Source of the DNA: an uncultured delta proteobacterium
Lineage (GTDB): Bacteria > Myxococcota_A > Polyangia > Polyangiales > JADJMO01
NCBI GenBank assembly: GCA_903923175.1
Contig: CAIXWQ010001095.1
Coordinates: forward strand, 1-55,466
Direction of reading: 5' to 3'
Length of the DNA stretch: 55,466 nucleotides
Shown here: positions 1-55,466 of the stretch, piece after piece
How the letters are laid out: each line of letters starts with the position of its first letter
Position numbering within the stretch: position 1 is the first letter of the stretch
Notes under the pieces: model-generated
Database searches by the model: none
What the model saw: the letters and a program-made list of their open reading frames with translations, nothing else
What the model was told of the DNA's origin: nothing
Made by a program: the position numbers and the translations under genes

Positions 1-2
1 CC

Positions 3-392
3 GCCGCCGCCGCCCCGCGCACGCCCGCGCGCACCGAGACGCTCGCGACCGACGACGCGGCCGACGACGCCGAGTCGACCGGCGCCGCCGGCGTGACCGA
101 CGCGACCTCGAGCGCGCGCCCCTTCCCGAACCCGCGCCGGCGCGGCCGCCCGGTCGATCTCGACGTGAAGGACGCCGATCTGCACGACGTCTGCGCGCTC
201 CTCGCCGACGTCGCGAAGGTGAACATCGTGGTCGCGATCGACGCCCACCCGCGCGTGACCGTGAAGATGCACGGCGTCCCCTGGGACGTCGCCCTCGACA
301 CCATCGTGCGGAGCAAGGGGCTGGTGGCCGACTGGGAGGGCGGCATGGTCGTGGTGCGCGATCCGACGCGACGCCCGCGATCGCCGGGCTGA
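3..392 (+). CDS. STN (secretin/TonB N-terminal short) domain protein, 5'-partial
   Basis: Frame is open from position 3. The C-terminal segment RPVDLDVKDADLHDVCALLADVAKVNIVV...RVTVKMHGVPWDVALDTIVRSKGL matches the PilQ/HofQ STN pattern. TGA at 390-392 follows with no secretin domain. Confidence 0.75.
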   Translation, partial: AAAAPRTPARTETLATDDAADDAESTGAAGVTDATSSARPFPNPRRRGRPVDLDVKDADLHDVCALLADVAKVNIVVAIDAHPRVTVKMHGVPWDVALDTIVRSKGLVADWEGGMVVVRDPTRRPRSPG

Positions 393-404
393 GGACACCG
401 ACCG

Positions 405-1532
405 ATGCGATCTCTCCCCTCCCTCGCCTCTCTCCCCTCCCTCGCCTCTCTCGCCTCTCTGCCCGCGCTCAGCGCGCTCTCACTCGCCCTCGTCGCGGCC
501 TGCGGCGCGCGCACGCAGCTCGACGACGCCGTCGCGCCGGTCACGCTCGCCGACGCCGGCTGCCCGCAGCTCCTCTGCGACGCCGAGCACCACTGGGACG
601 CCGCGGCTTGCGCCTGCGTGCGAGCGCCCTGCGCCGACGACGCGGGCGAGACGAAGCTCGCCACCATCACGACCGACTTCGCCGACGGCACCGCCATCGC
701 CGTGCGCGACGGCCAGGTCTACTGGGTCACGCGCGCCGGCAAGTCGGACTCCGAGGGGGTCGTGAGCAAGGTCTCGCGCTGCGGCGGGCCGGTCACCACG
801 CTCGCCTCGGCGCTGAACGGCCCGACCTCGGTCGCCGTCGCCGCCGCGCAGGTGTTCTTCGGCACCATGGGCGACGGCAGCGCGGGGCTGTTCAGCGGCG
901 CGCTGCTGAGCGTCCCGATCTCCGGCGGCGCCGTACGCACCGTCGCGTCGGGGACGGTCTACCTCGGTGGCGTCACCACCGACGACCGCGACGTCTACTG
1001 GACGCACTACGGCACCGGCTACGGCGCGTGGAAGGCGCCCGTCGACGGCGGCGCGGCGATCGCGCTCACGCCCGATCAGGCCTTCTCGTTCATCGCGGTC
1101 GACGCGACGCGCGTCTATCTGAGCCAGCCGGCGAGCATCCCGGCCAACAGCAAGCTCCTGAGCACGCCGCTCGACGGCGGCGCCCTGACCACGCTCATCG
1201 ACCGCGACCTCGTCTTCCCCGGCGTGATGGCGATCGACGACACGAGCGTCTACTGCGTGGTCGGCGCCTCCGAGCTGACGCGCGTGCCCAAGGGCGGTGG
1301 CGCGGCGACGACGCTCGCGCACGCGGCGCTCAACGCCCTCGCGGTCGACGCGAGCGACGTCTACTGGGCCCAGGGCGACGCGACCTCGGGGACCCCCGGC
1401 GCCATCATGCGCGTGCCGAAGGCGGGCGGCGCCTCGACCACGCTCTCGAAGCGGGTCGGCTACGCGATCGCGGTCGACGAGACGTACGTCTACTGGCTCC
1501 TCGGCGGCGACGTGTACCGGCTGGCGAAGTAG
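405..1532 (+). CDS. Secreted lipoprotein with beta-propeller repeats (xAVDxxxVYW type, DUF5050-like)
   Basis: GAGGA SD at 391-395; lipobox-like LVAAC; repeats IAVRDGQVYW, TTDDRDVYW, IAVDATRVY, AIDDTSVY, LAVDASDVYW, IAVDETYVYW. Confidence 0.75.
   Translation: MRSLPSLASLPSLASLASLPALSALSLALVAACGARTQLDDAVAPVTLADAGCPQLLCDAEHHWDAAACACVRAPCADDAGETKLATITTDFADGTAIAVRDGQVYWVTRAGKSDSEGVVSKVSRCGGPVTTLASALNGPTSVAVAAAQVFFGTMGDGSAGLFSGALLSVPISGGAVRTVASGTVYLGGVTTDDRDVYWTHYGTGYGAWKAPVDGGAAIALTPDQAFSFIAVDATRVYLSQPASIPANSKLLSTPLDGGALTTLIDRDLVFPGVMAIDDTSVYCVVGASELTRVPKGGGAATTLAHAALNALAVDASDVYWAQGDATSGTPGAIMRVPKAGGASTTLSKRVGYAIAVDETYVYWLLGGDVYRLAK
410..470 (+). repeat. 18/9-bp tandem repeat encoding SLPSLASLPSLASLASL in the signal peptide
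   Basis: ctctcccctccctcgcct unit duplicated, then a 9-bp partial copy. Confidence 0.8.
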
Positions 1533-1538
1533 CGGCGC

Positions 1539-4169
1539 TCACGCCTCGCGCGAGGTCGGCGCCGCCTGCGCCCGTCGCTTCGCCCACTCGAACCACGCGA
1601 CCGAGCCGCCCCCCGCGAGCAGCGCCGCCACGACCGCCAGCGGCGGGCACGCCGTGAGGTGGAACGTGTCGCGCAGCGGCGCGACCGAGAGCAGCACGGT
1701 CAGCACCGCGAGCGCCCCGACCGAGACCAGCGTCGCCGGCACGTTGCGCGTCCTCAGCGTGGCCCAGAGCGAGCGCGTCCACGAGCGGTTCACCTGGATC
1801 AGGCCGAGGTTGCCCGCGACCAGCGCGACGAACGCGAGCGTGCGCGCCGCCTCCTCGCCGAGGTGCGTGCGGCTGATCGAGTAGACCGCCAGATCCGCCG
1901 CCAGCACCGAGAGCCCCTGCAGGATCGACCAGACGATGACCGCGCGATCGAAGAGCGGCGTGTTCGGCGCGCGCGGCGGGGCGCGCATCGCGCCCGGATC
2001 GGCCGGCTCCGCCTCGAACGCGAGCGAGCAGGCGGGGTCGATCACGAGCTCGAGGAACGCGACGTGGGTCGGCGCGAGGATCATCGGCAGCCCCACCAGC
2101 GGCGGCAGCAGCGCCATGCCCGCGATCGGCACGTGCACCGCGATGACGTAGGCCATCGCCTTCTTCAGGTTCTCGTAGATGCCGCGGCCGAGGCGCAGCG
2201 CCGTCACGATCGACGCGAAGTTGTCGTCGACGAGCACGAGCGCGGCCGCCTCGCGCGCGACGTCGGTGCCGCGCTTGCCCATCGCGATCCCGATGTGCGC
2301 CGCCTTGAGCGCCGGCGCGTCGTTGATGCCGTCTCCGGTCATCGCCACGATCTCGCCGTTCGCCTCGAGCGCGCGCACCAGCCGCAGCTTCTGCTCGGGC
2401 ACCACGCGCGCGAAGATCGACGCCGTGCGCACCACGTCGCGCAGCGCGTCGTCGCTCATTCGATCGAGCTCCGCGCCGGTCACGACGCGCGCGCCCTCGA
2501 GCCCGTTCTCGAGTCCGCGATCGAGTCCGATCGCGCGCCCGATGGCCGCCGCCGTCTCCGGCGCGTCGCCGGTGATCATGATCACGCGGATCCCGGCCGC
2601 GCGGCACTCTGCGACCGCCGCGGGGACCTCGGCGCGCACCGGATCGAGCAGGCCGACCAGCCCCACGAAGCGGAACTCGTAGTCGTGCTGGACGTCGGGG
2701 AGCGGCGCTTGATCGAGCTCGGCGCGCGCCACGGCGAGCACCCGGAGCCCTTGCGACGCCATGGCGGACGTCCGCGCGCGCACCGCCGCGAGCGCGGGCG
2801 CGTCGAGGTGGCACAGGTCGAACACCGCCTCCGGCGCCCCCTTGGCCGCGATGAGGAAGCGCTCCGGCTCCGTCGGCGCGCGCGCGGCTTCACCCGCGTC
2901 ACCCGCGTCACCCGAGCTCGAGGTCGCGTACACGTGCGACATCGCGAGCAGCTCGGGCGAGAGCGGGTACTCGCGCAGCGGCCGCCAGCCCGCGTGGAGG
3001 TGCTCGGTGCCGTCGAGCGCGCGGCCGCCGAGCTCGTGGAACGCGGCCTCCATCGGGTCGAACGGATCGGGCTGGCTCGCCAGGATCCCGTACTCGACCA
3101 CGCCGTGCACCGCCTCGGGGAGCGCCGGCAGGCCGGTGGTCGGCACGTCGACGGCGGACTCGGCGAGGTCCCCCTCGAGCCGCACGATGCGCATCGCGTT
3201 GACGGTCAGCGTGCCGGTCTTGTCGGTGCAGAGCACGGTCGCCGCGCCGAGCGCCTCGATCGCGGGGACCCTGCGCGCGAGCACGTGGCTCTTGGAGATC
3301 CGGTACGCGCCGAACGCGTGGAAGATCGTCAGGACGACCGGGAACTCCTCGGGCAGCAGCGCCATCGCGAGCGTGAGGCCGGCGAGCAGCGCGCGCAGCC
3401 AGTCGCCGCGCGCGAGCCCGAGGGAGCCGACCAGCAGCGCGCAGGCGGCGACGGCGAGGATGGCGACCGTCCGCACCACGCGATCGACCTCGCGCTGCAG
3501 CGGCGTGCGCTCGAGCTCGACCTCGGCCAGCGCGGCGCCGATCCGGCCGATCGCCGTGCGCTCGCCGGTGTGCCGCACCACCGCGAGCCCGTGCCCGCCG
3601 ACGATCATCGTCCCCGAGAAGACCTCCGGCAGATCGTCGCCGCCCGGGGGCGTGCTCGGCGCGTCGGCGGGATCGCCGGTGCACGCCCGCTTGCGCACGG
3701 GGACCGACTCGCCCGTCAGCGACGACTCGTCGGCCTGCAGGTTGGTCGCCTCCGCGAGCACCGCGTCCGCGGGGACGCGCGCCCCCTCGGCGAGCACGGT
3801 CACGTCCCCGCGCACCACCTCCCGCCCGGGCACGCGCACGCGGGCGCCGTCGCGCACCACGATCGCCTGCGGGCTCGCGAGATCGCGCAGCGCCGCCACG
3901 GCGCGCTCGGTGCGCCGCTCCTGGACGATCGTGATCGAGATGACGAGCACCACGAACGCGAGCAGCGTCAGCGCGTCGCCGCGATCGCCGAGCGCCAGAT
4001 AGAGCACCCCCGTCGCCAGCAGCAGCAGGAGCATCGGCTCGCGCAGCACCGCGACGACGGTCCGCAGGATGCTGGGCGGCTGCTCGCGCGCGATCTCGTT
4101 GGGCCCCTCCGCGCGCAGCCTGGCCTCGGCCTCGGCGGCGCCCAGCCCACGGGCGAGGTGCGTGCTCAC
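1539..4169 (-). CDS. Cation-transporting P-type ATPase (P2-type, Ca2+-ATPase-like)
   Basis: LTGES, PEEFP in TM4, DKTGTLT phosphorylation motif, KGAPE, MITGD, GDGINDAPALK. Likely start GTG at 4169 (VSTHLARGL.AAEAEARLRAEGPNE), not the ORF-track start 4682. Confidence 0.92.
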   Translation of the reverse strand: MSTHLARGLGAAEAEARLRAEGPNEIAREQPPSILRTVVAVLREPMLLLLLATGVLYLALGDRGDALTLLAFVVLVISITIVQERRTERAVAALRDLASPQAIVVRDGARVRVPGREVVRGDVTVLAEGARVPADAVLAEATNLQADESSLTGESVPVRKRACTGDPADAPSTPPGGDDLPEVFSGTMIVGGHGLAVVRHTGERTAIGRIGAALAEVELERTPLQREVDRVVRTVAILAVAACALLVGSLGLARGDWLRALLAGLTLAMALLPEEFPVVLTIFHAFGAYRISKSHVLARRVPAIEALGAATVLCTDKTGTLTVNAMRIVRLEGDLAESAVDVPTTGLPALPEAVHGVVEYGILASQPDPFDPMEAAFHELGGRALDGTEHLHAGWRPLREYPLSPELLAMSHVYATSSSGDAGDAGEAARAPTEPERFLIAAKGAPEAVFDLCHLDAPALAAVRARTSAMASQGLRVLAVARAELDQAPLPDVQHDYEFRFVGLVGLLDPVRAEVPAAVAECRAAGIRVIMITGDAPETAAAIGRAIGLDRGLENGLEGARVVTGAELDRMSDDALRDVVRTASIFARVVPEQKLRLVRALEANGEIVAMTGDGINDAPALKAAHIGIAMGKRGTDVAREAAALVLVDDNFASIVTALRLGRGIYENLKKAMAYVIAVHVPIAGMALLPPLVGLPMILAPTHVAFLELVIDPACSLAFEAEPADPGAMRAPPRAPNTPLFDRAVIVWSILQGLSVLAADLAVYSISRTHLGEEAARTLAFVALVAGNLGLIQVNRSWTRSLWATLRTRNVPATLVSVGALAVLTVLLSVAPLRDTFHLTACPPLAVVAALLAGGGSVAWFEWAKRRAQAAPTSREA

Positions 4170-4321
4170 GCGCCCGACGCTCGCAACGGTCGCGCCAGCC
4201 CCCCCGCCGCGCGCATTCGCCCGCCGCTTGCACCGGCGCACGGCGCTCCGCCGGACTTCCGTCGAGGAAACGCGCGCCACGCGCAGGGGACCGCAGGACG
4301 TGCGTCGCCCCGCGTCACAGG

Positions 4322-4342
4322 TTCTCCACAGCCTGTGTCCAA
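4322..4342. promoter_or_regulatory. Paired inverted DnaA-box-like element upstream of mraZ
   Basis: TTCTCCACA (4322-4330; 1 mismatch to TTWTNCACA), GCC, then TGTGTCCAA (4334-4342; a weaker inverted copy). Confidence 0.45.
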
Positions 4343-4443
4343 CACGACGCGTCACGATGCCCCTCTCGGGGCGAGATTCGCCGCCTACATGAGCGCACCG
4401 GCGCGGGCCACCTTCTTGACGGAGGGCACCCTGGGTCCGTAGG

Positions 4444-4481
4444 GTGGGGCGGTTCGTGGTGGAAAGTGCCAAGCCGTGGTG
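4444..4481 (+). promoter_or_regulatory. MraZ operator (GTGG repeats at 10-bp period)
   Basis: GGGG 4446, GTGGT 4456, GTGCC 4466, GTGGTG 4476, about 70-110 bp upstream of mraZ. Matches the known GTGG-N6 MraZ-binding repeats. Confidence 0.7.
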
Positions 4482-4551
4482 ACTGGACCCTGAAGTTTGG
4501 GTCCTCCGTCCCTGAGGCCGCCATCGCCCGAGCCGGGAGATTCCGATCGCC

Positions 4552-4995
4552 ATGTGGCAGGGGCAGCACGAGCACGCGATCGACGCGAAGGGGCGCGTGA
4601 GCCTCCCTGCGCGCTTTCGCGAGTCGCTGTCCGCCGCCGGCGAGGATCGCTTCGTCCTCACGCAGTCGCTCGATCCGTGCATCGTCGCGTACCCGCTCGC
4701 CGAGTGGCGCGCGTTCGAGGAGAAGCTCTCGAAGCTGCCGCGCTTCGATCCGAGCGTGGTGAAGCTGCGCCGCCTGTACGTGTCGGCGGCGCAGGAAGTG
4801 AGCTTCGACGGGCAGGGGCGCGTGCTCGTGCCGCCGTCGCTCCGCGCCTACGCGGGGCTCGAGAAGGAGGCGCTCTGGGCCGGCCTCGGCACCTACGCCG
4901 AGCTCTGGGCGAAGGAGCGCTGGTCGCGCGCGATCGAGACCACGCCGGACGAGCGGGTCGCCCTGTCGGCGAAGCTCGGGGAGCTCGGGCTTTGA
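4552..4995 (+). CDS. mraZ: Division/cell wall cluster transcriptional repressor MraZ
   Basis: GQHEHAIDAKGRVSLPARFR and DGQGRVLVPPSLRAYAGL (two SpoVT-AbrB repeats); first gene of the dcw cluster. Confidence 0.97.
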   Translation: MWQGQHEHAIDAKGRVSLPARFRESLSAAGEDRFVLTQSLDPCIVAYPLAEWRAFEEKLSKLPRFDPSVVKLRRLYVSAAQEVSFDGQGRVLVPPSLRAYAGLEKEALWAGLGTYAELWAKERWSRAIETTPDERVALSAKLGELGL

Positions 4996-5987
4996 GCAAC
5001 CGCGCCTTCAAGCACCTGACCGTGATGCGCGACGAGGTCGTGCGCGCGCTCTCCCCCAAGGACGACGGCGTCTACGTCGACGCCACGCTCGGCGGCGGCG
5101 GCCACACCGAGGCGCTGCTCGAGGCGTCCGAAGGCGCGCGCGTCGTCGGGCTCGATCGCGATCAGGTCGCCATCGAGGCGGCCAAGGAGCGCCTCGCGCC
5201 GTTCGGCGCGCGCTTCGAGGCCGTGCACGCGCGCTTCGGCGACGCCGGCGAGGTCGTGCCGAAGGTCGCCGCGAAGGCCGGCAAGCCGGGCGTCGACGGG
5301 ATCGTCGCCGATCTCGGCGTCTCCTCTCCGCAGCTCGACGACGCCACGCGCGGGATGAGCTTTCGCAAGGAGGCCTCCGACGCGCCGCTCGACATGCGCA
5401 TGGACCGCTCGCAGGGGCGCACCGTGCGCGAGCTGATCGAGGAGCTCGAGGAAGAGGCGCTCGCCGACGTGATCTTCGACTTCGGCGAGGAGCGCCGCTC
5501 GCGCAAGATCGCCAAGTCGATCAAGCGCGCCGAGACGGAGGGGCAGCTCGCGACCACCGGCGATCTGCGCCACGCGATCTACCGCGCCGTCGGCGGCGAC
5601 AAGGAGCACGGCATCGACCCCGCGACGCGCACGTTCCAGGCGCTGCGCATCGCCGTGAACGACGAGCTCGGCGAGCTCGATCGCCTGCTCGCCGCCCTGC
5701 CGACGCTCCTCGCCGGCGACGGCGTCGCCGCGATCATCTCGTTCCACTCCCTCGAGGACGGCCGCGTGAAGCGCGCCTTCGCCGACGAGGCGGTGTGGGA
5801 CGTGACCTCGAAGAAGCCGATCGTCGCGACCGAGGCCGAGACGGCCGAGAACCCGCGCGCGCGCAGCGCGAAGCTCCGCGTCGCCCGCCGCCGCCGCGAG
5901 GGCGAGGTCCGCGACGAGCGCACCGAGAAGCAGGCGAAGTACGAGGCGCGCAAGGCGCGTCGTCACGGCACCGGGGCGGGCTCATGA
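4992..5987 (+). CDS. rsmH: 16S rRNA m4C1402 methyltransferase RsmH (MraW)
   Basis: H.TVMRDEV, YVDATLGGGGH, DLGVSSPQLD, PLDMRMD, ATRTFQALRIAVN, ISFHSLED, NPRARSAKLR. TTG start overlaps the mraZ TGA. Confidence 0.97.
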   Translation: MSNRAFKHLTVMRDEVVRALSPKDDGVYVDATLGGGGHTEALLEASEGARVVGLDRDQVAIEAAKERLAPFGARFEAVHARFGDAGEVVPKVAAKAGKPGVDGIVADLGVSSPQLDDATRGMSFRKEASDAPLDMRMDRSQGRTVRELIEELEEEALADVIFDFGEERRSRKIAKSIKRAETEGQLATTGDLRHAIYRAVGGDKEHGIDPATRTFQALRIAVNDELGELDRLLAALPTLLAGDGVAAIISFHSLEDGRVKRAFADEAVWDVTSKKPIVATEAETAENPRARSAKLRVARRRREGEVRDERTEKQAKYEARKARRHGTGAGS

Positions 5988-6457
5988 GCGCCGCGCTGCC
6001 GCACAACCGCCCGGTGGCGGAGATCATGCGCGCGCGTCGCAGCGGGCGCTTCGTCGCGCTGTGGACGCTCGCGGTCTTCGCGACCGCGGCGGCGTTCATC
6101 CTCTACCTAGCGCTGCGCAGCCGGGCCGTGGAGCTCGGCTACAAGCTCGGCCGCGCCCGCGCGCGTCAGTCGCAGCTGCGCGAGACGCGGCGCGTGCTCC
6201 AGGTCGAGGCGGTCGCCTACCGCAACCCCGAGCGCGTCGAGGCGCTCGCCAAGGGCGTCCTGCAGCTCGAGGAGGCGCCGCCGCAGCGCATCTTCGTGGT
6301 CGGCGCGCCGATCGAGGCGACCGAGAAGCCCACGCCCAAGGCGGCCGCTCCGTCCGCGAGCGCGAGCGCGAGCGCCATGGCGCCGGTGCCGGCCGCGACG
6401 ATCAACGACGACGTCACGCTCGGCATCCCGAGCGCGCCGGGCGGGGGCGTTCCGTGA
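5984..6457 (+). CDS. ftsL: Cell division protein FtsL
   Basis: Lies between rsmH and ftsI; single TM then coiled coil ending ...VEAVAYRNPERVEALAKGVLQL; ATGA overlap with rsmH; Ala/Pro-rich tail. Confidence 0.8.
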   Translation: MSAALPHNRPVAEIMRARRSGRFVALWTLAVFATAAAFILYLALRSRAVELGYKLGRARARQSQLRETRRVLQVEAVAYRNPERVEALAKGVLQLEEAPPQRIFVVGAPIEATEKPTPKAAAPSASASASAMAPVPAATINDDVTLGIPSAPGGGVP

Positions 6458-8580
6458 AGAACATCGACCCGCGCCGCGCCCGCTGGATGAAATTCCGCAT
6501 GGGCGTGCTGTGCGGCCTCCTCTCGACCGGGCTCTGCTCGATCGTCGCCAGCGCCTACAACATCCAGGTCAAGCACGGCGCCGAGTGGCGCATGATCGCC
6601 GAGCGTCAGCGGCAGAAGCGCCTCAAGGTGCTCCCGACGCGCGGCTCGATCCTCGACCGCAACGGCGAGGCGCTCGCCATCACCATCGACGTCCCTTCGA
6701 TCGCCATCAACGCGGCCGAGCTCGTGCGCAACGTGCCCGAGAAGCAGCAGCCCGCGCTCCAGGACGCGGCCGCCGCCAAGCTCGCCACCGCGCTGAACCT
6801 CCCGTTCCCCGAGGTGCAGGCGAAGCTCAAGTCGAAGCGGCGCTTCGCCTGGCTGAAGCGCCGGCTCAGCCAGGACGAGATCACCGCCGTCCGCGCGATG
6901 ATCGATCCGCGCAAGCCCGACGCCGTCAAAGGCGTGATGATCGAGGGCGAGGGGCACCGCTTCTACCCGGGCCGCGAGGCGCTCTGGGGGCTCGTCGGCT
7001 ACGTGAGCGGCGACGGCAGCGGCATCGACGGCGTCGAGCGCGCGTTCGACGAGGACCTGCGCGGCCGCCCCGACGAGATCTCCGCGCTGCGAGACCGCAA
7101 GGGGACGGTGCTCTTCGGCGACGGCCTCGAGGACGAGCGCGCCCTCGCCGGCGACGACGTGCACCTGACGGTCGATCTCGGCTTGCAGTTCCAGGTGCAG
7201 GAGGATCTCGAGGCGGGGCTGCGCGCCTTCGAGGCCAAGTCCGGCAGCGCGATCGTGATCGATCCGAACACCGGCGAGATCCTCGCGATGGCGAGCGCGC
7301 CGGTCTACAACCCGAACGACTACGGCGACGCGCCCATCGAGGCGCGGCGGAACCACGCCATCGCCGATCGCGTCGAGCCGGGCTCGACGATGAAGATCTT
7401 CACCATCGCGGCGGCGCTCGCCGAGGGGAAGATCAAGCCGACCGAGGAGATCTACTGCGAGAACGGCAGCTGGACGATCGGCGGCGTCACCATCCACGAC
7501 ACGCACCACGAGGGGATGCTCGCCCCGGCGTCGATCATCTCGAAGTCGTCGAACATCTGCGCGGCCAAGATCGGCCTCTTGCTCGGCGAGCAGGGGCTCT
7601 ACTCGGCCTTCAAGCGCTTCGGCTTCGGCGAGACGACCGGGCTCGGGTTGCCCGGCGAGGCGGCGGGCGTGCTGCGCGCGCGCGGGCGCCCCTGGTACGA
7701 GGTCGAGGTCGCGTCCGCGAGCTTCGGGCAGGGGATCAGCGTCACGACGCTGCAGCTCGGCATGGCGATGTCGGCCATCGCCAACGGCGGCAAGCTCATG
7801 GAGCCGCGGCTGGTGCGCACGGTCACCGGCGCGACCGGGCAGCTGGTGCGCGAGGAGCTGCCGACGGTGCGGCGCGAGGTCGTCCCGGCCTTCGCCGCGC
7901 GCATGGTCACCGAGATGATGACCGGCGTCGTCGAAGAGGGCGGCACCGGGCGCGAGGCGCACATCCCGGGCTACCGCGTGGCCGGCAAGACGGCGACCGC
8001 GCAGAAGGCCGATCCCGCCACCGGCAAGTACGACCCCGACAAGTTCGTCGCGTCGTTCGTCGGGTTCGTCCCCGCGCAGAAGCCCCGCTTCGTCATCGCG
8101 GTGGTGGTCGACGAGCCCTGGATCGCGCACCTCGGCGGCCAGGTCGCGGCGCCGATCTTCCGTCGGATCGCGATGCGCGCGCTCGCGCGCTTCGGCGTCG
8201 CGCCCTCGGGCGAGGTCGCCAAGACCGCGGTGACCTTCCCGCTCGAGGATCCGACGCCGCTCGTCTACGCCGAGGCGAAGGCGATGGCGCCCGACGTGGA
8301 TCTCACCGGCCCGGGCGGCTCGGTGGTGGCGCCGATGACCGCCCCGAGCGCGTTCGCGCCGCTGCCGGCCTCGTCGCCGTCGGCGCTGCCGGGCGCGCAG
8401 CGCGTGATCGTCCCCGATCTCGGCGGCATGGGCGCGCGCGACGCGGCGCACGCGCTCGTCTCGATCGGGCTGCTCCCCGTGTTCGACGGCACTGGCTCCG
8501 TGACTCGACAGGAGCCCGCGCCGGGCACGCTCCTCCTGCAGGGCTCGGCCGTCCGCGTCCGCCTCTCGCCTGGCTCGTGA
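6454..8580 (+). CDS. ftsI: Peptidoglycan D,D-transpeptidase FtsI/PBP3 with C-terminal PASTA domain
   Basis: PTRGSILDRNG, EPGSTMK (SxxK), SSN (SxN), AGKTATAQK (KTG-like), PASTA-like VPDLGGMGARDA...GSVTRQEPAPG. GTGA overlap with ftsL. Confidence 0.96.
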   Translation: MKNIDPRRARWMKFRMGVLCGLLSTGLCSIVASAYNIQVKHGAEWRMIAERQRQKRLKVLPTRGSILDRNGEALAITIDVPSIAINAAELVRNVPEKQQPALQDAAAAKLATALNLPFPEVQAKLKSKRRFAWLKRRLSQDEITAVRAMIDPRKPDAVKGVMIEGEGHRFYPGREALWGLVGYVSGDGSGIDGVERAFDEDLRGRPDEISALRDRKGTVLFGDGLEDERALAGDDVHLTVDLGLQFQVQEDLEAGLRAFEAKSGSAIVIDPNTGEILAMASAPVYNPNDYGDAPIEARRNHAIADRVEPGSTMKIFTIAAALAEGKIKPTEEIYCENGSWTIGGVTIHDTHHEGMLAPASIISKSSNICAAKIGLLLGEQGLYSAFKRFGFGETTGLGLPGEAAGVLRARGRPWYEVEVASASFGQGISVTTLQLGMAMSAIANGGKLMEPRLVRTVTGATGQLVREELPTVRREVVPAFAARMVTEMMTGVVEEGGTGREAHIPGYRVAGKTATAQKADPATGKYDPDKFVASFVGFVPAQKPRFVIAVVVDEPWIAHLGGQVAAPIFRRIAMRALARFGVAPSGEVAKTAVTFPLEDPTPLVYAEAKAMAPDVDLTGPGGSVVAPMTAPSAFAPLPASSPSALPGAQRVIVPDLGGMGARDAAHALVSIGLLPVFDGTGSVTRQEPAPGTLLLQGSAVRVRLSPGS

Positions 8581-8587
8581 CGCGCAC

Positions 8588-8649
8588 GCATGCATCGCAT
8601 GGATGGCATGGATCGCACGGATCGCACGGAGCGGATGGAACGCATGGAC
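8588..8649 (+). repeat. Degenerate 9-bp tandem repeat at the murE 5' end containing several ATGs
   Basis: gcatggatc/gcacggatc/gcacggagc/ggatggaac/gcatggac; translates MHRMDGMDRTDRTERMERMD. Confidence 0.75.
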
Positions 8650-10311
8650 CCTGTCTCTCTCGCAACTCTCGTCCTCGAGCTCGGCGGTGACCGTGCGGGC
8701 GTCGCGCTCGATCCCGCGGGCGTGGCCGACGCCGGCACGGCGGTGCGGGTCCGCGAGGTGCACCAGGACTCGCGGCTGGTCGAGCCGGGCGTGCTCTTCG
8801 TCTCGCGCCTCGGCGGAGGCGACGCCGCGACCGCCCGCGCGCGCCGCGAGAAGCACCTGCGCGAGGCGCTCGCCAAGGGGGCCACGGCCGTGATGCGCGC
8901 GCTCGATCCCGAGGCGGCCGCGCTCGCGGTGCCCACGATCGGCGTGCCCGAGGAGCGGCTGCGCGAGGCCATCGGCGTGGTCGCCTCCGCGGTGCACGGC
9001 CACCCGTCGTTCGCGATCGAGGTGCTCGGCGTCACGGGGACCAACGGCAAGACGACGACCACCTGGCTGCTCGGCGGCGCGCTCGACGAGCTCGCCAAGG
9101 AGCGCGCGCGCCTCGCGGCAGGCGGCGCCGACGCTCCGACGGCCGCGCTCCCCGACTGCGCGGTGATCGGCACCGTCGAGGCGCGCCTCGGCGAGGAGCG
9201 GCGCACCACCGCGCACACGACGCCCGAGGGGGACGAGCTCGCTCGCCTGCTCGCGTGGGCGCGCGATCGCGGCGCCAAGCACGCCGCGCTCGAGGTCTCG
9301 TCGCACGCGCTCGAGCAGGCGCGCCTCTCGGGGACGCGCATGCGCGTCGCCGCGTTCACCAACCTCACGCAGGATCACCTCGACTACCACGGCTCGATGG
9401 AGGCCTATTTCGAGGCCAAGGCGCGCCTGTTCGAAGAGCTCGAGCCGGGCGCGGCGGTCGTCTGCGTCGACGACGACTGGGGCGCGATGCTCGCCTCGCG
9501 CGTGCGCGGGCCGCTGCTGCGCGTGAGCGCGCGCGGCGACGCCGACGCCGAGATCTCGCCGGTGAGCGCCGAGTGCGACGCGCGCGGCATCCGCGCGACG
9601 GTCGCGACGCCGAAGGGGAACGTCCTGCTCGAGAGCCGCCTGCTCGGCGCGCACAACCTCCAGAACCTGCTGGTCGCGCTCGGCGTGCTGATCGCGATCG
9701 ACGTCGAGCCGGCCGCTGCGGCGCGGGCGCTCGGCCTCGCCCCCGCCGTCCCCGGGCGGCTCGAGCTCGCCTCCTCGCCCGACGACGACCTGCTCGTCCT
9801 CGTCGACTACGCGCACACCCCCGACGCGCTCGCCCGCGTGCTCGCCACGCTGCGCGGCGTCGTCGGCGCAGGGCGGCTCCTCTGCGTCTTCGGCTGCGGC
9901 GGCGATCGCGACGCCACCAAGCGGGCGCCGATGGGGGCGGCGGTCGCCGCGGGGGCGGACCTCGCCTTCGTCACGAGCGACAACCCGCGCACCGAGGATC
10001 CGCTGTCGATCGTCGACGCGGTGCTCGGGGGGCTCGGCGACCTGCGAAGGCTCCCGGTCGACGAGCTCGTCGGCGCCGATCGCGGCGCGTTCGTCGAGCT
10101 CGATCGCGCCGCGGCGGTCGGGCGCGCGATCGACGCGGCGCGCCCCGGCGACGTCGTGCTGATCGCCGGCAAGGGCCACGAGGACTACCAGATCGTCGGC
10201 ACCGAGAAGCGCCACTTCGACGACGTCGAGGAGGCGTGGAAGGCCCTCGCCGCGCGGCGCGCCGACGCCGCCGGCCGCCCCGACGCCAGCGGCGAAGAGG
10301 GCGGTGCCTGA
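8590..10311 (+). CDS. murE: UDP-MurNAc-dipeptide:meso-DAP ligase MurE
   Basis: GVTGTNGKTTT, HTTPE, EVSSH, FTNLTQDHLDYH, VDYAHTPDAL, GCGGDRD, SDNPR (DNPR = m-DAP specificity), AGKGHEDYQ. True start may be ATG 8644. Confidence 0.97.
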   Translation: MHRMDGMDRTDRTERMERMDPVSLATLVLELGGDRAGVALDPAGVADAGTAVRVREVHQDSRLVEPGVLFVSRLGGGDAATARARREKHLREALAKGATAVMRALDPEAAALAVPTIGVPEERLREAIGVVASAVHGHPSFAIEVLGVTGTNGKTTTTWLLGGALDELAKERARLAAGGADAPTAALPDCAVIGTVEARLGEERRTTAHTTPEGDELARLLAWARDRGAKHAALEVSSHALEQARLSGTRMRVAAFTNLTQDHLDYHGSMEAYFEAKARLFEELEPGAAVVCVDDDWGAMLASRVRGPLLRVSARGDADAEISPVSAECDARGIRATVATPKGNVLLESRLLGAHNLQNLLVALGVLIAIDVEPAAAARALGLAPAVPGRLELASSPDDDLLVLVDYAHTPDALARVLATLRGVVGAGRLLCVFGCGGDRDATKRAPMGAAVAAGADLAFVTSDNPRTEDPLSIVDAVLGGLGDLRRLPVDELVGADRGAFVELDRAAAVGRAIDAARPGDVVLIAGKGHEDYQIVGTEKRHFDDVEEAWKALAARRADAAGRPDASGEEGGA

Positions 10312-11873
10312 TGGCGACCCCGATCCCCCAGAACCGCGCGCGCTTCCTGCTCGCCGAGCTCGCGATCGCGACCTCGGGCGTGCTCGTGCGCGGCGCCCCC
10401 GACGACGAGATCGTCGGCGTCTCGACCGACACGCGCGCCGTCGAGCCGGGCAACCTCTACGTGGCGCTGCGGGGCGAGAGCTTCGACGCGCACGACTTCG
10501 TCCCGCAGGCGATCGCCGCGGGCGCGCGGGCGGTGCTCGTCTCGCGCCCCGAGGTCGTCGAGGCCCTGCCGCCGGGCGTCGCCGCGATCTTCGTCGACGA
10601 CGTGCTCGCCGCGCTCGGCGCGCTCGCGCGGGCGCACCGTCGTCGCTGGGCGCGCGGCCGGCGCACGGCGCTCGTCGCCATCACCGGCTCGGTCGGCAAG
10701 ACCACCACCAAGACGCTCTGCCGCGCGGCGCTCGCCGCGCGCTTCGGCGACGACGGCGTGCACGCGACCGAGGGGAACCTGAACAACCGCGTCGGCGTGC
10801 CGATGACGCTGCTCGGGCTCGAGGCGGGGCACGCGGTCGCCGTCGTCGAGGTGGGGACGAGCGTGCGCGGGGAGATCGCGGTGCTCGCCGCGATCGCGGA
10901 GCCCGACGTCGCGCTGCTGACCGCGGTCGGCACCGCCCACGCCGAGGGGCTGGCGACCGGCGTCCCCGGCCCGCGGATGTCGCCGCGCGAGGCCGTCGCG
11001 CGCGAGAAGATGGCGCTGCTCGCCGCCGCGCCGCACGCCGCGATCGCGTGCGCCGACGACGCGTGGGCCCACGCGAGCCTGCTCGCCTCCAGGGCGGTGC
11101 GCACGCTGACCTTCGGGCGCGCCGAGGGCTCCACGTACCGTGTTCTCTCGCGCGCCCCGTCGGACGAGGGCAAAGCGCACGTCGTGATCGAGCGCCCGCG
11201 CTTCGGCGCGCCGGGGCAGGGGGCGCACGAGGCGCTCGAGCTCGAGCTCGGGCTGCTCGGCGACCACGCCGCCGTCGACTGCGCCGGCGCGATCGCCGCC
11301 GCCGACGCCGCCTCGGCGCTCGCGACCGGGACGCCGGTCGCCGAGGCGCTCCTCGCGGCCGGGCTCGCCAAGGTCGAAGCGCCGCCGGGGCGGCTCGCCC
11401 CGCGCACGCGCGAGGACGGCGCGCTCGTCCTCGACGACAGCTACAACGCGAGCCCCGCGGCGTTCCTCGCCTCGCTCGAGGCCGCGCGCGAGATCGCCGA
11501 GGCGACCGGCCGCGCGCTGGTGGTGGTCGTGGGCGAGATGCGCGAGCTCGGCGCCGAGGTCGTCGCGGGGCACGAGGAGGTCGGCCGCGCCGTCGTCGCC
11601 GCGCGCCCGCGCCTGGTCGCGAGCTGCGGCGGCGAGGCCGAGCGCGTCGCCGCCATCGCCGAGGCGGCGGGGATCCCGGTCGTGCGCAGCGCGTCGTCGG
11701 CCGAGGCCGCGGCGGCCGTCGCGCCGCTGATCGCGAAGGGCGACGTGGTGCTCGTGAAGGGTTCGCGCGGCGCGACGACCGAGAAGGTGGTCGCGGCGAT
11801 CTTGGCGGCGATCTTGGCCCCTGGCGCGCCGATCGCGGATTCCCACCGCGAGACCGCGCGAGGGGGAGCCTGA
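10311..11873 (+). CDS. murF: UDP-MurNAc-tripeptide:D-Ala-D-Ala ligase MurF
   Basis: VSTDTR, ALRGESFDAHDF, ITGSVGKTTTK, GNLNNRVGVP, DDSYNASP, GEMRELG, VLVKGSRG. TGATG overlap with murE. Confidence 0.96.
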   Translation: MATPIPQNRARFLLAELAIATSGVLVRGAPDDEIVGVSTDTRAVEPGNLYVALRGESFDAHDFVPQAIAAGARAVLVSRPEVVEALPPGVAAIFVDDVLAALGALARAHRRRWARGRRTALVAITGSVGKTTTKTLCRAALAARFGDDGVHATEGNLNNRVGVPMTLLGLEAGHAVAVVEVGTSVRGEIAVLAAIAEPDVALLTAVGTAHAEGLATGVPGPRMSPREAVAREKMALLAAAPHAAIACADDAWAHASLLASRAVRTLTFGRAEGSTYRVLSRAPSDEGKAHVVIERPRFGAPGQGAHEALELELGLLGDHAAVDCAGAIAAADAASALATGTPVAEALLAAGLAKVEAPPGRLAPRTREDGALVLDDSYNASPAAFLASLEAAREIAEATGRALVVVVGEMRELGAEVVAGHEEVGRAVVAARPRLVASCGGEAERVAAIAEAAGIPVVRSASSAEAAAAVAPLIAKGDVVLVKGSRGATTEKVVAAILAAILAPGAPIADSHRETARGGA

Positions 11874-11879
11874 GCCGCC

Positions 11880-13109
11880 ATGCTGTACGAGCTCCTCTAC
11901 CCGCTGCGCCACCACGCCCCGTGGCTCGGAGGCCTCAACGTCCTCCGCTACATCCCGTTTCGCGCGGTCGCCGCGACGCTGACGGCGATGTTCATGAGCT
12001 TCATGATGAGCCCCTGGTTCATCCGGCAGCTGCAGAACAAGCAGATCGGGCAGTTCATCCGCGAGGACGAGGCGGCGCACCACCAGATCAAGCGCGGCAC
12101 GCCGACCATGGGCGGCTCGCTCGTCCTGCTCTGCCTGCTCGTGCCGACCATCCTCTGGGCCGATCCGCACAACGTCTTCGTCTGGGCCACCGCCGCGGTG
12201 ACCGCCGGCTACGGCGTCATCGGCTACCTCGACGACTACCTCAAGATCCACCGGCGCAACTCGGAAGGGCTCGCCGGGCGCTACAAGCTCGTCGGCCAGT
12301 TCCTCGTCGGCGGCGCCGCGCTCGCCTACGTCTTCGTGCCGCGCGCCGGGCTCCCCGCCGACTGGCTGGCGATCCGCACGCACCTCGCGCTGCCGTTCGT
12401 CGCGTTCTCCAAGCACCCCATCATCCTGCCGGGGTGGCTCTACGTGATCTTCGCGCTGATCGTCGTGGTCGGCATGTCCAACGGCGTGAACCTCACCGAC
12501 GGCGCCGACGGCCTCGCCATCGGCCCGGTCATCATCAACGCCGGCACGTACCTGATCATCGCCTACCTCACCGGCGCGACGCTCGCCGGCGCGACGCTCG
12601 CGAAGTTCCTCAACGTCGCGCCCGAGGTCCGGACGGCCCTCTCGCACCCCGACGTCTACTTCTCGTTCGCGCGCTACCTCGACATACCCGCGGTCCAGAC
12701 GACCGGCGAGCTCACCATCTACTGCGGCGCCATGCTCGGCGCCGGCGTGGGCTTCCTGTGGTTCAACGCCTTCCCCGCCAGCGTCTTCATGGGCGACGTC
12801 GGCGCCCTGGCGCTCGGCGGCGGCCTCGGGATGTGCGCGGTGCTCACCAAGAGCGAGCTGCTGAGCCTCGTGCTCGGCGGCGTCTTCGTCGTCGAGGCGG
12901 GCTCGAGCTTCCTGCAGACGAGCTGGTTCAAGCTCACGCGGCGCTTCTCGCCGCTGCCGAGCGGCGAGGGGCGCAGGCTCTTCTTGCGCGCGCCGTTCCA
13001 CCACCACCTCGAGAAGAAGGGGTAGCCCGAGACCAAGATCGTCGTGAGGTTCTGGATCGTCACGGTGCTGCTCGCCCTGATCAGCATCGCCCAGCTGAAG
13101 GTGCGGTGA
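11880..13109 (+). CDS. mraY: Phospho-MurNAc-pentapeptide transferase MraY with in-frame TAG at 13023-13025
   Basis: [65 protein letters not shown]...LKVR. Homology continues in frame for 27 codons after the TAG, to TGA at 13107-13109. Confidence 0.95.
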
Positions 13110-13116
13110 GGCGGAC

Positions 13117-14517
13117 ATGAGCGGCAAGGAGCTCCGCGGCAAGCGCGTGGTGGTGGTCGGGCTCGGGCTCTCGGGCGAGGCGGCCTGCCGGCTCGCGCGC
13201 GCGAAGGGGGCCGAGGTGCTCGCCAACGACGCGCGCTCGCGCGCCCAGATCGGCGAAGGGGTCGCGGCCGGGCTCGAGGCCGAGGGGATCGAGCTCACGC
13301 TCGGCACCCACGCGGGGGTCGATCTGGTCGGGGCCGACGTCGTCGTCGTCTCGCCGGGCGTCCCCGCGATCGCCTTCCTCGCCGACGCCGAGCGGTACGG
13401 CGCAAACCTCGTCTCCGAGATCGAGCTCGCGAGCTGGTTCGTCGACGCGGAGCTCGTCGCCGTCGGCGGCACCAACGGCAAGAGCACCACCACCGAGCTC
13501 TGCGCGGCGCTCGCGCGCACCACCGGGCGCCCGGTCTTCGCCGGCGGCAACCTCGGCGTCCCGCTCGCCCAGGCGGTGCTCGAGAACGACCCCGGCGTCG
13601 GCAGCGACGGCATCGCGGTCGTCGAGGTCTCGTCGTTCCAGCTCGAGCGCGTGCGCGGCTTCCGGCCGCGCGCCTCGATCCTGCTCAACGTCACCGACGA
13701 CCACCTCGATCGCTACCCGTCGTTCGAGGCCTACGCGATCGCCAAGGCGGGCGCGTTCCGCGCGCAGCGAAAGGACGATTTCGCGATCGTCCCGCACGGC
13801 GACGCGCTCTCGGCGCGCGTCGCCTCGCTCGGCTACGCCACCCTCGAGACCATCGACGGCCCTGCGCCAGCGAGCGTCGGCGTCGAGGGCGATCGCCTCG
13901 TCGATCGCGCGCGCGGCGTCTCGATGCCGCTCTCGGCGCTGAAGCTCGCCGGGCGCCACAACGTCACGAACCTCGCCGCCGCGTGGGCCGCCATCCGCGA
14001 CCTCGGCGCCGATCCGGGCCTGTTCCAGCCGGCGATCGAGTCGTTCAGCGGGCTGCCGCACCGCATGGTGCTCGCGCGCGAGCTCGACGGCGTGCGCTGG
14101 TACGACGACTCCAAGGGGACGAACGTCGGCGCGGTGGTCACCGCGCTCGACGGCGTCACCGAGCCCAAGGCGGTGCTGATCGCCGGCGGCCGCGACAAGG
14201 GCGGCAGCTACGGGCCGATGATCGACGCCCTTGCCCGCAAGGGGCGCGCGCTCGTGCTCATCGGCGAGGCCGCCGCGGCGATCGAGGCCGCCGCCAAGGC
14301 GCAGCTCCCCACGCTCCCGATCGCGCGCGCGACCTCGATGGAGGACGCCGTGCGCGCCGCGCGCGAGCTCGCGCAGGCGGGCGACGCGGTGCTGCTCTCG
14401 CCGGCCTGCTCGTCGTACGACATGTTCAAGGACTACAAGCAGCGCGGCGATCTCTTCGTCGCGGCGGTGCAGGCCCTCGACGCGCGCGCGGCGCGTGCTG
14501 GCGGGGGCGCGCCGTGA
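13117..14517 (+). CDS. murD: UDP-MurNAc-L-Ala:D-Glu ligase MurD
   Basis: VVGLGLSG, VVSPGVP, GGTNGKSTTT, GGNLG, EVSSFQLE, LNVTDDHLDRY, YDDSKGTN, LLSPACSSYDMF. Confidence 0.97.
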   Translation: MSGKELRGKRVVVVGLGLSGEAACRLARAKGAEVLANDARSRAQIGEGVAAGLEAEGIELTLGTHAGVDLVGADVVVVSPGVPAIAFLADAERYGANLVSEIELASWFVDAELVAVGGTNGKSTTTELCAALARTTGRPVFAGGNLGVPLAQAVLENDPGVGSDGIAVVEVSSFQLERVRGFRPRASILLNVTDDHLDRYPSFEAYAIAKAGAFRAQRKDDFAIVPHGDALSARVASLGYATLETIDGPAPASVGVEGDRLVDRARGVSMPLSALKLAGRHNVTNLAAAWAAIRDLGADPGLFQPAIESFSGLPHRMVLARELDGVRWYDDSKGTNVGAVVTALDGVTEPKAVLIAGGRDKGGSYGPMIDALARKGRALVLIGEAAAAIEAAAKAQLPTLPIARATSMEDAVRAARELAQAGDAVLLSPACSSYDMFKDYKQRGDLFVAAVQALDARAARAGGGAP

Positions 14518-15782
14518 ACAGCGCGGCGTCGTCTACCGGAGCGAACGGAGCGACCGGAGCCACCGGGAGCCTCCGCAAGCCGAGCCTGCGCGAGCGGGCC
14601 GAGCGGCTGCTCTCGGTGGCGGGGCCGGTCGATCCCATCCTGGCCGCGGTGGTGGTCACGCTCGTCTCGTTCGGGATCGTGATGGTCTACTCGGCGAGCG
14701 CGATCGAGGCGACCGTCCAGCACAAGGACGCGCAGTACTTCCTCAAGCGCCAGGTGCCGTTCGGCTTCGTCGGCCTCGGGCTCGCCTGGCTCATCTCGCG
14801 CATCGACTACCGCCGCTACCAGAAGGCGAGCGCCACCTACGGCATCCTCGCGATCGTCGTCGTGCTGCTCGTCGCGGCGATCGCCGGCTTCGGCAAGACG
14901 GGCGGCGGCGCGACGCGCTGGCTCGCGCTCGGCCCGGTGCACGTGCAGCCCGCCGAGCTCGCCAAGCTCTCGATCGTGATCTGGCTCGCCTACTCGCTGG
15001 CGAAGAAGGGCGAGGACGTCATGAAGTCCTTCGCCCTCGGCTTCTTGCCGCAGCTGATCATGGCGCTGTTCTTGATGGCGCTCTGCCTCAAGCAGCCCGA
15101 CTTCGGCAGCGCCGTCGTGCTCCTGCTCCTCACGTTCACGATGATGTTCATCGCGGGCGCGAAGGTCGGCTACATCATGGGCGCCGCGATCATCGGCAGC
15201 GCCGCGGGCGCCGCGCTGGTGCGCTTTCGCGAGTACCGCTGGGAGCGCATCCAGGCGTGGCTCGAGATGGAGGCGCACCGCCAGGATCTCGCCTACCAGC
15301 CGTTCCAGGCGCGCATGAGCTTCGGCTCGGGCGAGATCTTCGGCCTCGGCCTCGGCAAGGGGCTGCAGATCCTCTACCTGCCCGAGGCGCACACCGACTT
15401 CGTGAGCGCCGTCGTCGGCGAGGAGCTCGGCTTCGTCGGCATCGCGCTGCTCTGCGCGGCCTACGTGACCCTCGTCGTGCGCGGCGTGCGCGCGGCGTTC
15501 AAGGCCCCCGACGACTTCGGCACCTATCTCGCCTTCGGTATCTCGACGCTCTTCGCGCTGCAGGTGCTGATCAACCTCGCGATGGCGATGTCGCTCCTGC
15601 CCACCAAGGGGCTCGCGCTGCCGTTCATGTCGTACGGCGGCTCCTCGCTGCTGGTGAACGCGATCGCCGCCGGCATCCTGCTCAACGTCTCGCGCCACGC
15701 GCGCGACGCGGAGCCCGTGGCCGATCCCAACGCGACCCCGGATCCGCCGGGCGTCGAGATCTCGAAGGATGCGCTGGCATGA
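14514..15782 (+). CDS. ftsW: Peptidoglycan polymerase FtsW
   Basis: MVYSAS, GATRWLALG...QPAELAK, KQPDFG, YQPFQA...GSGEIFGLGLGKG, LPEAHTDF, GEELGF, LPTKGLALPFMSYGGSSL. Confidence 0.96.
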   Translation: MNSAASSTGANGATGATGSLRKPSLRERAERLLSVAGPVDPILAAVVVTLVSFGIVMVYSASAIEATVQHKDAQYFLKRQVPFGFVGLGLAWLISRIDYRRYQKASATYGILAIVVVLLVAAIAGFGKTGGGATRWLALGPVHVQPAELAKLSIVIWLAYSLAKKGEDVMKSFALGFLPQLIMALFLMALCLKQPDFGSAVVLLLLTFTMMFIAGAKVGYIMGAAIIGSAAGAALVRFREYRWERIQAWLEMEAHRQDLAYQPFQARMSFGSGEIFGLGLGKGLQILYLPEAHTDFVSAVVGEELGFVGIALLCAAYVTLVVRGVRAAFKAPDDFGTYLAFGISTLFALQVLINLAMAMSLLPTKGLALPFMSYGGSSLLVNAIAAGILLNVSRHARDAEPVADPNATPDPPGVEISKDALA

Positions 15783-16927
15783 GCGCCTCCCAGCCCCTCG
15801 TCCTCTTCGCCGGCGGCGGCACCGGCGGCCACGTGTTCCCGCTCGTGGCGCTCGCCGAGGCGTTCGAGCGCGTCGCGCCGCAGGTGCGCTTGCGCTTCGT
15901 CGGCACCCCGCGCGGGCTCGAGGCGCGCGTGATCCCGGCGCGCGGCTGGGCGCTCGACCTCGTCTCGGCCGAGCCGATGATGGGGCGCTCGTTGCTCGCG
16001 TCCGCGCGCGGCGCGATGGTCGCGGGGGCCGGCGTGTTCCAGGCCGCCGCGCTCCTCGTCAAGCACCGTCCGGACCTGGTCGTCTCCGTCGGCGGCTACG
16101 CGGCGGGGCCGATCGCGCTCGCCGCCGCCGCGATGCTGATCCCGGTCGTGCTGCTCGAGCCGAACCGCACCGCGGGGCGCACCCAGCGGCTGCTCAAGCC
16201 GCTCGCGCGCCGCATCTACGTCGGCTTCGAAGAGGCGCTCGCCGAGCACGGCGACAAGGGGCGCGCGCTCGGCGTGCCGCTGCGCAGCGGGTTCACGCCC
16301 GTGGCCCCGCGGCCGCACAGCCCCTCGGATCCCCTCAACGTCTTCGTCATGGGCGGCAGCCAGGGGGCGCAGCACCTCAACGAGACGCTCCCTGCGGCGA
16401 TCGCGCTCCTCGTGAAGGAGCCGGATCACGTCCGGCTGCGCATCCTGCACCAGGCTGGCCGCGAGAAGGTGCAGCCGACCGAGTCCGCCTACGCCGCCGC
16501 GCTGCCCAAGCACGATCACCGCATCGAGGTGCACGTGGTCGACTTCCTCGACGACGTGCAGAAGCGCCTCGCCGCCGCCGACGTCGTGATCGCCCGCGCC
16601 GGCGCCCTCACCTGCGCCGAGATCTGCGCGGTGGGGCGGCCCGCCATCCTCGTGCCGTATCCCTTCGCCGCCGACGACCACCAGGCGGCGAACGCGGACG
16701 CGATGCAGCGCGCCGGGGCGGCGATCGCGATGCGCCAACCCCAGGCCACCGCCGAGGCGCTCGCGGCCGCGCTGCGGGATCTCGCGCTCGACGACGAAAA
16801 GCGCATCTCCATGGCCGAAGCGGCGCGGCGGCGCTGCGTGCCCGACGCGGCGACGGCGATCACGCGTGATTTGCTCGAGCTCGTCGGGATCTCGAGCGCG
16901 GAAGAGGCTGCCCATGTTTCGCGGTAG
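15779..16927 (+). CDS. murG: Lipid I N-acetylglucosamine transferase MurG
   Basis: [47 protein letters not shown]. Confidence 0.97.
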
Positions 16928-18323
16928 GGTTCGACAGATCCACTTCGTAGGCGTGGGCGGCATCGGCATGTCCGGCATCGCCGAGATCCTGCGCTCGCTC
17001 GACTTCGAGGTCTCCGGCTCCGACCTCAAGGGCTCCGACGTCACGCGGCGCCTCGAGGGGCTCGGCGTGGTCGTGCACCTCGGTCACCGCGCGGAGAACG
17101 TCGCCGAGGCCGACGTCGTGGTGATCTCGAGCGCGGTCAGCCGCGAGAACCCCGAGGTCGTCGAGGCGCGGCGGCGGCAGATCCCCGTCATCCAGCGCGC
17201 GGAGATGCTCGCCGAGCTGATGCGCCTCAAGCACGGCGTGGCGATCGCGGGCTCGCACGGCAAGACGACGACGACCTCGCTGGTCGCCACGGTGCTGCGC
17301 GCGGCCGGGCTCGACCCGACCGTGGTCGTCGGAGGCAAGGTCAACGCGCTCGGCTCCAACGCGCGGCTCGGGCAGGGCGATCTGCTCGTCGCCGAGGCCG
17401 ACGAGTCCGACGGCTCGTTCCTGCGGCTCACGCCCACGATCGCGGTCGTCACCAACATCGATCCCGAGCACCTCGACCACTACGGCACGCACGAGAAACT
17501 GAAGCAGGCCTTCGTCGAATTCGTCGAGCGCGTGCCGTTCTACGGCCTCGGCGTGCTGTGCCTCGATCACCCGCACGTGCAGGCGATCCTGCCGAAGATC
17601 GACCGGCGCCACGTGACCTACGGCACCAGCGCGCAGGCCGACTACCGCGCCGCCAACGTCACGTTCCACGGCCTCGAGACCCACTTCGACGCCTACCGCC
17701 GCCGCGAGCGCCTCGGCAGCTTCGTCGTGCGCATGCCCGGCGCGCACAACGTGCTCAACACGCTCGCCGCGATCGCGGTCGCCGACGAGCTCGCGGTGCC
17801 GCTCGACGTGGTCCGCGACGCGCTCGCGAGCTTCGGCGGCGTGCAGCGCCGCTTCACCATCGTCGGCGAGGTCGCCGGCGTGATGACCGTCGACGACTAC
17901 GGCCACCACCCGGCCGAGGTCGAGGCCACGCTCGAGGCCGCGCGGCGGGCCTTCGATCGCCGCCTCGTCGTCGCGTTCCAGCCGCACCGCTACTCGCGCA
18001 CGCAGATGCTGATGAACGACTTCGCGCGCGCGTTCAACCGCGCCGACAAGGTCCTCATCACCGAGATCTACGCCGCGGGCGAGGAGCCGATCCCCGGCAT
18101 CAGCGGCGCGACGCTCGCCGAGAACGTGCGCGCGCACGGCCATCACGACGTCACCTTCGTGCCCACGCGCGCCGCCGTGACCGACGTGCTCGAGCGCGAG
18201 GTCCGCCCCGGCGATCTCGTCATCGCGCTCGGCGCGGGCGACATCAACAAGTGCGCGCGCGAGCTGCTCGAGCGGCTCGCGGCCAACGCGAAGCCCGAGG
18301 GCGAAGGAGCTCCGAGCGTATGA
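16914..18323 (+). CDS. murC: UDP-MurNAc:L-Ala ligase MurC
   Basis: [65 protein letters not shown]. Confidence 0.98.
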
Positions 18324-19297
18324 GCTCCTCGCGCGTGCCGCCGACGAACCGCCGCGTCGTGACCAAGCAAGAGGTCGCGACGAAGGCGAACGTGCGTGCG
18401 GCACGCGACGGCGAGCTCGTCGTGAAGGCGGCGCCTTGGGATCCGGATCTGCTCTGGCGGCGGCTGCGCCTCGCGGGCCGCATCGCGCTCGCGATCGTCG
18501 TGGTCGCGATCGGCGCGGCGGCGGCCGTGTCCGCGCGCCGCTACGTCACCACCAGCGCGCGGTTCGGCCTCAAGGAGCTGCGCATCGAGGGGGCGCGGCG
18601 CCTCTCGGCTTCGCAGGTGCAGGCGCTCGCGGGGCTCGAGATCGGGCAGAACGTGGTGGACGTCGATCTCGACGCGCTGCGCGCCAAGCTCGAGAAGAAC
18701 CCGTGGATCGAGCGCGCGCAGGTGCAGCGGCGCCTGCCGGCGAGCCTCACGATCGAGATCGTCGAGCACGAGGCGGCGGCGCTGGTCACGCTGCCCACCG
18801 GCACCTATCTCGCGACCCCCAACGGCGCGCTCTTCAAGCGCGTCGAGCTCGGCGATCCCGACGACCTCCCGATCGTCACCGGGATCGCGCCCGACGAGGC
18901 CTCGGGCGATCGCGAGGCCACCGCCCAGCTCGTCAAGCGCGCGCTGGAGCTCTCGGCCGAGATCGAGCGCGTCGGCATCTACGGCGGGCGCGTCGAGGAG
19001 CTGCACGTCGAGCCCGACGGTGGGCTCTCGGCCGTGGTCGGCAAGCGCGCCGTGCGGCTGGTGTTCGGCCGCGCGCCCTACCGCGCGAAGGTGCGCCTCG
19101 GCGCCAAGATCGAGGCCGAGCTCACGCGCCGCGGCGCGCGCCCGACCGTGCTCTTCCTCGACGACGACGGCCATCCGGAGCGCATCGTCGTGCGGCTCGT
19201 CTCGGCTCTTCCGCAGGCGCAGGTCACCGTCGACGGGCCCGGCCCGACGGCCTCGATGAACGGCGGCGGGGCCAAGAAGAAGGGGGGCGCGCCGTGA
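18320..19297 (+). CDS. ftsQ: Cell division protein FtsQ/DivIB
   Basis: One TM, POTRA-like IEGARRLS...[36 protein letters not shown]; directly upstream of ftsA; ATGA overlap with murC. Confidence 0.92.
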
Positions 19298-19351
19298 AGC
19301 GCGATCTTCCGACGGCGCGCGGTCGAATTCGCGATGCCAAAACTTGGCCGG

Positions 19352-19422
19352 TGCTCCCGGCTCCTGACAGGTTCGCCCCGTCGTCGAGAAATCGCCGACC
19401 GGCAACGCGGGTCCTGGGAGCA
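19352..19422 (+). promoter_or_regulatory. Candidate structured ftsA leader sequestering the SD
   Basis: TGCTCCCGG (19352-19360) can pair with CTGGGAGCA (19414-19422), which holds the GGGAG SD; internal hairpin CGA-GAAA-TCG. Confidence 0.4.
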
Positions 19423-19428
19423 AGCACG

Positions 19429-20718
19429 ATGGCAAAGCAGGGTGAAATCGTCGTCGGCCTCGACATCGGCACCACCAAGGTGTGCGCGGTCGTGGCCGAG
19501 GTGAAAGGGACGCCCAGCGAATCGTTCACCGAGCTGGAGATCCTCGGGGTCGGCAACGTCCCCTGCAAGGGGCTCCGCAAGGGGGTCGTCGCGAACGTCG
19601 CGTCGACGACCGAGTCGATTCGCCTCGCGATCGAAGAAGCGCAGAACATGGCCGGGGTCGAGATCCGGACCGTGTTCGCCGGCATCGCGGGGAGCCACGT
19701 GCGCGCCCAGCGGAGCAACGGCGTGGTCGCGATCGCCACCAACGAGGTCACGCGCAGCGACGTCGACCGCGTGCTCGAGAACGCGCGCGCCATCCCGATC
19801 CCCACCGACCGCAAGATCCTCCACGTGCTGCCGAGCGAGTTCCTCGTCGACACGCAGGACGGCATCCGCGAGCCCGTCGGCATGAGCGGCGTCCGCCTCG
19901 AGGCGAAGGCCCAGCTCATCACCGCCGCGAGCTCCTGCGTCGAGAACGTCATCAAGTGCGCGGAGCGCGTCGGCCTGCACGTCGCCGACGTCGTGCTCGA
20001 GCCGCTCGCCAGCGCCGAGGCCGTCATCACCGAGGACGAGCGCGAGATCGGCGTCGCCGTGGTCGACATCGGCGGCGGCACCACCGACGTCATCCTCTAC
20101 GTCGACGGCGGCATCGTCAGCGCGAGCGTCATCCCGGTCGGCGGCATGAGCGTCACCAGCGACATCGCGGCCGGACTGCGCACGCCGATGGCCGAGGCCG
20201 AGCGGCTCAAGCACACCAAGGGGTGCGCGCTGGGCCGCATGGTCCCCGACGACGAGGAGATGGAAGTGCCCGGCGTCGGCGGCTATCCCGCGCGCCGCGT
20301 CGCGCGCCGCGTCCTCGCCGACATCATCGAGCCCCGCGTCGAGGAGATCTTCGCGGTCGTGCGGCGCCAGCTCGAGGAGAGCGGGTACCTCGAGCAGCTC
20401 TCGGCCGGCGTGGTCCTCTGCGGTGGCGCCGTGCTCATGGAAGGCATGACGGAGCTCGGCGAGGAGATCCTCGGCATGCCCGTCCGCCGCGGCTACCCGA
20501 TCGGCACGCGCGGCCTGACCGATCTCACCCACGGCCCCCAGTTCGCGACGGCCGTCGGCCTCGCGCGCTACGGCGCCAAGGCCCTCCAGGCGGCGACGGT
20601 TCGCGAAGACGAGCCCGCCTCCGCGGTCATGCGCGCGGGCGACAAGGCGCGTGAGGAGCCGGCGGCTCCGGCCGGAGAGCGCTCCGGGTTCTGGGGTTGG
20701 CTCAAGGCCGCCTTCTAA
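19429..20718 (+). CDS. ftsA: Cell division protein FtsA
   Basis: VGLDIGTTKV, GLRKGVV, HVLPSEFLVD, EPVGMSGVRLEA, VDIGGGTTD, AEAERLK, GVVLCGG, PQFATAVGL. Confidence 0.98.
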   Translation: MAKQGEIVVGLDIGTTKVCAVVAEVKGTPSESFTELEILGVGNVPCKGLRKGVVANVASTTESIRLAIEEAQNMAGVEIRTVFAGIAGSHVRAQRSNGVVAIATNEVTRSDVDRVLENARAIPIPTDRKILHVLPSEFLVDTQDGIREPVGMSGVRLEAKAQLITAASSCVENVIKCAERVGLHVADVVLEPLASAEAVITEDEREIGVAVVDIGGGTTDVILYVDGGIVSASVIPVGGMSVTSDIAAGLRTPMAEAERLKHTKGCALGRMVPDDEEMEVPGVGGYPARRVARRVLADIIEPRVEEIFAVVRRQLEESGYLEQLSAGVVLCGGAVLMEGMTELGEEILGMPVRRGYPIGTRGLTDLTHGPQFATAVGLARYGAKALQAATVREDEPASAVMRAGDKAREEPAAPAGERSGFWGWLKAAF

Positions 20719-21035
20719 GACTTGAACCGTGTCTGATTGGACACGGACGACTTGGTAAAATCAGAGTGAGCTTCGCTTATTAAGTGCTTTATGAAGTGAG
20801 CGTTTCGTGATTGATTGTCGGCGGGGATTTCCGAGGTTCGCGACGAAGTACGGGGAAGAGGCGCCCCGGTCGCGAAGCGAGGATCCGACGCCGACGAACG
20901 GAGCCGACGTCAGAGGCTCCGCGTAGTTGTTCTAGGGCGTTCGGGGATCACGGACTGCACGCGACGACCATCCGAGTCGGCGACCGAAGGGTCGATCCGA
21001 TTCGTCGAGGGGGGTTGCGGCACGCGGAGGGCGAG
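20719..21035 (+). promoter_or_regulatory. Long ftsA-ftsZ intergenic region: AT-rich patch, palindromes and nested hairpins
   Basis: CCGTGTC/GACACGG (20727-20746); CTTA-T-TAAG and AGTGAGC repeats (20765-20801); TTCGCGAC/GTCGCGAA enclosing CGGGG/CCCCG (20837-20876); CGGAGCC/GGCTCCG (20899-20921). Confidence 0.55.
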
Positions 21036-22349
21036 ATGGGCTTCCAGATCGAGTTTGCGGACGAGCAGCAGGAGAGCCAGGCGCGGATCAAGGTCATCGG
21101 CGTCGGCGGCTCGGGAAACAACGCCGTCAACACGATGATCGAGTTCGGGCTCGACGGCGTGGAGTTCATCGCGATCAACACGGATCGCCAGGCGCTCGAC
21201 GCGAACGCGGCACCGACCAAGTTGCAGATCGGCGCGGCCGTGACCAAGGGCCTCGGCGCGGGTGCGAACCCCGACCAGGGGCGCAAGGCCGCGATGGAGG
21301 ACGTGAACCGCATCAAGGAGCTCGTCTCCGGCGCGGACATGGTCTTCATCACCGCCGGCATGGGCGGCGGCACGGGCACGGGCGCGGCGCCTATCGTCGC
21401 GCAGATCGCGCGAGAAGAGGGCGCGCTGACCGTCGGCGTCGTCACCAAGCCGTTCATCTTCGAGGGGCGTCAGCGCAGCCGTCGCGCGGAGCAGGGGCTC
21501 CACTGGCTGACCGAGCACGTCGACACTCTCATCACGATTCCGAACCAGAAGCTCTTCGATCTCGGAGAGGAACTGACGTTCATCGAGGCGTTCAAGCGCG
21601 CCGATGAAGTGCTCTATCAGGCCGTGCGCGGCATCTCGGATCTCATCACGCAGATCGGCATCGTCAATGTCGACTTCGCCGACGTGAAGACCGTCATGTC
21701 GAACATGGGTCGCGCCCTCATGGGCAGCGGCTGCGCCAAGGGCCAGGGCCGCGCGCGCAGCGCGGCCGAGATGGCCATCCAGAGCCCGCTGCTCGACAAC
21801 ATCTCGGTCGACGGCGCGACCGGAATCCTCCTCAACATCGTCGGCGGCGCCGACATGAAGATGCGAGAGATCGAAGAGGCGTGCGCGCTCATCCACGAGC
21901 AGGCGCACGAGGACGCGAACATCATCTTCGGCGCTTCGATCGATCCGAGCCTCGGCGAGATGGTGAAGGTCACCGTCATCGCGACCGGCTTCGATCGCGC
22001 TCCGTCGCAGGAAGTCGACGCGCACTCCTCTTCGGCGACCTCGTCGTCGCGGATGTCGATGCCGTCGTCGCTGCCGCAGCAGGTCCAGCCGCTCGCGCGG
22101 CAGGTCAGCCGCCCGGCGCCCGCGCGCGAGCAGGAGCCGATGTACACGCCGCAGCCGATGCCCTCGCGCCGCGGGATCCCCGCCGCGACGGCGTCGCACC
22201 CGGCCACGCGCGATCTGCGCGACGTCCGCGACCTGCGCGAGCCGCAGCCCGCGTCGGTCGTGCGCGGCGCGGAGCGCAACACCGAGCGCTATCCGTCGCC
22301 GGTCGACCAGGACTGGGACATCCCGGCCTTCGTCCGTCGCAACCAGTAA
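21036..22349 (+). CDS. ftsZ: Cell division GTPase FtsZ
   Basis: [46 protein letters not shown]-terminal [16 protein letters not shown] upstream of ATG 21036. Confidence 0.99.
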
Positions 22350-22382
22350 GCCACGACTCCGAGCGCGTCCTCCGCGGACGAG

Positions 22383-22436
22383 CGCCCCCGCCTAGCCGGC
22401 ATTGCCTCGGCCGGCTGCGGGGGCGTCGTGTTTTTG
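22383..22436 (+). terminator. Intrinsic terminator candidate after ftsZ
   Basis: CGCCCCCGC..AGCCGGC-loop-GCCGGCT-GCGGGGGCG stem, followed by TCGTGTTTTT. Confidence 0.65.
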
Positions 22437-22489
22437 TGCCTCGCGGCGCGCGACGCCCCCGCCTGGGCCTGCTATAACGCGACGCGACA

Positions 22490-24217
22490 ATGGCCCGCCT
22501 AACCGAAGCCCTCGATTCGATCCTCGACCCGAACGGCAACCCCGCGCTGCAGGTGCGGACGCGTGGCCGAGAGGTCCTTCGCGATCCCCTCGTGAACAAG
22601 GGGACGGCGTTCACGCGCGAGGAGCGGACCGCGCTCGGCCTCGACGGGCTGCTGCCGCCGGTGGTCGAGGGGCTCGAGAAGCAGCTCGATCGCGCCTACA
22701 CGGCGTTCCACCGCGAGCCCTCGTCGCTCGCCAAGCACCGCTACCTCCGCGCGCTCCAGGATCGGCAGGAGATCCTCTACTTCGCGCTGCTCGCCCGCCA
22801 TCTGCACGAGATGCTGCCGATCGTCTACACGCCGACCGTCGGCGAGGCGTGCCAGCAGTTCCACAAGATCTACGAGGACGCGCGCGGCCTCTCGCTCTCC
22901 GCCGGCGACGTCGGGCGCATGGACGAGATCCTCGCCGGCTACCCGCTCGACGACGTCCGCATGATCGTCGCCACCGACTCGTCGGCCATCCTCGGCATCG
23001 GCGACCAGGGGTACGGCGGGCTCGGCATCCCGATCGGCAAGCTCGCGCTGTACACCGTCGGCGGCGGCGTGAGCCCCTACCAGACGCTCCCGGTCGTGCT
23101 CGACGTCGGCACCGATCGGCTCGATCTCATCGACGATCCGCTCTACCTCGGTGTGCGCCAGCGGCGCCTGCGCGGCGACGACTACCTCCGCCTGCTCGAC
23201 GCGTTCGTGGCGGGCGTGAAGAAGCGCTGGCCGAACGCCGTCATGCAGTGGGAGGACCTGTCGAAGGACACCGCCTTCTCGGTGCTCGAGCGCTACCGCG
23301 ACGCGCTGCCGTCGTTCAACGACGACGTGCAGGGGACGGGCGCCGTGGCGCTCGCGGGCGTGCTCTCGGCGTGTCGACTCAAGGGCGAGCGGCTGCGCGA
23401 TCAGCGCGTGATCGTGAGCGGCGCCGGCGCGGGCGGCGGCGGCGTCGCGACGGCGATCCGCGAGGGGATGATGCGCGACGGCCTGAGCCTCGAGGAGGCG
23501 AACGCGCGCCTCTACGTGCTCGACTCCAAGGGGCTGCTCACCGAGGAGCGGGCCGCTTCGATGGAGGAGTACAAACGCACCTTCGCCTGGCCGCGCGAGC
23601 GCCTCGCCGGCTGGACGCTCTCCTCGCCGATCCCGACGCTGCAAGACTGCATCGAGAACGCGAAGCCGACGGTGCTGCTCGGGCTCTCCGGGCAGTCGCG
23701 CTCGTTCGACGAGCGCGCGGTCCGCGCGATGGCGAAGGCGTGCGCGCGGCCCATCGTCTTCCCGCTGTCGAACCCGACCAGCGCCTGCGAGGCGCTCCCG
23801 GAGGATCTCGTCGCGTGGACGGAAGGGCGCGCGATCGTCGCGACCGGCAGCCCCTTCGCGCCCGTCTACTTCGAGGGGCAGACCTACGTGGTCGGCCAGG
23901 GGAACAACGCCTTCATCTTCCCTGGCCTCGGCCAGGGGGTCATCCTCTGCGGCGCGCGCAAGATCACCGACTCGATGGTGCTCGCGGCGGCGTACGCGCT
24001 CGCCGACATGGTCGAGGCGCGCTATCCGCAGCTCGTCTATCCGCCCGTCGAGGCGCTCGCCGAGGCCTCGATCCGCGTCGCCGCGCGCGTGATCGCGCAG
24101 GCGGTCGCCGAGGGGGTCGCCACGGTCCGACCGGAAGATCCGCAGGCGATCGAGGCGCTCGTGCGGCGACGCCGCTGGCTTCCGGAGTATGTGCCAGTCG
24201 TCCCCGCGCCGCGCTGA
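22490..24217 (+). CDS. maeA: NAD-dependent malic enzyme
   Basis: NKGTAFT..ER..LGLDGLLPP, LPIVYTPTVGEAC, ILGIGDQG, GKLALY, LYLGVRQRR, FNDDVQGTG, PLSNPT, QGNNAFIFPG. Confidence 0.95.
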   Translation: MARLTEALDSILDPNGNPALQVRTRGREVLRDPLVNKGTAFTREERTALGLDGLLPPVVEGLEKQLDRAYTAFHREPSSLAKHRYLRALQDRQEILYFALLARHLHEMLPIVYTPTVGEACQQFHKIYEDARGLSLSAGDVGRMDEILAGYPLDDVRMIVATDSSAILGIGDQGYGGLGIPIGKLALYTVGGGVSPYQTLPVVLDVGTDRLDLIDDPLYLGVRQRRLRGDDYLRLLDAFVAGVKKRWPNAVMQWEDLSKDTAFSVLERYRDALPSFNDDVQGTGAVALAGVLSACRLKGERLRDQRVIVSGAGAGGGGVATAIREGMMRDGLSLEEANARLYVLDSKGLLTEERAASMEEYKRTFAWPRERLAGWTLSSPIPTLQDCIENAKPTVLLGLSGQSRSFDERAVRAMAKACARPIVFPLSNPTSACEALPEDLVAWTEGRAIVATGSPFAPVYFEGQTYVVGQGNNAFIFPGLGQGVILCGARKITDSMVLAAAYALADMVEARYPQLVYPPVEALAEASIRVAARVIAQAVAEGVATVRPEDPQAIEALVRRRRWLPEYVPVVPAPR

Positions 24218-24282
24218 GGCAGAGGTTCGCGGCGAGGGCGCCTGCCCGCGTGCCGGCGGACGTGGTAGCGCCGCCCTCCGAG

Positions 24283-26199
24283 ATGAGCTCGCGCGTCGAC
24301 CTCGGTGATCCGATCCGCCTCCCGACCGAGGGGGGCGAGGTCGCGATCGTCGCGCACGGCGGGCTGCCGATGTCCGCGTTCGACGCCGAGGGGCGTTTCG
24401 TCGACGTGAACGAGGCGTGGGTCGCGCTGTTCGGCTGGACGCGCGCCGAGGCGCTCGGGATGTCGGTCGCCGACGTCAGCGGCGAGCCGAGCGTCACGCT
24501 CTCCGCGATCGCCGCGGCGCAGCTGCGCGGCGGCATGCGCATCGCGATTCGCCTGCATCGCCGCAAGGACGGCTCCACCTTCGCGGCCGAGCACACCACC
24601 GCCATCATCCGGAGCGGCGCCCGCAGCTACCTCTACACGATCATCCGCGAGCTCGAGGACGAGCGGCGCGCCGAGCTCGCGCGCCGTCGCAGCGACGCGA
24701 GCTTCCGCGCCCTCATCGAGACGATGCCCGACGGCGTGGTCGTGCACCGCCACGGCACGATCGTCTACGTGAACCCGCGCGCGCGCGCGATGCTCGGCTA
24801 CGACTCGCTCGACGAGATCGTCGGTCGCCACGCGCTCGAGCTGATCCACCCCGACGACCGCGCCGCCGTGATCGAGCGCGTCCGCGTGATGCTCACCGTC
24901 GGCGGCACCGCGCCCCCCGTCGAGGAGCGCTTCCTCCGCAAGGACGGCACCAGCGTCACCGTCGAGGTCGCCGCGATGCCGACGGAGTTCGCCGAGGAGC
25001 CGGCCGTCCTCGCGATCGTGCGCGATCTCAGCGCCCGCAAGGCGATGGAGGCGAGCCTCGTGACTGCCGACCGGCTCGCCTCGCTCGGACGCCTCGCCGC
25101 CGCGGTGGCGCACGAGATCAACAATCCGCTCGCGTACGTGATGGGCAACCTCCAGGTCCTCTCGCGCGAGCTGGCGCGCGCCGGCGACCGCGTGCCCGAG
25201 GAGCTGCGCGCGAGCTTCGCGCAGCGCATCGCGATCGCCGAGGACGGCGCGGCGCGCGTGCGCGACATCGTGCGCGACGTGAAGACGCTCTCGCTCGTCG
25301 AGGGGGCGCCCGAGCCGGTCGAGCTGCACCGCGTCCTCGACGTGTGCGTGAACATGGCCGAGCACGAGATCCGCCACCGCGCGCGCCTCGTGAAGCGCTA
25401 TGGCCCCGCCGCGCGCGTGCTCGCCAGCGAGGCCCGGCTCGGCCAGGTCTTCCTGAACCTGCTGGTCAACGCCGCGCAGGCGATCCCCGAGGGGAACGTC
25501 GACGGCAACGAGATCGTCGTCGAGACGTCGCGTCCGTCGCCCGAGGAGGTGGTCGTGTGCGTCCACGACACGGGCAGCGGCGTGCCGGACGCGATCGTCG
25601 ATCGCATCTTCGACCCGTTCTTCACGACCAAGGCGCGCGGCAAGGGCTCGGGGCTCGGGCTCGCGATCTCGCGCGACGTGGTCGCGTCGCTGGGCGGCAC
25701 CATCTCCGTCGAGCCGCGCGGCGACGGGGCGCGCGGGACGACCTTCTGCGCGCGGCTGCCGACGAGCGAGCGGATGCCGAGCTTCGCGCTGACGCCTGCG
25801 CCGCGGCCGGTGGGGCCGACGAGGCCGCCGATCCTCCTCGTCGACGACGAGCCGCGCCTCGCCCGCGTGCTCGAGGCGCAGCTCGAGGGCGACTACGACG
25901 TCACGATCGCGCACAGCGGCCGACAGGCCATCGAGCTGCTCGGTCGCTTCGCCGCGTTCTCCGCGATCGTCTGCGACGTGCTGATGCCCGACCTGACCGG
26001 CGGCGACGTCTTCGAGTGGCTGCGCACGCACCACCCGGGGCTCGAGCGGCGGGTGATCTTCATGACCGGCGGCACGCTCTCGGCCGCCGCGCGCGCCACG
26101 CTCGACGCGAGCGAAGGCCGCATCCTCGCCAAGCCGTTCGGCGTCGACGAGCTTCGCCGCGCGATCGAAGGCGTGCGCACGCAGGCCGCGACGCGCTGA
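24283..26199 (+). CDS. Cytoplasmic hybrid histidine kinase (PAS-PAS-HisKA-HATPase-REC)
   Basis: PAS1 FVDVNEAWVALFGW, PAS2 IVYVNPRA...HPDDR, H-box AHEINNPL, LNLLVNAAQA, DTGSG, FDPFFTTK, GSGLGL, REC LLVDDE...CDVLMP...KPF. Confidence 0.93.
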   Translation: MSSRVDLGDPIRLPTEGGEVAIVAHGGLPMSAFDAEGRFVDVNEAWVALFGWTRAEALGMSVADVSGEPSVTLSAIAAAQLRGGMRIAIRLHRRKDGSTFAAEHTTAIIRSGARSYLYTIIRELEDERRAELARRRSDASFRALIETMPDGVVVHRHGTIVYVNPRARAMLGYDSLDEIVGRHALELIHPDDRAAVIERVRVMLTVGGTAPPVEERFLRKDGTSVTVEVAAMPTEFAEEPAVLAIVRDLSARKAMEASLVTADRLASLGRLAAAVAHEINNPLAYVMGNLQVLSRELARAGDRVPEELRASFAQRIAIAEDGAARVRDIVRDVKTLSLVEGAPEPVELHRVLDVCVNMAEHEIRHRARLVKRYGPAARVLASEARLGQVFLNLLVNAAQAIPEGNVDGNEIVVETSRPSPEEVVVCVHDTGSGVPDAIVDRIFDPFFTTKARGKGSGLGLAISRDVVASLGGTISVEPRGDGARGTTFCARLPTSERMPSFALTPAPRPVGPTRPPILLVDDEPRLARVLEAQLEGDYDVTIAHSGRQAIELLGRFAAFSAIVCDVLMPDLTGGDVFEWLRTHHPGLERRVIFMTGGTLSAAARATLDASEGRILAKPFGVDELRRAIEGVRTQAATR

Positions 26200-26205
26200 G
26201 CGACG

Positions 26206-26997
26206 TCAGCCGCCGTCGGTCCGCTCGGCCGGCTCGGTGGGCTCGGTCGCGTCCGTGGCGTCGACCGGCGAGGCGACGGGCTCTTCGCCGCCGCCCTTCG
26301 GGAGCCCCTCGCGCAGCCGGTAGCCGACGCCGGGCTCGGTGAGCAGGTAGCGCGGGCGGGCGGGGTTGGCCTCGAGCTTGTGCCGCAGCTGCGCCATGTA
26401 GACGCGGAGGTAGTGCGTCTGCCCCATGTACGGCGGGCCCCAGACCTCGCGCAGCAGCTGCCGGTGCGTGATCACCTTGCCGATCGAGCGCGCCAGCGTG
26501 GACAGGAGCTTGTACTCGATCGGCGTGAGCCGGATCTCCTTGCCGTCGACGGTCACGCGGCGCACCGGCATGTCGAGCTTCAGGTCGCCCGTCTCGACGA
26601 CCGCGCCCGGGTCGTCGCCAGCGCGCGCGGCGTGGCGGAGCGCGACGCGCATGCGGGCGAGCAGCTCGCTCGCGCCGAAGGGCTTGGTCAGGTAGTCGTC
26701 GGCGCCGCCGTCGAGCGCGGCGACCTTGTCGGCCTCCTGGCCGCGCGCCGAGATCACCACGATCGGCGTGCGCGACCACTCGCGCAGGCGCCGCGTGACC
26801 TCGAGGCCGTCGATGTCGGGCAGCCCGAGATCGAGCAGCACGATGTCGGGGTTCTTCGCCGCGGCGTCGGCGAGCGCTTGCTCGCCGCTCGTCGTGGTGG
26901 CGCAGCGATACCCGTTGGCGAGCAGCGTCGCGCGCAGGAAGCGCTGAAGCTCGGGCTCGTCTTCGACGATGAGGGCGAGGGGCTCCGGAAGGGCCAT
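26206..26997 (-). CDS. kdpE: KdpE-type OmpR-family response regulator
   Basis: LIVEDE, LLDLGLPDIDG, RLREWS, LDGGADDYLTKPF, LTPIEYKLL, HYLRVYMAQLRHKLE.NPARPRYLLTEPGVGYRL. Confidence 0.9.
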   Translation of the reverse strand: MALPEPLALIVEDEPELQRFLRATLLANGYRCATTTSGEQALADAAAKNPDIVLLDLGLPDIDGLEVTRRLREWSRTPIVVISARGQEADKVAALDGGADDYLTKPFGASELLARMRVALRHAARAGDDPGAVVETGDLKLDMPVRRVTVDGKEIRLTPIEYKLLSTLARSIGKVITHRQLLREVWGPPYMGQTHYLRVYMAQLRHKLEANPARPRYLLTEPGVGYRLREGLPKGGGEEPVASPVDATDATEPTEPAERTDGG

Positions 26998-27036
26998 ATG
27001 GGTTCCCTATCTAGCCTGTCGTGTTGCGGGTGCGAA

Positions 27037-28203
27037 TCAAGGTGGCGACAAGGTAGCGCCCCGACTCGAATCGCGCAGCGAGGGCGGGGCGCTCGCAGGC
27101 TCTTCGGTGAGCGGCGGCGGCGGCTCGCCGAGGGGCAGCGAGAACGCGAAGGTCGTCCCGTCGCGTCGGCGCTCGACCCAGGTCCGACCTCCGTGGACCA
27201 TCAGGATTCCTCGGCAAATCGCGAGTCCGAGCCCGCTGCCGACCCTGCCTTTGGAGCCAGCCGCGCGGTAGAACTTCTCGAAGACGTGCGCCTCCTCTTC
27301 GGGCGCGAGCCCCGGGCCCCAGTCACGCACCTCCACCGTCAGCGCGCCGTCGCTGGCGCGGGCGCGGACCTCGATGGGCGAGCCGGCGGGCGTGTACTTC
27401 AGGGCGTTGTCGAGGAAGTTCGCCAGGACCTGCTCGATCAGCGTCGGATCGATGGCGACCAGCGGCAGGTCGTCGGCGACGTCGGTCCGCACCGGGCGCC
27501 CTTGGAGCTGCGTCTCGAGCCGACTGAGCGCGGAGCCGATGACCTCCTCGATCGGTTGCCAGTCCTTCTCGGGGCGCACGGAGCCCGCCTCGAGCCGCGT
27601 CATCGCCAGCAGGTTGGTCACCAGGTTGCCGAGGCGCGAGGCCTCGCTGGCGATCGACTGCAGCAGGGCCACGCGCGTCGGCGCGTCGAGACGATCGCGA
27701 TCCTGCATGAGCGTCGTGGCGGCGCCGGTGATCGCGGCGAGCGGCGTGCGCAGGTCGTGCGAGACCACGCTCAGCAGCACGTTGCGCTGCCGCTCGACCT
27801 CCACCTCCATGCGGGCGTGCTCCGCGCGCTGCTCGTGCTGGCGGGCGCGCTCGGTGAGCGTGCTGATCAGCAGCCCGACGACGAGCATGACGATGAAGAC
27901 GAGGAGGTACTTGATCTCCGACGTGAGCAGCGAGCCGTACGGCGGCACGAAGAAGTAGTCGAAGAGCGCGGTGCCGGTCACCGTGGCGAAGATCGCGGGG
28001 AGCCGGCCGCATCGCGTCGCGACCACGACGATCCCGAGCAGGAAGATCATCGCCAGGTTGGCGAGCTCGACCGACTGGAAGAGCAGCGCCGACGTGATCG
28101 TGCAGGCGAGCACGACCGCGGCCGCCTCGACCCACCGCCGCGCGCGCTCGCGCGTCTCCGACGTCGAGGTCGAGGTCGAGGAGAGCGAGAGCGCCGGTCT
28201 CAT
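27037..28203 (-). CDS. Truncated KdpD-like sensor kinase (DUF4118 membrane domain-HisKA-HATPase only)
   Basis: NLAMIFLLGIVVVA...FDYFFVPPY (KdpD TM domain), SHDLRTPLAAI, NFLDNALKY, DWGPG, FEKFYR, GSGLGLAIC. No N-terminal KdpD/USP domain and no GAF domain. Confidence 0.88.
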   Translation of the reverse strand: MRPALSLSSTSTSTSETRERARRWVEAAAVVLACTITSALLFQSVELANLAMIFLLGIVVVATRCGRLPAIFATVTGTALFDYFFVPPYGSLLTSEIKYLLVFIVMLVVGLLISTLTERARQHEQRAEHARMEVEVERQRNVLLSVVSHDLRTPLAAITGAATTLMQDRDRLDAPTRVALLQSIASEASRLGNLVTNLLAMTRLEAGSVRPEKDWQPIEEVIGSALSRLETQLQGRPVRTDVADDLPLVAIDPTLIEQVLANFLDNALKYTPAGSPIEVRARASDGALTVEVRDWGPGLAPEEEAHVFEKFYRAAGSKGRVGSGLGLAICRGILMVHGGRTWVERRRDGTTFAFSLPLGEPPPPLTEEPASAPPSLRDSSRGATLSPP

Positions 28204-29606
28204 CGGACGAACACGTAGGCTTGCGCCGAGAGATCCGCGCTCGAGGGGGCGCCGCCGCTGGCGTCGTAACAGGTGCACGCGCACACGTCGCCGTGCCGGG
28301 TGTTCGCGTCGGTGCCGCAGGAGGACCCGGCGCCGCCCACGCCGAGGCGCGAGTCGGGCGAGTCGCAATTGGTCTGCTCGTTGCCGAGGATGCCGAGCCG
28401 CACGGACATCGCGCCCGCCACCACGTTGAGCCCTTCGCGGTTGCAGTTCTTCTGGAGCGCGGAGCCGGGCAGCGCGTCGAGCCACGCCCCGCGCCCGCCT
28501 CCGCTGGTCGCCACGTACGCCCCGGTCGCGAAGAGCTGCGCGAGCGACGCAGGCGGGTACGTGAGCCCTCCCGGCAGGCCGCTGGTCGGCAGCCCGAGCA
28601 GGACGTACTTGGTCGGCGTCGCCGAGGAGGGGGCCATCGCGACGCGCAAGGCGTGGACCGGGATCGACAGGAAGCCTTCGAATTTCGCCTCGCTGGCCGC
28701 GAGATCCGGCGAGCCCGCCAGCAGGTTCGAGTCGGTCCAGAGCGCCGCTTCGTAGCTGAACGTCGGCGCGCTCTTCGAGGCCTTCAAGACGAGCGTCCAT
28801 CCGCCGACGTCGGCGCCCGCGCCGACCATCGCGCAGTACGCGCTCCACGGCGAGGCGGCGCCGGCGCGCGTGGAGGCGAGGGGGTAGGTCGCGCTCGGCG
28901 CGCCGGGATCGCCCGCGAAGATCTGATCGCACGACGTCGCGAGCGCGCACTCGTTCGCGGTGCAGAGCCGCCCGCCGCAGTCGGCCGCGGCGCTGCAGTG
29001 CTTGCCCACGGCGCAGCCGCGGCCGCACGCCACGCCGCAGTCGACGTCCGCCTCGCCGGCGTCGAGCACGCCGTTGTTGCAGCCGACCGGCACGCAGACG
29101 CCGAACGTGGTGCACGCGGTGCTCCCACAGTCGACGCCGGCGTGGCAGCGCCCGCCGTTCGGGCACTTGGTGCAGTGACCGCCGCAGTCGACGTCGCTCT
29201 CGTCGCCGTCCTGAACGCCGTCTCGGCAGCTGTCGGCGTCCGGGGCGAGCAGGGTGTCGGCGGCGTCCGCGGCGTCCGCCGCATCCGCCGCGTCGGCGCC
29301 GGACACCGCGTCGAGCGCGTCGGTGGTGAACGTCGAATCGGTCGCGTCGGCGACGTCTTCGGCCGCGTCGCCGCCCCCCTCGACGGCGTCGGCGCCGAGC
29401 GTGTCGGTGGCGTCGTCTCCCGACTCGGCGACCGTGGTGTCGGCGGCGCCGTCGAGCACGGCATCGTCGCCCACGCTCGCGTCGCCGACCTCGTCCGCGG
29501 TGTCCTCGCCGGCGCCGTCGGTCGACTCGAGCCCCAGCCCCGCAGCGTCGATGGAGCAGGATGCGGTCGAGAGGAGCGCGAGCAGCAGCGCGACACGGCG
29601 CGTCAT
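28200..29606 (-). CDS. Secreted/lipoprotein with acidic linker, Cys-rich repeats and fibrinogen-like (YCxxxxxGGW) domain
   Basis: Signal peptide ...LSTASC; D/A/T-rich linker; two C.DG..D..E.DVDCG repeats; SCDQI...AYCAM...GGWTLVLK. Confidence 0.78.
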   Translation of the reverse strand: MTRRVALLLALLSTASCSIDAAGLGLESTDGAGEDTADEVGDASVGDDAVLDGAADTTVAESGDDATDTLGADAVEGGGDAAEDVADATDSTFTTDALDAVSGADAADAADAADAADTLLAPDADSCRDGVQDGDESDVDCGGHCTKCPNGGRCHAGVDCGSTACTTFGVCVPVGCNNGVLDAGEADVDCGVACGRGCAVGKHCSAAADCGGRLCTANECALATSCDQIFAGDPGAPSATYPLASTRAGAASPWSAYCAMVGAGADVGGWTLVLKASKSAPTFSYEAALWTDSNLLAGSPDLAASEAKFEGFLSIPVHALRVAMAPSSATPTKYVLLGLPTSGLPGGLTYPPASLAQLFATGAYVATSGGGRGAWLDALPGSALQKNCNREGLNVVAGAMSVRLGILGNEQTNCDSPDSRLGVGGAGSSCGTDANTRHGDVCACTCYDASGGAPSSADLSAQAYVFVR

Positions 29607-29660
29607 CGGGCCATGCTAGCATGATTTCCGGCGAATCCGAGGCGACCCGAGGGTGGCGCT

Positions 29661-29692
29661 GCCTCGCCGCGGCCTCGCCGCTGCCTCGCCGC
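29661..29692. repeat. 11-bp period tandem repeat (GCCTCGCCGC x3)
   Basis: Copies at 29661, 29672 and 29683 in the divergent intergenic region. Confidence 0.8.
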
Positions 29693-29789
29693 GCGCCGAG
29701 GGCGTGACCGTCGAGCTCGCGAGGGTCAGCGGCCCGTTCCCGGTGACGCGGAGGTCGCCCGCCGGAAGCGTCGATCGGCGCCGAAGCGC

Positions 29790-29818
29790 TTGCAGGCGCC
29801 TTCCGGTGGTGCTACCTG
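29790..29818 (+). promoter_or_regulatory. Sigma70-like promoter candidate
   Basis: TTGCAG-17 bp-TACCTG with TG extended -10. Confidence 0.45.
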
Positions 29819-29824
29819 GTGCGA

Positions 29825-29963
29825 TCGGACGCGCCCTCGCGACGTCGTGCCCGCATTCTCATGTGCCGGCCGGCTCCGCGCGCAGTGACGACGTCCGAAG
29901 TGGGGTCGTGGCGAAGGGTCGCGCAGTGGCCCGGCTTCATTGCCCCGTCGCGTCGGGCTCCGA
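29825..29963 (+). ncRNA. Candidate rod-like structured RNA or leader of the SNF2 gene
   Basis: End-to-end pairing by eye: TCGGA/TCCGA, GCCC/GGGC, CGCGACG/CGTCGCG, GCCGG/CCGGC, ACGAC/GTCGT; starts about 6 nt after the putative -10. Confidence 0.3.
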
Positions 29964-30095
29964 ACGAGCCCCCGCGGTTGAGCGTTCCGAGTCTGCGATC
30001 CGCCCGGCGCAGTGGGGCTTTCCCCGCATGCGGCCTCGCGGTCCTGCGCACGCGCCGGCGTGCAGAGAGAACGAGTCGACGCTTTGTCGAGCCCG

Positions 30096-33000
30096 ATGAC
30101 TGACCGGGTCCCTGCGCGCGGGCCTTTCGCCGATGCCGTCGCGTCGCTGAGCGACCGTGCCCTGCGCCGCCTCCTCGGCGCGCGCGCCTACCTCCGGGGT
30201 TGCGACTACGTGCGTAGGCACGCCGTCTCCGACCTCTTCGTCGAGGATCACGGCGCCCGCGCCGTCGTCCGTGGCACGGCCCAGACGCCGTACGAAGTCC
30301 GCGTGACGCTGTCCTCGAACGACATCTCGTCGCAGTGCAGCTGCCCCGCGTTCTCCAAGATCGACGGCCACTGCAAGCACGTGGCCGCCCTGCTCATCGC
30401 GCTGCGAGATCAGGTGCGCGGGCCCCGGCAGCCCCACCCCGCCAGCGCCCGCGACGGCCAGAACGGCCAGAGCTCCCAGCACTCGCAGGGCGCCCAGCAC
30501 TCGCAGGGCGCGCACAACGGTCACAACGGTCACAACGGCCGCGACACCCGTGACGGCGAGCCGAGCTCGGTCGTCGAGTCGAGCGCCCGCGGCGAGGATG
30601 CGCGTGACGCGCGTGATGGCCGCGACCGCGACGGTCGTGACGCCGGGCCGCGCAGCGATCTCGATCCGCTCTCGCGCCGCGTGCGCCGCGGGCGTCGGCC
30701 GCCGTTGCACACCGTGCACGCGGGCGGCGGCGGGACGAACCTCTCGCCGGCCCGCGGCGTGCCGTCGCAGAGCGGCCTCGAGGCCTGGTTCCCCGACGAC
30801 ATCCCCGCGCACGGCTACGCCGATCTCGAGTTCCGCGTCACCGTGCGCGCGTCCTCGCTCAACGTCGTGGTGATGGACCCTGCGCTGCGCGCGCCCGTAG
30901 CGCCGAGCGAGGCGCTGTCGGTCATGGCGCTCTCGCCCAACGGCGATCGCGAGGCGCTGCGCCTGCTCGCGCGCCTCGAGCGCGGCGACGCGCGCCGCGG
31001 CCTCGAGCTCCGCGGTGAGGACGCGGCCGACCTCGTCACGCGGCTGGAGGGGCGGCGCGTCCTGGTCGAGCCCTCGCTCATGCAGCTCCGATGGAGCGAC
31101 GAGCCGCTCCGCTGCCGCTTCGACCTCGAGCTCGCGCGCAAGCAGCAGCCGAGCAACGGCACTCCGGATCAGGAGGCGCTGGTCGTGCGCGCCTCGTTCG
31201 AGCGCAAGAGCGACGGCCGCCGCTTCCAGCTGCAGAGCGGCGCCTGGTTCGAAGGCGCGCCCGGCTGGCACATCGACGTCACCGAGGGGATCGCGCGGCC
31301 GCTCGAGAAGCGTGTGACGCCGGCCTGGCTGCAGCGCCTCTGGCGCACGCCGCAGCTGTCGTTCCCGCTCGGCGAGCTGCCGCGCCTGCTCTCGGAGTCG
31401 ATCCCCAAGATCGCGGCCGAGGTCGGCGCCGAGCTCCCCGCGATCGCCGAGGTGGCCGAGGAGATCGATCTCGCGCCGCACTTCAAGCTGCGCGCGTTCG
31501 GCGAGCTCATCGAGGCGCGCGTGCAGATCTCGGCCGCCTACGGCGACGTCGAGATCGAGGTCCGCGCCGACGGGATGTCGCCGCCGATCGCGGTGCTCCC
31601 GCCGCTCGGCCCGGGCAAGAAGGCGCGCTGCGTGCGCGCCAACGTGCTCGAGCAGCAGGAGGCGGTCGAGAAGGTGCGCCTGCTCGGCTTCCTCCCCGAC
31701 GAGGAGGGCAAGGGGCTCGTCTGCCGGAGCGACGACGCCATCGCTTTCTGGTCCGAAGGGCTCGGCACGCTCCCCGAAGACTGGGAATTCTTCGTCCCCG
31801 ACGATCTCGTCGACGTGCAGATGCGCCCCGACACCGTCGGCGCGCGCGCGCGCGTCTCGAGCGGCATGGACTGGCTCTCGGTGAAGCTCACGTTCGGCTC
31901 GGGCGGCGTGACGGTGCCGCCGGACGAGCTCGCGCGCTGCCTCACCGAGGGGCGCCGCTACGTGAAGCTCGAGGACGGCAGCTTCGCGAAGTTCGACGCG
32001 GCCAAGGTCCGCGAAGTGCTCGCGCGGCAGGCCGAGATCCTCGTCGGCAGCAAGGGCGGCAAGATCTCGCTCGCGCAGGCGGGGCGCGTGCAGGAGCTGT
32101 TGCAGCACGTCGCGCAGGCGCAGGTCGCCCCCGAGGCGAAGGCGCTGTTCGAGAAGATCAGCTCGGTCGAGGCGATCGAGCCGGTGAAGAAGCCGCGGGG
32201 CCTCAAGGCCACGCTGCGCCCGTATCAGGAGCAAGGGCTCGCCTGGCTCGCCTTCCTTCACGAGCTCGGCAGCGGCGGCGTCCTCGCCGACGACATGGGC
32301 CTCGGCAAGACGGTCGAGACCATCGCGCTGCTCCTGCACCTCAAGAACGAGCGCAAGAAGCGGATCGAGGCGGGCGAGGAGGGCGGTCCGTCGCTCACCC
32401 TGATCGTCGCGCCGACCTCGGTCGTGCCGAACTGGCTGCGCGAGATCGAGAAGTTCGCCCCGACCCTCAAGGCGATGTCCTGGCACGGCCAGGATCGTCA
32501 CGAGCGCGTCGAGGAGATCGGCGATCACGACATCCTGATCACGAGCTACGCGCTCATGCGTCGCGACGAGGAGCAGCTCGGCAAGCTCGACCTCTCGTAC
32601 GTCATCCTCGACGAGGCGCAGCAGATCAAGAACCCGCTCTCGGCCACCGCGAAGTCGGCCAAGAAGCTCAAGTCGCACCGGCGCCTCGCGCTGACCGGCA
32701 CGCCGATCGAGAACCGCCTGAGCGAGATCTGGTCGATCTTCGAATTTGTCTCCCCCGGCATGCTCGGCGAGCTCGCCCGCTTCGAGCAGCGCTACGCCAC
32801 ACCGATCGATCGCGGCGACTCCAAGGCCGCGGCGAGGCTGCGCGCCACGATTCACCCGTTCGTGCTCCGCCGCACGAAAGAGGAGGTCGCCAAGGATCTC
32901 CCCGAGAAGATCGAGATCGATCAGCCGGTGGATCTCGCGACCGAGCAGCAGAAGCTCTACGGCCAGGTGCTCCAGGAGGTGCGCGCGAGCGTGCTCGGCG

Positions 33001-33632
33001 AGGTCGAGCGCGTCGGCGTCGCCAAGGCGCACATCCAGATCCTCGCGGCGCTCACCAGGCTCCGTCAGGTCGCCTGCGATCCGCGCCTGCTCCACCTGCC
33101 GCGCGCGTTCGGCGACGAGGATTCGGGCAAGCTCGCCGCGCTGCGCGAGCTCGTCTCCGAGGCCTACTCGGGCGGCCACCGCGTGCTGGTGTTCTCGCAG
33201 TTCGTCACGATGCTGCAGATCATCAAGAAGGCGCTCGACGAGGACGGCATCAAGTACGAGTACCTCGACGGCTCCACCAAGGACCGCTCGGAGCGCGTCG
33301 ATCGCTTCCAGAACGATCCGACCGTCACCGTGTTCCTCATCTCGCTCAAGGCGGGCGGCTTCGGCCTCAACCTGACGGGCGCCGACACGGTCGTGCACTT
33401 CGACCCCTGGTGGAACCCGGCGGTCGAGGATCAGGCGACCGACCGCGCGCACCGCATCGGGCAGACGAAGGTCGTCACCGCGTACAAGCTCATCGCCAAG
33501 GGGACGATCGAAGAGAAGATCGTCCAGCTCGCGGCGAAGAAGCGCGGCCTCGTCGAGACCGTGCTCACCGAGGACGCCGGCGGCGCGAAGAAGCTGACCA
33601 AGGCCGACGTCGACGATCTCTTCGCGGATTGA
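30096..33632 (+). CDS. SWIM zinc finger SNF2-family (DEAQ) helicase/ATPase
   Basis: SWIM CSCP...CKHVAALL; LRPYQEQG, LADDMGLGKT, ILDEAQQIKN, LTGTPIENRLSE, SGKL, LVFSQF, YLDGST, LKAGGFGLNLT, WWNPAVEDQATDRAHRIGQ. Confidence 0.95.
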   Translation: MTDRVPARGPFADAVASLSDRALRRLLGARAYLRGCDYVRRHAVSDLFVEDHGARAVVRGTAQTPYEVRVTLSSNDISSQCSCPAFSKIDGHCKHVAALLIALRDQVRGPRQPHPASARDGQNGQSSQHSQGAQHSQGAHNGHNGHNGRDTRDGEPSSVVESSARGEDARDARDGRDRDGRDAGPRSDLDPLSRRVRRGRRPPLHTVHAGGGGTNLSPARGVPSQSGLEAWFPDDIPAHGYADLEFRVTVRASSLNVVVMDPALRAPVAPSEALSVMALSPNGDREALRLLARLERGDARRGLELRGEDAADLVTRLEGRRVLVEPSLMQLRWSDEPLRCRFDLELARKQQPSNGTPDQEALVVRASFERKSDGRRFQLQSGAWFEGAPGWHIDVTEGIARPLEKRVTPAWLQRLWRTPQLSFPLGELPRLLSESIPKIAAEVGAELPAIAEVAEEIDLAPHFKLRAFGELIEARVQISAAYGDVEIEVRADGMSPPIAVLPPLGPGKKARCVRANVLEQQEAVEKVRLLGFLPDEEGKGLVCRSDDAIAFWSEGLGTLPEDWEFFVPDDLVDVQMRPDTVGARARVSSGMDWLSVKLTFGSGGVTVPPDELARCLTEGRRYVKLEDGSFAKFDAAKVREVLARQAEILVGSKGGKISLAQAGRVQELLQHVAQAQVAPEAKALFEKISSVEAIEPVKKPRGLKATLRPYQEQGLAWLAFLHELGSGGVLADDMGLGKTVETIALLLHLKNERKKRIEAGEEGGPSLTLIVAPTSVVPNWLREIEKFAPTLKAMSWHGQDRHERVEEIGDHDILITSYALMRRDEEQLGKLDLSYVILDEAQQIKNPLSATAKSAKKLKSHRRLALTGTPIENRLSEIWSIFEFVSPGMLGELARFEQRYATPIDRGDSKAAARLRATIHPFVLRRTKEEVAKDLPEKIEIDQPVDLATEQQKLYGQVLQEVRASVLGEVERVGVAKAHIQILAALTRLRQVACDPRLLHLPRAFGDEDSGKLAALRELVSEAYSGGHRVLVFSQFVTMLQIIKKALDEDGIKYEYLDGSTKDRSERVDRFQNDPTVTVFLISLKAGGFGLNLTGADTVVHFDPWWNPAVEDQATDRAHRIGQTKVVTAYKLIAKGTIEEKIVQLAAKKRGLVETVLTEDAGGAKKLTKADVDDLFAD
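30477..30539 (+). repeat. 18-bp x2 and 9-bp x3 coding tandem repeats (QHSQGA x2, HNG x3)
   Basis: cagcactcgcagggcgc(c/g) x2, then cacaacgg(t/c) x3. Confidence 0.85.
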
Positions 33633-33741
33633 GCTCGGCGCGAACGAACCGCTCGCGGGCCCTCGCCGCGGGCGGCAAAGCGGAGTCGCGCTCGTGCCGC
33701 GCTGCTTTGCTGAATCCCTATGTCGGGGGAGGACAATCCAG

Positions 33742-33762
33742 CGATACCGTTACTGGGTATCG
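33742..33762. promoter_or_regulatory. Perfect 7-7-7 palindrome abutting the kinase start codon
   Basis: CGATACC-GTTACTG-GGTATCG immediately before ATG 33763. Confidence 0.5.
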
Positions 33763-35379
33763 ATGTCCGAGCCCTCGCTCCTGCCCGGCGCCCAGTTCGG
33801 CAAGTACCGGATCTCTCGCCTGCTCGGCGAGGGGGCGATGGGGGCGGTGTACGAGGCGGAGCACGGGGAGCTCCGCAAGCGCGTCGCGATCAAGATCCTC
33901 GGCGAGTCGGTGCGCAAGCACCACGAGGCGTCGACGCGGTTCGTGCGCGAGGGCGAGGTCGCCGCGCGGGTCCGGCACCCGCACGTCGTCGACATCGCCG
34001 ACGTCGGGGTCGAGCAGGGGCTGCCTTACCTCGTCATGGAGTTCCTCGACGGCGAGGATCTCCAGGCGCGCGTGCAGCGCGGCGCGCTCGGCCTGGAGGA
34101 GACGGTCGACACGCTGCTGCCGATCCTTTCGGCGGTGCAGGCCGCCCACGACGAAGGGATCATCCACCGCGACATCAAGCCCGCGAACATCTATCTGGCG
34201 CGGACGCGCCACGGCGCGCTGCAGCCCAAGCTGCTCGATTTCGGCATCTCGAAGGTCGCGCAGGCCTTCGGCGGCAGCGACCTCACGCGCACCAGCTCGC
34301 TCCTCGGCTCGCCGTTCTGGATGGCGCCGGAGCAGGTCCACGGCGCCAAGTACATCGACGCGCGCAGCGATCAGTACGCGCTCGGCGTGGTGCTCTACCA
34401 GTGCCTCACCGGCAGCCTGCCGTTCGTGCGCGACGATCTGTACCCGCTGCTGCACGCCATCCTCAACGACCCGCTCACGCCGCCGCGCGCGCTCCGCGCC
34501 GAGATCGCGTCGGAGCTCGAGGCCGTGATCCTGCGCGCGATGTCGCGCGACGCGGCGATGCGCTTCCCCAGCGTCCTCGCCTTCGGACAGGCGCTCCTGC
34601 CGTTCGCGAGCGGTACGGTGCGCGCGGTGTGGGCCCCGGCGTTCTGGGGCGAGGGGCACGCCGGCGCGTCGAGCGCGTCCGCGCCGTCGCCGCCGAGCCT
34701 CGTCGGCGCCGTCACCGGGCCGGGCGTCTCCTCGGTCGTCGGTAGCCAGCCAGGGCGCCCCACGCGGAGGCACGTGCGGCTCTTCGCCCTCGCGCTCGTT
34801 GCCGTCGTCGGCCTCTCCGCGACCGCCGCGCTCACGCTGCGCGGCAGGAACGGCGCGCGCGGAGCCGCGGCGGCGTCCAGCGCCACGACCAAGCCTGCGG
34901 CGTCGTCCTTCGCGGTCCAGCTCGTGACCGATCCGGCCACCGCGCAGATCGCGATCGACGGGCAGGTCGTCGGTACGGGCGCGTTCGCGCGCACGCTCGA
35001 GCCGGACGGCAAGGACCACGTGCTGCGCGTGAGCGCCGACGGCTTCCTCACCCGCGAGCTGCTGTTCCACGACGCGCCGCCGCCCTCGAAGGTGACGCTC
35101 GAGAGGCCGGCCGCTCCGGCCGATTCGCCGCGCGCGAGAGAGGCCGAGGGCGTGGCGTCGAGCGCGCCGAGCGCGCCGAGCGTGTCGAGCGCGTCGAAGA
35201 CCGTCGAACGCGCCCGCGCCGTGAACCCTGGCGTGGCCGCCGCGGCGACCGTCGTGCCCGCCGCGAGCGCCGGACCGCAGCCCGCCGTGCCGCCTCCACC
35301 GCCCCCCACCGCCGTCCCAGCTCCGACCTCCGCTGCGACCACGGTGCTCGGCAACAACGGAATCACCAAGGTGCGTTGA
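33763..35379 (+). CDS. Membrane Hanks-type Ser/Thr kinase with extracytoplasmic PEGA-like domain
   Basis: GEGAMGAVY, VAIK, HRDIKPANI, DFG, GSPFWMAPEQ, DQYALG; TM LFALALVAVVGLSATAALTL; TDPATAQIAIDG...VLRVSADGF. Confidence 0.93.
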   Translation: MSEPSLLPGAQFGKYRISRLLGEGAMGAVYEAEHGELRKRVAIKILGESVRKHHEASTRFVREGEVAARVRHPHVVDIADVGVEQGLPYLVMEFLDGEDLQARVQRGALGLEETVDTLLPILSAVQAAHDEGIIHRDIKPANIYLARTRHGALQPKLLDFGISKVAQAFGGSDLTRTSSLLGSPFWMAPEQVHGAKYIDARSDQYALGVVLYQCLTGSLPFVRDDLYPLLHAILNDPLTPPRALRAEIASELEAVILRAMSRDAAMRFPSVLAFGQALLPFASGTVRAVWAPAFWGEGHAGASSASAPSPPSLVGAVTGPGVSSVVGSQPGRPTRRHVRLFALALVAVVGLSATAALTLRGRNGARGAAAASSATTKPAASSFAVQLVTDPATAQIAIDGQVVGTGAFARTLEPDGKDHVLRVSADGFLTRELLFHDAPPPSKVTLERPAAPADSPRAREAEGVASSAPSAPSVSSASKTVERARAVNPGVAAAATVVPAASAGPQPAVPPPPPPTAVPAPTSAATTVLGNNGITKVR

Positions 35380-35383
35380 CCGC

Positions 35384-36388
35384 ATGCGAACGACCGCTCG
35401 CTCGCCCCTCTCCCTCGCCGCTGCCGCCGCCTTCGCGGTCCTCCTGCTGCTGCCGACCGGCGCCCTCGCGCAGGTCTCGTCCGACGCGCTCTACGACGAA
35501 GCGATCGTGCTCAGCGACCAAGGTCGGCACGACGCGGCCTACGCGAAATTCAAGGACGCGTGGGAGCAGGGGAAGCTGCCGCGCGCGCGCGCCCAGATGG
35601 CGCTCGAGCAGGCCGAGCTCGGGCGGTGGCTGAACGCGGAGGGGGACCTGCTCGCTGCGCTCGCCTTCGAGGGCGACGCGTGGATCACGAGCCACAAGGC
35701 CGCGCTCCTGGAGAACCTCCAGAAGATCCAGTCGCACCTCGGCTGGCTCGAGGTCAAAGGGGAGCCGGGCGCGGCGATCGTGCTCAACGGTCAGCCGCTC
35801 GGCGTGCTGCCGCTCGCGAAGCCCGCGCGCGTCGAGGTCGGCGAGCTCACGCTCGAAGCGAGCAAGGACGGCTACTACCCGCTGTCGAAGCCCGTGAAGA
35901 TCCAGGCTGGCGTCACCTCGACCGTCGCGCTCGATCTCGCGAAGCGCGCGCCGCTGCCGACGACGGAGGGCCGCGCGGGCGAGGCGACCCGCACGCCCTC
36001 GCCGAGCGGGCGACCCGCGGACGTGGACGACTCGACGCGGAGGTCGGTCGCGTACGTCGGGCTCGGGGTCGCCGTCGTCGCGACCGGGTTCGGGACGCTC
36101 GCGCTCCTCGAGCGCAACTCGGCGGCGAACGGCTACAACGCGGACGCGTCGTGCCCCGGCGAGGGCGCGCCGGCGCAGCCGGGCGGGTGCGGCGATCGGC
36201 TCTCTTCGGTGCGCAGCTGGCGCACGGCCTCGATCGTCGGGTTCGGCGTCGGCGGCGCCCTCGGAATCGGCTCGATCGTGCTGCTCGTGACCGCGCCTTC
36301 GGCCTCGGCGCCCTCGGCGACCTCGGCCACCTGGGCGTGCGGTGGCGGACCCGGCGACGTCGGCGTCGCGTGTCGGGTGGCGTTCTGA
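35384..36388 (+). CDS. TPR-like + PEGA domain protein
   Basis: Signal peptide; helical LYDEAIVLSDQGRHDAAYAKF; PEGA LEVKGEPGAAIVLNG...LEASKDGY; two hydrophobic segments; ends ...RVAF. Confidence 0.8.
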   Translation: MRTTARSPLSLAAAAAFAVLLLLPTGALAQVSSDALYDEAIVLSDQGRHDAAYAKFKDAWEQGKLPRARAQMALEQAELGRWLNAEGDLLAALAFEGDAWITSHKAALLENLQKIQSHLGWLEVKGEPGAAIVLNGQPLGVLPLAKPARVEVGELTLEASKDGYYPLSKPVKIQAGVTSTVALDLAKRAPLPTTEGRAGEATRTPSPSGRPADVDDSTRRSVAYVGLGVAVVATGFGTLALLERNSAANGYNADASCPGEGAPAQPGGCGDRLSSVRSWRTASIVGFGVGGALGIGSIVLLVTAPSASAPSATSATWACGGGPGDVGVACRVAF

Positions 36389-37533
36389 TGCGCGCTCGAC
36401 GGAGCTTCCGCCACGCGTCGCCTGCGGTGGCGCTCCTCCTCGCGACGGCCGCCGTCGGCCTCGCGCCGGCCTGCGTCGCCGTGCGCACGTGGGACGGCGC
36501 GGCGCTCGGCCTCGCGGCCTGCGACGCCACCCAGACGCAGCCCGGCGAGGCGTGCGTCCCGCCGCACGCGAAGTCCTGCAAGGCGCTGCCCGCGAGCTGC
36601 GGCGCGAACGAGAGCTGCTGCGCGACGATCCTCGTGCCCGGCGGGACCTTCGTGCGAGGCTACGACCCGAGCGGCGCCGACAAGATGGTCGTGAACGGAA
36701 CGCCCACGAAGGTGGTCGGTTACCAGGCCGGCGAGCCCGCGGCCGCGACCGCGACGATGCTCCCGTTCTTCCTCGACAAGTACGAGGTCAGCGTCGGCCG
36801 CTTCCGGGCGTTCCTCGCCGAGTACGACGCGTGGGTCGTCGATCAGCCGAAGAACGACGACGGCGCCAACGAGTACTGGCCGAGCACGGGCTGGCACCAG
36901 GGCGACTGGAAGTCGAAGCTGCCGACGACCGCCGCGGAGCTGGTCGCTCGCTTCGACACGAGCTCCGGCAGCACCTGCGGCCAGACCACCTGGAGCGCGA
37001 CGCCCGCCGGCGACGCGACCGAGAACCTCCCCGTGAGCTGCGTCGACTGGTACGAGGCCTTCGCGTTCTGCATCTGGGACGGCGGCCGGCTGCCGACCGA
37101 GGCCGAGTGGAACTACGCCGCCGCGGGCGGCGCGAAGCAGCGCGCGTTCCCCTGGTCGGACCCTCCGGGAGATCTGACCATCCAGGACGGCTTCGCGAAC
37201 GTGAAGCTCGCGAGCGAGCCGGACTTCGCCCTCGTGGGGAGCCTCACCGGGCACGACGCGCTCTGGGGGCACGCCGACCTCGCGGGCAACGTCTGGGAGT
37301 GGGTCTTCGACTCCGCGACGGCGCCCACGCTCGACGGCTACTACGCCCAGAGCCCGTGCACCCACTGCGCTGACTTCACCTGGCAGGCGGCCAACGACTT
37401 CCGCATCATGCGCGGCGGCTCGAAGCGCTACTTCCCGTTCGCCGCGCGCACGGCCTTCCGGCTCGCGCCCAAGGCCGATCAGAAATACGGCGACATGGGC
37501 TTCCGCTGCGCCCGCGCGAAGGCGCAGCCCTGA
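36388..37533 (+). CDS. FGE-sulfatase (SUMF1-like, C-type-lectin fold) domain lipoprotein
   Basis: VPGGTFVRG, FFLDKYEVSVGRF, PVSCVDWYEA.AFC.W.GGRLPTEAEW, DLAGNVWEW, RGGS, GFRCAR; TGATG overlap with the upstream gene. Confidence 0.88.
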   Translation: MRARRSFRHASPAVALLLATAAVGLAPACVAVRTWDGAALGLAACDATQTQPGEACVPPHAKSCKALPASCGANESCCATILVPGGTFVRGYDPSGADKMVVNGTPTKVVGYQAGEPAAATATMLPFFLDKYEVSVGRFRAFLAEYDAWVVDQPKNDDGANEYWPSTGWHQGDWKSKLPTTAAELVARFDTSSGSTCGQTTWSATPAGDATENLPVSCVDWYEAFAFCIWDGGRLPTEAEWNYAAAGGAKQRAFPWSDPPGDLTIQDGFANVKLASEPDFALVGSLTGHDALWGHADLAGNVWEWVFDSATAPTLDGYYAQSPCTHCADFTWQAANDFRIMRGGSKRYFPFAARTAFRLAPKADQKYGDMGFRCARAKAQP

Positions 37534-37551
37534 CGCCGCGGGGCACCGCGC

Positions 37552-38949
37552 TCAGTGCGCGCAGCGCCCGCCGCTGGTGTTGACCCCGGTGAACTGGCAG
37601 GTGCCCGGCGCCCCGCCGGTCGGGTTGCAGCAGTAGTCCCAATTGCAGGAGTGGCCGCAGCTGCCGCAGTTGCTGCTGTCGTTCGTCGTGTCCACGCACG
37701 TCCCGCCGCACGTCGTGCCGGCGCAGGCGCCCGCGCACGATCCGCTCGTGCACATCCCGGGGAGCGGAGGGAAGCCGCCGCCCGGCGGGCACACCGTCGC
37801 GCAGGCGCCGCAGTTGAAGGCGTCGGTCTGCAGGTTCACGCAGACGCCGCCGCAGCTCGTGAAGCCCGTCGCGCAGCCGGTCACGACGCAGCTGCCCGCC
37901 TGGCACGCGCGCGTCGTCGTGGGGTCGCTCGCGCAGGGGGTGCCGCAGGCGCCGCAGTTCGCCGCGTCGCTCCCCTTCACGTTCGTCTCGCAGCTCCCAT
38001 CCGCGCTCGCGTCGCAATTGGCGTAGCCCGCTTTGCAGGTCGCCGCGCAGCTCCCCGAGGCGCAGCTCGCCGTCGCGTTCGCCGGTGCGGCGCACGCCTT
38101 GCCGCACGCGCCGCAATTCGCGAGGTCGCTCCGCGCGTCGATCTCGCAGCCGGTCGAGGCCTTGGCGTCGCAGTCGAGGAAGCCGGTGGTGCAGCTCGAG
38201 ATCGCGCACGCGCTCGCCGCGCAGCTCGCGCTCGCGACGTGTGGCGCGGACGCGCACGAGGCTCCGCACGCGCCGCAGTTGGCAGCGTCGCTGGTGAGAT
38301 CGGTCTTGCAGGAGCCGGCTGGATCGCCGGCGCACGTCGCCTTGCCGCTCGCGCAGGGCGGCTGGCAGCTGCCGTTGGTGCACACGAGGCCGGCGCCGCA
38401 CGCGGCGCTGCAGGCGCCGCAGTTGCGCGCGTCGTGCTGCAGATCGGTCTCGCACCCGGGCGTCGCGGCGTCGCAGTCCGCGTAGCCGGTCGCGCAGACC
38501 GCGCTGCAGGCGCCGCCCGCGCAGGCCGCGACCTGGTTCGCGGCGACGGGGCACGCGTCGCAGCGCGCGCCGCAGTGGGCCGGGTCGTCGTCGGCGACGC
38601 ATGCACCGGCGCAGCAGTGCTTCGCCGCGCCGCACGCGTTGCCGTCGGAGCCGCTCGGACACGGCGGCGGGGGCGCTTCCTCCGCCGTGTCGCTCGCCTC
38701 GCTCACGCTCGTGTCGTCGCCGCCGCCGTCCGAGGCCGTGTCCGGCGGGTCCGTCTCTGCGGTCGACGCGTCCGACGCGTCCGACGCGTCGTCGCCCGCC
38801 GAGGGGCTCACGCACTGCCCCGACACGTCGCAATACGTCCCCGAGCCGCACGTGCCGCCGCACGCCGACTGCACGCAGGCCGCGGCCGAGGCGCCCGCCG
38901 CGGTGACGAGACCGAGCCACAAACACGCGCAAATACGGCCCAAACGCAT
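37552..38949 (-). CDS. Secreted Cys-rich repeat protein (Stig1-like DxxNCGxCxxxC repeats)
   Basis: DPAHCGARC, DARNCGACSAAC, DAANCGACGASC, DLANCGACGKAC, DAANCGACGTPC, DAFNCGACATVC, DSSNCGSCGHSC; N-terminal signal peptide. Confidence 0.85.
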   Translation of the reverse strand: MRLGRICACLWLGLVTAAGASAAACVQSACGGTCGSGTYCDVSGQCVSPSAGDDASDASDASTAETDPPDTASDGGGDDTSVSEASDTAEEAPPPPCPSGSDGNACGAAKHCCAGACVADDDPAHCGARCDACPVAANQVAACAGGACSAVCATGYADCDAATPGCETDLQHDARNCGACSAACGAGLVCTNGSCQPPCASGKATCAGDPAGSCKTDLTSDAANCGACGASCASAPHVASASCAASACAISSCTTGFLDCDAKASTGCEIDARSDLANCGACGKACAAPANATASCASGSCAATCKAGYANCDASADGSCETNVKGSDAANCGACGTPCASDPTTTRACQAGSCVVTGCATGFTSCGGVCVNLQTDAFNCGACATVCPPGGGFPPLPGMCTSGSCAGACAGTTCGGTCVDTTNDSSNCGSCGHSCNWDYCCNPTGGAPGTCQFTGVNTSGGRCAH

Positions 38950-39123
38950 GGTTCGAAGATACGGGGGGCCGGTACTCGCCCGAAAGACGAGGGCGCATCA
39001 AAAAGAGGCATACCGGACGATCTCGGCTCGACGGGAGCGAGGCTCCGGGCCGTGCGCGGCCGCCGCGAGCACGGCGAAAGCGCTGCGCCCGCCGGGCACC
39101 TGCCGCGGCATACTGCGCCGCGC

Positions 39124-39873
39124 TTGGACTACCGAATCGAGGAGCTCGCCGAGGCCGCCGGCACCACCGTCCGCAACGTGCGGGCGTACCAGGACCGCGG
39201 GCTCTTGCCGGCGCCGCGACGCGATGGCCGCGTCGCCTACTACTCGGAGGAGCACCTCGGCCGGCTGCGGCTGATCGGGATGCTCCTCGAGCGCGGCTAC
39301 TCGCTAGGCAACATCGCCGAGCTGGTGAAGACCTGGGAGACGGGCGGCGATCTGCGCGAGCTGCTCGGCTTCGAGGTCGCGGTCACCAGCCCCTTCGACG
39401 ACGAGCTGCCGGCCTGGATCGATCTCGCCGAGCTGACGGAGCTGTTCGGCACCCTCGACCCCGCCGCGGTGCTGCGCGCGACCGAGCTCGGGCTGCTCGA
39501 GCTCGACGGCGCGAGGCTCAAGGTGCGCAGCATGCGCGTGCTGCGAGCGGGGGCGGATCTGCACCGGGCCGGCGTGCCGTTGCCGGCGCTGCTCGACGAG
39601 CTCGAGGCGCTGCGCGACGACGTCGACCGCATCGGCAAGCGCTTCGTGCGGCTGGTGGTGCGGCAGATCTTCGACCGGCTGGGACCCGACATGCCGCCGC
39701 CCAAGGAGGCGCAGCGGCTCGCGGACATGATCCGCCGCGTGCGCCCTCTCGCCGAGGTCGTGGTCGACGCCGAGCTCGCTCGCTCGCTGGAGCGCCACAT
39801 CCGCGCCGGGCTGGGCGATCGGCTCGATCGGCTGCTCGCGCGGTCCAAGAAGCGCCGCCCTTCGGCGCCCTAA
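39124..39873 (+). CDS. MerR-family transcriptional regulator
   Basis: (L)DYRIEELAEAAGTTVRNVRAYQDRGLLPAPRRDGRVAYYSEEHLGRLRLI...ERGYSL; TTG start inferred. Confidence 0.9.
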   Translation: MDYRIEELAEAAGTTVRNVRAYQDRGLLPAPRRDGRVAYYSEEHLGRLRLIGMLLERGYSLGNIAELVKTWETGGDLRELLGFEVAVTSPFDDELPAWIDLAELTELFGTLDPAAVLRATELGLLELDGARLKVRSMRVLRAGADLHRAGVPLPALLDELEALRDDVDRIGKRFVRLVVRQIFDRLGPDMPPPKEAQRLADMIRRVRPLAEVVVDAELARSLERHIRAGLGDRLDRLLARSKKRRPSAP

Positions 39874-39874
39874 C

Positions 39875-39903
39875 GTTGACATCGTGCGATGGCAACGTAG
39901 CTT
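39875..39903 (+). promoter_or_regulatory. Sigma70 promoter with overlapping 22-bp palindromic operator
   Basis: TTGACA (39876-39881), 16 bp, TAGCTT (39898-39903). Palindrome GTTGACATCG-TG-CGATGGCAAC (39875-39896, 1 mismatch). Confidence 0.75.
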
Positions 39904-39948
39904 CCTGGGATGGCGACGACGCGTCGCCGCTCCCCGAGGAGGCCACCC

Positions 39949-40767
39949 ATGCAGGCTCGTCCGCTCGAGATCCGGAACCTCCGCTTCGACCTCGGCGCCG
40001 CGGTGCCGCGCCACTGGCACGGCGGCAGGCGCTCGCTGACGGCGTTCTTCGACGGCCTCTCGATCTTCTTCCCCGAGGGGGAGCGCTTCTTCGTGAAGAG
40101 CGTCCGCGCGCACGCGAAGGTCGTGAAGGATCCGGCGCTCAAGCGCGACGTGAACGGCTTCTGCGGCCAGGAGGGGATCCACAGCCGCGAGCACGAGCGC
40201 TACAACGAGATGCTCCGCGCCAAGGGCTACCCGGTCGACGAGCTCGAGCGGAAGGTCGCGCGGATCCTGGCCGTGGTCTCGCGCGTCCTGCCGGAGCGCC
40301 TGCAGCTCGCGGCGACGTGCGCGCTCGAGCACTTCACCGCGCTCATGGGGCACATGCTGCTCGGCGATCCGCGCTTGCTCGCGGGGGCGCACCCGGAGAT
40401 GGCGACGCTCTGGCGCTGGCACGCGGCCGAGGAGAACGAGCACAAGTCGCTCGCGTTCGACGTGTACCTCGCCGCCGGCGGCAACGATCTCGAGCGCTCG
40501 GCGGTGATGCTCGCCGCCACGGTGATCTTCTGGGCGAAGGTGCTGGAGCACCAGGCGCGCTTCATGGCCGCCGACGGCGTGGCCTTCTCGCCGCGCGAGT
40601 GGTGGGCGCTCGGCTGGTTCCTCTTCGGCGATCCGGGCGGGATGCGGAGGCTGATCCCGCTGTACCTGCAGTACTACCGCCCCGGGTTCCACCCCCGCGA
40701 CATCGACGACGGCGGGCTGCTCGACGCCTGGCGAGCGGCCTACGAGGTCGCGGCCAAGGCGGCGTGA
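39949..40767 (+). CDS. Predicted metal-dependent hydrolase (PF10118-like, ferritin-like di-metal motifs)
   Basis: FPEGERFF, QEGIHSREH, ALEHFTA, WHAAEENEHKSLAFDVY; AGGAGG SD at 39937-39942 favours ATG 39949 over 39910. Confidence 0.85.
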   Translation: MQARPLEIRNLRFDLGAAVPRHWHGGRRSLTAFFDGLSIFFPEGERFFVKSVRAHAKVVKDPALKRDVNGFCGQEGIHSREHERYNEMLRAKGYPVDELERKVARILAVVSRVLPERLQLAATCALEHFTALMGHMLLGDPRLLAGAHPEMATLWRWHAAEENEHKSLAFDVYLAAGGNDLERSAVMLAATVIFWAKVLEHQARFMAADGVAFSPREWWALGWFLFGDPGGMRRLIPLYLQYYRPGFHPRDIDDGGLLDAWRAAYEVAAKAA

Positions 40768-40813
40768 GGCGTCGGGCGCGGCGTCGGGCGCGCCGCGCGG
40801 CCCCGGGGCCACC

Positions 40814-42010
40814 TCAGAACGCGTACGAGAGCCCGAGCCCGAAGCCCGGGCCGCCGCTGTGGAAGTCGCGCGCCTGGTAGGAGACGCGGCCGACCAGCGA
40901 GAAGCCCGCGCCGATCTTGCCGGCCCCCTCGACGAGGAGCCGCAGGCCGGTCTTCTGCGCGTGCGGCATGTCGGTGACCTCGATGGTCGGGCTGACGCGC
41001 CAGGCGTCGTGGCGGGCCAGATCGAGGCGCACGTAGCCGCGCGTGCCGAAGGTCTTGATGCTCTCGACGCCGACGACGAGCTTCTCGCCGAAGTAGTCGC
41101 CGATGTGGACGGCGACGCCGCCGCCGCCCGAGAAGCCGACCTCGGTGACGCTGGTGAGGGCCTCGACCGTGACGGCGAGCCCGTCGATGATCGCGAAGGT
41201 GCCGTGCGCGGCGCCGTAGTTGAGGCCGACGCTGTCGTCGGCGGGGTTGGGCCGCGCCGCGTTGCCGCGCACGATGCCGATGCGCACGCCGAAATCGATG
41301 ACGGCGATCAGCGGGCGATAGGTGTAGCCGGCCTCGGTGCGGAAGTAGTAGTCGGAGACCTTCTCGGTCTGCGCCTGCGCGAGCCCGCCGGTGCGATCGG
41401 TCTGCCCGAACGAGACGTAGTCGGCCGACGCGAACACCTCGCTGCGCTTGCCGCCCAGGCGGCTCAGCCAGGCCCCCTCGCGGGTGTCGGTGAGGTCCTC
41501 GGCGATGCCCACCACGAACGGCGCCTCGCGGCTCGCGAAGGCGCTGGCGCGCGCGCCGTCGTGGCGGACGACCTCGATGGTGTACGCGACGCTCGGCGCC
41601 TGGACGTCCTCGGCGGGGATCTCCGCGAGCCAGTGCTCGTTGGCGAGCTGGAAGGGGACCTCCTTGAACGCGCCGTCGCCGACGCGGTACGCGAGGACGA
41701 TCTGCTTCGCGAGGTGCGGGTCCTCGACGTCGGCCTGGATGCGCAGGGCCTCGTGGGCCGTCGCGCTCGAGGGCGGGGCGTGGTGCACGCGCGCGTCGAT
41801 CCGCGACACGTTCGGCGCGCTGGAGGTCGCCGCGCTCGGAGCGCTCGGCGCGCCGGGCCCGGTCGTCGTGGGGATCGCGCTCGGCGCGGGCGGGACGGGG
41901 ATCGAGACCGTCTCCTCGGCGCGGCCCGCCGTCGCGACGAGCAGGCTCGCCAGCGACGCCAGCGCGATCATCGCGTGCTGCGTTCGGTGCTTCGACGTGA
42001 GCGTTACCAT
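40814..42010 (-). CDS. Secreted Ig-like + putative outer-membrane beta-barrel protein (paralog B)
   Basis: Signal peptide; Ig-like HHAPP...LAYR...WLAEIP...VAYTIEV; amphipathic strands ending GLGLSYAF; ATG overlaps the upstream gene's stop region; GGGAG SD. Confidence 0.7.
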   Translation of the reverse strand: MVTLTSKHRTQHAMIALASLASLLVATAGRAEETVSIPVPPAPSAIPTTTGPGAPSAPSAATSSAPNVSRIDARVHHAPPSSATAHEALRIQADVEDPHLAKQIVLAYRVGDGAFKEVPFQLANEHWLAEIPAEDVQAPSVAYTIEVVRHDGARASAFASREAPFVVGIAEDLTDTREGAWLSRLGGKRSEVFASADYVSFGQTDRTGGLAQAQTEKVSDYYFRTEAGYTYRPLIAVIDFGVRIGIVRGNAARPNPADDSVGLNYGAAHGTFAIIDGLAVTVEALTSVTEVGFSGGGGVAVHIGDYFGEKLVVGVESIKTFGTRGYVRLDLARHDAWRVSPTIEVTDMPHAQKTGLRLLVEGAGKIGAGFSLVGRVSYQARDFHSGGPGFGLGLSYAF

Positions 42011-43752
42011 GAGAACGTCACTCCCATGCCGGCGCCGGGGCCGGAGTGGACGATGTTGCGCCCCTGGTACGAGCCCCGCAGGTACCAGGCGATGTTCTTC
42101 GACTGCCGGAAGCCGAACTGCACGATCGCGCGCACGCCGACGTCGGCCGCGGCGCCCGAGGGGACGACCGCGTTCTTGCCGGTCCCGGTCGTCTGATTCG
42201 CGAGGTCCGACGCGCTCGGCGTGACGCCGGCGGGCTGGTTGGTGACCTCGGTGCGCACCATGATCGGGAAGCGCGGGAACATGTTCAGCTCGATCTGCGT
42301 GATCCCTCGCAGGCCGATGCCGCCCAGGAATTCGCCGCCGATCATCAGGTTGGTGGCCTTGTCGTTGCCGAGGCGCACGAACACCTGGCCGCCGCCGTCG
42401 AGCCCGTTCTGACCGAGGCCGATCACGGCGCGGGTCACGAGCCCCCAGAAGTGGGTGAGCCCCCACTCCGCCTCGAGGAAGCCGTAGGTGAGCCCGACCT
42501 CGCGCGACGAGATCCCGAGCTTGTCGAGATCGTCGACCGAGCCGCCGTAGCCGCGGTAGACGCCGAGCCCCGAGCGCACCGCGCGCAGCCCCACGTCCTC
42601 GATGCGCATGCCGAAGTAGCCCTCGACCTGCAGCGCGTGATCGCCGCCCTTGTCGTTCGCGCGCAGGCGGTTGTAGTCGGCGTAGTCCATCCACAGCGCC
42701 GCGGTCGCCTCGTGCGGCTTCGGCGTCGAGGGGTTCATCGGCTCGACGATCTTCACCTCGCGCGGCGTGGCGGGGTCGCCCACGATCGCGACGGCCTTGC
42801 CGGAGGGGAGCACCCCCTGCACGAACCAGCGCAGCCGCGCGCCGGTCACGCGCGTCTCGGGGAGCGTCGCGACCCAGTAGCGCGGGCCGGCCGCCGTCAT
42901 CGTGATCGGCTGGAACGAGGCCTCGTCGTCGATCGCGCCGTAGAACACCGCGCCGGCGACGGGGCCGACCAGCTCGAGGCCGATCGACGCCGGGCGCCCT
43001 TTGAGCAGCTCGGTCGGCGCGCTCGCCGAGAGCACCTCGATGGTGTCGGCCTTCTTCTCGACGCGCGGCTCGCCCGTCTCGCGCAGCGCCGCGGCCTCCT
43101 CGAGCACCACGCGCGCGAAGCGGCTCTTGGGGTGCGCCTTGGCCCACGCCTCGTAGCGAAGGACGCGCGTCTCGGGCGCCGCGCCGCTCAAGTTCTCGAA
43201 GAGGATCGAGAGCTCGGTCGCGTCCTCGTCCTCCTTGGGCTCCTTGCAGGGCTCCTTGATCACCGTGATCACGCCCGGGCCTGCGCTCGTCGGCGCGGTC
43301 GCGGTCGCGGTCGGCTTCGCGGTCGTCGTCGGCTTCGTGATCGGCGTCGGGAGCGGAGCCACCACCACCGGCGTCCTGCCCGCGATCGTCACGACGTCGC
43401 CGGTCTCGACCGGCCGCAGCAGCGTGCCGGTGGGGCGCGCGAGCGAGAGCACGTCGCGCGCTTGGGAGATCTTGAGCTCGCCGATCTTGAAGCGATCGGT
43501 GATGAGCTTCCCCGTCACGGGGTGCTTCACCTTCATGGGGCGCCAGAGCTCGACGACGTCGCCGTCGCCGACCCCCTTCGCCTTGCCGAGATCGACGACG
43601 ACGTCGCCGCCGTCGAGGAGCAGCACCGTCCCCTCGAGGGGTGCGCCCGTCTGGGCTGCCGAAGGGGTGGTCGCGACCAGGAGCGCGATCGCGAGCGCCG
43701 CCGATATCGCCGTCGCGCCGCGTGCGAGCCTGCCGAAGGTTCGATTCCGCAT
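42004..43752 (-). CDS. Secreted FlgT_C-like + Ig-like + putative outer-membrane beta-barrel protein (paralog A)
   Basis: Signal peptide; VVVDLGKAKGVGDGDVVELWRP...HPVTG (FlgT C-terminal-like); Pro/Thr linker; barrel-like region ending GMGVTFSW. Confidence 0.7.
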   Translation of the reverse strand: MRNRTFGRLARGATAISAALAIALLVATTPSAAQTGAPLEGTVLLLDGGDVVVDLGKAKGVGDGDVVELWRPMKVKHPVTGKLITDRFKIGELKISQARDVLSLARPTGTLLRPVETGDVVTIAGRTPVVVAPLPTPITKPTTTAKPTATATAPTSAGPGVITVIKEPCKEPKEDEDATELSILFENLSGAAPETRVLRYEAWAKAHPKSRFARVVLEEAAALRETGEPRVEKKADTIEVLSASAPTELLKGRPASIGLELVGPVAGAVFYGAIDDEASFQPITMTAAGPRYWVATLPETRVTGARLRWFVQGVLPSGKAVAIVGDPATPREVKIVEPMNPSTPKPHEATAALWMDYADYNRLRANDKGGDHALQVEGYFGMRIEDVGLRAVRSGLGVYRGYGGSVDDLDKLGISSREVGLTYGFLEAEWGLTHFWGLVTRAVIGLGQNGLDGGGQVFVRLGNDKATNLMIGGEFLGGIGLRGITQIELNMFPRFPIMVRTEVTNQPAGVTPSASDLANQTTGTGKNAVVPSGAAADVGVRAIVQFGFRQSKNIAWYLRGSYQGRNIVHSGPGAGMGVTFSW

Positions 43753-44010
43753 CGTGACTCGCCACTAGGCAATGGCCGCGCCAACCGAATTCTCCGCTTT
43801 TCCTTCGCCGAGGGCCGGCCAGGCCCGTGGAACTTTTGCGTCGGTGTGGCGCCGCGACATCGGTCGACCGGTCGGAAGGTCCGTCCGGCGCGCTCGCCGA
43901 TGGGCGTTCGTTCGCCTTCGGCGCGAAATCCAGGCGTCGACGACGCACGGCACACATTTCTTTGTGGCCAGGGCCGCCGCCGGGCGGTGCGACCTGGTAG
44001 GCTCCGCCGG

Positions 44011-44808
44011 ATGTCCCGGGGCAAATACGCCCTCTTCGCCCTCGCCATCCTCGCGGTCTCCGCGCGGCCCGCGCACGCGCGCGCCAAGGCGGAGGAAGAG
44101 GCGAAATCCGAAGAAGAGAAGCCGAAATCGCCGCACCAGCAGCAGGCGTTCCAGCACTTCCTGCGCGCCCAGGAGCTGTACAAGCTCGGTCGCTACCGCG
44201 AGGCCATCGCGCGCCTCGAGGCCGCGGTGAAGCTCGATCCCGACGCGGCGGACCTCTGGTACAACCTCGGCGTCGTCCACGAGAAGCTCGGCGACGCCGA
44301 CGAAGCCATCGCGGCCTACGAGCGCTACCTGAAGCTGCTCGGGCCCGACGCCGACGCCGAGGAGCTGAAGCGGATCCGCGGCTTCATCCAGCGGCTCAAG
44401 GGCGCGCGCACCGACCTGAAGGATCGCGAGGCGAAGCGCATGGAGCACCGCTTCACGCCGCTGACCAGCACGCTCGCCATCAGCTGCGCGATCTCGCTCG
44501 CGGCGACCGGCGTGTTCTCGTACCTCGCGCTGCACGACGACCGCGCCGCCCGCGATTTCCTGGTCGGCAGCGGCGGCTCGCTCAACGGGCGCGCCGCGCT
44601 CGTGAACCGCGCGCGCACCGAGGGGGTGCTCGCCGACGTCTTCGGCACGGTGGCCCTCGCCACCGGCACCGCGGCGTTCACGCTCTACTTCACCTCCGAG
44701 TTCGCCAAAGAGGACGACGTGCGCGAGCTGCCGCCGCGCAAGGTCGGCTGGCTCGGCGTGACGCCGCTCCCGGGCGGCGGCACGGTGCAGCTCGGGATGG
44801 TGTTCTAG
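44011..44808 (+). CDS. Secreted TPR protein
   Basis: Signal peptide; TPR AQELYKLGRYREAIARLEAAVKLDP...LWYNLGVVHEKLG..DEAIAAYERYL; two hydrophobic segments; ends QLGMVF. Confidence 0.85.
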   Translation: MSRGKYALFALAILAVSARPAHARAKAEEEAKSEEEKPKSPHQQQAFQHFLRAQELYKLGRYREAIARLEAAVKLDPDAADLWYNLGVVHEKLGDADEAIAAYERYLKLLGPDADAEELKRIRGFIQRLKGARTDLKDREAKRMEHRFTPLTSTLAISCAISLAATGVFSYLALHDDRAARDFLVGSGGSLNGRAALVNRARTEGVLADVFGTVALATGTAAFTLYFTSEFAKEDDVRELPPRKVGWLGVTPLPGGGTVQLGMVF

Positions 44809-46191
44809 ATGCAGCTCGCGCGCTTCCCCGCCCTGCGCCGCGTCGCCGCGGGCTCGCTCCTCGCGCTGGTCGTGGGCGCCGTGCTGGCCTTTGCGCCCGC
44901 GTGCCAGCTCGCGCTCAACGCCTCCGACGCCGACCCGCGCTGCGATCTGCCGAACGGGACGCCCTGCGGCGACGGCACCATCTGCGTCGGCGGCGTCTGC
45001 TCCACCTGCAAGCCGCAGCCGGAGCTCTGCAACGGCCTCGACGACGACTGCGACGGCGTCGTCGACAACGGCTTCGATCTCGACGGCGACGGCTACAGCA
45101 CCTGCGTGCTCGACAAGACGCAGTTCGACTGCAACGACGACCCCGCCACCGGCGCGAGCATCCACCCGGGCGCGCCCGAGGTCTGCAACGGCTTCGACGA
45201 CAACTGCAACGGCAAGACCGACGAAGAGCCCAACGACTGCAGCGGCAAGGGGCTCGAGTGCTGGAGCGACCGCTCCCGGTGCGTCGCGCGCGGCGACTGC
45301 CGCCTCCACGGCTGCACCTCGGGCGGCTGCAACGCCGAGACGGGGCAGTGCACGTCGGCGGACTGCGTCCAGCTCGGGAGCTGCTCCGATCCGACCACGC
45401 GCTGCGATCCCAAGACGCGCACCTGCGTGAAGATCGCCAAGCTCGGCGACTCGTGCGACACGACCATCCTCTGCGACACCGGGCAGGGGCAGTGCGTCGG
45501 CGCCGACGTGCTCGGGCTGACCGGGAAGACCGGCTCGGTCTGCTCCACGTCCTGCTGCTCGACCGACCAGTGCGCGGCGGGGTTCATCTGCCGCGCCACC
45601 GGCAACGGCGCCTCGATGTGCGTGAAGGCGGCCGACGCCGGGCTCACCCTCGGCACCAAGGTCGTCCTGGCCGCGTGCAACGGCGGCGCCGAGTGCCGGA
45701 GCGGCGTGTGCGTGTCGGGCGCCTGCAGCGACGTCTGCTGCGCGAGCCCGACCTGCGGCGCCAGCGGCTCGTGCTCGATGCGCTCGGGCGACCACGACTT
45801 CGTCTGCCGCCCGAGCTCGGCGACGGGGAGCTACAACAGCTCCTGCTCGACCAGCTCGACCTGCAAGAGCGGGCTCTGCCTGTACCAGTCCTGGTGCACG
45901 AAGCACTGCTGCACGTCGGCCGACTGCAGCGCCGAGGATCGCTGCGAGACGACCGTGGTCGGCGGCGCGCTGGTCGCGTTCTGCCAGCCGCTGAACTGGA
46001 GCGAGACGGTCGGCACCAAGCTCGGCGGCGACGGCTGCGGGGTCGACTCCGACTGCCGCAGCGGGCACTGCATCTCGGGCCACTGCGACGACACCTGCTG
46101 CAAGGACTCCGACTGCGTCGGCGGCGCGCTGTGCCTCCCCAAGAAGGACGCGACCGGCTACCCGATGCACTGTCAGATCCCGGCGCAGTGA
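44809..46191 (+). CDS. Cys-rich lipoprotein with MopE-like putative metal-binding motifs
   Basis: ELCNGLDDDCDGVVD, DLDGDGY, DCNDD...IHPGAPEVCNGFDDNCNGKTDE; many C-x5-C repeats; starts right after the TPR gene's TAG. Confidence 0.8.
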   Translation: MQLARFPALRRVAAGSLLALVVGAVLAFAPACQLALNASDADPRCDLPNGTPCGDGTICVGGVCSTCKPQPELCNGLDDDCDGVVDNGFDLDGDGYSTCVLDKTQFDCNDDPATGASIHPGAPEVCNGFDDNCNGKTDEEPNDCSGKGLECWSDRSRCVARGDCRLHGCTSGGCNAETGQCTSADCVQLGSCSDPTTRCDPKTRTCVKIAKLGDSCDTTILCDTGQGQCVGADVLGLTGKTGSVCSTSCCSTDQCAAGFICRATGNGASMCVKAADAGLTLGTKVVLAACNGGAECRSGVCVSGACSDVCCASPTCGASGSCSMRSGDHDFVCRPSSATGSYNSSCSTSSTCKSGLCLYQSWCTKHCCTSADCSAEDRCETTVVGGALVAFCQPLNWSETVGTKLGGDGCGVDSDCRSGHCISGHCDDTCCKDSDCVGGALCLPKKDATGYPMHCQIPAQ

Positions 46192-46194
46192 CGC

Positions 46195-46425
46195 TTACTT
46201 CACCACCAGCTCCCGGCCGAACGCGGCCACCAGCGCGACGCCGGCGAGCACGAGGCCGATGCCGACGGCGAGCGAGACCGTCTCCCAGCGGTGGAGTCGG
46301 ACGCGCCAGTCCTTGGTGCGCAGGCCGTGGATCAGCACCTTCACGCCGAGCAGCCCGGCCCAGATCGCGGTCGCCGGCAGCGCGATGAAGAAGGCGAACA
46401 GGACGTAGAAGAGGACCAGCTCCAT
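46195..46425 (-). CDS. Small two-TM membrane protein, unknown function
   Basis: 76 aa, two hydrophobic segments, G/C-ending codons; directly downstream of priA. Confidence 0.6.
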   Translation of the reverse strand: MELVLFYVLFAFFIALPATAIWAGLLGVKVLIHGLRTKDWRVRLHRWETVSLAVGIGLVLAGVALVAAFGRELVVK

Positions 46426-46441
46426 CGGGGTCGGGCTCGTT

Positions 46442-48790
46442 CTACAGCATCGCCAGCGGGTCGACGTCGATGACGATGCGCACGTCGCGCGACTTGCGCG
46501 TGATCTCCTCGGCCGCGCGCTTCACCGCGCGCGCCACCTCGCGCAGCTCCTTGCGCGGCCCCTTCAGCAGGAGCCGGTAGCGATAGCGCCCGCGGACGCG
46601 TGGCACCGGGGCCGGGGTCGGGCCGCGCACCTCGACGATCTCGCGCTTGGTGGCCTCGAGCGCGCACGCCGCCGCCGCGAGCTGGGCCGCGACCTGCGCG
46701 GTGCGCTCCTCGGTCGGCCCGTCGAGGCGCACGAGCACGAGCCGAGAGAACGGCGGGTAGCCGAGCTCCTCGCGATCGCGCAGCTCGAGCTCCTGGAACG
46801 AGCCCACGTCGTGCTGCGCCGCGCACCGGATGGCGGCGTGCTCCGGCGTGCGCGTCTGCACCAGCACCTTGCCGGGCGCGTCGCCTCGCCCCGCGCGCCC
46901 GGCGACCTGCACCAGGAGCTGGAAGGTGCGCTCGGCGGCGCGGAAATCGGGCATCGAGAGCGCGGAGTCGGCGTTGATCACGCCCACGAGCGTCACGAAC
47001 GGGAGATCGTGCCCCTTGGTCACCATCTGGGTGCCGACCAGGATGTCGACCTCGCGCGCGCGCACGCGATCGAGGATCTTCTCGATCTCGCGGCCGCTCG
47101 CGACGTCGCGATCGAGCCGCGCCACCCGTGCGCGCGGGAACGCGCTGGCGAGCACGTCCTCGAGCCGCTCGGTGCCGGCCCCCTCGAGCGAGAGCCGCCC
47201 GTTGCAGGCGGGGCACTTCAGCGGCAGCTCCTCGACCCGATCGCAGTAGTGGCAGCGCATGCCCGCCGCGACCGGCTCGATCAGCCCGTCGCGGCGCGCG
47301 CGCGTGCCGGGCGCGCGATGGAACGTGTACGCGACGTCGCAGTCGGGACAGCGCAGCAGCTCGCCGCACGCCTCGCAGCGGACGGCAGGGGCGAAGCCGC
47401 GTCGGTTGAGGAACAGGATGGCCTGCTCGCCCGCGGCGAGCGTGGCCTCGAGCGCGCGGTGGAGCGGCAGGCTCAGCTGCTTGCTGCCGCTCGGCCCCGC
47501 GCCGACGTGCCGCAGATCGATGATCTCCACGCGCGGCATCGGCTGCGCCTTCGCGCGCTGCGCGAGCACCAGCCGCCGCGCGCGCCCCTGGTTCACCAGC
47601 TCGACGCTCTCGAGCGACGGCGTCGCGCTGCCGAGGACGCACACCGCCGACGCGCGCACGGCGCGCAGGATGGCGCAGTCGCGCGCGTGGTAGCGCACGC
47701 CCTCTTCCTGCTTGAACGACGGGTCGTGCTCCTCGTCGACGACCACGAGGCCGAGCGACGGCACCGGCGCGAAGAGCGCGCTGCGGGCGCCGATCGCGAC
47801 GCGCAGCTTCCCCTCGTGCAGGCGCCGCCACATCGCGAAGCGCGCCGCGGGGTCGAGCGCGCTGTGCACGACCGCGACGTCGTCGCCGAAGCGCGCGCGA
47901 AAGCGCGAGACCAGCTGCGGCGTGAGCGCGATCTCGGGGACGAGCATCAGCGCGCCGCGCCCGAGCGAGAGCGTGTGCGCGATCGCGCGCAGGTAGACCT
48001 CGGTCTTGCCGGAGCCGGTCACGCCGTGCAGCAGGAAGGGGAGGGGGGGCGTCTTCGCGTCGTCGAGCGACGCGGTGATCGCGGCCACCGCCTCCGCTTG
48101 CTCGGCGGTGAGCTCGGGCGCGACGTCGCGCTCCGAGGCGTCGGCGAACGCGCTCACCTCCAGCTCGCGCTCGTGCATGACCAGCACGCCACGCTTCGCC
48201 TGCTCGGCCACGATGCCGGGCGCGCCCTTCCACCGCTCGGTGAGCGCGCGCAGCGGCACCTCGCCGGCCTCGCGGACGTGCGCGACGATCTCGCTCGCGA
48301 CGCGGCCGAGCTTCACCCCTTCCACGTCGGCGACCCCGCGTGCGACGATCCGCTCCACGCGCGACGGCGCGATCTTGGACGTCTCCGGCGCGACCCCTTG
48401 CGCGCGCAGGCGCGAGATCGTCTTGCGCTCGATCGCGGGGAGCGCGAGCGCGAGCACCTCGCCGAGCGGGGCGAGATAGTACGACGCGACCTCGCGCAGG
48501 AACGCGAGCAGCTCCGCCGGGAGCGCCGGCGTGCGGTCGACGATCGCCGCGACGTCCTTGAGCTTGTCGAGCCCCTCCGGCGGCGCGGCCAGCACCGCGA
48601 CGACGACGCCGATCAGTCGACGTGCGCCGAACGGGACCAGGACGCGAGCACCCGGCACGAGATCCTGCGCGAGCGCGCTCGGCAGCCGGTAGGTGAACTG
48701 CCGGTCGATCGGCACGTCGAGCGCGACCTCGACGCACGGGCCTGCGGGCGGCGCGGCGGGCTCGTCGAAGAGCGTCGGGGATCGGGGCAC
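46442..48790 (-). CDS. priA: Replication restart helicase PriA (primosomal protein N')
   Basis: VEVALDVPIDRQFTY, LLHGVTGSGKTEVYL, LVPEIALTPQ, DEEHDPSFKQ, LGSATPSLES, FLNRRGF, four CxxC pairs, GTQMVTKGHD, QVAGRAGR; GTG 48790 preferred as start. Confidence 0.97.
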   Translation of the reverse strand: MPRSPTLFDEPAAPPAGPCVEVALDVPIDRQFTYRLPSALAQDLVPGARVLVPFGARRLIGVVVAVLAAPPEGLDKLKDVAAIVDRTPALPAELLAFLREVASYYLAPLGEVLALALPAIERKTISRLRAQGVAPETSKIAPSRVERIVARGVADVEGVKLGRVASEIVAHVREAGEVPLRALTERWKGAPGIVAEQAKRGVLVMHERELEVSAFADASERDVAPELTAEQAEAVAAITASLDDAKTPPLPFLLHGVTGSGKTEVYLRAIAHTLSLGRGALMLVPEIALTPQLVSRFRARFGDDVAVVHSALDPAARFAMWRRLHEGKLRVAIGARSALFAPVPSLGLVVVDEEHDPSFKQEEGVRYHARDCAILRAVRASAVCVLGSATPSLESVELVNQGRARRLVLAQRAKAQPMPRVEIIDLRHVGAGPSGSKQLSLPLHRALEATLAAGEQAILFLNRRGFAPAVRCEACGELLRCPDCDVAYTFHRAPGTRARRDGLIEPVAAGMRCHYCDRVEELPLKCPACNGRLSLEGAGTERLEDVLASAFPRARVARLDRDVASGREIEKILDRVRAREVDILVGTQMVTKGHDLPFVTLVGVINADSALSMPDFRAAERTFQLLVQVAGRAGRGDAPGKVLVQTRTPEHAAIRCAAQHDVGSFQELELRDREELGYPPFSRLVLVRLDGPTEERTAQVAAQLAAAACALEATKREIVEVRGPTPAPVPRVRGRYRYRLLLKGPRKELREVARAVKRAAEEITRKSRDVRIVIDVDPLAML

Positions 48791-48951
48791 GAGGGTTCGT
48801 ACACCATACCGCGGACGCGTCTGCTCCCCGCCGTCCGTAGGGGCACTCTGCACAACCATGCCTGAATTTCACGTGCGCGCGGTACTCCGCTTTAGGTACA
48901 CATTCCCTGCGCGCTCTGACCAGGACTTGGTGGAGCGACCCGGAGACGACG

Positions 48952-49602
48952 ATGCTTCGCGCCGACGAGCTCCCTTACAGCCTTGCGACGGAGCGCCTCA
49001 CGCTGCGCGCCTTCGAACCGGCCGACGGCGCCGCGCTGCTCGCCGCGATCGACGAGGGGCGCGAGGTGTTCGAGCGCTGGCTCGAGTGGCCCACGTCGTG
49101 CCGCACCATGCGCGACGCCGTCGCGTACTGCCGCCGCGCGCGCGGCCTCTTCGATCTCGCGCAGGACTTCCGCTACGCCCTCGTCACGAGGGACGACGCC
49201 CGGTTCGTCGGCGGGATCGCGATGCACGCGCCCGACCTGCGCAGCGCGCGCTGCGTGCTCGACTTCTGGGTGCGCCCTTCGGCCGCGCGCCGCGGGTTCG
49301 CCGCCGAGGCGCTGCGCGCGATCACGCAGTTGTCGTTCGCGGCCGGCGCCGCGCGGGTCGAGATCCTCGTCGAGCCGAACAACCGCCCCTCGCGCGCGCT
49401 CGCGACGCACGTCGGCTTCCGGCAAGAGGGCGTGCTGCGCGCCATGCTCGTGCGCGCCGGGCGCGCGCGCGACGTCGCGATCTACGGCGTGCTTCCGGAG
49501 GACTGGCGGCGCCTCGGTTCGCCGAGCAAGAGCCACGAACGGCTGTGTCCGGTGCGGGCCGAGGAGGCGACGCCGAGCTCCGAGACGGAGCGCTCGGCCT
49601 GA
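48952..49602 (+). CDS. GNAT acetyltransferase, RimJ/RimL family
   Basis: LATERLTLR...WLEW, FVGGI, LDFWVRPSAARRGFAAEA, VEPNNRPSRALA..VGFRQEGVLR. Confidence 0.88.
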   Translation: MLRADELPYSLATERLTLRAFEPADGAALLAAIDEGREVFERWLEWPTSCRTMRDAVAYCRRARGLFDLAQDFRYALVTRDDARFVGGIAMHAPDLRSARCVLDFWVRPSAARRGFAAEALRAITQLSFAAGAARVEILVEPNNRPSRALATHVGFRQEGVLRAMLVRAGRARDVAIYGVLPEDWRRLGSPSKSHERLCPVRAEEATPSSETERSA

Positions 49603-49604
49603 AC

Positions 49605-49644
49605 GCGACCCGGGCCACGCCGTGGGCGCCATGGCTCGGGTCGC
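49605..49644. terminator. Long GC-rich hairpin after the GNAT stop (no U-tract)
   Basis: GCGACCCGGGCCA / TGGCTCGGGTCGC 13-bp stem with one G-U pair. Confidence 0.4.
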
Positions 49645-49778
49645 CGCCACGCGCGTCGCGCGCCGCCTAGCTCGTCCACGCGGTCGAGTTGTGCCTGGCG
49701 TGGCGGATCCGGTAGCGTCGGAGCGAGTCGGCTCGAGCCCCGGTGCGCCGCGCCCAGGGCGGAGGGAGGCGCGCTGTC

Positions 49779-51596
49779 GTGACGCATGGGCCGACGACTT
49801 CGAAGGACGAGCGCGCGGCCGCCTCGTCGCAGGGCTCGACCGAGCCCGACGGGGCGTTCTCCGTGGGCGCGGTGCTCGCGGGCACCTACGAGCTGCGGGC
49901 GCTCCTCGGCACGGGCGGCATGGGGCAGGTCTTCGACGCGTGGGACCGCAGCCTCCAGCGCCGCGTCGCGATCAAGGCGCTCTGGCGCGACTTCGATCCG
50001 GCCGGGCTCGTGGCCGAGGCGCGCGCGCTCGCGGCGATCCGCCACCCGGGCGTGCCCGCGGTCTACGCCCTCTGGGAGCACGAGCGCGTGCCGTTCGTGG
50101 TCATGGAGCACCTGCACGGCACGAGCCTCTACGACCAGAGTCGCCGCCGTCAGGCGCAGCACCGCCCGTACTCGATCGCCGAGGCGACGCGGCTGCTCAT
50201 CGGCATCGCCGAGGGGCTCCACGCGGCCCACGTGGCGGGGGTCGCCCACCGCGACGTGAAGCCGGAGAACGTGCTGATCACGCCGAGCGGACGCGTCGTG
50301 CTGATCGACTTCGGGCTCATGGTGGCGCAGACCTTCATCGCGGGCGCGACCGGCTACGCGTGCGGCACGCCCGAGTACATGGCGCCCGAGTCGATCTCCG
50401 ACGAGATCGCGCGCGGCGCGGCGCACCTCGTCGACGTGTACGCGCTCGGCGTCGTCGCCTACGAGCTGCTGACCGGCGTCGTGCCGTACCAGGACGAGGT
50501 GGTGGCGCAGCTGCTCCGGGCGCACCTGCTCGCGCCCGTGCCGAGCCTGCTGGAGGCGCGGCGCGACGTGCCCGAGGGGCTCGCGGAGCTGGTGACGTCG
50601 ATGCTCGCCAAGCAGCCGCGCGATCGGCCCGCGGGCATGGAGGACGTGCTCGCGGAGCTGCGCGCGATCGAGGTCGCGGGGGCGCAGGCGGCCCGCGCTC
50701 GCGTCACGCCGAACGCGGCGAGCTCCGCGCTCGGCCTGCGCGAGCAGCTCGCGAAGGCGATCGAGGAGGCCGACAAGCAAGGGCGCACGGTGGCGCTGCT
50801 GATGATCGCGCTGCGCGAGATCGACGCGCGCGCCGACGCGGAGGACGACGCCCTCCTCGACGCGATCGGCCTGCGCATCGGCGGCTGCTCGCGTCAGCAC
50901 GACGTCGCGGTCCGGCTCTCCGTCGATCTGTTCGCGCTGATCCTGACGAAGGTGCGCCACCCCGAGGACGCCGGCATCGCCGCGGGGAGGGTCGTGCGCG
51001 CGCTGGAGAAGCCGATCGCGGCCACCGGCCAGGAGCGTCGCGTGGGCGCCTCGGTGGGGATCGCGCTCTATCCCGCCGACGCGACCGACCCCGAGGGGCT
51101 CTCGGCGAGCGCGGAGCGCGCGATGCGCGGGGCCAAGCAGGCCGGGCGCGGGCGCTATCAGTGGGCGGCGGCGAGCGACGCCTCGCCGGCGTCGGTGGCG
51201 CGCAACATCGTCTGGAGCGAGATGCACGTCGTGGGCATCGCGGCGATCGACGAGCAGCACCACGGGCTCGTCGAGCGGGTCAACCGCCTCGTCGAGGGGA
51301 TGCGCTCCGGCCTCCCGCTCGAGCGGCGGCTCGACGCGCTCGACGCGCTCGTGCTCGCGACGGCCGAGCACTTCGCCTACGAGGAGCGCCTGATGCACGA
51401 GCACGGCGTCGAGAGCGCCACCGGGCACGTCGCGCTCCACCGGCGCCTGCTCGACGACCTGCGCAGCCTCGCCACCGGCCTCGACGAGCGCAGCCTCCTG
51501 CTGACGATGCGCTACCTGCACGAGTGGCTCTTCGGCCACGTCGACAAGACCGATCTCGTGCTCGCGAAGGCGCTGCACGCGCTCGGCGTGTCGTGA
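49779..51596 (+). CDS. Ser/Thr kinase - degenerate GGDEF - bacteriohemerythrin fusion
   Basis: Kinase GTGGMGQV, VAIK, HRDVKPEN, DFG, GTPEYMAPE. GGDEF-like fold with RLSVDLF and GASVGIALYP. Hemerythrin IDEQH, HFAYEE, HVALH, WLFGHVDKTD. SD GGAGGGAGG before GTG 49779. Confidence 0.88.
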   Translation: MTHGPTTSKDERAAASSQGSTEPDGAFSVGAVLAGTYELRALLGTGGMGQVFDAWDRSLQRRVAIKALWRDFDPAGLVAEARALAAIRHPGVPAVYALWEHERVPFVVMEHLHGTSLYDQSRRRQAQHRPYSIAEATRLLIGIAEGLHAAHVAGVAHRDVKPENVLITPSGRVVLIDFGLMVAQTFIAGATGYACGTPEYMAPESISDEIARGAAHLVDVYALGVVAYELLTGVVPYQDEVVAQLLRAHLLAPVPSLLEARRDVPEGLAELVTSMLAKQPRDRPAGMEDVLAELRAIEVAGAQAARARVTPNAASSALGLREQLAKAIEEADKQGRTVALLMIALREIDARADAEDDALLDAIGLRIGGCSRQHDVAVRLSVDLFALILTKVRHPEDAGIAAGRVVRALEKPIAATGQERRVGASVGIALYPADATDPEGLSASAERAMRGAKQAGRGRYQWAAASDASPASVARNIVWSEMHVVGIAAIDEQHHGLVERVNRLVEGMRSGLPLERRLDALDALVLATAEHFAYEERLMHEHGVESATGHVALHRRLLDDLRSLATGLDERSLLLTMRYLHEWLFGHVDKTDLVLAKALHALGVS

Positions 51597-51619
51597 CGTG
51601 AGTCGACCGCTGCGCCCGC

Positions 51620-52894
51620 TCAGCGCAGCCCGAGCAGCTCTCGCGCGCGCGCCGGGTCGGCGAGCTTGCGATCGATCGACGCAGCGTACGCCGCGGCGCG
51701 CGCGACCAGCGGCGCGCTCCCCTCGGCGAGGACCCCCTTCTCGAGGTAGATGTTGTCCTCGAGCCCGACGCGCGCGTGGCCGCCGAGGCGCATGGCGAGC
51801 TCGGTCATCGGCCGCTGGTGGCGCCCGGTCGCCGCGACGGCCCACGAGTGCGGCACGCCGGAGGCGGCGAGCTCGCCGACGAGGAAGCGCAGCAGCGACT
51901 CGCGCGGCGCCATCGCGCCCGGCACGCCCATCACGAACTGCACGTGGAGCGTCCCCGAGATCCTGTTCTCCTTCACGAGCGAGAGCGCCTCGTCGAGGTG
52001 CCCGACCTCGTAGCACTCGCACTCGGCGATCGAGCCCGTCTCCTGGATGCGCGCCGCGACCTCGCGGATCTCCTTGCGGGTGTTGACGAAGATGTCGTCG
52101 CCGAAGTTGATGGTGCCGCAGTTGAGCGTCGCCATCTCGGGGATCGGGCGGAGCAGCAGCGGCTGGCAGCGCTCCTCGATCGGCATGCCGACGGCGCCGC
52201 CGGTGGTGACCTGGATGACGACGTCCGACTTGCGACGGATCGCCTCGATCGTGGCGGCGAAGCGATCTCGCGACTGCGTGGGCTTGCCGTCGTCGGTGCG
52301 CACGTGGAGGTGCACGACCGACGCGCCGGCCTCGCGGCATCGCGCGGCCTCGTCGGCGATCTCCTCGGGCGTGAACGGGACGTGCGGGTTCTGCGCGCGG
52401 GTGACCTCGGCGCCCACGAGCGCCGCCGTGAGGATCAGCTCGGGGAGCGGATGCGAGGCCGGGAGCGCGTGCAGCTCGGGGGCGGCGAGCCGAGCGGGCG
52501 GCCGCTTCTGCAGCTCGGCGGGGACGACGCAGGTGCCGACGGCGCGGGTGACCACGATCGGCGGGTCGTAGTGCTCGGCGGCGCTCGCGGGGATGCCCGG
52601 CTTGCGCACGTTGCCGGCGACCTTGCGCGCCTCGAAGACCATCTTGCGCGAGGTGCGCCCGACGTGGACGAGCTCGGCCACCGCCTCGATGTAGTCGCCC
52701 GCGAACACCGGCGCGAGGAACTCGATCGACTCGTAGGCGCGGAAGAGCCCCTCGTCGCCGTCGTGCCGGATGAGCAGCTCGGTCGCGAGATCGCCGAACA
52801 GCGCGAGCATCCGCGCGCCGTCGACCAGCTCGCCCGCGTAGTGGGCGTCGTGGCTCGACATGCGCAGGCGGACGGAGGTGCGAAGGACGGTCAT
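51620..52894 (-). CDS. kal-kce: Fusion of 3-aminobutyryl-CoA ammonia-lyase (Kal, hotdog fold) and 3-keto-5-aminohexanoate cleavage enzyme (Kce/BKACE)
   Basis: N-terminal [55 protein letters not shown] (Kal). C-terminal [13 protein letters not shown]...[43 protein letters not shown] (Kce). Confidence 0.9.
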
Positions 52895-53065
52895 GCCGGG
52901 ACCTTAGAACGAGTCGCGCCGCGGCTGCATCGTCAAGGTTGGCTCGTCCGTCCCGCGCGAGGAACCGCAGCGACCACGTCTTGGGCACCTGCGAGGCACG
53001 CGCGTGCGGCGGCCCGACGCGTCCCGCCGTCGGAGTGCCCGGACGCGGTATGCTGCGGCAAGACC

Positions 53066-54595
53066 ATGGACCCGACCTCGCGCCGCTCGAACCCGCCGCC
53101 GCACCCGGCCGGCTACCCGGCGATCGAGGACGCCCCGGTGCACCTGGCGCCGGCGGTCGACGTGCGCGAGAGCGTCCGCCGCGCGCGCGAGGAGCTGCTC
53201 GCCGGGGGAGGCGTCGGCGAAGGGGGCTCGCGCTCGTGGCCTTCGCTGCCGATCGCGGCCGGGGCCGCGCCGATCGACGCTCCCACGGTGGGCACCACCG
53301 CGCCCATGGGGCTCCCCGCGGCGCAGGCTCCGGAGGCGATGCCCCCCTCGTCCTCGGGCGGGGCGCTCTACACGCTCGCGTTCCCGGTCGAGGAGCGTCA
53401 GTCGCGCCCGCCGCGCGCGCCTCTGCCCGACACGCGCAGCGCGCCCGGCGCCTCGGACGCGTTCGACGAACCCTTCGAGCCGAGCCCGCAGACCGTCGCG
53501 TTCGAGCCCAAGCCCTGGCTCGCGCCGCGCGTCGCGCCGCCGCAACCGCACGCGCCGCACGAGGGCTGCGAGCCCATCGAGCCGGGCCCGCAGACCGTCG
53601 CCTTCGAACCCACGCCGTGGCCCGGGCTGCGCGTCGAGCCCGCCGAGCGGAGCGAAGCCAGTCGCCGGCCCGAGTCGCCCGAGTCGAGCCTGTCGGGCCC
53701 GCGCACCGTCGCGTTCGAGCCCGCCCACGCCATCGTGCCGCGCGCGTCGATCTCGATCGGCGCGCCGCCGATGCCCACCCAGCCGAGCCAGGAGCCGGAG
53801 CCGGAGCACTGGCCGGAGCCGCTGCCACCGCCGGTTCCCCCCGAGCCGCCGCCTGCCTCGGAGCCGGCTCCTCTGTCGGCGCTCCCGCCGTCGGTGGCGA
53901 TGCCGCTGCACTCGTTCGCCCCCGAGGCCGCGATGCCCCCGGCGCTGGCGCACCTGATCGACGCGCCCGATCCGAGCGGTGAGCGCGGGGCGATCGCCCG
54001 CGATCTCGCGTCGATCGGCGCGCTCGACGAGCGCCCCGATCGCGAGGTGCAGCGCGAGGTCGGCGCGAAGGCGACGCTCGCCCGCGCCCGCACGCTCCGC
54101 TTCCGCCTGACGCTCCTCGACGCGTTCGAGGCCCTCGATCAGGCGCCGCTGCGCCCGGGCTCGATCCCGCCGGGGGTCGTCCCCATCGACGTCGCCATCG
54201 ACGCCGCGCTGCTCGTGGGCTTCGCCGACGGCGCGCCGTTCGTGCGGCACGTGGGCGCGGGCGCCGAGCTGCCGTTCGTGCGCGCGCTCGCGACCTTCAT
54301 GCGCACCGCGCGCCCCGACGTCCCTCGCTCGGTGCTGCGCGAGCGAGGCGCCGCGTCGATCGCCCGGCTCACCGTCGCCGGCTACCCCGCGGCGCTCGAC
54401 GCGCTGATGCGCGCGGCGCTCGAGCTCACGCTCGACGCGCGCGTGGCCGCGCTCGACGCCGCGGCCTTCGTCGCGCTCGTGCCGGCGGCGAACGGCCACC
54501 GGCTCGGCGCGCTCGCCGACCTCGAACGGGCGCTCTCGCTACGGACGGGCTCGGTCGCCCAGGCCCTCGAGCTCGCGCACCGGCGGAGGCGCTGA
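53066..54595 (+). CDS. Hypothetical protein: Pro-rich repeat region plus unknown C-terminal helical domain
   Basis: G/C-ending codons; TATGCT 11 nt before ATG; three (P/G)xQ/RTVAFEP repeats. Confidence 0.7.
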   Translation: MDPTSRRSNPPPHPAGYPAIEDAPVHLAPAVDVRESVRRAREELLAGGGVGEGGSRSWPSLPIAAGAAPIDAPTVGTTAPMGLPAAQAPEAMPPSSSGGALYTLAFPVEERQSRPPRAPLPDTRSAPGASDAFDEPFEPSPQTVAFEPKPWLAPRVAPPQPHAPHEGCEPIEPGPQTVAFEPTPWPGLRVEPAERSEASRRPESPESSLSGPRTVAFEPAHAIVPRASISIGAPPMPTQPSQEPEPEHWPEPLPPPVPPEPPPASEPAPLSALPPSVAMPLHSFAPEAAMPPALAHLIDAPDPSGERGAIARDLASIGALDERPDREVQREVGAKATLARARTLRFRLTLLDAFEALDQAPLRPGSIPPGVVPIDVAIDAALLVGFADGAPFVRHVGAGAELPFVRALATFMRTARPDVPRSVLRERGAASIARLTVAGYPAALDALMRAALELTLDARVAALDAAAFVALVPAANGHRLGALADLERALSLRTGSVAQALELAHRRRR

Positions 54596-54769
54596 AGGGG
54601 CGCGATTCGCGTGCCGATCGGTGGCTGAGCGGGCGCGCGCGCCGCGCGCTCCATCGCGTCATGCGTCCGCGAGCCGCCCGCTGCGACGCCGCCGTTTGCT
54701 GCCGCGCGCCCCCTCCGATAGAGCATCCGGGCAACTACCAGCGCCCCTCGCGGGCGGCAGGAGCCCAAG

Positions 54770-55174
54770 GTGAGCACGAAGGTCCGCATCCTGGTCGCGA
54801 AGCCCGGTCTCGACGGTCACGATCGCGGCGCGAAGGTCGTCGCGCGCGCGCTGCGTGATGCCGGTTTCGAGGTCATCTACACCGGCTTGCACCAGACCCC
54901 CGAGATGATCGCCGCGGCGGCCGTGCAGGAGGACGTCGACGCGATCGGCCTCTCGATCATGAGCGGCGCGCACAACACGCTCTTCCCCGCGGTCATCGAG
55001 GCCCTGCGCGCCAAGGGGGTCACCGACGTGGTCGTCTTCGGCGGCGGCATCATCCCCGACGACGACTTCCAGCGCCTCCACGACGCCGGCGTGAAGGGGC
55101 TGTTCACCCCCGGCACGCCGCTCGGGCAGATCATCGACTGGGTGAAGACCAACGTCACGCCGCGCGCGGCCTGA
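54770..55174 (+). CDS. Cobalamin-binding subunit of a methylmalonyl-CoA-mutase-family acyl-CoA mutase
   Basis: [67 protein letters not shown]. Confidence 0.93.
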
Positions 55175-55186
55175 GCGCGGCCGCGG

Positions 55187-55466
55187 ATGCGCCGCACGAC
55201 GCTCGCCCGCTCGGGCTCGCTCGCTCCTCTCGCTCCTCTCGCTCCGCTCGCGCTCGTCACGCTCGCCACGCTCGTCACGCTCGCGTCGGCGTGCAGCCGG
55301 CGCGCGCCCGAGCCGGACCCCTCGGCTACGTCCGCGTCCGTCTCCGCCGCGGCGTCCCTGAGCGCGCCCGACGCAGCGCTCTCCTTCGGAGCTGCGTCCG
55401 GGCCCGCCGCGGTCCCGCCTGCCCGCTTCGCGCCTCCCCCCGGGATGCACTCGCCCGAGCGACGCC
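55187..55466 (+). CDS. Putative lipoprotein, 3'-partial
   Basis: MRRTTLARSGSLAPLAPLAPLALVTLATLVTLASACSRR (lipobox LASAC); frame stays open to the window end. Confidence 0.65.
   Translation, partial: MRRTTLARSGSLAPLAPLAPLALVTLATLVTLASACSRRAPEPDPSATSASVSAAASLSAPDAALSFGAASGPAAVPPARFAPPPGMHSPERR

Follow-up and report, generated by a model that had tools for sequence, protein, structure and literature searches.

An in-frame TAG at the conserved tryptophan codon of mraY in a lake-water metagenome-assembled genome probably stems from thin read coverage

In a metagenome-assembled genome (MAG) from lake water, the frame of mraY is interrupted by a TAG at a conserved tryptophan codon. This TAG is probably not a real feature of the organism, but an error or a one-molecule variant that thin coverage fixed in the consensus. 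The mraY of the organism itself would almost certainly read TGG at this place, and would encode a normal MraY of 409 residues and ten helices. This explanation is favoured by the thin data from a single run, other unsupported stops in the same assembly, selection on the sequence downstream of the TAG, and the lack of recoding machinery. The stretch of DNA analyzed here, hereafter the window, comprises 55,466 nucleotides with a G+C content of 73%, and is contig C1095 of a 10.7-Mb MAG that consists of 1422 contigs with a median length of 4.9 kb, at an estimated completeness of 95.6%.

Table 1. Positions of the mraY locus, the gap in read words and the other in-frame TAGs (window numbering unless a contig or locus is named)
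Feature	Position	Strand	Evidence or remark
mraY codons 1-381, through the HHH motif and LEKKG	11880..13022	+	TIGR00445
In-frame TAG at the conserved Trp codon	13023..13025	+	A at 13024, G in relatives
Last 27 mraY codons (final helix TM10) and the usual TGA	13026..13109	+	Tail comparison with P0001
murD, dcw cluster context	13117..14517	+	TIGR01087, 369 bits
Gap in words seen at least twice, run X1	12974..13003	.	Contig ends
In-frame TAG, 2-oxoacid:ferredoxin oxidoreductase	C591:142-144, locus L019	-	Inside the Pfam POR_N match
In-frame TAG, Kelch-like repeat protein	C917:9850-9852 = L024:451-453		In phase, variable position

Translation of the frame at 11880-13109 on the forward strand yields 381 residues, the TAG, 27 further codons and a TGA at 13107-13109. 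The mraY model TIGR00445 (cut-off 192 bits) matches the truncated product with 288 bits and the product of read-through with 333 bits, and PF00953 gives a further match of 91.6 bits. The gene occupies the mraY position of the dcw cluster, between a Mur ligase gene, which its position suggests to be of the murF type, and murD, which starts 7 nt past the full-length mraY stop. The product was aligned with the MraY structures of E. coli (8tlu and 8g01) and A. aeolicus (4j72). In this alignment, the HHH motif falls on residues 372-374, the TAG codon is opposite the Trp at position 333 of the E. coli chain 8tlu_A, and the tail, with the TAG read through, aligns over its full length with E. coli MraY (8tlu) and carries the C-terminal LKxR. 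The gene is an ordinary mraY. In MraY, the HHH motif belongs to the cytoplasmic loop between TM9b and TM10 (PMC4790310); a stop at the TAG would therefore remove the whole last transmembrane helix. An earlier sequence-only reading of this DNA had proposed the same loss, and the E. coli MraY alignment bears it out, with TM10 following the HHH loop directly. That reading had also envisaged an intact mraY paralog elsewhere; the search of the genome gave no second copy, and mraY is thus single-copy here.

Comparison with related organisms revealed the interruption in none of them. The gene is present in 39 of 41 related genomes, and none of them has a stop at the codon aligned with the TAG; a distant mraY match in genome G020, with 42% identity, has a TGA at another place. 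The aligned codon is TGG in all 11 family- or order-level loci that were read. The closest relative found, P0001 of a large protein collection, derives from six contigs, shares 92% protein identity and has a tryptophan at this codon. At the DNA level, its locus L029 shares 89% identity with the window, and its genes follow the same order, namely Mur ligase, mraY, murD and ftsW. Contigs of related organisms in runs X14 and X20, from pond and soil, likewise have a G at 13024, one of the X14 contigs with eight differences in 197 nt. The comparison with close relatives that the sequence-only reading had called for thus gives TGG in 12 relatives, and upholds its claims that the TAG replaces a conserved Trp codon of mraY and that a single G>A change, at 13024, turned TGG into TAG.

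Further analysis of the 27 codons downstream of the TAG revealed no sign of decay. The protein sequence of this tail is identical in the window and P0001, and the DNA differs from L029 by six synonymous and no non-synonymous codon changes (6/0), against 72 synonymous and 33 non-synonymous codon differences upstream of the TAG. The conservation of the tail, which had been noticed from the window alone, therefore holds at the level of codons. The 6/0 ratio indicates that purifying selection has acted on the tail throughout practically all of the divergence, and hence that the stop, if real at all, is very young.

The read evidence at the site is thin. It was taken from Logan contigs of run X1, a lake-water metagenome, which are built from words present at least twice. 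Among the runs searched, X1 alone contains 31-mers over the TAG. Seven more runs from the study to which X1 belongs (X2, X3, X4, X19, X22, X23 and X27) leave 13012-13031 uncovered; coverage in X19 begins at 13032, and X27, in which mraY is not covered, has the allele of the MAG at 6759. No same-population contig with a G at 13024 was found. The X1 contigs at mraY are short, with mean word depths of 4.5 and 5.4, and they break just ahead of the TAG: one ends at 13003 and the next begins at 12991. These two contigs share 13 nt, fewer than k-1, which means that the 17 words across 12990-13004 did not reach a count of two. This gap in the words lies 20-33 nt upstream of the TAG. The words from 12991 on may thus stem from the two overlapping mates of one fragment that starts at 12991, in which case both mates would share one PCR or damage error.

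These observations suggest how the A could have entered the assembly. We infer that it derives from an error or from a single molecule. It might be a sequencing, PCR or DNA-damage error, as G>A equals C>T on the other strand; alternatively, it might be a one-off variant present in very few molecules, perhaps in a single fragment read by both mates. In either case, the A would have become the consensus because this Polyangia population was sequenced to about 5x in one lake-water run, and locally to less. The variant is confined to the thin data of one sample, and like defects occur elsewhere in the assembly. Some points count against an artefact: the TAG lies in X1 words seen at least twice and in three other public assemblies, and a G contig of the same population was looked for and not found; if those words came from at least two independent fragments, a random error would be unlikely. 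A coverage of about 5x alone cannot yield a contig of 55 kb, so the window was probably produced by co-assembly, with X1 supplying the mraY stretch. One public record name, of a contig of the same population, bears a BioSample id and the label BUCK21-1, which suggests a data set that was assembled with MEGAHIT at default settings, both as single samples and as lake-wise co-assemblies (10.1101/2020.11.12.379446).

Three further public contigs, 3.3-4.2 kb long, encode exactly the same product of 381 residues. Two of them, L027 and L028, were read as DNA, are 99.98% and 100% identical to the window, respectively, and contain the TAG; the third is known without its DNA. The record name of L027 refers to BioSample SAMEA6872954. 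Position 10999 is the start of two of the three contigs, and 14959 the end of two, and these shared end points indicate that the same reads were probably re-assembled by different pipelines. Given the 99.98-100% identity and the common end points, we rejected the three contigs as independent confirmation. The TAG is thus not the slip of one assembler, yet it is without independent confirmation. As several assemblers reproduce it, an error, if there is one, belongs to the reads or molecules rather than to the algorithm of assembly. Accordingly, the suggestion of a consensus or sequencing error in the sequence-only reading is favoured in part: the change was already in the reads of one run, and an assembler slip does not account for it.

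One of these sister assemblies contains a deviation of its own. At 14339, in codon 408 of murD and 1.3 kb from the mraY TAG, L027 has a G that turns the ATG (Met) of the window into AGG (Arg). This methionine codon is ATG in all five relatives checked. The AGG, which occurs in a thin assembly of this population, probably reflects an error at a single base. The position 10999, at which two public single-sample contigs start, also marks a separate feature of the region. From 10998 on, the window is matched by contigs of X2 and X19, which have a different, shorter in-frame sequence before this position; the junction at 10998/10999, inside the upstream Mur ligase gene, reads ...VAHATGKDLV/AREKMALL... 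in these runs. It represents either a loop that varies between strains or species or a branch point of the assembly graph.

A real nonsense allele without function appears unlikely. Such an allele would have arisen recently in a lineage that is defective, dying or a relic, or its MraY, devoid of TM10, would somehow be tolerated. It retains some probability because the A is reproducible in the sole run that covers the site, where its words have a count of two or more and all assemblies of the sample contain it, and because no G allele of the same population has been seen; moreover, the undecayed tail fits a very young mutation. On the other side, mraY is essential in model bacteria and single-copy in this genome, and TM10 would be lost directly after the HHH loop. 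Selection also appears effective in this population. Over 20 kb, the X1 contigs differ from the window at 6759, 23239 and 23611 only, all of them synonymous third-position changes, and at 6759 X2 and X19 differ as well. These three sites are genuine strain microdiversity filtered by selection, and as all the strain differences seen are synonymous, the population is under purifying selection. A lethal variant should not reach a frequency that is caught by sampling at about 5x. In addition, the other in-frame TAGs of the MAG sit where read support is lacking.

These other in-frame TAGs were found in a genome-wide screen for stop codons that are flanked, upstream and downstream, by a strong coding signal in one frame. 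It returned 28 cases, composed of 17 TAG, 10 TGA and one TAA, most of which are neighbouring genes, with a start codon a few codons away at most. Apart from the mraY case, two represent true interruptions, and both are TAG (Table 1). The TAG in the oxidoreductase gene, 144 nt from the end of contig C591, replaces the conserved Tyr of a GGYPITP segment by a TAC to TAG change, and the codon is TAC in all four relatives, including a genome of the same genus with 93% protein identity. The TAG in the Kelch-like gene lies among repeats of the form ...GPxxRSxHALAYD.... No X1 contig extends over either site, and locus L024 is uncovered at 423-506. The three in-frame TAGs thus replace different residues, namely Trp, Tyr and a variable repeat position. 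Computed from the codon usage of the genome, 75% of the possible nonsense substitutions lead to TAG; the predominance of TAG among the interruptions therefore needs no special mechanism.

The same screen provided two further observations. Three TAGs, at C357:1516, C1198:3490 and C1239:906, have a coding signal on both sides and no start codon near, and no Pfam domain was shown to span the TAG in any of them. In the window, a TAG at 44806-44808 is followed at once by ATG and separates open frames of 931 and 460 codons in the same phase, which look like two adjacent genes rather than one interrupted gene.

If the TAG were real and decoded, whether by an amber-suppressor or pyrrolysine tRNA, by near-cognate read-through or by A-to-I editing of UAG to UIG read as Trp, the intact and conserved downstream frame and the preserved 7-nt spacing to murD would be accounted for. 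We regard this as very unlikely, and the machinery of the genome argues against it. ARAGORN predicted 71 tRNAs, one of which, of 93 nt at C749:3203-3295, was labelled tRNA-Pyl (cta) and speaks for decoding at first sight. This call is a GC-rich false positive, as the Rfam model RF00005 gives no match even at E<=1. By comparison, Rfam assigns 69.6 bits to the genuine tRNA-Trp(CCA) on C122. A 94-nt ARAGORN call of tRNA-Trp (cca) at C649:4523-4616 is also a false positive by the Rfam tRNA model. The pyrrolysyl-tRNA synthetase gene PylS is absent from this genome of about 95.6% completeness, in which the best TIGR02367 match, a frame resembling class II aminoacyl-tRNA synthetases, reaches 28.9 bits against a cut-off of 178. 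Loss of release factor RF1 was rejected too, with RF1 being split over the contig ends of C757 (140 bits) and C846 (403.8 bits). Neither a genuine CUA-anticodon tRNA nor a second mraY, the two items for which a genome search had been proposed, was found.

Moreover, TAG is used as a stop throughout the genome. Gene ends were called with a codon-usage model trained on the long open reading frames of the genome itself, and the 3937 confident ends comprise 3000 TGA, 872 TAG (22%) and 65 TAA. The coding signal is lost after the TAG gene ends. With 872 of 3937 confident genes ending in it, TAG is a routine terminator, in agreement with the earlier remark that it is a normal stop elsewhere. The amber-suppressor explanation offered in the sequence-only reading is therefore disfavoured by the Rfam result for the CUA tRNA, the absence of PylS, the presence of RF1 and the share of TAG ends. 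Decoding is also at odds with the different residues that the in-frame TAGs replace, and with the plain TGG of all relatives. By the same token, a genome-wide reassignment of TAG to a sense codon has a negligible probability. The three in-frame TAGs in conserved genes are all that speaks for it; termination at TAG in 22% of gene ends, with the loss of coding signal behind them, already refutes it, and RF1 is present. The in-frame TAGs align with different amino acids, and the relatives have no in-frame TAG in these genes.

The local RNA context offers no support for editing. TadA-dependent A-to-I editing of mRNA in bacteria is described for E. coli hokB, and its target is the A in the UACG loop of a stem-loop resembling tRNA-Arg. 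Here, the TAG lies in GGGG-UAG-CCCG, with the A in UAGC rather than UACG. The fold of the 61 nt at 12994-13054 is no better than that of shuffled sequence (z = +0.63), and in the minimum-energy fold the TAG is not in a loop closed by GGG and CCC. The GGG-TAG-CCC hairpin proposed from the window is thus weak and absent from this fold; GGG-TGG-CCC is also frequent in relatives, and the motif simply represents Gly-Trp-Pro codons in a GC-rich genome. The editing explanation consequently has no backing in either the target motif or the local structure. It is likewise highly improbable that the TAG allele is real and common in the lake population, with near-cognate or site-specific read-through of UAG keeping the last helix under selection.

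The mraY TAG was compared with four known situations. Consensus errors in unpolished MAGs of low coverage resemble it in the single-base change, the single-copy essential gene, the one thin sample and the intact relatives, as well as in the further unsupported stops of this assembly and the probable error in the sister assembly; they differ in that the mraY base is reproduced by several assemblers and lies in words seen at least twice. Young nonsense pseudogenes of bacteria share the single transition, the change from a conserved TGG to a stop and the undecayed downstream sequence. Unlike them, mraY is essential and single-copy, the population is under purifying selection, and nothing indicates that the allele is frequent. 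Amber suppression and pyrrolysine decoding, by supE/supF-type tRNAs or by PylS and tRNA-Pyl, have in common with this case an in-frame UAG in an otherwise intact gene, whereas this genome has RF1, lacks PylS and a validated CUA tRNA, and commonly terminates its genes with TAG. TadA editing is alike in that an adenosine, if read as G, restores the conserved mraY codon, and differs in the UAGC sequence and in the absence of a tRNA-Arg-like stem-loop at the TAG.

A real and decoded TAG would make this mraY a rare natural example of a bacterium that relies, for an essential gene, on read-through of a stop codon or on editing. As an artefact of thin coverage, which is the preferred explanation, it has a more general meaning. 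Agreement among several assemblies of the same reads does not amount to independent confirmation, and in-frame TAGs are the form that single-base errors are expected to take in GC-rich, thinly covered MAGs, as the proportion computed for this genome illustrates.

Follow-up and report, generated by a model that had tools for sequence, protein, structure and literature searches.

A three-gene operon of a lake-water myxobacterium encodes a pared-down KdpD/KdpE two-component system behind a lectin-like lipoprotein, and the explanation that we find best, held with a little less than even confidence, is that this pair still reports K+ and that the lipoprotein is its co-expressed passenger.

Organization of the three-gene operon

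The layout that the earlier note had described, three co-oriented genes with an ATGA overlap before the kinase and 39 bp before kdpE, is confirmed by the sequence, all three genes lying on the minus strand. The window, by which we mean the whole 55,466-nt stretch that was analyzed, contains no kdp gene, in agreement with its further statement that K+ pump genes are absent nearby. The operon and its parts are:

29613..29621, minus strand: putative extended -10-like element TGCTAGCAT, 6 nt upstream of the gene 1 ATG
28200..29606, minus strand: gene 1, a 468-aa Cys-rich lipoprotein with a C-terminal fibrinogen/intelectin-like domain (P0002; translation)
29556..29606, minus strand: signal peptide and lipobox Cys17 (MTRRVALLLALLSTAS followed by C), judged by eye
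29232..29555, minus strand: Asp/Ala-rich low-complexity linker, residues 18-125, varying in length and sequence among orthologues
28944..29231, minus strand: two Cys-rich repeats (DGDESDVDCGGxC...), residues 126-221, conserved in orthologues
28203..28943, minus strand: fibrinogen/intelectin-like C-terminal domain, residues 222-468 (NF040941, alignment A1, AlphaFold2, Foldseek)
28200..28203, minus strand: ATGA stop/start overlap, gene 1 TGA with kinase ATG (read from the sequence)
27037..28203, minus strand: gene 2, a 388-aa minimal KdpD-type histidine kinase (P0001; translation, Pfam, NCBIfam)
27817..28134, minus strand: DUF4118 four-helix membrane domain, residues 24-129, with very short outer loops (Pfam, 1.2e-29)
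27127..27786, minus strand: transmitter, HisKA (residues 140-207) and HATPase_c (residues 252-359) (Pfam)
26998..27036, minus strand: 39-bp spacer from kinase stop to regulator start (read from the sequence)
26206..26997, minus strand: gene 3, a 263-aa KdpE-type OmpR-family response regulator (P0003; Pfam, NCBIfam, PDB match)

The junction between gene 1 and the kinase gene reads CGATGA in the window, in the related genome G001 and in loci L113 and L115. In the same four, the pattern TGnTAnnAT recurs at the position of the extended -10-like element, the remaining upstream region being divergent; with TGCTAGCAT so near the gene 1 ATG, the transcript may possibly be leaderless. A scan for consensus sigma-70 promoters upstream of gene 1 gave no match, Rfam, promoter and terminator scans of the three-gene locus gave none either, and in the 39-bp spacer nothing resembling a terminator or a promoter turned up.

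The KdpD-type kinase and its KdpE-type partner

The kinase had been described as the KdpD membrane domain plus HisKA/HATPase and nothing else, and this is what Pfam finds, with no KdpD_N (PF02702), Usp or GAF domain in P0001; indeed, HisKA begins 10 residues past the membrane domain, which leaves no room for GAF. In NCBIfam the kinase matches KdpD (NF007793) first, at 281 bits, ahead of the next family (149 bits) by some 130 bits. This score lies far under the equivalog cut-off of 1123 because only a third of the KdpD model is covered, kinase residues 124-362 aligning to positions 648-886 of 895. The best PDB matches are the DHp-CA part (6lgq, E 4e-41) and the TM domain (2ksf, E 2e-18) of E. 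coli KdpD, and the H-box with H149 and the N-box, G1, F and G2 motifs are all intact (alignment A2). The regulator, composed of Response_reg and Trans_reg_C (Pfam), likewise matches KdpE (NF007820) first, at 269 bits against an equivalog cut-off of 325, the next family scoring 199. Over its full length it matches E. coli KdpE (4kny) at 246 bits, compared with 171 for the next regulator, and its recognition helix, HYLRVYMAQLRHKLE, is nearly identical to that of E. coli KdpE, HYLRIYMGHLRQKLE. Thus, with KdpD and KdpE as top NCBIfam and PDB matches, the pair is KdpDE-derived, as had been proposed. It shares with the E. coli proteins the four-helix DUF4118 domain, the KdpD-type DHp/CA and the KdpE recognition helix, and differs from them in the three missing domains and in not adjoining kdpFABC.

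The domains missing from the kinase had also been credited with the K+ input. This needs a correction: the sites proposed to sense K+ in E. coli KdpD are located in its TM/GAF part (PMC11018627), of which TM is retained here. By homology, the membrane domain, joined directly to the DHp/CA transmitter, would toggle the protein between kinase and phosphatase states, and the kinase would in this way set the phosphorylation of the KdpE-type regulator. A whole-genome scan identifies two DUF4118 domains only, that of the window kinase and one on contig C175, and the window pair is the sole KdpD/E-like pair in the genome. The C175 kinase was considered as the true C-terminal half of KdpD and rejected, its transmitter not being KdpD-like; no receiver gene was seen near it on that short contig.

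Potassium importers beside related kinases and the distant kdp operon

Elsewhere, KdpD_N-less kinases of the window family, several of them also GAF-less, adjoin a K+ importer: kdpFABC in L122 and L140, Kup in G003, G006, G008, G039, L134, L171 and L178, and KimA in L119, L121, L132, L139, L150 and L289 (the L119 KimA matches PDB 6S3K with E 8.6e-154). Were the TM-plus-transmitter core not itself a K+ sensor, the presence of three unrelated importer families beside these relatives would be difficult to account for. On this comparison of gene neighborhoods, the window pair is most likely still a K+ sensor, and the three genes most likely represent a version of a known system that is particular to this lineage, rather than a new kind of receptor. 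The kinases of L119 and L289 are 53-56% identical to the window kinase, and in a quick tree, which left out the L119 protein (P0018), the L289 protein (P0019) falls in the same basal group as the window kinase. The kup-linked pairs of a sister genus, with 46-48% kinase identity to the window, fall in a different clade of that tree and are homologues rather than clean orthologues.

The Kup/KimA-linked pairs resemble the window pair in belonging to the same kinase family and, in most loci, in having a KdpE-type partner, although the regulators of L121 and L289 are assigned to the OmpR type only. The myxobacterial Kup/KimA-linked kinases have the same GAF-less architecture as the window kinase. 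In contrast to the window pair, which follows the lectin-like lipoprotein gene and has no K+ importer nearby, these pairs flank an importer, and this difference counts against the reading that we prefer. In the literature consulted, an experimental K+ response of a GAF-less KdpD was not found. In the window genus the pair no longer adjoins any K+ importer, and if it does sense K+, Kup-type importers in trans, together with its own operon, would be likelier targets of KdpE than the distant kdpFABC. The kinase-linked Kups of genus g3 show 64-77% identity patterns and are not one another's closest relatives, so no Kup orthologue can be assigned in the source genome (G000). The search for a shared operator gave none: an AT-rich element upstream of kup in g3, CATCAAGGAAAnATAAA, agrees in reverse complement with the E. 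coli KdpE operator at 15 of 19 positions but has no counterpart in G000.

The kdp genes of the source genome lie on two other contigs, kdpF-kdpA on C1032 and kdpB, kdpC and a KdpD_N+Usp gene on C789. The last of these encodes ~375 aa with a Walker A motif (GVGKT) and no membrane or kinase part, and is the only PF02702 protein in the genome; the order kdpB, kdpC, then KdpD+Usp gene is seen in locus L003. A short serine-kinase KdpD chain is typical of Myxococcota, one of the phyla in which it predominates (Silberberg et al. 2024, PMC11018627), and according to the published model this half, beside kdpFABC, would act on the pump through serine kinase activity. Thus, of the separate full-length kdpD/kdpFABC locus that the earlier note had proposed to look for, kdpFABC exists and kdpD is represented by its KdpD_N/Usp half only. 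The same note had conceded that a split KdpD, with the N-terminal part encoded separately and KdpE regulating kdpFABC, would undo its proposal. The separate chain is indeed there, by kdpB-kdpC; the regulatory tie, as set out next, is probably not.

It is conceivable, though we judge it unlikely, that the window pair is the trans-acting half of such a split KdpD and controls the distant kdpFABC together with the KdpD_N/Usp chain, as in Deinococcus, Anabaena and Alicyclobacillus. Separate serine-kinase and histidine-kinase KdpD chains are known from some species, as is regulation of kdp by a separate two-component system (PMC11018627). As in those split systems, the serine-kinase chain follows directly after kdpC while a KdpD-type membrane histidine kinase and a KdpE-type regulator are encoded elsewhere, the genome holding no other pair that could serve; and in the Polyangia MAG L122 the same GAF-less kinase type and KdpE directly follow kdpFABC. 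However, the usual kinase chain of the split systems is TM/GAF/DHp-CA, and the window kinase also lacks GAF. Moreover, the two chains do not go together across the family: genera g2 and g4 have kdpFABC and KdpD_N without a DUF4118 kinase, the pair is present in genus g3 and in G039 without kdpA or KdpD_N, and both chains are found together only in g1. An NtrC-type activator adjoins the kdp loci of g1 and g2 (in the stretch examined of the g4 locus none was found), and the region upstream of kdpF carries -24/-12-like elements (GG-N10-GC) and TGCA palindromes, so that from their sequence the kdp promoters look sigma-54/NtrC-type, a type that an OmpR-type KdpE is unable to drive. An E. coli-type KdpE box or direct repeat was not found in the complete kdp upstream region of G001. 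The pattern TTTATA-N5-TTTACA, with up to two mismatches, has no match anywhere in G000, where contig ends truncate the promoters of both kdpF (C1032) and the closest kup (C1214), and it does not occur upstream of the three genes, kdpF or kup in either G000 or G001. The split between sister genera and the promoter type together make it doubtful that the distant kdp operon is under the control of the pair, which is probably dispensable for kdpFABC expression. A somewhat less probable alternative is that the pair now responds to something else than K+, such as membrane, ionic-strength or turgor stress, and serves an unrelated regulon, with the lipoprotein uninvolved. The kinase, after all, has none of the cytoplasmic input domains of canonical KdpD, and no K+ gene lies near it or in the contexts of its close homologues L117 and L120. 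In addition, a Caulobacter study describes direct KdpE targets beyond kdp (10.1101/2023.07.05.547876). Weighing against this alternative are the importers of three unrelated families, which adjoin relatives from either side of the tree, and the conserved KdpE recognition helix.

Should the preferred reading, K+ reporting by a minimal pair, be true, the locus would offer little novelty beyond one more example of KdpD modularity. The occurrence of a bare KdpD membrane-plus-transmitter core and KdpE beside the unrelated Kdp, Kup and KimA may be of interest for K+ homeostasis, as it argues that the core alone would suffice as a K+ sensor. The data also suggest that a serine-kinase chain and an NtrC/sigma-54 system, and not KdpDE, govern the kdp operons of myxobacteria.

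The lectin-like lipoprotein and its coupling to the kinase

Gene 1 had been described as encoding a secreted fibrinogen-like protein, and profile, model and lipobox evidence agree on a lectin-type fold in a probable lipoprotein. The lipobox Cys and the S-[ILV]-D-x-x-GLG that follows it are conserved in four orthologues. The Cys-rich repeats are of a type widespread in own-genome paralogues and relatives, and PF13948 is found by Pfam in gene 1 homologues. One such paralogue, on C1121, merely precedes a gene for a receiver-domain protein. For the C-terminal domain, the fibrinogen-like profile NF040941 (GGGWT_bact) gives 27.7 bits, below its cut-off of 30. A Pfam search of gene 1 gave no fibrinogen-domain (PF00147) match; homologues at 35-42% identity do contain Fibrinogen_C (PF00147). 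The C-terminal domain aligns with 29 homologues (alignment A1), and a family profile matches PDB entries of intelectins and fibrinogen chains in their N-terminal sub-domain. An AlphaFold2 model of the domain (pLDDT 92.5, pTM 0.92) finds as its top Foldseek matches the intelectins 7e1e, 4wmq and 4wmo (E 1.7e-6 to 2e-5, TM 0.50-0.55, probability 1.00), followed by FGL1, ficolins and angiopoietins. The predicted fold is thus of the intelectin/fibrinogen type, and the YC...GGW(T) motif of the N-terminal sub-domain is shared with X-type lectins and fibrinogen-related domains. The likeness to intelectins has limits, with 14-18% identity and only the above TM scores to the best matches, and the gene 1 product, unlike intelectins, is a lipoprotein with Cys-rich repeats, made from an operon with a kinase. 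Proteins of this kind form a bacterial family that is common in Myxococcota. The gene 1 motif, YCAM...VGGWT, differs from that of NF040941, described as "fibrinogen-like YCDxxxxGGGW."

Gene 1 has orthologues (63-80% identity) in G001 and on metagenome contigs, each of them immediately preceding the kinase gene, and the ATGA coupling is kept in all six lineages, which comprise every close relative found (the window, G001 and L113-L116). Such conservation is compatible with a functional partnership and with simple co-expression alike. The linkage is confined to one genus-level clade, in which the kinases are at least 74% identical; the synteny that the earlier note had proposed to test therefore holds within that clade and fails outside it, none of 80 related-kinase loci having a lectin-like gene. 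Nor was a histidine kinase, receiver or GGDEF gene found directly downstream of lectin-like family members at any of 80 loci, and a general link between fibrinogen-like and signaling genes was rejected.

These distributions bear on whether the co-translated lipoprotein could be the kinase's ligand-binding subunit, turning a K+ sensor into one for extracellular glycans of prey or polysaccharide origin. We regard this as improbable, the more so than either alternative above. The kinase has almost no extracytoplasmic surface and would accordingly need the lipoprotein to bind ligand. Accessory-protein-dependent intramembrane-sensing kinases, and the outer-membrane lipoprotein sensors RcsF and NlpE, are analogues. 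Coupling and gene order have persisted despite the divergence of the lipoprotein, its predicted fold is that of a lectin, and its long acidic linker could span the periplasm. Further cases may be L208, where a tandem fibrinogen-like protein is 4-bp-coupled to a multi-pass membrane GGDEF protein, and two family members with a Ser/Thr kinase 54 nt downstream. However, the association is limited to one clade, with none among either set of 80 loci, and four-base overlaps are common in the GC-rich source genome. Furthermore, the outer loops of the kinase (FQSVEL and PPYGSLLTSEIK) look much alike in its closest relatives, P0013-P0015 (alignment A2), and the known context of P0015 has no fibrinogen-like neighbor. 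Together with the K+ importers beside relatives, these observations speak against the glycan-directed repurposing that the earlier note had put forward. Under the passenger reading that we favor, gene 1 would instead encode a lineage-specific surface or periplasmic carbohydrate-binding protein, co-made with the sensor pair and not a subunit of it. Were the lipoprotein a ligand-binding partner nonetheless, this would be one of the few documented instances in which a bacterial two-component system has taken up a lectin as its input module, and the fibrinogen-like proteins coupled to GGDEF and Ser/Thr kinase proteins would work likewise.

The kinase-regulator pair and its operon

The source genome (G000) is a metagenome-assembled genome of 10.7 Mb in 1422 contigs with roughly 73% G+C, and the window is its contig C1095; it is a fragmented assembly in which contig ends truncate the key promoters. 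A divergent SNF2-type helicase gene flanks the trio on one side and a convergent PAS hybrid kinase gene on the other, which makes it a stand-alone unit, with the following features:

29606-28200, minus strand: gene 1, probable lipoprotein, 468 aa
28203-27037, minus strand: gene 2, kinase, 388 aa; its ATG overlaps the gene 1 TGA as ATGA
26997-26206, minus strand: gene 3, response regulator, 263 aa; starts 39 bp past the kinase stop
29613-29621, minus strand: extended -10-like element TGCTAGCAT, 6 nt upstream of the lipoprotein ATG

The coordinates and the Pfam and NCBIfam assignments bear out the earlier note's description of the gene layout, the ATGA overlap, the kinase domains and the 39-bp gap. 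In Pfam the kinase contains only DUF4118 (residues 24-129), HisKA (140-207) and HATPase_c (252-359), and the regulator contains Response_reg and Trans_reg_C. The top NCBIfam family is KdpD for the kinase (281 bits versus 149 for the next) and KdpE for the regulator (269 bits versus 199), both scores being under the equivalog cut-off. The H, N, G1, F and G2 boxes are all intact in the kinase alignment. Relevant PDB entries hit by the kinase are 6lgq (DHp-CA of E. coli KdpD) and 2ksf (the membrane domain of KdpD). The regulator aligns along its whole length with E. coli KdpE (4kny) at 246 bits, and the two recognition helices are almost identical.

The TGnTAnnAT pattern at TGCTAGCAT is kept in four lineages, with the remaining upstream region diverged. 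The element looks like a candidate extended -10, which would yield a leaderless or near-leaderless mRNA.

Several other features of these kinases were observed. A Pro-rich C-terminal extension that finishes in G-x-T/A-L-S-P/R-P (window 27040-27090) is common to the lectin-linked kinases and absent from the other minimal kinases of the alignment. A second DUF4118 kinase of the source genome (C175 367-2541, L095; 724 aa, orthologue in G003:C195) is arranged as DUF4118, about 200 unassigned residues, GAF, HisKA and HATPase, and its transmitter is not KdpD-like. A contig from another public assembly (L205; ENA ERZ27313555 contig k141_444537, 6001-8304) encodes a 490-aa kinase whose N-terminal half is RisS_PPD+HAMP and whose C-terminal half, with the junction precisely at the H-box (SHDLRTPL), has 100% identity to the window kinase; the regulator after it is likewise 100% identical to the window KdpE. 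Most likely, this is a chimeric contig from the same population.

The separate KdpD_N/Usp gene and the kdp operon

The source genome holds one KdpD N-terminal domain, on contig C789, where kdpB and kdpC are followed by a ~375-aa KdpD plus Usp gene without a membrane or kinase part. Beyond it lie genes for a receiver-domain protein, a small HisKA/HATPase protein, an NtrC-type sigma-54 activator and a HAMP/PAS kinase. Contig C1032 carries kdpF and kdpA. The N-terminal domain of KdpD works as a serine kinase and inhibits KdpB; several phyla, Myxococcota among them, mainly have a short KdpD/Usp chain encoded after the pump genes, with a separate histidine-kinase chain, usually TM/GAF/DHp-CA, in some species (Silberberg et al., PMC11018627).

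The phyletic pattern was surveyed in nine species genomes of the family, plus G039 of another family. Both halves, KdpD_N/Usp and the minimal pair, occur in genus g1 (G000 and G001). Genera g2 and g4 have kdpFABC and KdpD_N/Usp and no DUF4118 kinase at all; g3, and likewise G039, has the minimal kinase and KdpE and neither kdpA nor KdpD_N. The KdpD_N/Usp and receiver-protein cluster is syntenic with kdp in g1, g2 and g4 (L003, which is C789 2641-11658; L098, L099 and L100), and the NtrC-type activator and HAMP/PAS kinase stand beside it in g1 and g2 and were not found in the g4 stretch examined. In g2, a KimA-like permease adjoins KdpD_N/Usp.

Upstream of kdpF in the family is a conserved 27-aa ORF; the corresponding stretch examined in G000 is C1032 1832-2168. 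By eye, sigma-54-like -24/-12 elements precede this small ORF in G004 (TGGCACGTCGGCTGCT) and its counterpart in the Polyangia MAG locus L122 (TGGCACGCCCTGTGCT), and GG-N10-GC with a conserved CTGCT precedes it in G001, G002 and G005; in G000 the spacing of the -24/-12-like element is off. TGCA...TGCA palindromes, of the type bound by NtrC-type activators, were also seen by eye upstream of the kdpF region. An E. coli-type KdpE box was not found in the complete kdp upstream region of G001. These sigma-54 and KdpE-box readings are pattern matches, for which the sole statistics are genome-wide counts, and the sigma-54/NtrC-type elements at kdp promoters are only suggestive; kdpFABC may be governed by NtrC/sigma-54.

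Given the comparative evidence across the family genomes, the window pair probably does not control the distant kdp operon. The earlier note had named, as one case that would tell against its proposal, a KdpE that regulates a distant kdpFABC, with the missing N-terminal part of KdpD encoded separately. Half of that case holds, since KdpD_N/Usp is indeed encoded separately beside kdpB-kdpC; the regulatory half is probably wrong.

Minimal kinases beside K+ importers

Kinases of this family without KdpD_N are numerous, and many also lack GAF, with dozens of protein clusters of 350-390 aa. In L122 the order is kdpF-A-B-C, a 110-aa ORF, the minimal kinase and KdpE, and L140 is similar. In G003, G006 and G008 the kinase comes first, then the regulator, then Kup, and in G039 Kup is divergent from the pair; Kup is also a neighbor in L134 (Polyangiaceae), L171 and L178, and the Kup-linked loci include L090-L093. 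A KimA neighbor is present in L119 (E 8.6e-154 to PDB 6S3K), with KimA-like neighbors in L121, L132, L139, L150 and L289. KdpD-type kinases lacking KdpD_N, with mostly KdpE-type partners, thus adjoin three unrelated importer families (KimA, Kup and KdpFABC) in several phyla. The literature searches run found no published description of the Kup-linked or KimA-linked forms. In species genomes, the 80 top-ranking kinase loci include 57 with full-length KdpD, most of them next to kdpABC; a fibrinogen-like gene occurs at none of the 80.

Upstream of kup in G003 (L091, G003:C99, about 4441-4470), TTTTTTATACTTTCTTGATG matches 15 of the 19 positions of the E. coli KdpE operator, inverted relative to kup; in L171 the kinase-regulator-kup operon is preceded by TTTACGACTTTTTTACG. 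An AT-rich island separates KdpE and kup in L091, with equivalent sites in L090 and L092, in genomes of about 70% G+C.

In a quick ML tree the lectin-linked kinases form a 100%-supported clade within a basal polytomy with other GAF-less kinases, including the KimA-linked P0019, and kinases linked to kup or kdp group elsewhere, in a clade that also contains GAF-bearing ones. This topology indicates repeated GAF loss, and that the g3 pairs are homologous but not strictly orthologous to the window pair. On the simplest view, a TM-plus-transmitter core paired with KdpE is a portable module that senses K+. The membrane domain of the window kinase would then sense K+, and the regulator would act in trans on K+ uptake genes, the Kup paralogues on C1214, C1140, C1200 and C1093, and perhaps on its own operon.

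The lectin-like protein encoded by gene 1

The gene 1 protein consists of a signal peptide with a conserved terminal Cys, a variable Asp/Ala-rich linker, two Cys-rich repeats and a conserved 247-residue C-terminal domain. The domain scores 27.7 bits against NF040941 ("fibrinogen-like YCDxxxxGGGW"; cut-off 30). Pfam Fibrinogen_C is present in homologues at 35-42% identity, one so named in Nannocystis, and a PDB search with the family profile hits intelectins and fibrinogen chains in their N-terminal sub-domain. An AlphaFold2 model from 30 sequences (pLDDT 92.5, pTM 0.92) finds as its top fold matches the intelectins, or X-type lectins, 7e1e, 4wmq and 4wmo (E 1.7e-6 to 2e-5, TM 0.50-0.55), followed by FGL1, ficolins and angiopoietins. 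From these four lines of evidence the domain has a predicted fibrinogen-like lectin fold, and the label given to it earlier stands. The protein may be a carbohydrate-binding envelope protein.

Whether the lipoprotein is a co-sensor partner of the kinase bears on the earlier note's proposal of a KdpDE-derived pair repurposed to sense an extracellular ligand, such as prey glycans, through a lectin-like partner. Gene order, the CGATGA overlap and the flanks are kept in G001 (kinase 74%, lipoprotein 63-68% identical) and in the metagenome lineages L113/L114 and L115/L116 (kinase 80-87%), and the gene of a distant family member, P0127, which has two fibrinogen-like domains in tandem, shares a 4-bp overlap with the gene of P0152, a multi-pass membrane GGDEF protein (L208 4001-6765). 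However, the link is limited to the lectin-linked clade: the next-closest kinases (55-59% identity) have no such neighbor where context was read, yet their two short outer loops look the same as those of the window kinase. Moreover, a histidine kinase, receiver or GGDEF gene lies directly downstream at 0 of 80 metagenome loci of the lectin-like family; in two (L245, L279), a Ser/Thr kinase lies 54 nt downstream. A co-sensor role therefore seems improbable, and because of the clade-confined link, the similar-looking loops and the 0/80 histidine kinase, receiver or GGDEF neighbors we regard the lipoprotein as the product of a lineage-specific gene that heads the operon and is co-expressed with the pair. 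Of the repurposing proposal, the KdpDE ancestry is upheld by the NCBIfam and PDB matches and the lectin-like neighbor by its fold, and uncoupling from kdpFABC is probable from family co-occurrence; glycan sensing found no support.

With the P0127-P0152 overlap, coupling of a fibrinogen-like protein to a membrane signaling protein is seen for a second time. In addition, a 3.3-Mb genome of the same order (G011) carries >25 paralogues of a roughly 300-aa fibrinogen-like domain protein on many contigs, a large expansion for a small genome.

Follow-up and report, generated by a model that had tools for sequence, protein, structure and literature searches.

A conserved, overlapping gene pair of Myxococcota encodes paralogous proteins with predicted outer-membrane β-barrels

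Two overlapping minus-strand genes, here called A and B, lie in a 55,466-nt stretch of DNA (the window) from an uncultured bacterium of the Myxococcota (Table 1). GC3 values of 0.96 for gene A and 0.98 for gene B are consistent with minus-strand coding. The organism is a lake-water myxobacterium. Protein A consists of a signal peptide, a small β-domain, a Pro/Thr linker, three helices, a β-sandwich and a 12-stranded barrel, and protein B of a signal peptide, a Pro/Ser/Ala linker, a β-sandwich, a charged helix and a 12-stranded barrel; the AlphaFold2 (AF2) models have pLDDT values of 82.1 and 86.4, respectively. An earlier note, made from this sequence, had described the two genes as overlapping paralogs and had credited A with an additional N-terminal β-domain, Pro/Thr linker and helical segment; the genes lie where it placed them, and all three extra parts of A are present.

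Table 1 Features of the A/B locus. Positions are those of the window; residue numbers are those of the precursors.
Feature	Position	Strand	Details and basis
Gene A	42004..43752	(-)	582-aa precursor; open reading frame and translation
A signal peptide, ~aa 1-33	43654..43752	(-)	Probable cleavage between MRNRTFGRLARGATAISAALAIALLVATTPSAA and Q, no lipobox cysteine; sequence
A N-terminal small β-domain, aa 39-123	43384..43638	(-)	Motif ELWRP..KHPVTGK..DRF.IG; AF2 strands, pLDDT 86-94
A Pro/Thr-rich disordered linker, aa 127-171	43240..43374	(-)	pLDDT <50
A three-helix segment, aa 176-227	43072..43227	(-)	YEAWAKAHPKSRFA...; AF2 helices 176-188, 193-206, 213-227
A β-sandwich (Ig-like), aa 239-336	42745..43038	(-)	AF2 strands, pLDDT 88-95; hhalign aligns B sandwich
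A 12-stranded β-barrel, aa 348-582	42007..42711	(-)	Ends GVTFSW; AF2; Foldseek
Gene B	40814..42010	(-)	398-aa precursor; open reading frame and translation
B signal peptide, ~aa 1-31	41918..42010	(-)	Probable cleavage between ...MIALASLASLLVATAGRA and EE; sequence; AF2 helix 7-28
B β-sandwich (Ig-like), aa 74-170	41501..41791	(-)	Starts with conserved HHAP motif; AF2 pLDDT 93-98
B charged helix and GGRRS motif, aa 173-189	41444..41494	(-)	Directly before strand 1; AF2 helix 173-184
B 12-stranded β-barrel, aa 190-398	40817..41443	(-)	Ends LSYAF; AF2; Foldseek; amphipathic strands
ATGGTAA junction, A/B overlap of 7 nt	42004..42010	(-)	Read in sequence
Divergent intergenic region, 258 bp	43753..44010	(.)	Presumed site of A-B operon promoter

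Both precursors have the features of Sec signal peptides (a basic n-region, a hydrophobic core and small residues at -3/-1); the signal-peptide region of A is disordered in the AF2 model. In each model the β-sandwich is followed by 12 C-terminal strands, and the significant Foldseek matches of A and B were to outer-membrane barrels only, so that the membrane-type barrels foreseen in the earlier note are seen in both models. Strand positions facing outward are hydrophobic (mean Kyte–Doolittle values of +1.2 and +1.4 in the two proteins), while those facing inward have polar values (-0.7 and -0.8) and show higher conservation than the outward ones. Conservation reaches at least 85% at the charged positions D371/E377/R383/R541/R559/R565 (A numbering) when both paralogs and every clade sampled are compared; a Ser or His conserved in the two paralogs alike was not found. 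An aromatic C-terminal residue, claimed for both proteins, is borne out by the family alignments: W582 of A is invariant and F398 of B is at least 90% conserved, with 22 of 24 A-types from deeper clades ending in W and 21 of 24 B-types ending in F. Together, these results strongly indicate that A and B are Sec-exported and that each has a predicted C-terminal, 12-stranded outer-membrane β-barrel.

A and B align by BLASTP (E 3e-12; 21% identity over A292-582 and B126-398), and their family profiles align by hhalign over 309 columns, covering the β-sandwich and the barrel (probability 99.6%, E 1.1e-23). The short blocks first quoted as shared between the two proteins recur in these alignments. 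The A and B families form cleanly separate clades (support 100/99). Sequence comparison thus points strongly to the two barrels being ancient paralogs.

Conservation within A is highest in the N-terminal β-domain (60% mean identity), with W70, R71, P72, P78, D86, G91 and Q97 invariant, and lowest in the linker, which varies in length and sequence (27% identity, 54% column occupancy); the three-helix segment is still conserved in a 28%-identical homolog. The earlier note had called the N-terminal domain FlgT_C-like, and the likeness is there but weak: FlgT_C (PF16538) matches 12 of 49 members, all below the Pfam cut-off (best E 2e-4; window protein E 0.079, 13.8 bits compared with a cut-off of 27). 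FlgT itself is periplasmic and associates with the outer membrane; matches of A to its C-terminal domain are weak only, and the A/B context holds no flagellar genes. In B, H77, P132 and Y143 of the sandwich are invariant. The B helix, 12 residues long and 5 residues ahead of strand 1 in the AF2 model, is absent from A and appears in hhalign as an insertion relative to it; the helix region shows 57% identity, with E178 and R189 invariant and D175, R177, A180 and R184 at least 90% conserved. We also considered whether B might be an enzyme whose barrel bears a Ser/His/acid triad at two conserved rim motifs, LTSVTE and EVTDMPHA, and rejected this because conservation of S287, T289 and H350 does not extend to distant B-types and the two paralogs share no conserved Ser or His.

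Few classes of bacterial proteins are catalogued as well as outer-membrane barrels, yet this family, with hundreds of members, has no Pfam, NCBIfam or PDB relative. Pfam and NCBIfam searches with A, B, their isolated domains and 97 family members, and profile searches against the PDB, gave no significant match, in keeping with the initial description of the pair as unannotated: neither protein maps to a characterised family. Sub-threshold matches were to ExtJ (E 3e-4), FlgT_C, OMP_b-brl (E 0.002) and OpA60 (E 0.05), and one A-family member matched YadA_anchor (E 0.14). All homologs of A (>200) and of B (~160) are named hypothetical, and a third homolog search, started from a distant clade to find a model-organism homolog, gave solely proteins from uncultured MAGs. 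The sandwich of A and B is an all-β unit of ~100 aa in the AF2 models. Pfam gave no match to the isolated A and B sandwich domains; the same domain is repeated 7-25 times in giant proteins, and Big_7 and GlgE_dom_N_S match overlapping stretches in those with 10-20 copies.

A lies directly upstream of B in nearly every locus with enough upstream DNA, and the pair is kept in homologs of 25-30% identity from other families of the Myxococcota. Conservation of the pair across this phylum, which the earlier note had put forward as a check, is seen in order, adjacency and overlap alike. In two genomes, both of one family, the arrangement A-B-A'-B' reflects duplication of the A-B unit.

The overlap places the B start codon (ATG, at 42010) over the last Trp codon and stop of A (TGG-TAA). 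Among the 64 related loci in which the A stop could be placed, 61 keep this overlap, as ATGGTGA, ATGGTAA or ATGGTAG. The codon giving the A of the overlapping ATG ends in A at 62 of the 64 loci, compared with 7.8% elsewhere in the gene, the A-ending synonymous codons at the junction being CAA, GAA, ACA, TCA, GCA and CGA. Translational coupling had first been proposed from a single sequence; because synonymous-codon choice keeps the overlapping ATG in 61-62 of 64 loci, it is now much more strongly supported. As the B start is kept overlapping the A stop, A and B would be co-produced from one mRNA, and such joint production would favour a fixed ratio of the two proteins. We consider it very probable that A and B are a co-translated pair of paralogous, predicted outer-membrane barrel proteins, and the conserved ATGGTRA junction offers a clean natural case of synonymous-codon selection maintaining translational coupling. 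A conserved Shine–Dalgarno sequence before the overlapping ATG was sought and rejected, a GGAG-like word being found at -16 to -7 in just 9 of 61 loci; the G-richness upstream of the ATG is due to Gly codons. A sigma-70-type promoter scan of the 258-bp intergenic region gave no match, and sigma-70 promoter and intrinsic terminator scans gave nothing meaningful.

Inherited together with a conserved start/stop overlap across the Myxococcota, the pair is therefore probably an unstudied two-part envelope complex. That this overlap has locked A and B together from a time before the sampled Myxococcota lineages diverged speaks strongly for an obligate hetero-complex, and we regard hetero-assembly, which the earlier note had proposed as a heterodimer, as somewhat favoured. 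Alternatively, A and B might be co-expressed but separate outer-membrane proteins, their linkage reflecting only shared regulation after a tandem duplication, and each monomer is indeed confidently predicted on its own. When tandem duplicates have independent roles, some lineages usually lose or separate them, whereas here order, adjacency and the overlapping start and stop persist at 25-30% identity, the A-B pair has been re-duplicated as a unit and each protein has a lineage-specific part that complements that of the other (A its arm, B its helix), which makes independence very unlikely. A natural A-B fusion (P0298, 806 aa) was also considered as evidence of interaction, but it is a frameshift read-through, as the B frame remains open upstream across A.

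We give about an even chance to a model in which A and B, two barrels bearing periplasmic modules, join in an obligate hetero-complex that acts as an anchoring or scaffold platform in the outer membrane. BAM would insert the barrels by way of the conserved aromatic residue at each C-terminus (W for A and F for B), and they would then assemble into the complex. The inter-strand connections of A are 12, 4, 13, 4, 4, 4, 3, 7, 34, 4 and 5 residues; the long ones (12, 13 and 34, the last a loop at residues 505-538) are all odd-numbered, which is the canonical pattern of long loops and short turns. From the even strand number and this alternation of long and short connections in A, we infer that both termini are periplasmic. 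The β-sandwich domains would then hang below the barrels in the periplasm, and the A helices, the ~45-residue Pro/Thr linker and the small β-domain could together act as an arm that extends to the cell wall, to the inner membrane or to a periplasmic partner. We count for such an arm that the most conserved domain sits on the least conserved linker and weakly resembles a domain of a periplasmic protein (FlgT_C), and that this genome also has the sandwich domain in a protein that starts with a signal peptide and carries a membrane anchor at its C-terminus. A role as periplasmic scaffold or tether is nevertheless a tentative proposal. The barrel interiors would hold a conserved Arg/Glu/Asp network, and the charged helix of B would sit where a plug or rim helix would. 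We read the barrels as closed or narrow and gated, and as neither general porins nor adhesins. With periplasmic termini, the adhesin role raised in the earlier note is unlikely: in the barrel of B, whose connections are very short throughout, those that would lie on the outer side have just 2-9 residues. Against the scaffold reading stand the weakly hydrophobic outer faces of strands 1-4, the frequency of this sandwich type in giant, probably extracellular, proteins and the fact that the best structural matches, KdgM and NanC, are open channels.

These matches bear on a second reading, in which one or both barrels are narrow KdgM/NanC-like pores for anionic or acidic-sugar substrates that the sandwiches bind or hand over. 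KdgM/NanC porins (PDB 4fqe, 4pr7, 2wjq and 8xua) come closest in fold to the predictions for both barrels. In Foldseek, A fitted best geometrically to KdgM (4fqe; TMt 0.72) and NanC (0.64), with PcoB at 0.57, and B to KdgM (4fqe; TMt 0.77 at an rmsd of 4.2 Å) and VhGalP (0.63), with FapF at 0.56. Both groups have 12 antiparallel strands over ~210 residues with short loops and a charged, Arg-rich interior. Inward-facing residues are the most conserved and include four Arg conserved across both paralogs, and a lumen this basic would be in keeping with a channel for anions or acidic sugars as well, although the lumen Asp and Glu, also conserved, could merely pair with these Arg. A sequence relationship to KdgM/NanC is undetectable, Pfam KdgM giving no match at E <= 1 for A, B or the 97 family members. 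KdgM-type porins are single-domain and singly encoded and work alone, without N-terminal domains, whereas A and B have large modules N-terminal to the barrel and are found solely as a coupled pair; a porin needs neither an obligate coupled paralog nor a long tethered arm, and no uptake or catabolic neighbour is conserved. We therefore hold a solute channel to be rather unlikely.

A further possibility is that the B sandwich, and perhaps everything N-terminal to the barrel in A, passes through a barrel and is displayed on the cell surface, as the N-terminal domain of a classical autotransporter ends up outside the cell, with the B helix in the pore (as in type Va) or acting as a plug (as in FapF). 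Type Va autotransporters (EstA, 3kvn; NalP, 1uyn) and FapF (5o67 and 5o68) combine N-terminal soluble parts, a helix and a C-terminal 12-stranded barrel, as B does, and the order of signal peptide, domain, helix and barrel in B copies type Va and would fit this reading equally. By Foldseek E-value, full-length EstA was the first match of B (3.1e-6) and the second of A, with NalP and FapF also listed. The B helix is strongly conserved and charged, and giant proteins that are likely extracellular often contain the sandwich type. However, Pfam Autotransporter (PF03797) matched neither A, B nor any of the 97 family members, TM values are low to autotransporter barrels (0.23-0.48) and low to moderate when FapF is included (0.23-0.56), the ~12-residue helix is short for spanning a barrel and no helix precedes the A barrel in its model. 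The passenger would be a small sandwich and not a β-helix as in type Va, and conservation as high as that of the N-terminal β-domain of A, which exceeds that of all other parts of the protein, is unusual in regions exposed at the surface. FapF itself has periplasmic N-terminal parts and a plug helix; unlike A and B, it is a homotrimer in a dedicated operon. Surface display of this kind is improbable.

Beyond the platform preferred above, A and B could be the first members of a heteromeric outer-membrane machine not described before and confined to the Myxococcota, a gated export or anchoring device; this we consider unlikely. A conserved charged helix would gate the barrel to which it belongs, and the other barrel would bear an arm spanning the periplasm. 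The two proteins would then be related to autotransporter/FapF-type systems, would lack dedicated neighbours and would be more than a mere pair of membrane anchors. Polyangia are of interest for natural products and predation, and defining what A and B anchor or transport would add a component to their poorly known envelope.

To our knowledge, hetero-oligomeric barrel assemblies are rare; the best-studied case in myxobacteria is GltA/GltB, which is at the heart of gliding motility. A and B resemble this pair in belonging to the same phylum and in being encoded by adjacent paralogous barrel genes, and the behaviour of GltA/GltB is that inferred for A/B. GltA/GltB and NfsA/NfsB of Myxococcus xanthus are paralogous integral outer-membrane β-barrel proteins encoded by adjacent genes, and mutual stabilisation and direct interaction of GltA and GltB have been shown experimentally (PMC4488436). 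GltA (256 aa) and GltB (275 aa) have an OmpA-like barrel domain without a sandwich domain, and their genes lie within a larger conserved cluster that includes the TPR protein GltC (PMC4488436). By this description A and B are set apart by their 12-strand KdgM-like barrels, their N-terminal modules and their lack of conserved neighbours, and no OmpA-type Pfam match was found for A, B or the 97 family members.

A GltC-type linkage to a TPR protein is not supported for A and B. The earlier note had placed the pair divergently from a TPR gene and a Cys-rich gene; both exist in the window (a TPR gene at 44011-44808 and a Cys-rich gene with the MopE motif at 44809-46191), but they are absent from the related loci compared, except in the window's own genome. 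Clustering of flanking ORFs over related loci gave no recurrent gene family beyond A and B; with no other neighbour conserved, the TPR and Cys-rich genes fall outside the A-B unit. A-B is best explained as a self-contained two-gene operon. Functional partners sought by synteny were rejected, the TPR, Cys-rich, PF10118, MerR and PriA neighbours all being missing from the related loci compared. A Ser/Thr kinase flanks 15 of 62 loci and is probably myxobacterial background.

Genes A and B, which encode paralogous predicted outer-membrane β-barrel proteins, overlap on the minus strand, with the start ATG of B at 42010 overlapping the terminal Trp codon and stop of A (ATGGTAA). The G+C content of the window is ~72% (the assembly carrying it comprises 1,422 contigs and 10.7 Mb), and third-position G+C values of 0.96 for A and 0.98 for B mark both as genuine coding frames; the numerous long ORFs in other frames of this region are high-GC shadows. 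The B frame itself stays open upstream across A, which leads to chimeric gene calls in public data. P0298, an 806-aa homologue, was considered as a genuine A–B fusion and rejected: it is an A homologue whose frame shifts so that it continues into B.

Of all results on the pair, that on the junction is the strongest. ATGGTGA (46), ATGGTAA (14) or ATGGTAG (1) was found in 61 of 64 loci. The A residue preceding the terminal Trp is variable (Q, E, T, S, A or R), yet in 62 of 64 loci the third base of its codon is A, against 7.8% of the gene's other codons. The overlapping ATG is thus kept by selection, which identifies the true B start and implies translational coupling of A and B.

Features of the A/B region, of related loci and of the AlphaFold2 models
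Feature	Position	Strand	Description
Gene A	42004-43752	minus	582 aa
Gene B	40814-42010	minus	398 aa
Shadow ORF	40814-43957	minus	1047 aa; B frame open upstream through all of gene A
TPR protein	44011-44808	plus	265 aa; signal peptide, two hydrophobic C-terminal segments, terminal Phe
Cys-rich protein	44809-46191	plus	460 aa; MopE metal-binding motifs; abuts TPR gene
Second Cys-rich secreted protein	37552-38949	minus	465 aa; Stig1/CPL1-like matches; 2 kb past MerR gene
Sandwich-domain protein, own genome	L007, contig C242, 994-1986	plus	330 aa; sandwich domain E 1.2e-7 to B profile
A-B-A'-B' double pairs	L081 (G147), L082 (G181)		family f26
A, β domain	aa 39-123		AlphaFold2
A, disordered Pro/Thr linker	aa 127-171		AlphaFold2
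A, three helices	aa 176-227		AlphaFold2
A, β-sandwich	aa 239-336		AlphaFold2
A, 12 strands	aa 348-581		AlphaFold2; one 34-residue loop at 505-538
B, signal-peptide helix	aa 7-28		AlphaFold2
B, disordered Pro/Ser/Ala stretch	ends ~aa 70		AlphaFold2
B, all-β domain	aa 74-170		pLDDT 93-98
B, helix	aa 173-184		AlphaFold2
B, 12 strands	aa 190-397		AlphaFold2

The block-by-block A/B alignment proposed from sequence in the earlier note was borne out, and its blocks are real: BLASTP aligned A292–582 with B126–398 (E 3e-12), and the two family profiles (49 sequences for A, 48 for B) matched over 309 columns (99.6% probability, E 1.1e-23). The common region covers the β-sandwich and the entire C-terminal region. 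In a maximum-likelihood tree of this region, with 24 sequences of each paralogue, A split from B with support of 100/99; as pairs occur in distant lineages, the duplication is older than these lineages. The two copies have been co-inherited ever since, and at a later point the whole pair was duplicated again.

Scanning species-representative genomes gave 68 loci with related genes, mostly in Polyangiaceae MAGs but also in the cultured Polyangium fumosum DSM 14668 (locus L037) and in two isolates of Polyangium sp. The pairing holds across Myxococcota, with an A homologue directly upstream of B in nearly all loci having enough upstream DNA. The pair was present in seven of eight genomes of the window's own family but in only 4 of ~32 from other families of the same order. 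At 6.1 Mb and 87% completeness, the one own-family genome lacking a B match (G001, of the window's genus) probably has an assembly gap here rather than a loss. An even phylum sample gave matches in 22 of 151 genomes at E ≤ 1e-10; some of these belong to families in other classes, with 25–35% identity. Among four distant loci retrieved, two were A-B and two A-B-A'-B'; since both pairs are common to G147 and G181, duplication of the unit preceded the divergence of their genera. Two metagenomic homologues (28–30% identity) retained the A gene directly upstream, and the one whose A gene was contig-complete had all A domains.

Downstream, a PF10118 metal-hydrolase gene is convergent with B. The divergent TPR and Cys-rich pair that had been noticed upstream of A is indeed there, but it is not kept next to A-B elsewhere: the TPR, Cys-rich, hydrolase, MerR and PriA genes were absent from related loci outside the window's own genome, and clustering of all flank ORFs in related loci gave no recurrent family besides A/B. 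From this comparison of gene order, the conserved module is A and B alone.

AlphaFold2 models made from the A- and B-family alignments were confident, with pLDDT values of 82.1 (A) and 86.4 (B). For both, all PDB matches at E ≤ 1e-3 (Foldseek) were outer-membrane barrels, the top geometric matches being the 12-stranded porins KdgM (TMt 0.77, rmsd 4.2 Å for B; 0.72 for A), NanC (0.64 for A), VhGalP (0.63 for B) and PcoB (0.57 for A); TM scores were lower for FapF and for EstA and NalP, which are autotransporter barrels of 12 strands. The predicted strands have a hydrophobic face (mean KD +1.2 / +1.4) and an opposite polar face (−0.7 / −0.8), the polar one being more conserved in both proteins, and each protein ends in a conserved aromatic residue. 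Barrel closure and the positions given to the N-terminal domains are predictions from the secondary structure combined with the Foldseek matches. We consider it highly probable that A/B is a Sec-exported, BAM-type, co-translated pair of paralogous 12-stranded outer-membrane barrels.

Pfam and NCBIfam gave no significant match, whether searched with A and B, with their domains taken singly or with the 97 family members, and PDB sequence-profile searches with A and B were empty. The sole recurrent hint was FlgT_C on the A N-terminal domain, seen in 12 of the 49 A-family sequences with E 2e-4 at best; this lends a little weight to the label 'FlgT_C-like' in the earlier note, with every match below threshold. 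Named homologues were all 'hypothetical protein', from Polyangiaceae, Polyangiales, Myxococcales or 'Deltaproteobacteria' MAGs. A/B is a new family belonging to a known kind.

The closest functional precedent, by analogy, is Myxococcus xanthus GltA/GltB, adjacent paralogous outer-membrane barrels that are mutually stabilising and bind the TPR protein GltC (PMC4488436). By description, GltA/GltB differ from A/B in being shorter, OmpA-like, without sandwich domains and in a conserved cluster, and the modelled A/B barrels resemble KdgM/NanC; we place A/B in neither the GltA/GltB type, compared by description, nor the KdgM/NanC family.

Each paralogue has parts of its own. Only A has the N-terminal arm, whose β domain is the best-conserved part of the protein (60% identity) and whose linker is the worst (27%) and variable in length. 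Only B has a charged helix and GGRRS motif directly before strand 1, a segment with 57% identity and invariant E178 and R189. Given these complementary extras, the coupling, strict co-inheritance and unit duplication, hetero-assembly of A and B seems somewhat the likelier arrangement.

In A, the long connections (12, 13 and 34 residues) all fall at odd-numbered places in the series, in alternation with short ones (3–7 residues), the canonical pattern when both barrel termini are periplasmic. Both termini would then be periplasmic, as would the N-terminal modules unless threaded through the barrel in autotransporter style; an autotransporter- or FapF-like mechanism for B is in play, as suggested by the order of its parts. 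A periplasmic tether or scaffold is a better candidate than a surface adhesin on three observations: the tethered A domain is highly conserved, the B connections are short (2–9 residues) and an inner-membrane-anchored protein of the same genome carries the same sandwich type. A narrow channel is also in play, to which a charged, conserved lumen and the KdgM-like fold point. Conserved non-Gly/Pro barrel residues across both paralogues and all clades are an acid/Arg set (D371, E377, R383, R541, R559 and R565, A numbering) together with Y423 and T504; neither Ser nor His was conserved in this way.

The 330-aa protein at L007, the sole other copy of the sandwich domain found in the genome, comprises a signal peptide, TPR-like helical region, sandwich and C-terminal transmembrane anchor. 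Elsewhere the domain (B profile ~33–160) occurs as 7–25 tandem copies in giant proteins of 2000–4000 aa, including P0243, P0258, P0267 and P0268; P0243, the one scanned, also has Beta_helix, PKD and P_proprotein domains. As Pfam covers the repeat weakly (Big_7, GlgE_dom_N_S), it looks like an undescribed Ig-like family. The B-type N-terminal part is modular, since P0246 (B-type, 529 aa) has two tandem sandwich domains ahead of its barrel and, in P0322, a ~130-residue acidic Asp/Ser-rich stretch replaces the linker.

Follow-up and report, generated by a model that had tools for sequence, protein, structure and literature searches.

A Hanks-type Ser/Thr kinase fused to a degenerate GGDEF domain and a bacteriohemerythrin domain is encoded by a single open reading frame (positions 49779–51596, plus strand; 605 aa plus stop) in the window, the whole 55,466-nt stretch of DNA that was analysed. 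Judged from its sequence, the protein is a soluble, cytoplasmic kinase with a C-terminal two-domain sensor module, and this module is derived from a hemerythrin-regulated diguanylate cyclase. The combined sequence features make it somewhat probable that the protein is an O2/redox-responsive Ser/Thr kinase, in which the dead GGDEF domain is probably an adaptor for dimerisation and may also receive c-di-GMP.

Domain organisation of the fusion protein

The reading frame starts at a GTG codon (position 49779), 9 nt downstream of a Shine-Dalgarno-like GGAGGGAGG (positions 49761–49769, plus strand) that was read directly, and the same start was chosen in an independent gene call (P0003). The GC3 of 0.97 matches that of other real genes nearby. 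Pfam profiles assign residues 37–288 to Pkinase (2.8e-42), residues 320–458 to GGDEF (3.3e-18) and residues 486–598 to Hemerythrin (2e-9). No TM segment was found in the protein, and the top Kyte-Doolittle windows (1.73) fall within the kinase fold. These profile and hydropathy data bear out a previous reading made from the sequence alone, which had described a single three-domain frame without a TM segment and had placed the domains within a few codons of the boundaries given here. The predicted model (AF2) of the full-length protein has a pLDDT of 88, and the GGDEF-hemerythrin half, which was modelled separately from a C-terminal-only alignment, has a pTM of 0.82. The N-terminal tail (aa 1–36; positions 49779–49886, plus strand) is weakly conserved and predicted to be disordered, with pLDDT values below 50 at residues 1–21.

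The kinase domain (aa 37–297; positions 49887–50669, plus strand) is an RD kinase that scores 145.4 bits against PF00069 (cut-off 31.7) and matches the PknA and StkP structures at ~1e-40. Its catalytic motifs are complete, as the sequence-only reading had claimed. Direct reading gives LGTGGMGQV, VAIK (K66), E80, HRDVKPEN, DFG, APE, D219 and R283, and the catalytic residues (G44–G49, K66, E80, H157-R158-D159, N164, D177-F-G, A202-P-E, D219 and R283) are invariant in all three fusion orthologues. With the exception of the activation loop (residues 184–191), the domain has a pLDDT above 90 in the predicted model. The linker that follows (aa 298–319; positions 50670–50735, plus strand) comprises a helix continuing from the kinase and then a flexible stretch, in which residues 308–317 have a predicted pLDDT below 50. 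The flexibility of this linker is a point absent from the earlier reading.

The C-terminal domain (aa 477–605; positions 51207–51593, plus strand) is a bacteriohemerythrin with a four-helix bundle. It scores 38.4 bits against PF01814 (cut-off 25.3), 78 bits against NCBIfam TIGR02481 (cut-off 51.75) and 77 bits against the stricter NCBIfam bacteriohemerythrin model NF033749, which is under the 84-bit cut-off of that model. The domain matches DcrH-Hr in sequence (5e-14, ligand columns aligned) and, by Foldseek, in fold (TM 0.87–0.88, rmsd 1.6–2.0 Å), and the four AF2 helices (488–509, 514–541, 547–565 and 570–601) have a pLDDT of ~90. The seven diiron ligands, H494, H531/E535 (HFAYE), H550/H554 (HVALH) and H587/D592 (HVDKTD), are invariant among 44 relatives, and all parent-invariant columns of the domain are kept save A482 and R586. 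The latter residue, located beside ligand H587, is Arg in the parents and Gly in all three fusion proteins (R586G). From the alignment, the DcrH-Hr columns and the Foldseek match, the hemerythrin domain looks intact, and the canonical spacing of its ligands is as previously described. No structure of a GGDEF-hemerythrin pair was present among the PDB fold-search matches.

The GGDEF domain is catalytically degenerate and retains the inhibitory site

The central domain (aa 320–462; positions 50736–51164, plus strand) has a GGDEF fold. It scores 66.4 bits against the Pfam GGDEF profile (cut-off 23.8), compared with 159 bits for the intact paralogue from the same genome, and Foldseek aligns it to the YfiN GGDEF domain (4iob) with a TM score of 0.82 and an rmsd of 1.9 Å. 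ALREID (aa 344–349; positions 50808–50825, plus strand) replaces the parental D-L-D-G-F-K metal/phosphate motif, and SVDLF (aa 381–385; positions 50919–50933, plus strand) forms a degenerate A-site where GGDEF is expected. A column-by-column alignment places these replacements at A344-LREID and R379-LSVDLF, so that the substitutions of RLSVDLF for RxGGDEF and of ALREID for DxDxFK had been read exactly. Alignment with 40 intact relatives further showed that the guanine-binding Asn downstream of ALREID is changed to Ala352 and that the GH is deleted. In these relatives, the DxDxFKxxND block has its metal Asp, phosphate Lys and guanine Asn conserved at 90% or more. The block carries D344A, D346R, K349D and N352A in this protein, and D344A, D346R/C, K349D/A and N352A together with a 2–4-residue deletion across the fusion orthologues (n = 3). 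All three have also lost the LTGLxNR start of the domain and carry the Y450R change, and the A-site of the other two reads GEGRF and AEGRF. With its metal, GTP and GG[DE]EF residues gone, the domain is catalytically dead, as had been proposed, and we infer from the alignment that the fusion protein makes no c-di-GMP.

The RxxD inhibitory (I-) site is retained. RQHD (R372–D375; positions 50892–50903, plus strand) lies five residues upstream of the degenerate A-site, in the order R372-Q-H-D375, VAVRL, SVDLF, and its alignment partner in the GGDEF domain of PA0575 (5m3c) is RDVD. None of the three fusion orthologues deviates at this site, and the parent family conserves it at 90% or more. A degenerate A-site with RxxD five residues upstream defines the PopA/SgmT-type receptor (PMC3509222). 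R404, a conserved residue of both the parents and every fusion, lies in a helix matching the PleD R390/SgmT R794 site; it is located 19 residues past the motif Phe as opposed to 18, and the equivalence is by alignment pattern only. The retention of the RxxD site while all active-site residues drifted suggests that the dead GGDEF domain may be a c-di-GMP receptor like that of SgmT. The sequence-only reading had assigned the domain the role of a dimerisation or ligand-binding spacer. That role still suits the domain in part, but the retained RxxD site had been overlooked, and the domain is perhaps a c-di-GMP receptor and not a spacer alone.

Proposed mechanism of signal transmission

In the preferred reading, that of an O2/redox-responsive kinase, the hemerythrin domain would carry the predicted diiron centre, with deoxy, oxy or met as its O2/redox state. 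A change of this state would shift the conformation or the self-association of the GGDEF-hemerythrin module. Owing to the flexible linker, the signal would most likely act through altered kinase dimerisation and hence activation-loop autophosphorylation, and the predicted flexibility points to dimerisation or localisation as the means of control more than to a rigid allosteric relay. Dimerisation is also how receptor kinases of bacteria, PknB and PknD among them, become active. We know of no case in which a GGDEF domain relays a signal to a Hanks kinase. The S-helix, the usual signal route into GGDEF domains, is deleted in the fusion protein, and the new linker looks floppy in the predicted model. 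NO, H2O2 and iron availability are possible signals in place of O2, and the O2/NO gating put forward in the sequence-only reading is a candidate function of the kinase. Through the retained I-site, c-di-GMP may in addition provide a second input or a cue for localisation, by analogy with SgmT. A two-input switch, in which the diiron state and c-di-GMP at the relic I-site would together govern the dimerisation and autophosphorylation of the kinase, is a tentative extension of this mechanism; equally tentatively, the protein would be the first bacterial Ser/Thr kinase to sense gas or redox state through a hemerythrin.

The retained I-site also lends itself to a rather unlikely alternative, in which the protein is mainly a c-di-GMP receptor kinase. 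Here I-site c-di-GMP, not the diiron state, would set the activity or the subcellular sequestration of the kinase, and the hemerythrin, having come along with the module, would play a secondary or structural part. Of the polar parent-invariant GGDEF residues, few persist throughout the three orthologues, and R372xxD375 and R404 belong to these few; every A-site residue has drifted, and RQHD lines up with a bona fide I-site. SgmT, PopA and ActA, two of which are from Myxococcus, are receptors that combine a degenerate A-site with an intact I-site (PMC3509222). However, the orthologues are only ~25% diverged, so the three kept residues make weak statistics, and I-site binding usually also takes an Arg from a second domain, none of which is identifiable in the fusion protein. 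The hemerythrin, moreover, is the most constrained domain (dN/dS 0.16–0.29) and keeps all of its ligands, which makes it unlikely to be a passenger.

Evolutionary origin of the fusion

The fusion clade is supported at 100/100 in the tree and is sister (100/99) to intact PAS-like-GGDEF-hemerythrin proteins, including the C1007 paralogue from the same genome. This placement agrees with the earlier proposal that an ancestral GGDEF-hemerythrin sensor acquired a kinase. The stem branch of the fusion clade is long (0.71 versus 0.14). The sister family (~440 aa; P0122–P0124 and the C1007 paralogue) shares with the fusion the GGDEF-then-hemerythrin order, the I-site and the seven hemerythrin ligands, with ~50% identity over 296 aa. 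In contrast, it has an N-terminal PAS-like domain and an S-helix where the fusion has a kinase, and its cyclase is intact (RLGGDEF, DLDGFKAVND) whereas that of the fusion is dead. The nearest relatives of the kinase half are myxobacterial Pkinase-receiver proteins (~430 aa; P0005, P0006 and C262 and C1060 from the same genome), whose kinase domains are 55–59% identical to that of the fusion and which end in a CheY-like receiver where the fusion ends in the GGDEF-hemerythrin module. Their similarity to the fusion extends to approximately residue 310 and stops at the linker, where the GGDEF-hemerythrin similarity begins; the recombination junction lies at ~aa 310–318.

The fusion has a single origin, in which a PAS-like-GGDEF-hemerythrin cyclase was copied and the copy was stripped of its PAS domain, its S-helix and LTGLxNR before joining behind a kinase of the kinase-receiver family. 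The GTP, metal and GG[DE]EF residues were lost after joining, while purifying selection continued to act on the GGDEF fold, the RxxD I-site and the entire hemerythrin. Both unfused parent types persist in this genome, so that the states before and after fusion are directly comparable. The PAS-like-GGDEF-hemerythrin family and the myxobacterial Pkinase-receiver family are themselves uncharacterised.

The survival of the intact C1007 sister paralogue, the closest relative of the module, in the same genome is consistent with a decoy or targeting function, which is nevertheless unlikely. The GGDEF-hemerythrin module would heterodimerise with the C1007 cyclase, with the outcome that the obligate C1007 GGDEF dimer is poisoned in a dominant-negative manner or that the kinase is brought to phosphorylate the cyclase, and the fusion protein would regulate c-di-GMP synthesis instead of sensing O2 itself. 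GGDEF catalysis is generally known to need the meeting of two domains, and flexibility is predicted for the segment that tethers the module to the kinase. However, at only ~50% identity and with a long, accelerated stem branch, conservation of the interface with the C1007 cyclase is doubtful. The fusion also lacks the S-helix, through which cyclases of this kind normally dimerise, and the two genes are not co-localised.

Selection, integrity and rarity of the fusion gene

All three domains of the fusion protein are under purifying selection, with dN/dS values of 0.19–0.41 for the kinase domain, 0.28–0.43 for the GGDEF domain and 0.16–0.29 for the hemerythrin domain, against 0.73–0.90 for the N-terminal tail. 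That the C-terminal domains are clearly constrained relative to the tail of the same protein argues against a neutral or decaying domain shuffle devoid of sensory coupling, in which the kinase alone works and the C-terminal half is baggage. Frameshifts or stops occur in none of the three diverged orthologues, and the hemerythrin domain has lost none of its seven metal ligands and hardly any family-invariant column. Such a shuffle is thus quite improbable, even though myxobacterial kinomes are huge and their domains are shuffled freely, the 149 matches to the fusion protein in this genome fall nearly all over the kinase domain, the distribution of the fusion is very narrow, and the RNA search turned up no run holding the fusion gene.

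An assembly chimera of two separate genes, one for a kinase and one for a GGDEF-hemerythrin protein, a misassembly the sequence-only reading had warned of and to which a fragmented MAG (1422 contigs) with low read depth in the available runs might seem prone, is already refuted, because orthologues of the same architecture (P0002 and P0004, 75–77% identical over the full length) were independently assembled on six other, separate metagenome contigs from five JGI samples, the junction is spanned by a 99–100% identical fragment on a 1484-bp contig of another assembly (P0003) and by an independent unitig (X1; positions 50432–50823, 392 bp) that crosses from kinase to GGDEF with 0 mismatches, and the degenerate GGDEF is unlike every unfused copy.

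The Pkinase-GGDEF-Hemerythrin combination is represented by only three protein clusters across the searches made. No further fusions of this type were found in 301 genomes of the same order or in a hemerythrin-only search. Among 1.84 billion cluster representatives, none was present in the best 150 matches listed (at least 235 bits), a threshold that leaves more distant kinase-hemerythrin fusions possible. A literature search for hemerythrin and Ser/Thr kinase returned no description of such a fusion. The cluster, genome and literature searches together uphold the earlier impression of an uncharacterised architecture, which is very rare. With its three clusters from uncultured bacteria, this family is very small and so of mechanistic, not ecological, value.

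Comparison with known signalling proteins

To our knowledge, the outputs of known bacterial O2/redox sensors are histidine kinases, chemoreceptors and enzymes that make or break c-di-GMP. If the hemerythrin is wired to the Hanks-type kinase, Ser/Thr phosphorylation would join these outputs. PknG of Mycobacterium tuberculosis is likewise a Hanks kinase of the cytoplasm, with an activity that has been proposed to depend on the redox state of an iron centre fused to it. This centre is an Fe-Cys4 rubredoxin located N-terminal to the kinase, and the protein also contains TPR repeats. PknG has neither a hemerythrin nor a GGDEF domain and has no sequence relationship to the fusion beyond the kinase domain.

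The closest solved hemerythrin is that of DcrH, an O2-sensing chemoreceptor of Desulfovibrio vulgaris, in which the hemerythrin is C-terminal to the signalling part, as in the fusion. DcrH, however, is a membrane receptor with a methyl-accepting chemotaxis output and without a kinase or GGDEF domain. In Vibrio cholerae Bhr-DGC (VC1216) and Ferrovum Bhr-HD-GYP, the diiron redox/O2 state of a bacteriohemerythrin controls the fused output (PMC8846402). These two proteins have an N-terminal hemerythrin and either make or hydrolyse c-di-GMP as their output, whereas in the fusion the hemerythrin is C-terminal, the GGDEF domain is dead and the sole catalytic output is a Ser/Thr kinase. Fusions of a Hanks kinase with GGDEF exist, as in a kinase-TPR-GGDEF protein of Clostridium thermocellum (PMC1262709); this protein differs in its length (1826 aa), its TPR repeats, the absence of a hemerythrin and a GGDEF domain that is presumed active (PMC1262709). 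In SgmT of Myxococcus xanthus, a degenerate GGDEF domain with an intact I-site is a c-di-GMP receptor on a kinase, and c-di-GMP binding is without measurable effect on kinase activity (PMC3509222). SgmT and the fusion are both myxobacterial. SgmT, a hybrid histidine kinase, has a GAF sensor but lacks a hemerythrin, whereas the fusion kinase is Hanks-type and its c-di-GMP binding is putative.

If the two-input reading is true, O2 status and second-messenger level would together be converted into Ser/Thr phosphorylation in a lake-water myxobacterium. As a compact, soluble protein of 605 aa, the fusion offers a test case for how a diiron four-helix bundle conveys its state to a neighbouring domain, for the role of dead GGDEF domains once their activity is gone, and for the emergence of new signalling proteins via duplication, fusion and loss of an old activity.

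Genomic neighbourhood

The host of the fusion gene is a myxobacterium from lake water. The gene lies downstream of PriA (positions 46442–48859, minus strand) and GNAT (positions 48952–49602, plus strand) and is convergent with a BKACE/4HBT gene (positions 51620–52894, minus strand). A promoter and terminator scan gave no matches. No conserved gene neighbourhood or pathway partner was found among the window and the orthologue loci, and synteny was rejected as a clue to function, the orthologue loci sharing nothing with the window. The GNAT beside the parental gene in locus L001 is unrelated to the GNAT in the window (E 3.8) and was discarded as shared context. Two candidate split kinase/hemerythrin pairs in the same genome were also rejected. 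On contig C510 the hemerythrin gene and the kinase match are ~2.5 kb apart with an ORF between them, and on contig C81 the hemerythrin gene adjoins apparent chemotaxis genes (CheR-/CheW-like N-termini, identified by eye). The orthologue loci have one neighbour in common, a downstream GFO/IDH/MocA oxidoreductase.

Domain organization and predicted structure of P0001

One ORF, 605 codons long plus a stop, makes up the P0001 gene (49779–51596, + strand). Its GTG start at 49779 is preceded by GGAGGGAGG (49761–49769, + strand) with a 9-nt spacer, and the same start is used in P0003 (MTHGPTT...), a near-identical fragment whose gene was called independently on another assembly. The GC3 of 0.97 equals that of other real genes in this 74% GC region and differs from that of many spurious overlapping ORFs. 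Pfam matches define a Pkinase domain (residues 37–288, 2.8e-42), a GGDEF domain (residues 320–458, 3.3e-18, 66 bits) and a Hemerythrin domain (residues 486–598, 2e-9). The NCBIfam hemerythrin domain TIGR02481 also matches residues 479–597, with 78 bits against a cut-off of 51.75. Membrane segments are absent from the protein, and hydrophobic maxima occur only within the kinase core. These data bear out the sequence-only reading of one ORF with three domains and no transmembrane segment. The kinase carries the full set of catalytic motifs and is predicted from them to be catalytically competent. All seven diiron ligands claimed earlier are present in the hemerythrin (H494, H531, E535, H550, H554, H587 and D592). 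In every testable feature of sequence and predicted fold, P0001 is a member of both the Hanks kinase and the bacteriohemerythrin families.

The AlphaFold2 model of full-length P0001 (mean pLDDT 88, pTM 0.65) is confident for the kinase, the GGDEF fold and the four-helix bundle. Confidence is low at residues 1–21, in the activation loop (184–191) and in the linker 308–317, which is the sole low-confidence inter-domain stretch. The C-terminal half, modeled from a clean alignment, reaches a pTM of 0.82; therefore, the pair of degenerate GGDEF (GGDEF*) and hemerythrin (Hr) is predicted to form a defined unit. Foldseek searches against the PDB match the GGDEF domain to YfiN (4iob, TM 0.82, rmsd 1.9 Å) and return DcrH-Hr (TM 0.87–0.88, rmsd 1.6–2.0 Å), and found no solved protein with both GGDEF and hemerythrin.

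Origin of the two halves

The kinase half is closest (55–59%) to a large family of ~430-aa myxobacterial kinase-receiver proteins, two of which are encoded in the same genome (L003 1087–2457 on contig C262; L004 1126–2421 on contig C1060). In this apparently uncharacterised family (P0005–P0121), with more than 100 clusters among the matches listed, a Hanks kinase stands directly before a CheY-like receiver. The C-terminal 296 residues of P0001 are closest (~50%) to ~440-aa proteins in which a PAS-like region precedes GGDEF and hemerythrin. In this second family (P0122–P0162), the hemerythrin is C-terminal to the GGDEF domain, the reverse of the order in the characterised VcBhr-DGC, and the N-terminal 130 aa of the closest members have no Pfam match. 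The paralogue in the same genome (contig C1007, L005 1498–2838, − strand, ~440 aa) is an intact cyclase with RLGGDEF, DLDGFKAVND and a Pfam GGDEF score of 159 bits.

P0001 resembles the kinase-receiver proteins up to approximately residue 310 and the cyclases from approximately 316–320 on; the junction therefore coincides with the low-confidence linker. Alignment with intact relatives indicates that the module lost its PAS-like region and S-helix at fusion, together with LTGLxNR, the conserved beginning of GGDEF. In a tree of the GGDEF-Hr module built by maximum likelihood, the three fusion proteins (P0001 and its orthologues P0002 and P0004) form one clade (support 100/100), which is sister (100/99) to the intact-protein clade containing the C1007 paralogue, in agreement with the proposed descent from a GGDEF-hemerythrin sensor. 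The stem branch of the fusion clade is 5x longer (0.71 vs 0.14). The fusion has a single origin, and we read its history as duplication of the cyclase gene, one fusion behind a kinase and fast divergence thereafter.

The GGDEF domain is degenerate and all three domains are maintained

The fusions were aligned with 40 intact relatives, and columns conserved in at least 90% of the relatives were examined. All three fusions have lost the metal Asp (D344A), D346, F348, the phosphate Lys (K349D/A), the guanine Asn (N352A), the GH after it (deleted) and Y450. The GGDEF motif is gone in all three and, because it differs in each (SVDLF, GEGRF and AEGRF), is still drifting. The sequence-only reading of R379-LSVDLF for RxGGDEF, and of A344-LREID in the columns of D-L-D-G-F-K, was exact, and its dead GGDEF is upheld by these losses. 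Since neither of the two defining features tested is present, P0001 is, by sequence, not a diguanylate cyclase.

All three proteins retain the Gly, Ser and Pro residues and the hydrophobic positions that are structural in GGDEF, as well as R372 and D375, the RxxD pair of the inhibitory site (I-site), five residues before the former motif. In alignment with the solved GGDEF domain of PA0575, RQHD of P0001 falls on the I-site RDVD. The likewise retained R404 lies about where the secondary I-site Arg is found (PleD R390/SgmT R794), but one residue further from the motif, and may be its equivalent. By sequence, P0001 fits the definition of a degenerate-GGDEF receptor and is a putative c-di-GMP receptor.

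The hemerythrin of the fusions keeps all family-invariant columns but A482 (M/V) and R586. Residue 586 (51534–51536), which is Arg in at least 90% of the relatives (RH.D), is fixed as Gly in all three fusions (GHVD), directly before the sixth predicted iron ligand. The Nei-Gojobori dN/dS, computed for each pair of the three orthologues, is 0.19–0.41 for the kinase, 0.28–0.43 for GGDEF, 0.16–0.29 for hemerythrin and 0.73–0.90 for the disordered N-terminal tail, absolute values being inflated because extreme GC3 constrains synonymous sites. Set against the tail, these values nevertheless show that each of the three domains, the dead GGDEF included, is maintained.

Proposed mechanism

We lean slightly toward P0001 being a redox-responsive kinase. 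By analogy with DcrH, VcBhr-DGC and Bhr-HD-GYP, the hemerythrin would bind a diiron centre and report the O2/redox state, and P0001 would resemble hemerythrin-coupled signal transducers in its way of working. The dead GGDEF, packed on the hemerythrin, would act as an adaptor. The signal would act via self-association of the C-terminal GGDEF*-Hr module, pairing two kinase domains for activation-loop trans-phosphorylation; this route is favoured by the flexible kinase tether and the loss of the S-helix. Bacterial kinases of the PknB and PknD type are known to be activated through dimerisation.

Because the I-site is intact, c-di-GMP may be a second input or a localisation cue, and P0001 would then resemble SgmT, a Myxococcus xanthus histidine kinase with a receptor GGDEF, in which c-di-GMP affected localisation, not activity (PMC3509222). 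A role for c-di-GMP as the main input, beside a hemerythrin with all its ligands, is possible but rather unlikely. Less probable still is that P0001 serves as a decoy for, or is targeted to, the intact paralogue. A protein whose domains are not coupled at all is highly improbable.

Authenticity and rarity of the architecture

The window is an entire contig, and the MAG to which it belongs is fragmented (1422 contigs, 10.7 Mb in all, 95.6% complete), so misassembly, which the sequence-only reading had named as a hazard, had to be checked. P0002 (77% identity) and P0004 (75%) represent two orthologous clusters with the same three domains, found on six separate contigs in assemblies of five JGI metagenome samples. 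P0003, a 448-aa fragment 99–100% identical to P0001 on a 1484-bp contig, spans the kinase into GGDEF, and a 392-bp unitig (50432–50823, 0 mismatches) from a lake-water metagenome run covers the kinase-GGDEF junction. The GGDEF-Hr junction, for its part, is ancestral, being the arrangement in the parent family. Misassembly is ruled out by the orthologues, P0003 and the unitig, and the chance of an assembly chimera is negligible.

A word-indexed search of 5.8 billion sequences found the domain combination only in P0002, P0004 and P0003, the fragment of P0001 itself; the architecture is not already common. A hemerythrin-only search of proteins of 333–1059 aa gave 36 matches, with Pkinase in P0002 and P0004 only and GGDEF, HisKA/HATPase or HD-GYP instead in the others. 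P0002 was the top match (958 bits) in an exhaustive phmmer search of 1.84 billion cluster representatives. Among the best 150 matches, which go down to ~235 bits and do not cover distant independent kinase-Hr fusions below that, only P0002 joins a kinase to GGDEF or Hr; P0248 is an unfused GGDEF-hemerythrin cyclase, and the remainder lack both domains by local phmmer. The fusion is absent from 8 other same-family genomes and 300 same-order genomes (GTDB species genomes). Surveyed hemerythrin partners include MCP, GGDEF, His-kinase, CheY, PAS-GGDEF, EAL and HD-GYP (PMC2556348, PMC8846402), with no Ser/Thr-kinase-hemerythrin protein described, and a kinase-TPR-GGDEF protein is on record (PMC1262709). 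As far as the searches reached, the combination is new; every part is already known, and the lineage is noted for kinase domain shuffling.

Host genome and neighboring genes

The host is an uncultured myxobacterium of Polyangia type: the closest homologues of its PriA come from MAGs assigned to Polyangiaceae, Myxococcales or Polyangia, with 71% for the best. P0001 has 149 matches in its own genome, nearly all to its kinase domain. The genome encodes 13 hemerythrin domains, one within a 1366-aa open frame on contig C81 that adjoins genes resembling, by eye, CheR and CheW and is possibly a DcrH-like chemoreceptor. Sequencing runs containing this sequence are lake or freshwater metagenomes.

Downstream of and convergent with the P0001 gene, 51620–52894 (− strand) encodes a 424-aa protein with an N-terminal 4HBT/hotdog thioesterase-like domain and a complete BKACE (beta-keto acid cleavage enzyme) domain. 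At 44809–46191 (+ strand) lies a gene for a 460-aa protein in which putative copper-binding motifs of the MopE type recur (PF11617, 1.9e-11); a long spurious antisense ORF overlaps this gene. The ~1.6 kb at 52904–54500 (75–79% GC) contains no long ORF with both high GC3 and a Pfam match; its sole high-GC3 frame (53398–54093, − strand, 231 aa) has no family match. Close to the contig end, a small B12-binding-domain protein (54770–55174, + strand; PF02310, 1.4e-24) is overlapped on the opposite strand by a high-GC3 ORF (54877–55278).

Follow-up and report, generated by a model that had tools for sequence, protein, structure and literature searches.

The stretch of DNA that we analyzed (here called the window; 55,466 nt) carries, near one end, a single 424-aa open reading frame, kal-kce, in which the ORF list and the translation revealed no internal stop codons (Table 1). 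The GC content of kal-kce by codon position (GC1, 0.74; GC2, 0.48; GC3, 0.97) follows the pattern of real genes in the host genome, the overall GC content of which is 74%. The original prediction, made from the sequence alone, held that a Kal domain, a Pro-rich linker, and a complete Kce are joined in one polypeptide, and the domain calls of Pfam and NCBIfam agree with that anatomy. The motifs that it quoted are likewise all present in the translation: the Kal signature sequence lies at residues 11 to 40, HLH at residues 195 to 197, and RVGLED at residues 375 to 380.

Table 1. Position of kal-kce, its domains and motifs, and three neighboring genes in the window
Feature	Coordinates	Strand	Basis
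kal-kce ORF, 424 aa plus stop codon (51620 to 51622)	51620..52894	-	ORF list, translation, NF052389 (E 1.5e-201, 669.9 bits)
Kal domain, residues 1 to 131, hot-dog fold 3-aminobutyryl-CoA ammonia-lyase	52502..52894	-	NF052388, Pfam 4HBT, PDB 4mtu, AlphaFold2
Interdomain linker, residues ~132 to 150, Pro-rich, disordered	52445..52501	-	AlphaFold2 pLDDT, alignment of 46 fused homologues
Kce domain (BKACE barrel)	51623..52444	-	PF05853, PDB 2y7d, AlphaFold2
HLH motif, His195 and His197 (His46 and His48 of Kce)	52304..52312	-	2y7d alignment, 46 fused homologues
RVGLED motif, Arg375 to Asp380 (Arg226...Glu230-Asp231 of Kce)	51755..51772	-	2y7d alignment, 46 fused homologues
617-aa protein: Ser/Thr kinase (residues 42 to 330), GGDEF diguanylate cyclase (332 to 474), bacteriohemerythrin (489 to 611)	49743..51596	+	
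Pro-rich protein, ~508 aa	~53069..54595	+	
Methylmalonyl-CoA-mutase-type B12-binding domain, 134 aa	54770..55174	+	TIGR00640 (177 bits)

Matches to curated models placed both halves of the protein. In Pfam, the hot-dog family 4HBT matched residues 26 to 91 and the BKACE family PF05853 matched residues 153 to 423 (E 8e-95; 317.7 bits against a cutoff of 24.8). Among the NCBIfam models, the Kal model NF052388 scored 174.1 bits over residues 6 to 125, above its cutoff of 160, so that this half qualifies as a Kal equivalog, and the Kce equivalog NF052387 (E 5e-107) scored 357.1 bits, narrowly under its cutoff of 382. Weaker matches to other BKACE models, those for the 3-oxoadipate and 3,5-dioxohexanoate transferases, were also obtained. 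The model for the bifunctional protein, NF052389, was covered end to end (profile positions 4 to 437 of 440), with the same Kal, linker, and Kce architecture, but the score of 669.9 bits missed the curated cutoff of 725 bits, which is an operational naming threshold.

The neighbors of kal-kce encode PriA, a GNAT acetyltransferase, the Ser/Thr-kinase-GGDEF-hemerythrin protein, a Pro-rich hypothetical protein, and a stand-alone B12-binding domain. The gene order B12-binding domain, Pro-rich protein, kal-kce, PriA is conserved only in the family to which the host belongs (f1), and we found no synteny shared with the Sorangium or Polyangium loci. Since no neighbors are common to those loci, no linked function is implied; a functional linkage of kal-kce to its neighbors was considered and set aside, the synteny being confined to f1. 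As the original prediction had noted, no other pathway gene is adjacent: none was found on the contig, which ends only 2.5 kb upstream of kal-kce. None was found within 10 kb of kal-kce at any of 50 fused Myxococcota loci either.

Several features of the neighborhood are recorded here in their own right. Relative to other f1 members, the kinase-GGDEF-hemerythrin gene and the GNAT gene are inserted between kal-kce and priA. The gene for the B12-binding domain, two genes from kal-kce and at the contig end, is conserved in f1 only, and no partner large subunit for it was visible on the contig. The Pro-rich protein is encoded divergently to kal-kce and has no NCBIfam match; its C-terminal ~200 aa are conserved (47 to 63%) at the same position across f1.

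Genes of the lysine pathway in the host genome and its relatives

The kce and kal genes were reportedly identified in one earlier paper. In anaerobes they belong to the operon kal-kce-kdd-kamA-kamB-kamC-kamD-kamE; in contrast, kal-kce stands alone in the host, and kamB and kamC were not found in the host genome. The original prediction had proposed a lysine or beta-lysine route in a myxobacterial host, to be looked for through kamA, kamD/E, and kdd elsewhere in the genome. A search of the host genome recovered kdd on contig C725 (227.8 bits against a cutoff of 200) and both kamD (709.5 bits against 600) and kamE (351 bits against 280) on contig C999. These matches above the cutoffs, together with the co-occurrence described below, support the proposed route. 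The kamA part of the search gave an ambiguous answer. Two KamA-family radical SAM genes (on C812 and C878) scored 385 and 261 bits against the lysine 2,3-aminomutase cutoff of 525, and 59 of 61 relatives carry genes of this family, irrespective of whether they have the pathway. The co-occurrence profile is thus uninformative for KamA, and with genes that are both below the cutoff and nearly universal, the entry step of the pathway is ambiguous. When the host genome was searched by tblastn, a Fusobacterium KamB query found no KamB, and the search for KamC gave only weak MutS-like matches; because the assembly is ~96% complete, these results do not prove that KamB and KamC are absent.

True kal and kce orthologues are present in 21 of the 61 relatives of the same order, fused in 12 and separate in 9. 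The gene kamD is present in exactly the same 21 genomes, and kdd is present in those 21 and in 3 more. In the host, the pathway genes are unclustered and lie on four different contigs. They are also far apart on the closed chromosome of Sorangium So ce56, where kdd maps to 3.32 Mb, kamD to 3.94 Mb, and kal-kce to ~8.66 Mb; this megabase spacing indicates that the dispersal is real rather than an artifact of a fragmented MAG. The closest unfused orthologues belong to kamD-kamE-kal-kce operons in three sister families (f4, f7, and f14), which show the same co-occurrence with kdd. There, kal and kce occupy different reading frames and are still joined to kamDE, whereas in the host they are fused and lie apart from these genes.

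We made three further observations on pathway genes and their paralogues. In the host, kamD and kamE (C999:16714-20748) are ~1.5 kb apart, and the gap holds a 202-aa ORF without an NCBIfam match as well as a stretch with no assignment; in the sister families, the two genes are contiguous. A stand-alone BKACE paralogue with no Kal domain (C1123:6577-7422, minus strand; E 4e-56 to the Kce half) is encoded elsewhere in the host genome, and paralogues of this kind are found in most relatives, including those without the lysine pathway. Finally, one genome of the survey (G347, the genome of locus L023) has a second kamD-like copy with in-frame stops (C21:756457-757923) beside an intact kamD.

Both halves retain the residues expected of active enzymes

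The Kce half aligned with the Kce structure from "Candidatus Cloacimonas" (PDB 2y7d) over 274 residues (E 9e-77). In this alignment VIHLHIR lies opposite VVHLHVR, and His195 and His197 correspond to His46 and His48; RCGFED lies opposite RVGLED, and the pattern R-x-G-x-E-D is kept as Arg375...Glu379-Asp380, with Glu379 equivalent to Glu230. The general-base position of Kce is kept as Glu293. In the Kce structure, His46, His48, and Glu230 are reported to be the zinc ligands. The zinc and substrate-binding residues of the 2y7d enzyme are thus also found in Kal-Kce, and the two histidines of HLH and the RVGLED motif are invariant in all 46 fused homologues. The Kal half matched the beta-alanyl-CoA ammonia-lyase Acl2 (PDB 4mtu) over residues 9 to 133 (E 1e-21). 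Acl2 shares the hot-dog fold and the beta-aminoacyl-CoA ammonia-lyase chemistry with this half but is a stand-alone enzyme with a beta-alanyl-CoA substrate and is only a distant relative.

An AlphaFold2 model of the protein (mean pLDDT, 83.6) showed a hot-dog domain and a TIM barrel with a disordered stretch between them. The hot-dog strands and helix span residues 5 to 123, pLDDT in the Kce half is mostly >85, and residues 132 to 148 in the linker fall below 50. Across the 46 fused homologues, the segment from the last invariant Kal residue to the first invariant Kce residue is 15 to 51 aa long and 20% Pro. The native C terminus of Kal (...CVVP..QKR) is still discernible ahead of the linker.

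Glu163 of Kal-Kce is the equivalent of Glu14 in the 2y7d alignment, and Glu14 of Kce is needed for binding the 5-amino group of 3-keto-5-aminohexanoate (PMC10470551). As far as sequence can indicate, its retention argues for true Kce specificity over another BKACE activity. A residue that did change is Ser82, which is Thr at position 230 of Kal-Kce. This replacement would fit a drift in substrate, by which Kal-Kce would act on some other pair of a beta-keto acid and a beta-aminoacyl-CoA, outside the lysine pathway; so would the scores just under the Kce equivalog and bifunctional cutoffs, the separation of kal-kce from the kam and kdd genes, and the functional diversity of the BKACE family, from which two other transferase models gave weaker matches. 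We consider such a drift improbable. The change to Thr230 is conservative and is found in only 6 of the 46 fused homologues, the Kce and Kal models are by far the best matches to the protein, the Kal half scored at equivalog level, the residue for 5-amino group recognition is in place, and kamD accompanies kal and kce without exception (21/21).

With 38 stand-alone Kal and Kce sequences as the reference set, Kal-Kce retains 53 of 57 near-invariant residues of Kal and 57 of 63 near-invariant residues of Kce; the changes at the remaining positions are conservative or recurrent among the fused homologues. Formally, the four Kal and six Kce positions that differ could mean that one domain is catalytically inactive and is retained as a scaffold or an oligomerization module. 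However, column identity among the 46 fused homologues is 0.86 in the Kal domain and 0.80 in the Kce domain compared to 0.52 in the linker, none of these homologues has a substitution at a catalytic or zinc position, and a tblastn search of the host genome found no second copy of kal that could substitute for an inactive Kal half. A dead half is, in our judgment, very unlikely.

The Kce reaction has been described as reversible, and myxobacterial hosts are prolific producers of natural products. Coupled with the location of kal-kce apart from the catabolic genes, these points could be taken to mean that the enzyme runs in the biosynthetic direction, through a reverse Claisen reaction and amination, and makes beta-amino units for secondary metabolism. 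The genomic context does not favor that reading, to which we give hardly any credence: there is no conserved adjacent PKS or NRPS gene, the synteny within f1 is with PriA and the gene for the methylmalonyl-CoA-mutase-type B12-binding domain, and kal-kce co-occurs tightly with the catabolic genes kamD and kdd.

The fusion is an inherited trait of a Polyangiales-type clade

To place the fusion phylogenetically, one genome per species was scanned, and the best 80 loci (50 from Myxococcota and 30 from anaerobes) were examined. All 50 Myxococcota loci, mostly labeled Polyangiales or Polyangiaceae in their record titles, from which our taxon names are taken, carry the fusion as a single ORF. They include a dozen closed Sorangium chromosomes (So ce56 among them), Polyangium isolates, Labilithrix-like genomes, and many Polyangiaceae or Polyangiales MAGs. 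The genes are separate at all 30 of the other loci, which come from Clostridia, Bacteroidales, Fusobacterium, and Halothermothrix; Clostridia, Bacteroidota, and Fusobacterium have the full operon, kal-kce-kdd-kamA-(kamBC)-kamDE, in line with the statement in the original prediction that these genes are normally separate and clustered in anaerobes. In the protein database, the best 120 of 6,124 relatives (E <= 1e-30) are all full-length fusions of 405 to 509 aa, among them proteins 93% and 88% identical to Kal-Kce; where these 120 proteins have been given names, they are named after one half only. The suspicion that misassembly or a frameshift error created the junction, which a MAG as fragmented as this one (1,422 contigs; N50, 11.9 kb) might invite, can be dismissed, since the same single ORF is present at 60 independent loci, including the closed Sorangium chromosomes and the Polyangium isolates, and since the database relatives just described, the 93% and 88% identical proteins included, are full-length fusions.

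Within the 61 relatives, the fused genomes are all 9 members of f1 and 3 members of a second family, f17, and the separate genes belong to the three sister families f4, f7, and f14. In a sample of 301 genomes from the phylum, Kce- or Kal-type genes were found in about a quarter, mostly as adjacent separate genes, and uninterrupted end-to-end fusions were found in f1 and f17 only. The sole other full-span match in this sample, from family f44 (G126), has two in-frame TAG stops.

When the domains were concatenated for a maximum-likelihood tree, all 32 fused sequences grouped in one clade (SH-aLRT, 82, a moderate level of support obtained from a quick search). This clade was sister to the unfused sequences of the order, with the anaerobes as the outgroup. 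The fused state required 1 change on the tree, compared to a mean of 15.5 with shuffled labels. These results are consistent with a single ancient origin of the fusion, as judged from sequence. Moreover, the combination of one fused clade and lineage-wide occurrence indicates that the fusion is old and inherited; it is a trait of a Polyangiales-type clade. Kal-Kce fell in the same fused clade as two proteins that score above the NF052389 cutoff (from G024 and G040), and f1 formed a sub-branch of its own. On the strength of this shared clade, Kal-Kce is orthologous to the NF052389 family despite its score below the cutoff.

Where the original prediction departed from our results was in treating the fusion as a novelty. 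It had allowed that the finding would fall if the fusion were already the documented norm in this lineage, and that is what we observed: the fusion occurs at all 50 Myxococcota loci, its sequences form one clade, and an NCBIfam model for it, NF052389, already exists. Kal-Kce is one more, unexceptional representative of a bifunctional family that has already been catalogued, and not a discovery.

In anaerobes, a stop codon and a spacer of 3 to 100 nt divide kal from kce, which are two genes, whereas Kal-Kce is one ORF. At 21 of the 30 anaerobe loci (L064 to L093), the two genes share a reading frame, and between them lie one stop codon and a stop-free spacer of 3 to 40 nt. Programmed read-through was considered as an explanation and rejected, since ranking by tblastn favors loci that align through a single stop; moreover, kal and kce are in different frames at 9 of 9 loci from the sister families. 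The excess of in-frame pairs is thus probably a bias of the tblastn ranking and not a sign of read-through. As a separate observation, a one-base change at the in-frame anaerobe loci would recreate a fusion.

Proposed function and history of Kal-Kce

We consider it very probable that Kal-Kce is a functional bifunctional enzyme of the lysine route, the product of a fusion that evolved once, in hosts whose pathway genes are dispersed. Each of the four other readings (a drift in substrate, an inactive half, biosynthetic use, and misassembly) is weakly supported. Our analysis shows what the two domains are, that their catalytic residues are intact, that the fusion extends across the lineage, and that it co-occurs with kamD and kdd; the enzymatic activity, the direction of flux, any benefit from channeling, and the choice of enzyme that supplies beta-lysine are inferred. 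Lysine or beta-lysine would be converted to 3,5-diaminohexanoate by KamDE and then to 3-keto-5-aminohexanoate by Kdd. [quoted passage not shown] In a myxobacterium with a large genome geared to respiration, the crotonyl-CoA formed would presumably enter beta-oxidation rather than butyrate fermentation.

The separate Kal and Kce proteins of Fusobacterium, Clostridia, and Bacteroidales are the same two enzymes encoded in the same order, kal followed by kce, and the Fusobacterium proteins are 66% identical to the Kal half and 48% identical to the Kce half. The domain order of Kal-Kce would mirror the ancestral gene order. We propose that the stop codon of kal was lost and that the short spacer came to be translated as a flexible Pro-rich linker, in an event that would have occurred once, in an ancestor of the Polyangiales-type Myxococcota clade that comprises the family of this MAG, Sorangium and Polyangium, and the Labilithrix-like group. 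Within this fused clade, kal-kce would then have left the kam operon to stand alone, with the genes of the pathway becoming scattered over the chromosome.

More tentatively, Polyangiales of soil and groundwater, aerobic cultured Sorangium and Polyangium included, could employ the "anaerobic" beta-lysine/3,5-diaminohexanoate route for respiratory lysine catabolism; the fusion might offset the lost operon coupling through 1:1 stoichiometry and direct transfer of 3-aminobutyryl-CoA, and the B12-dependent aminomutase might work without KamBC. We regard this combination as a possibility that is somewhat doubtful.

Genes of the lysine "fermentation" set occur widely in Myxococcota, and the open literature that we searched held no discussion of the pathway or the fusion in myxobacteria and no biochemical data on fused members. 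No fusion is mentioned in the Kat paper (PMC3149608). Given that we found no open-access account, we regard the presence of the route in aerobic Polyangiales as a matter of modest weight that has been little described, and not as a surprise. The fused and split clades offer a natural comparison for the question of whether fusion of consecutive enzymes gives channeling.

One feature of the linker deserves a separate record. In a Polyangiaceae-like subgroup (homologues P0040 to P0117), the linker is ~37 aa long and is not random, carrying the semi-conserved motif RRPKELYMPALPPGPAP...PIVTP, which could be a docking or oligomerization element.
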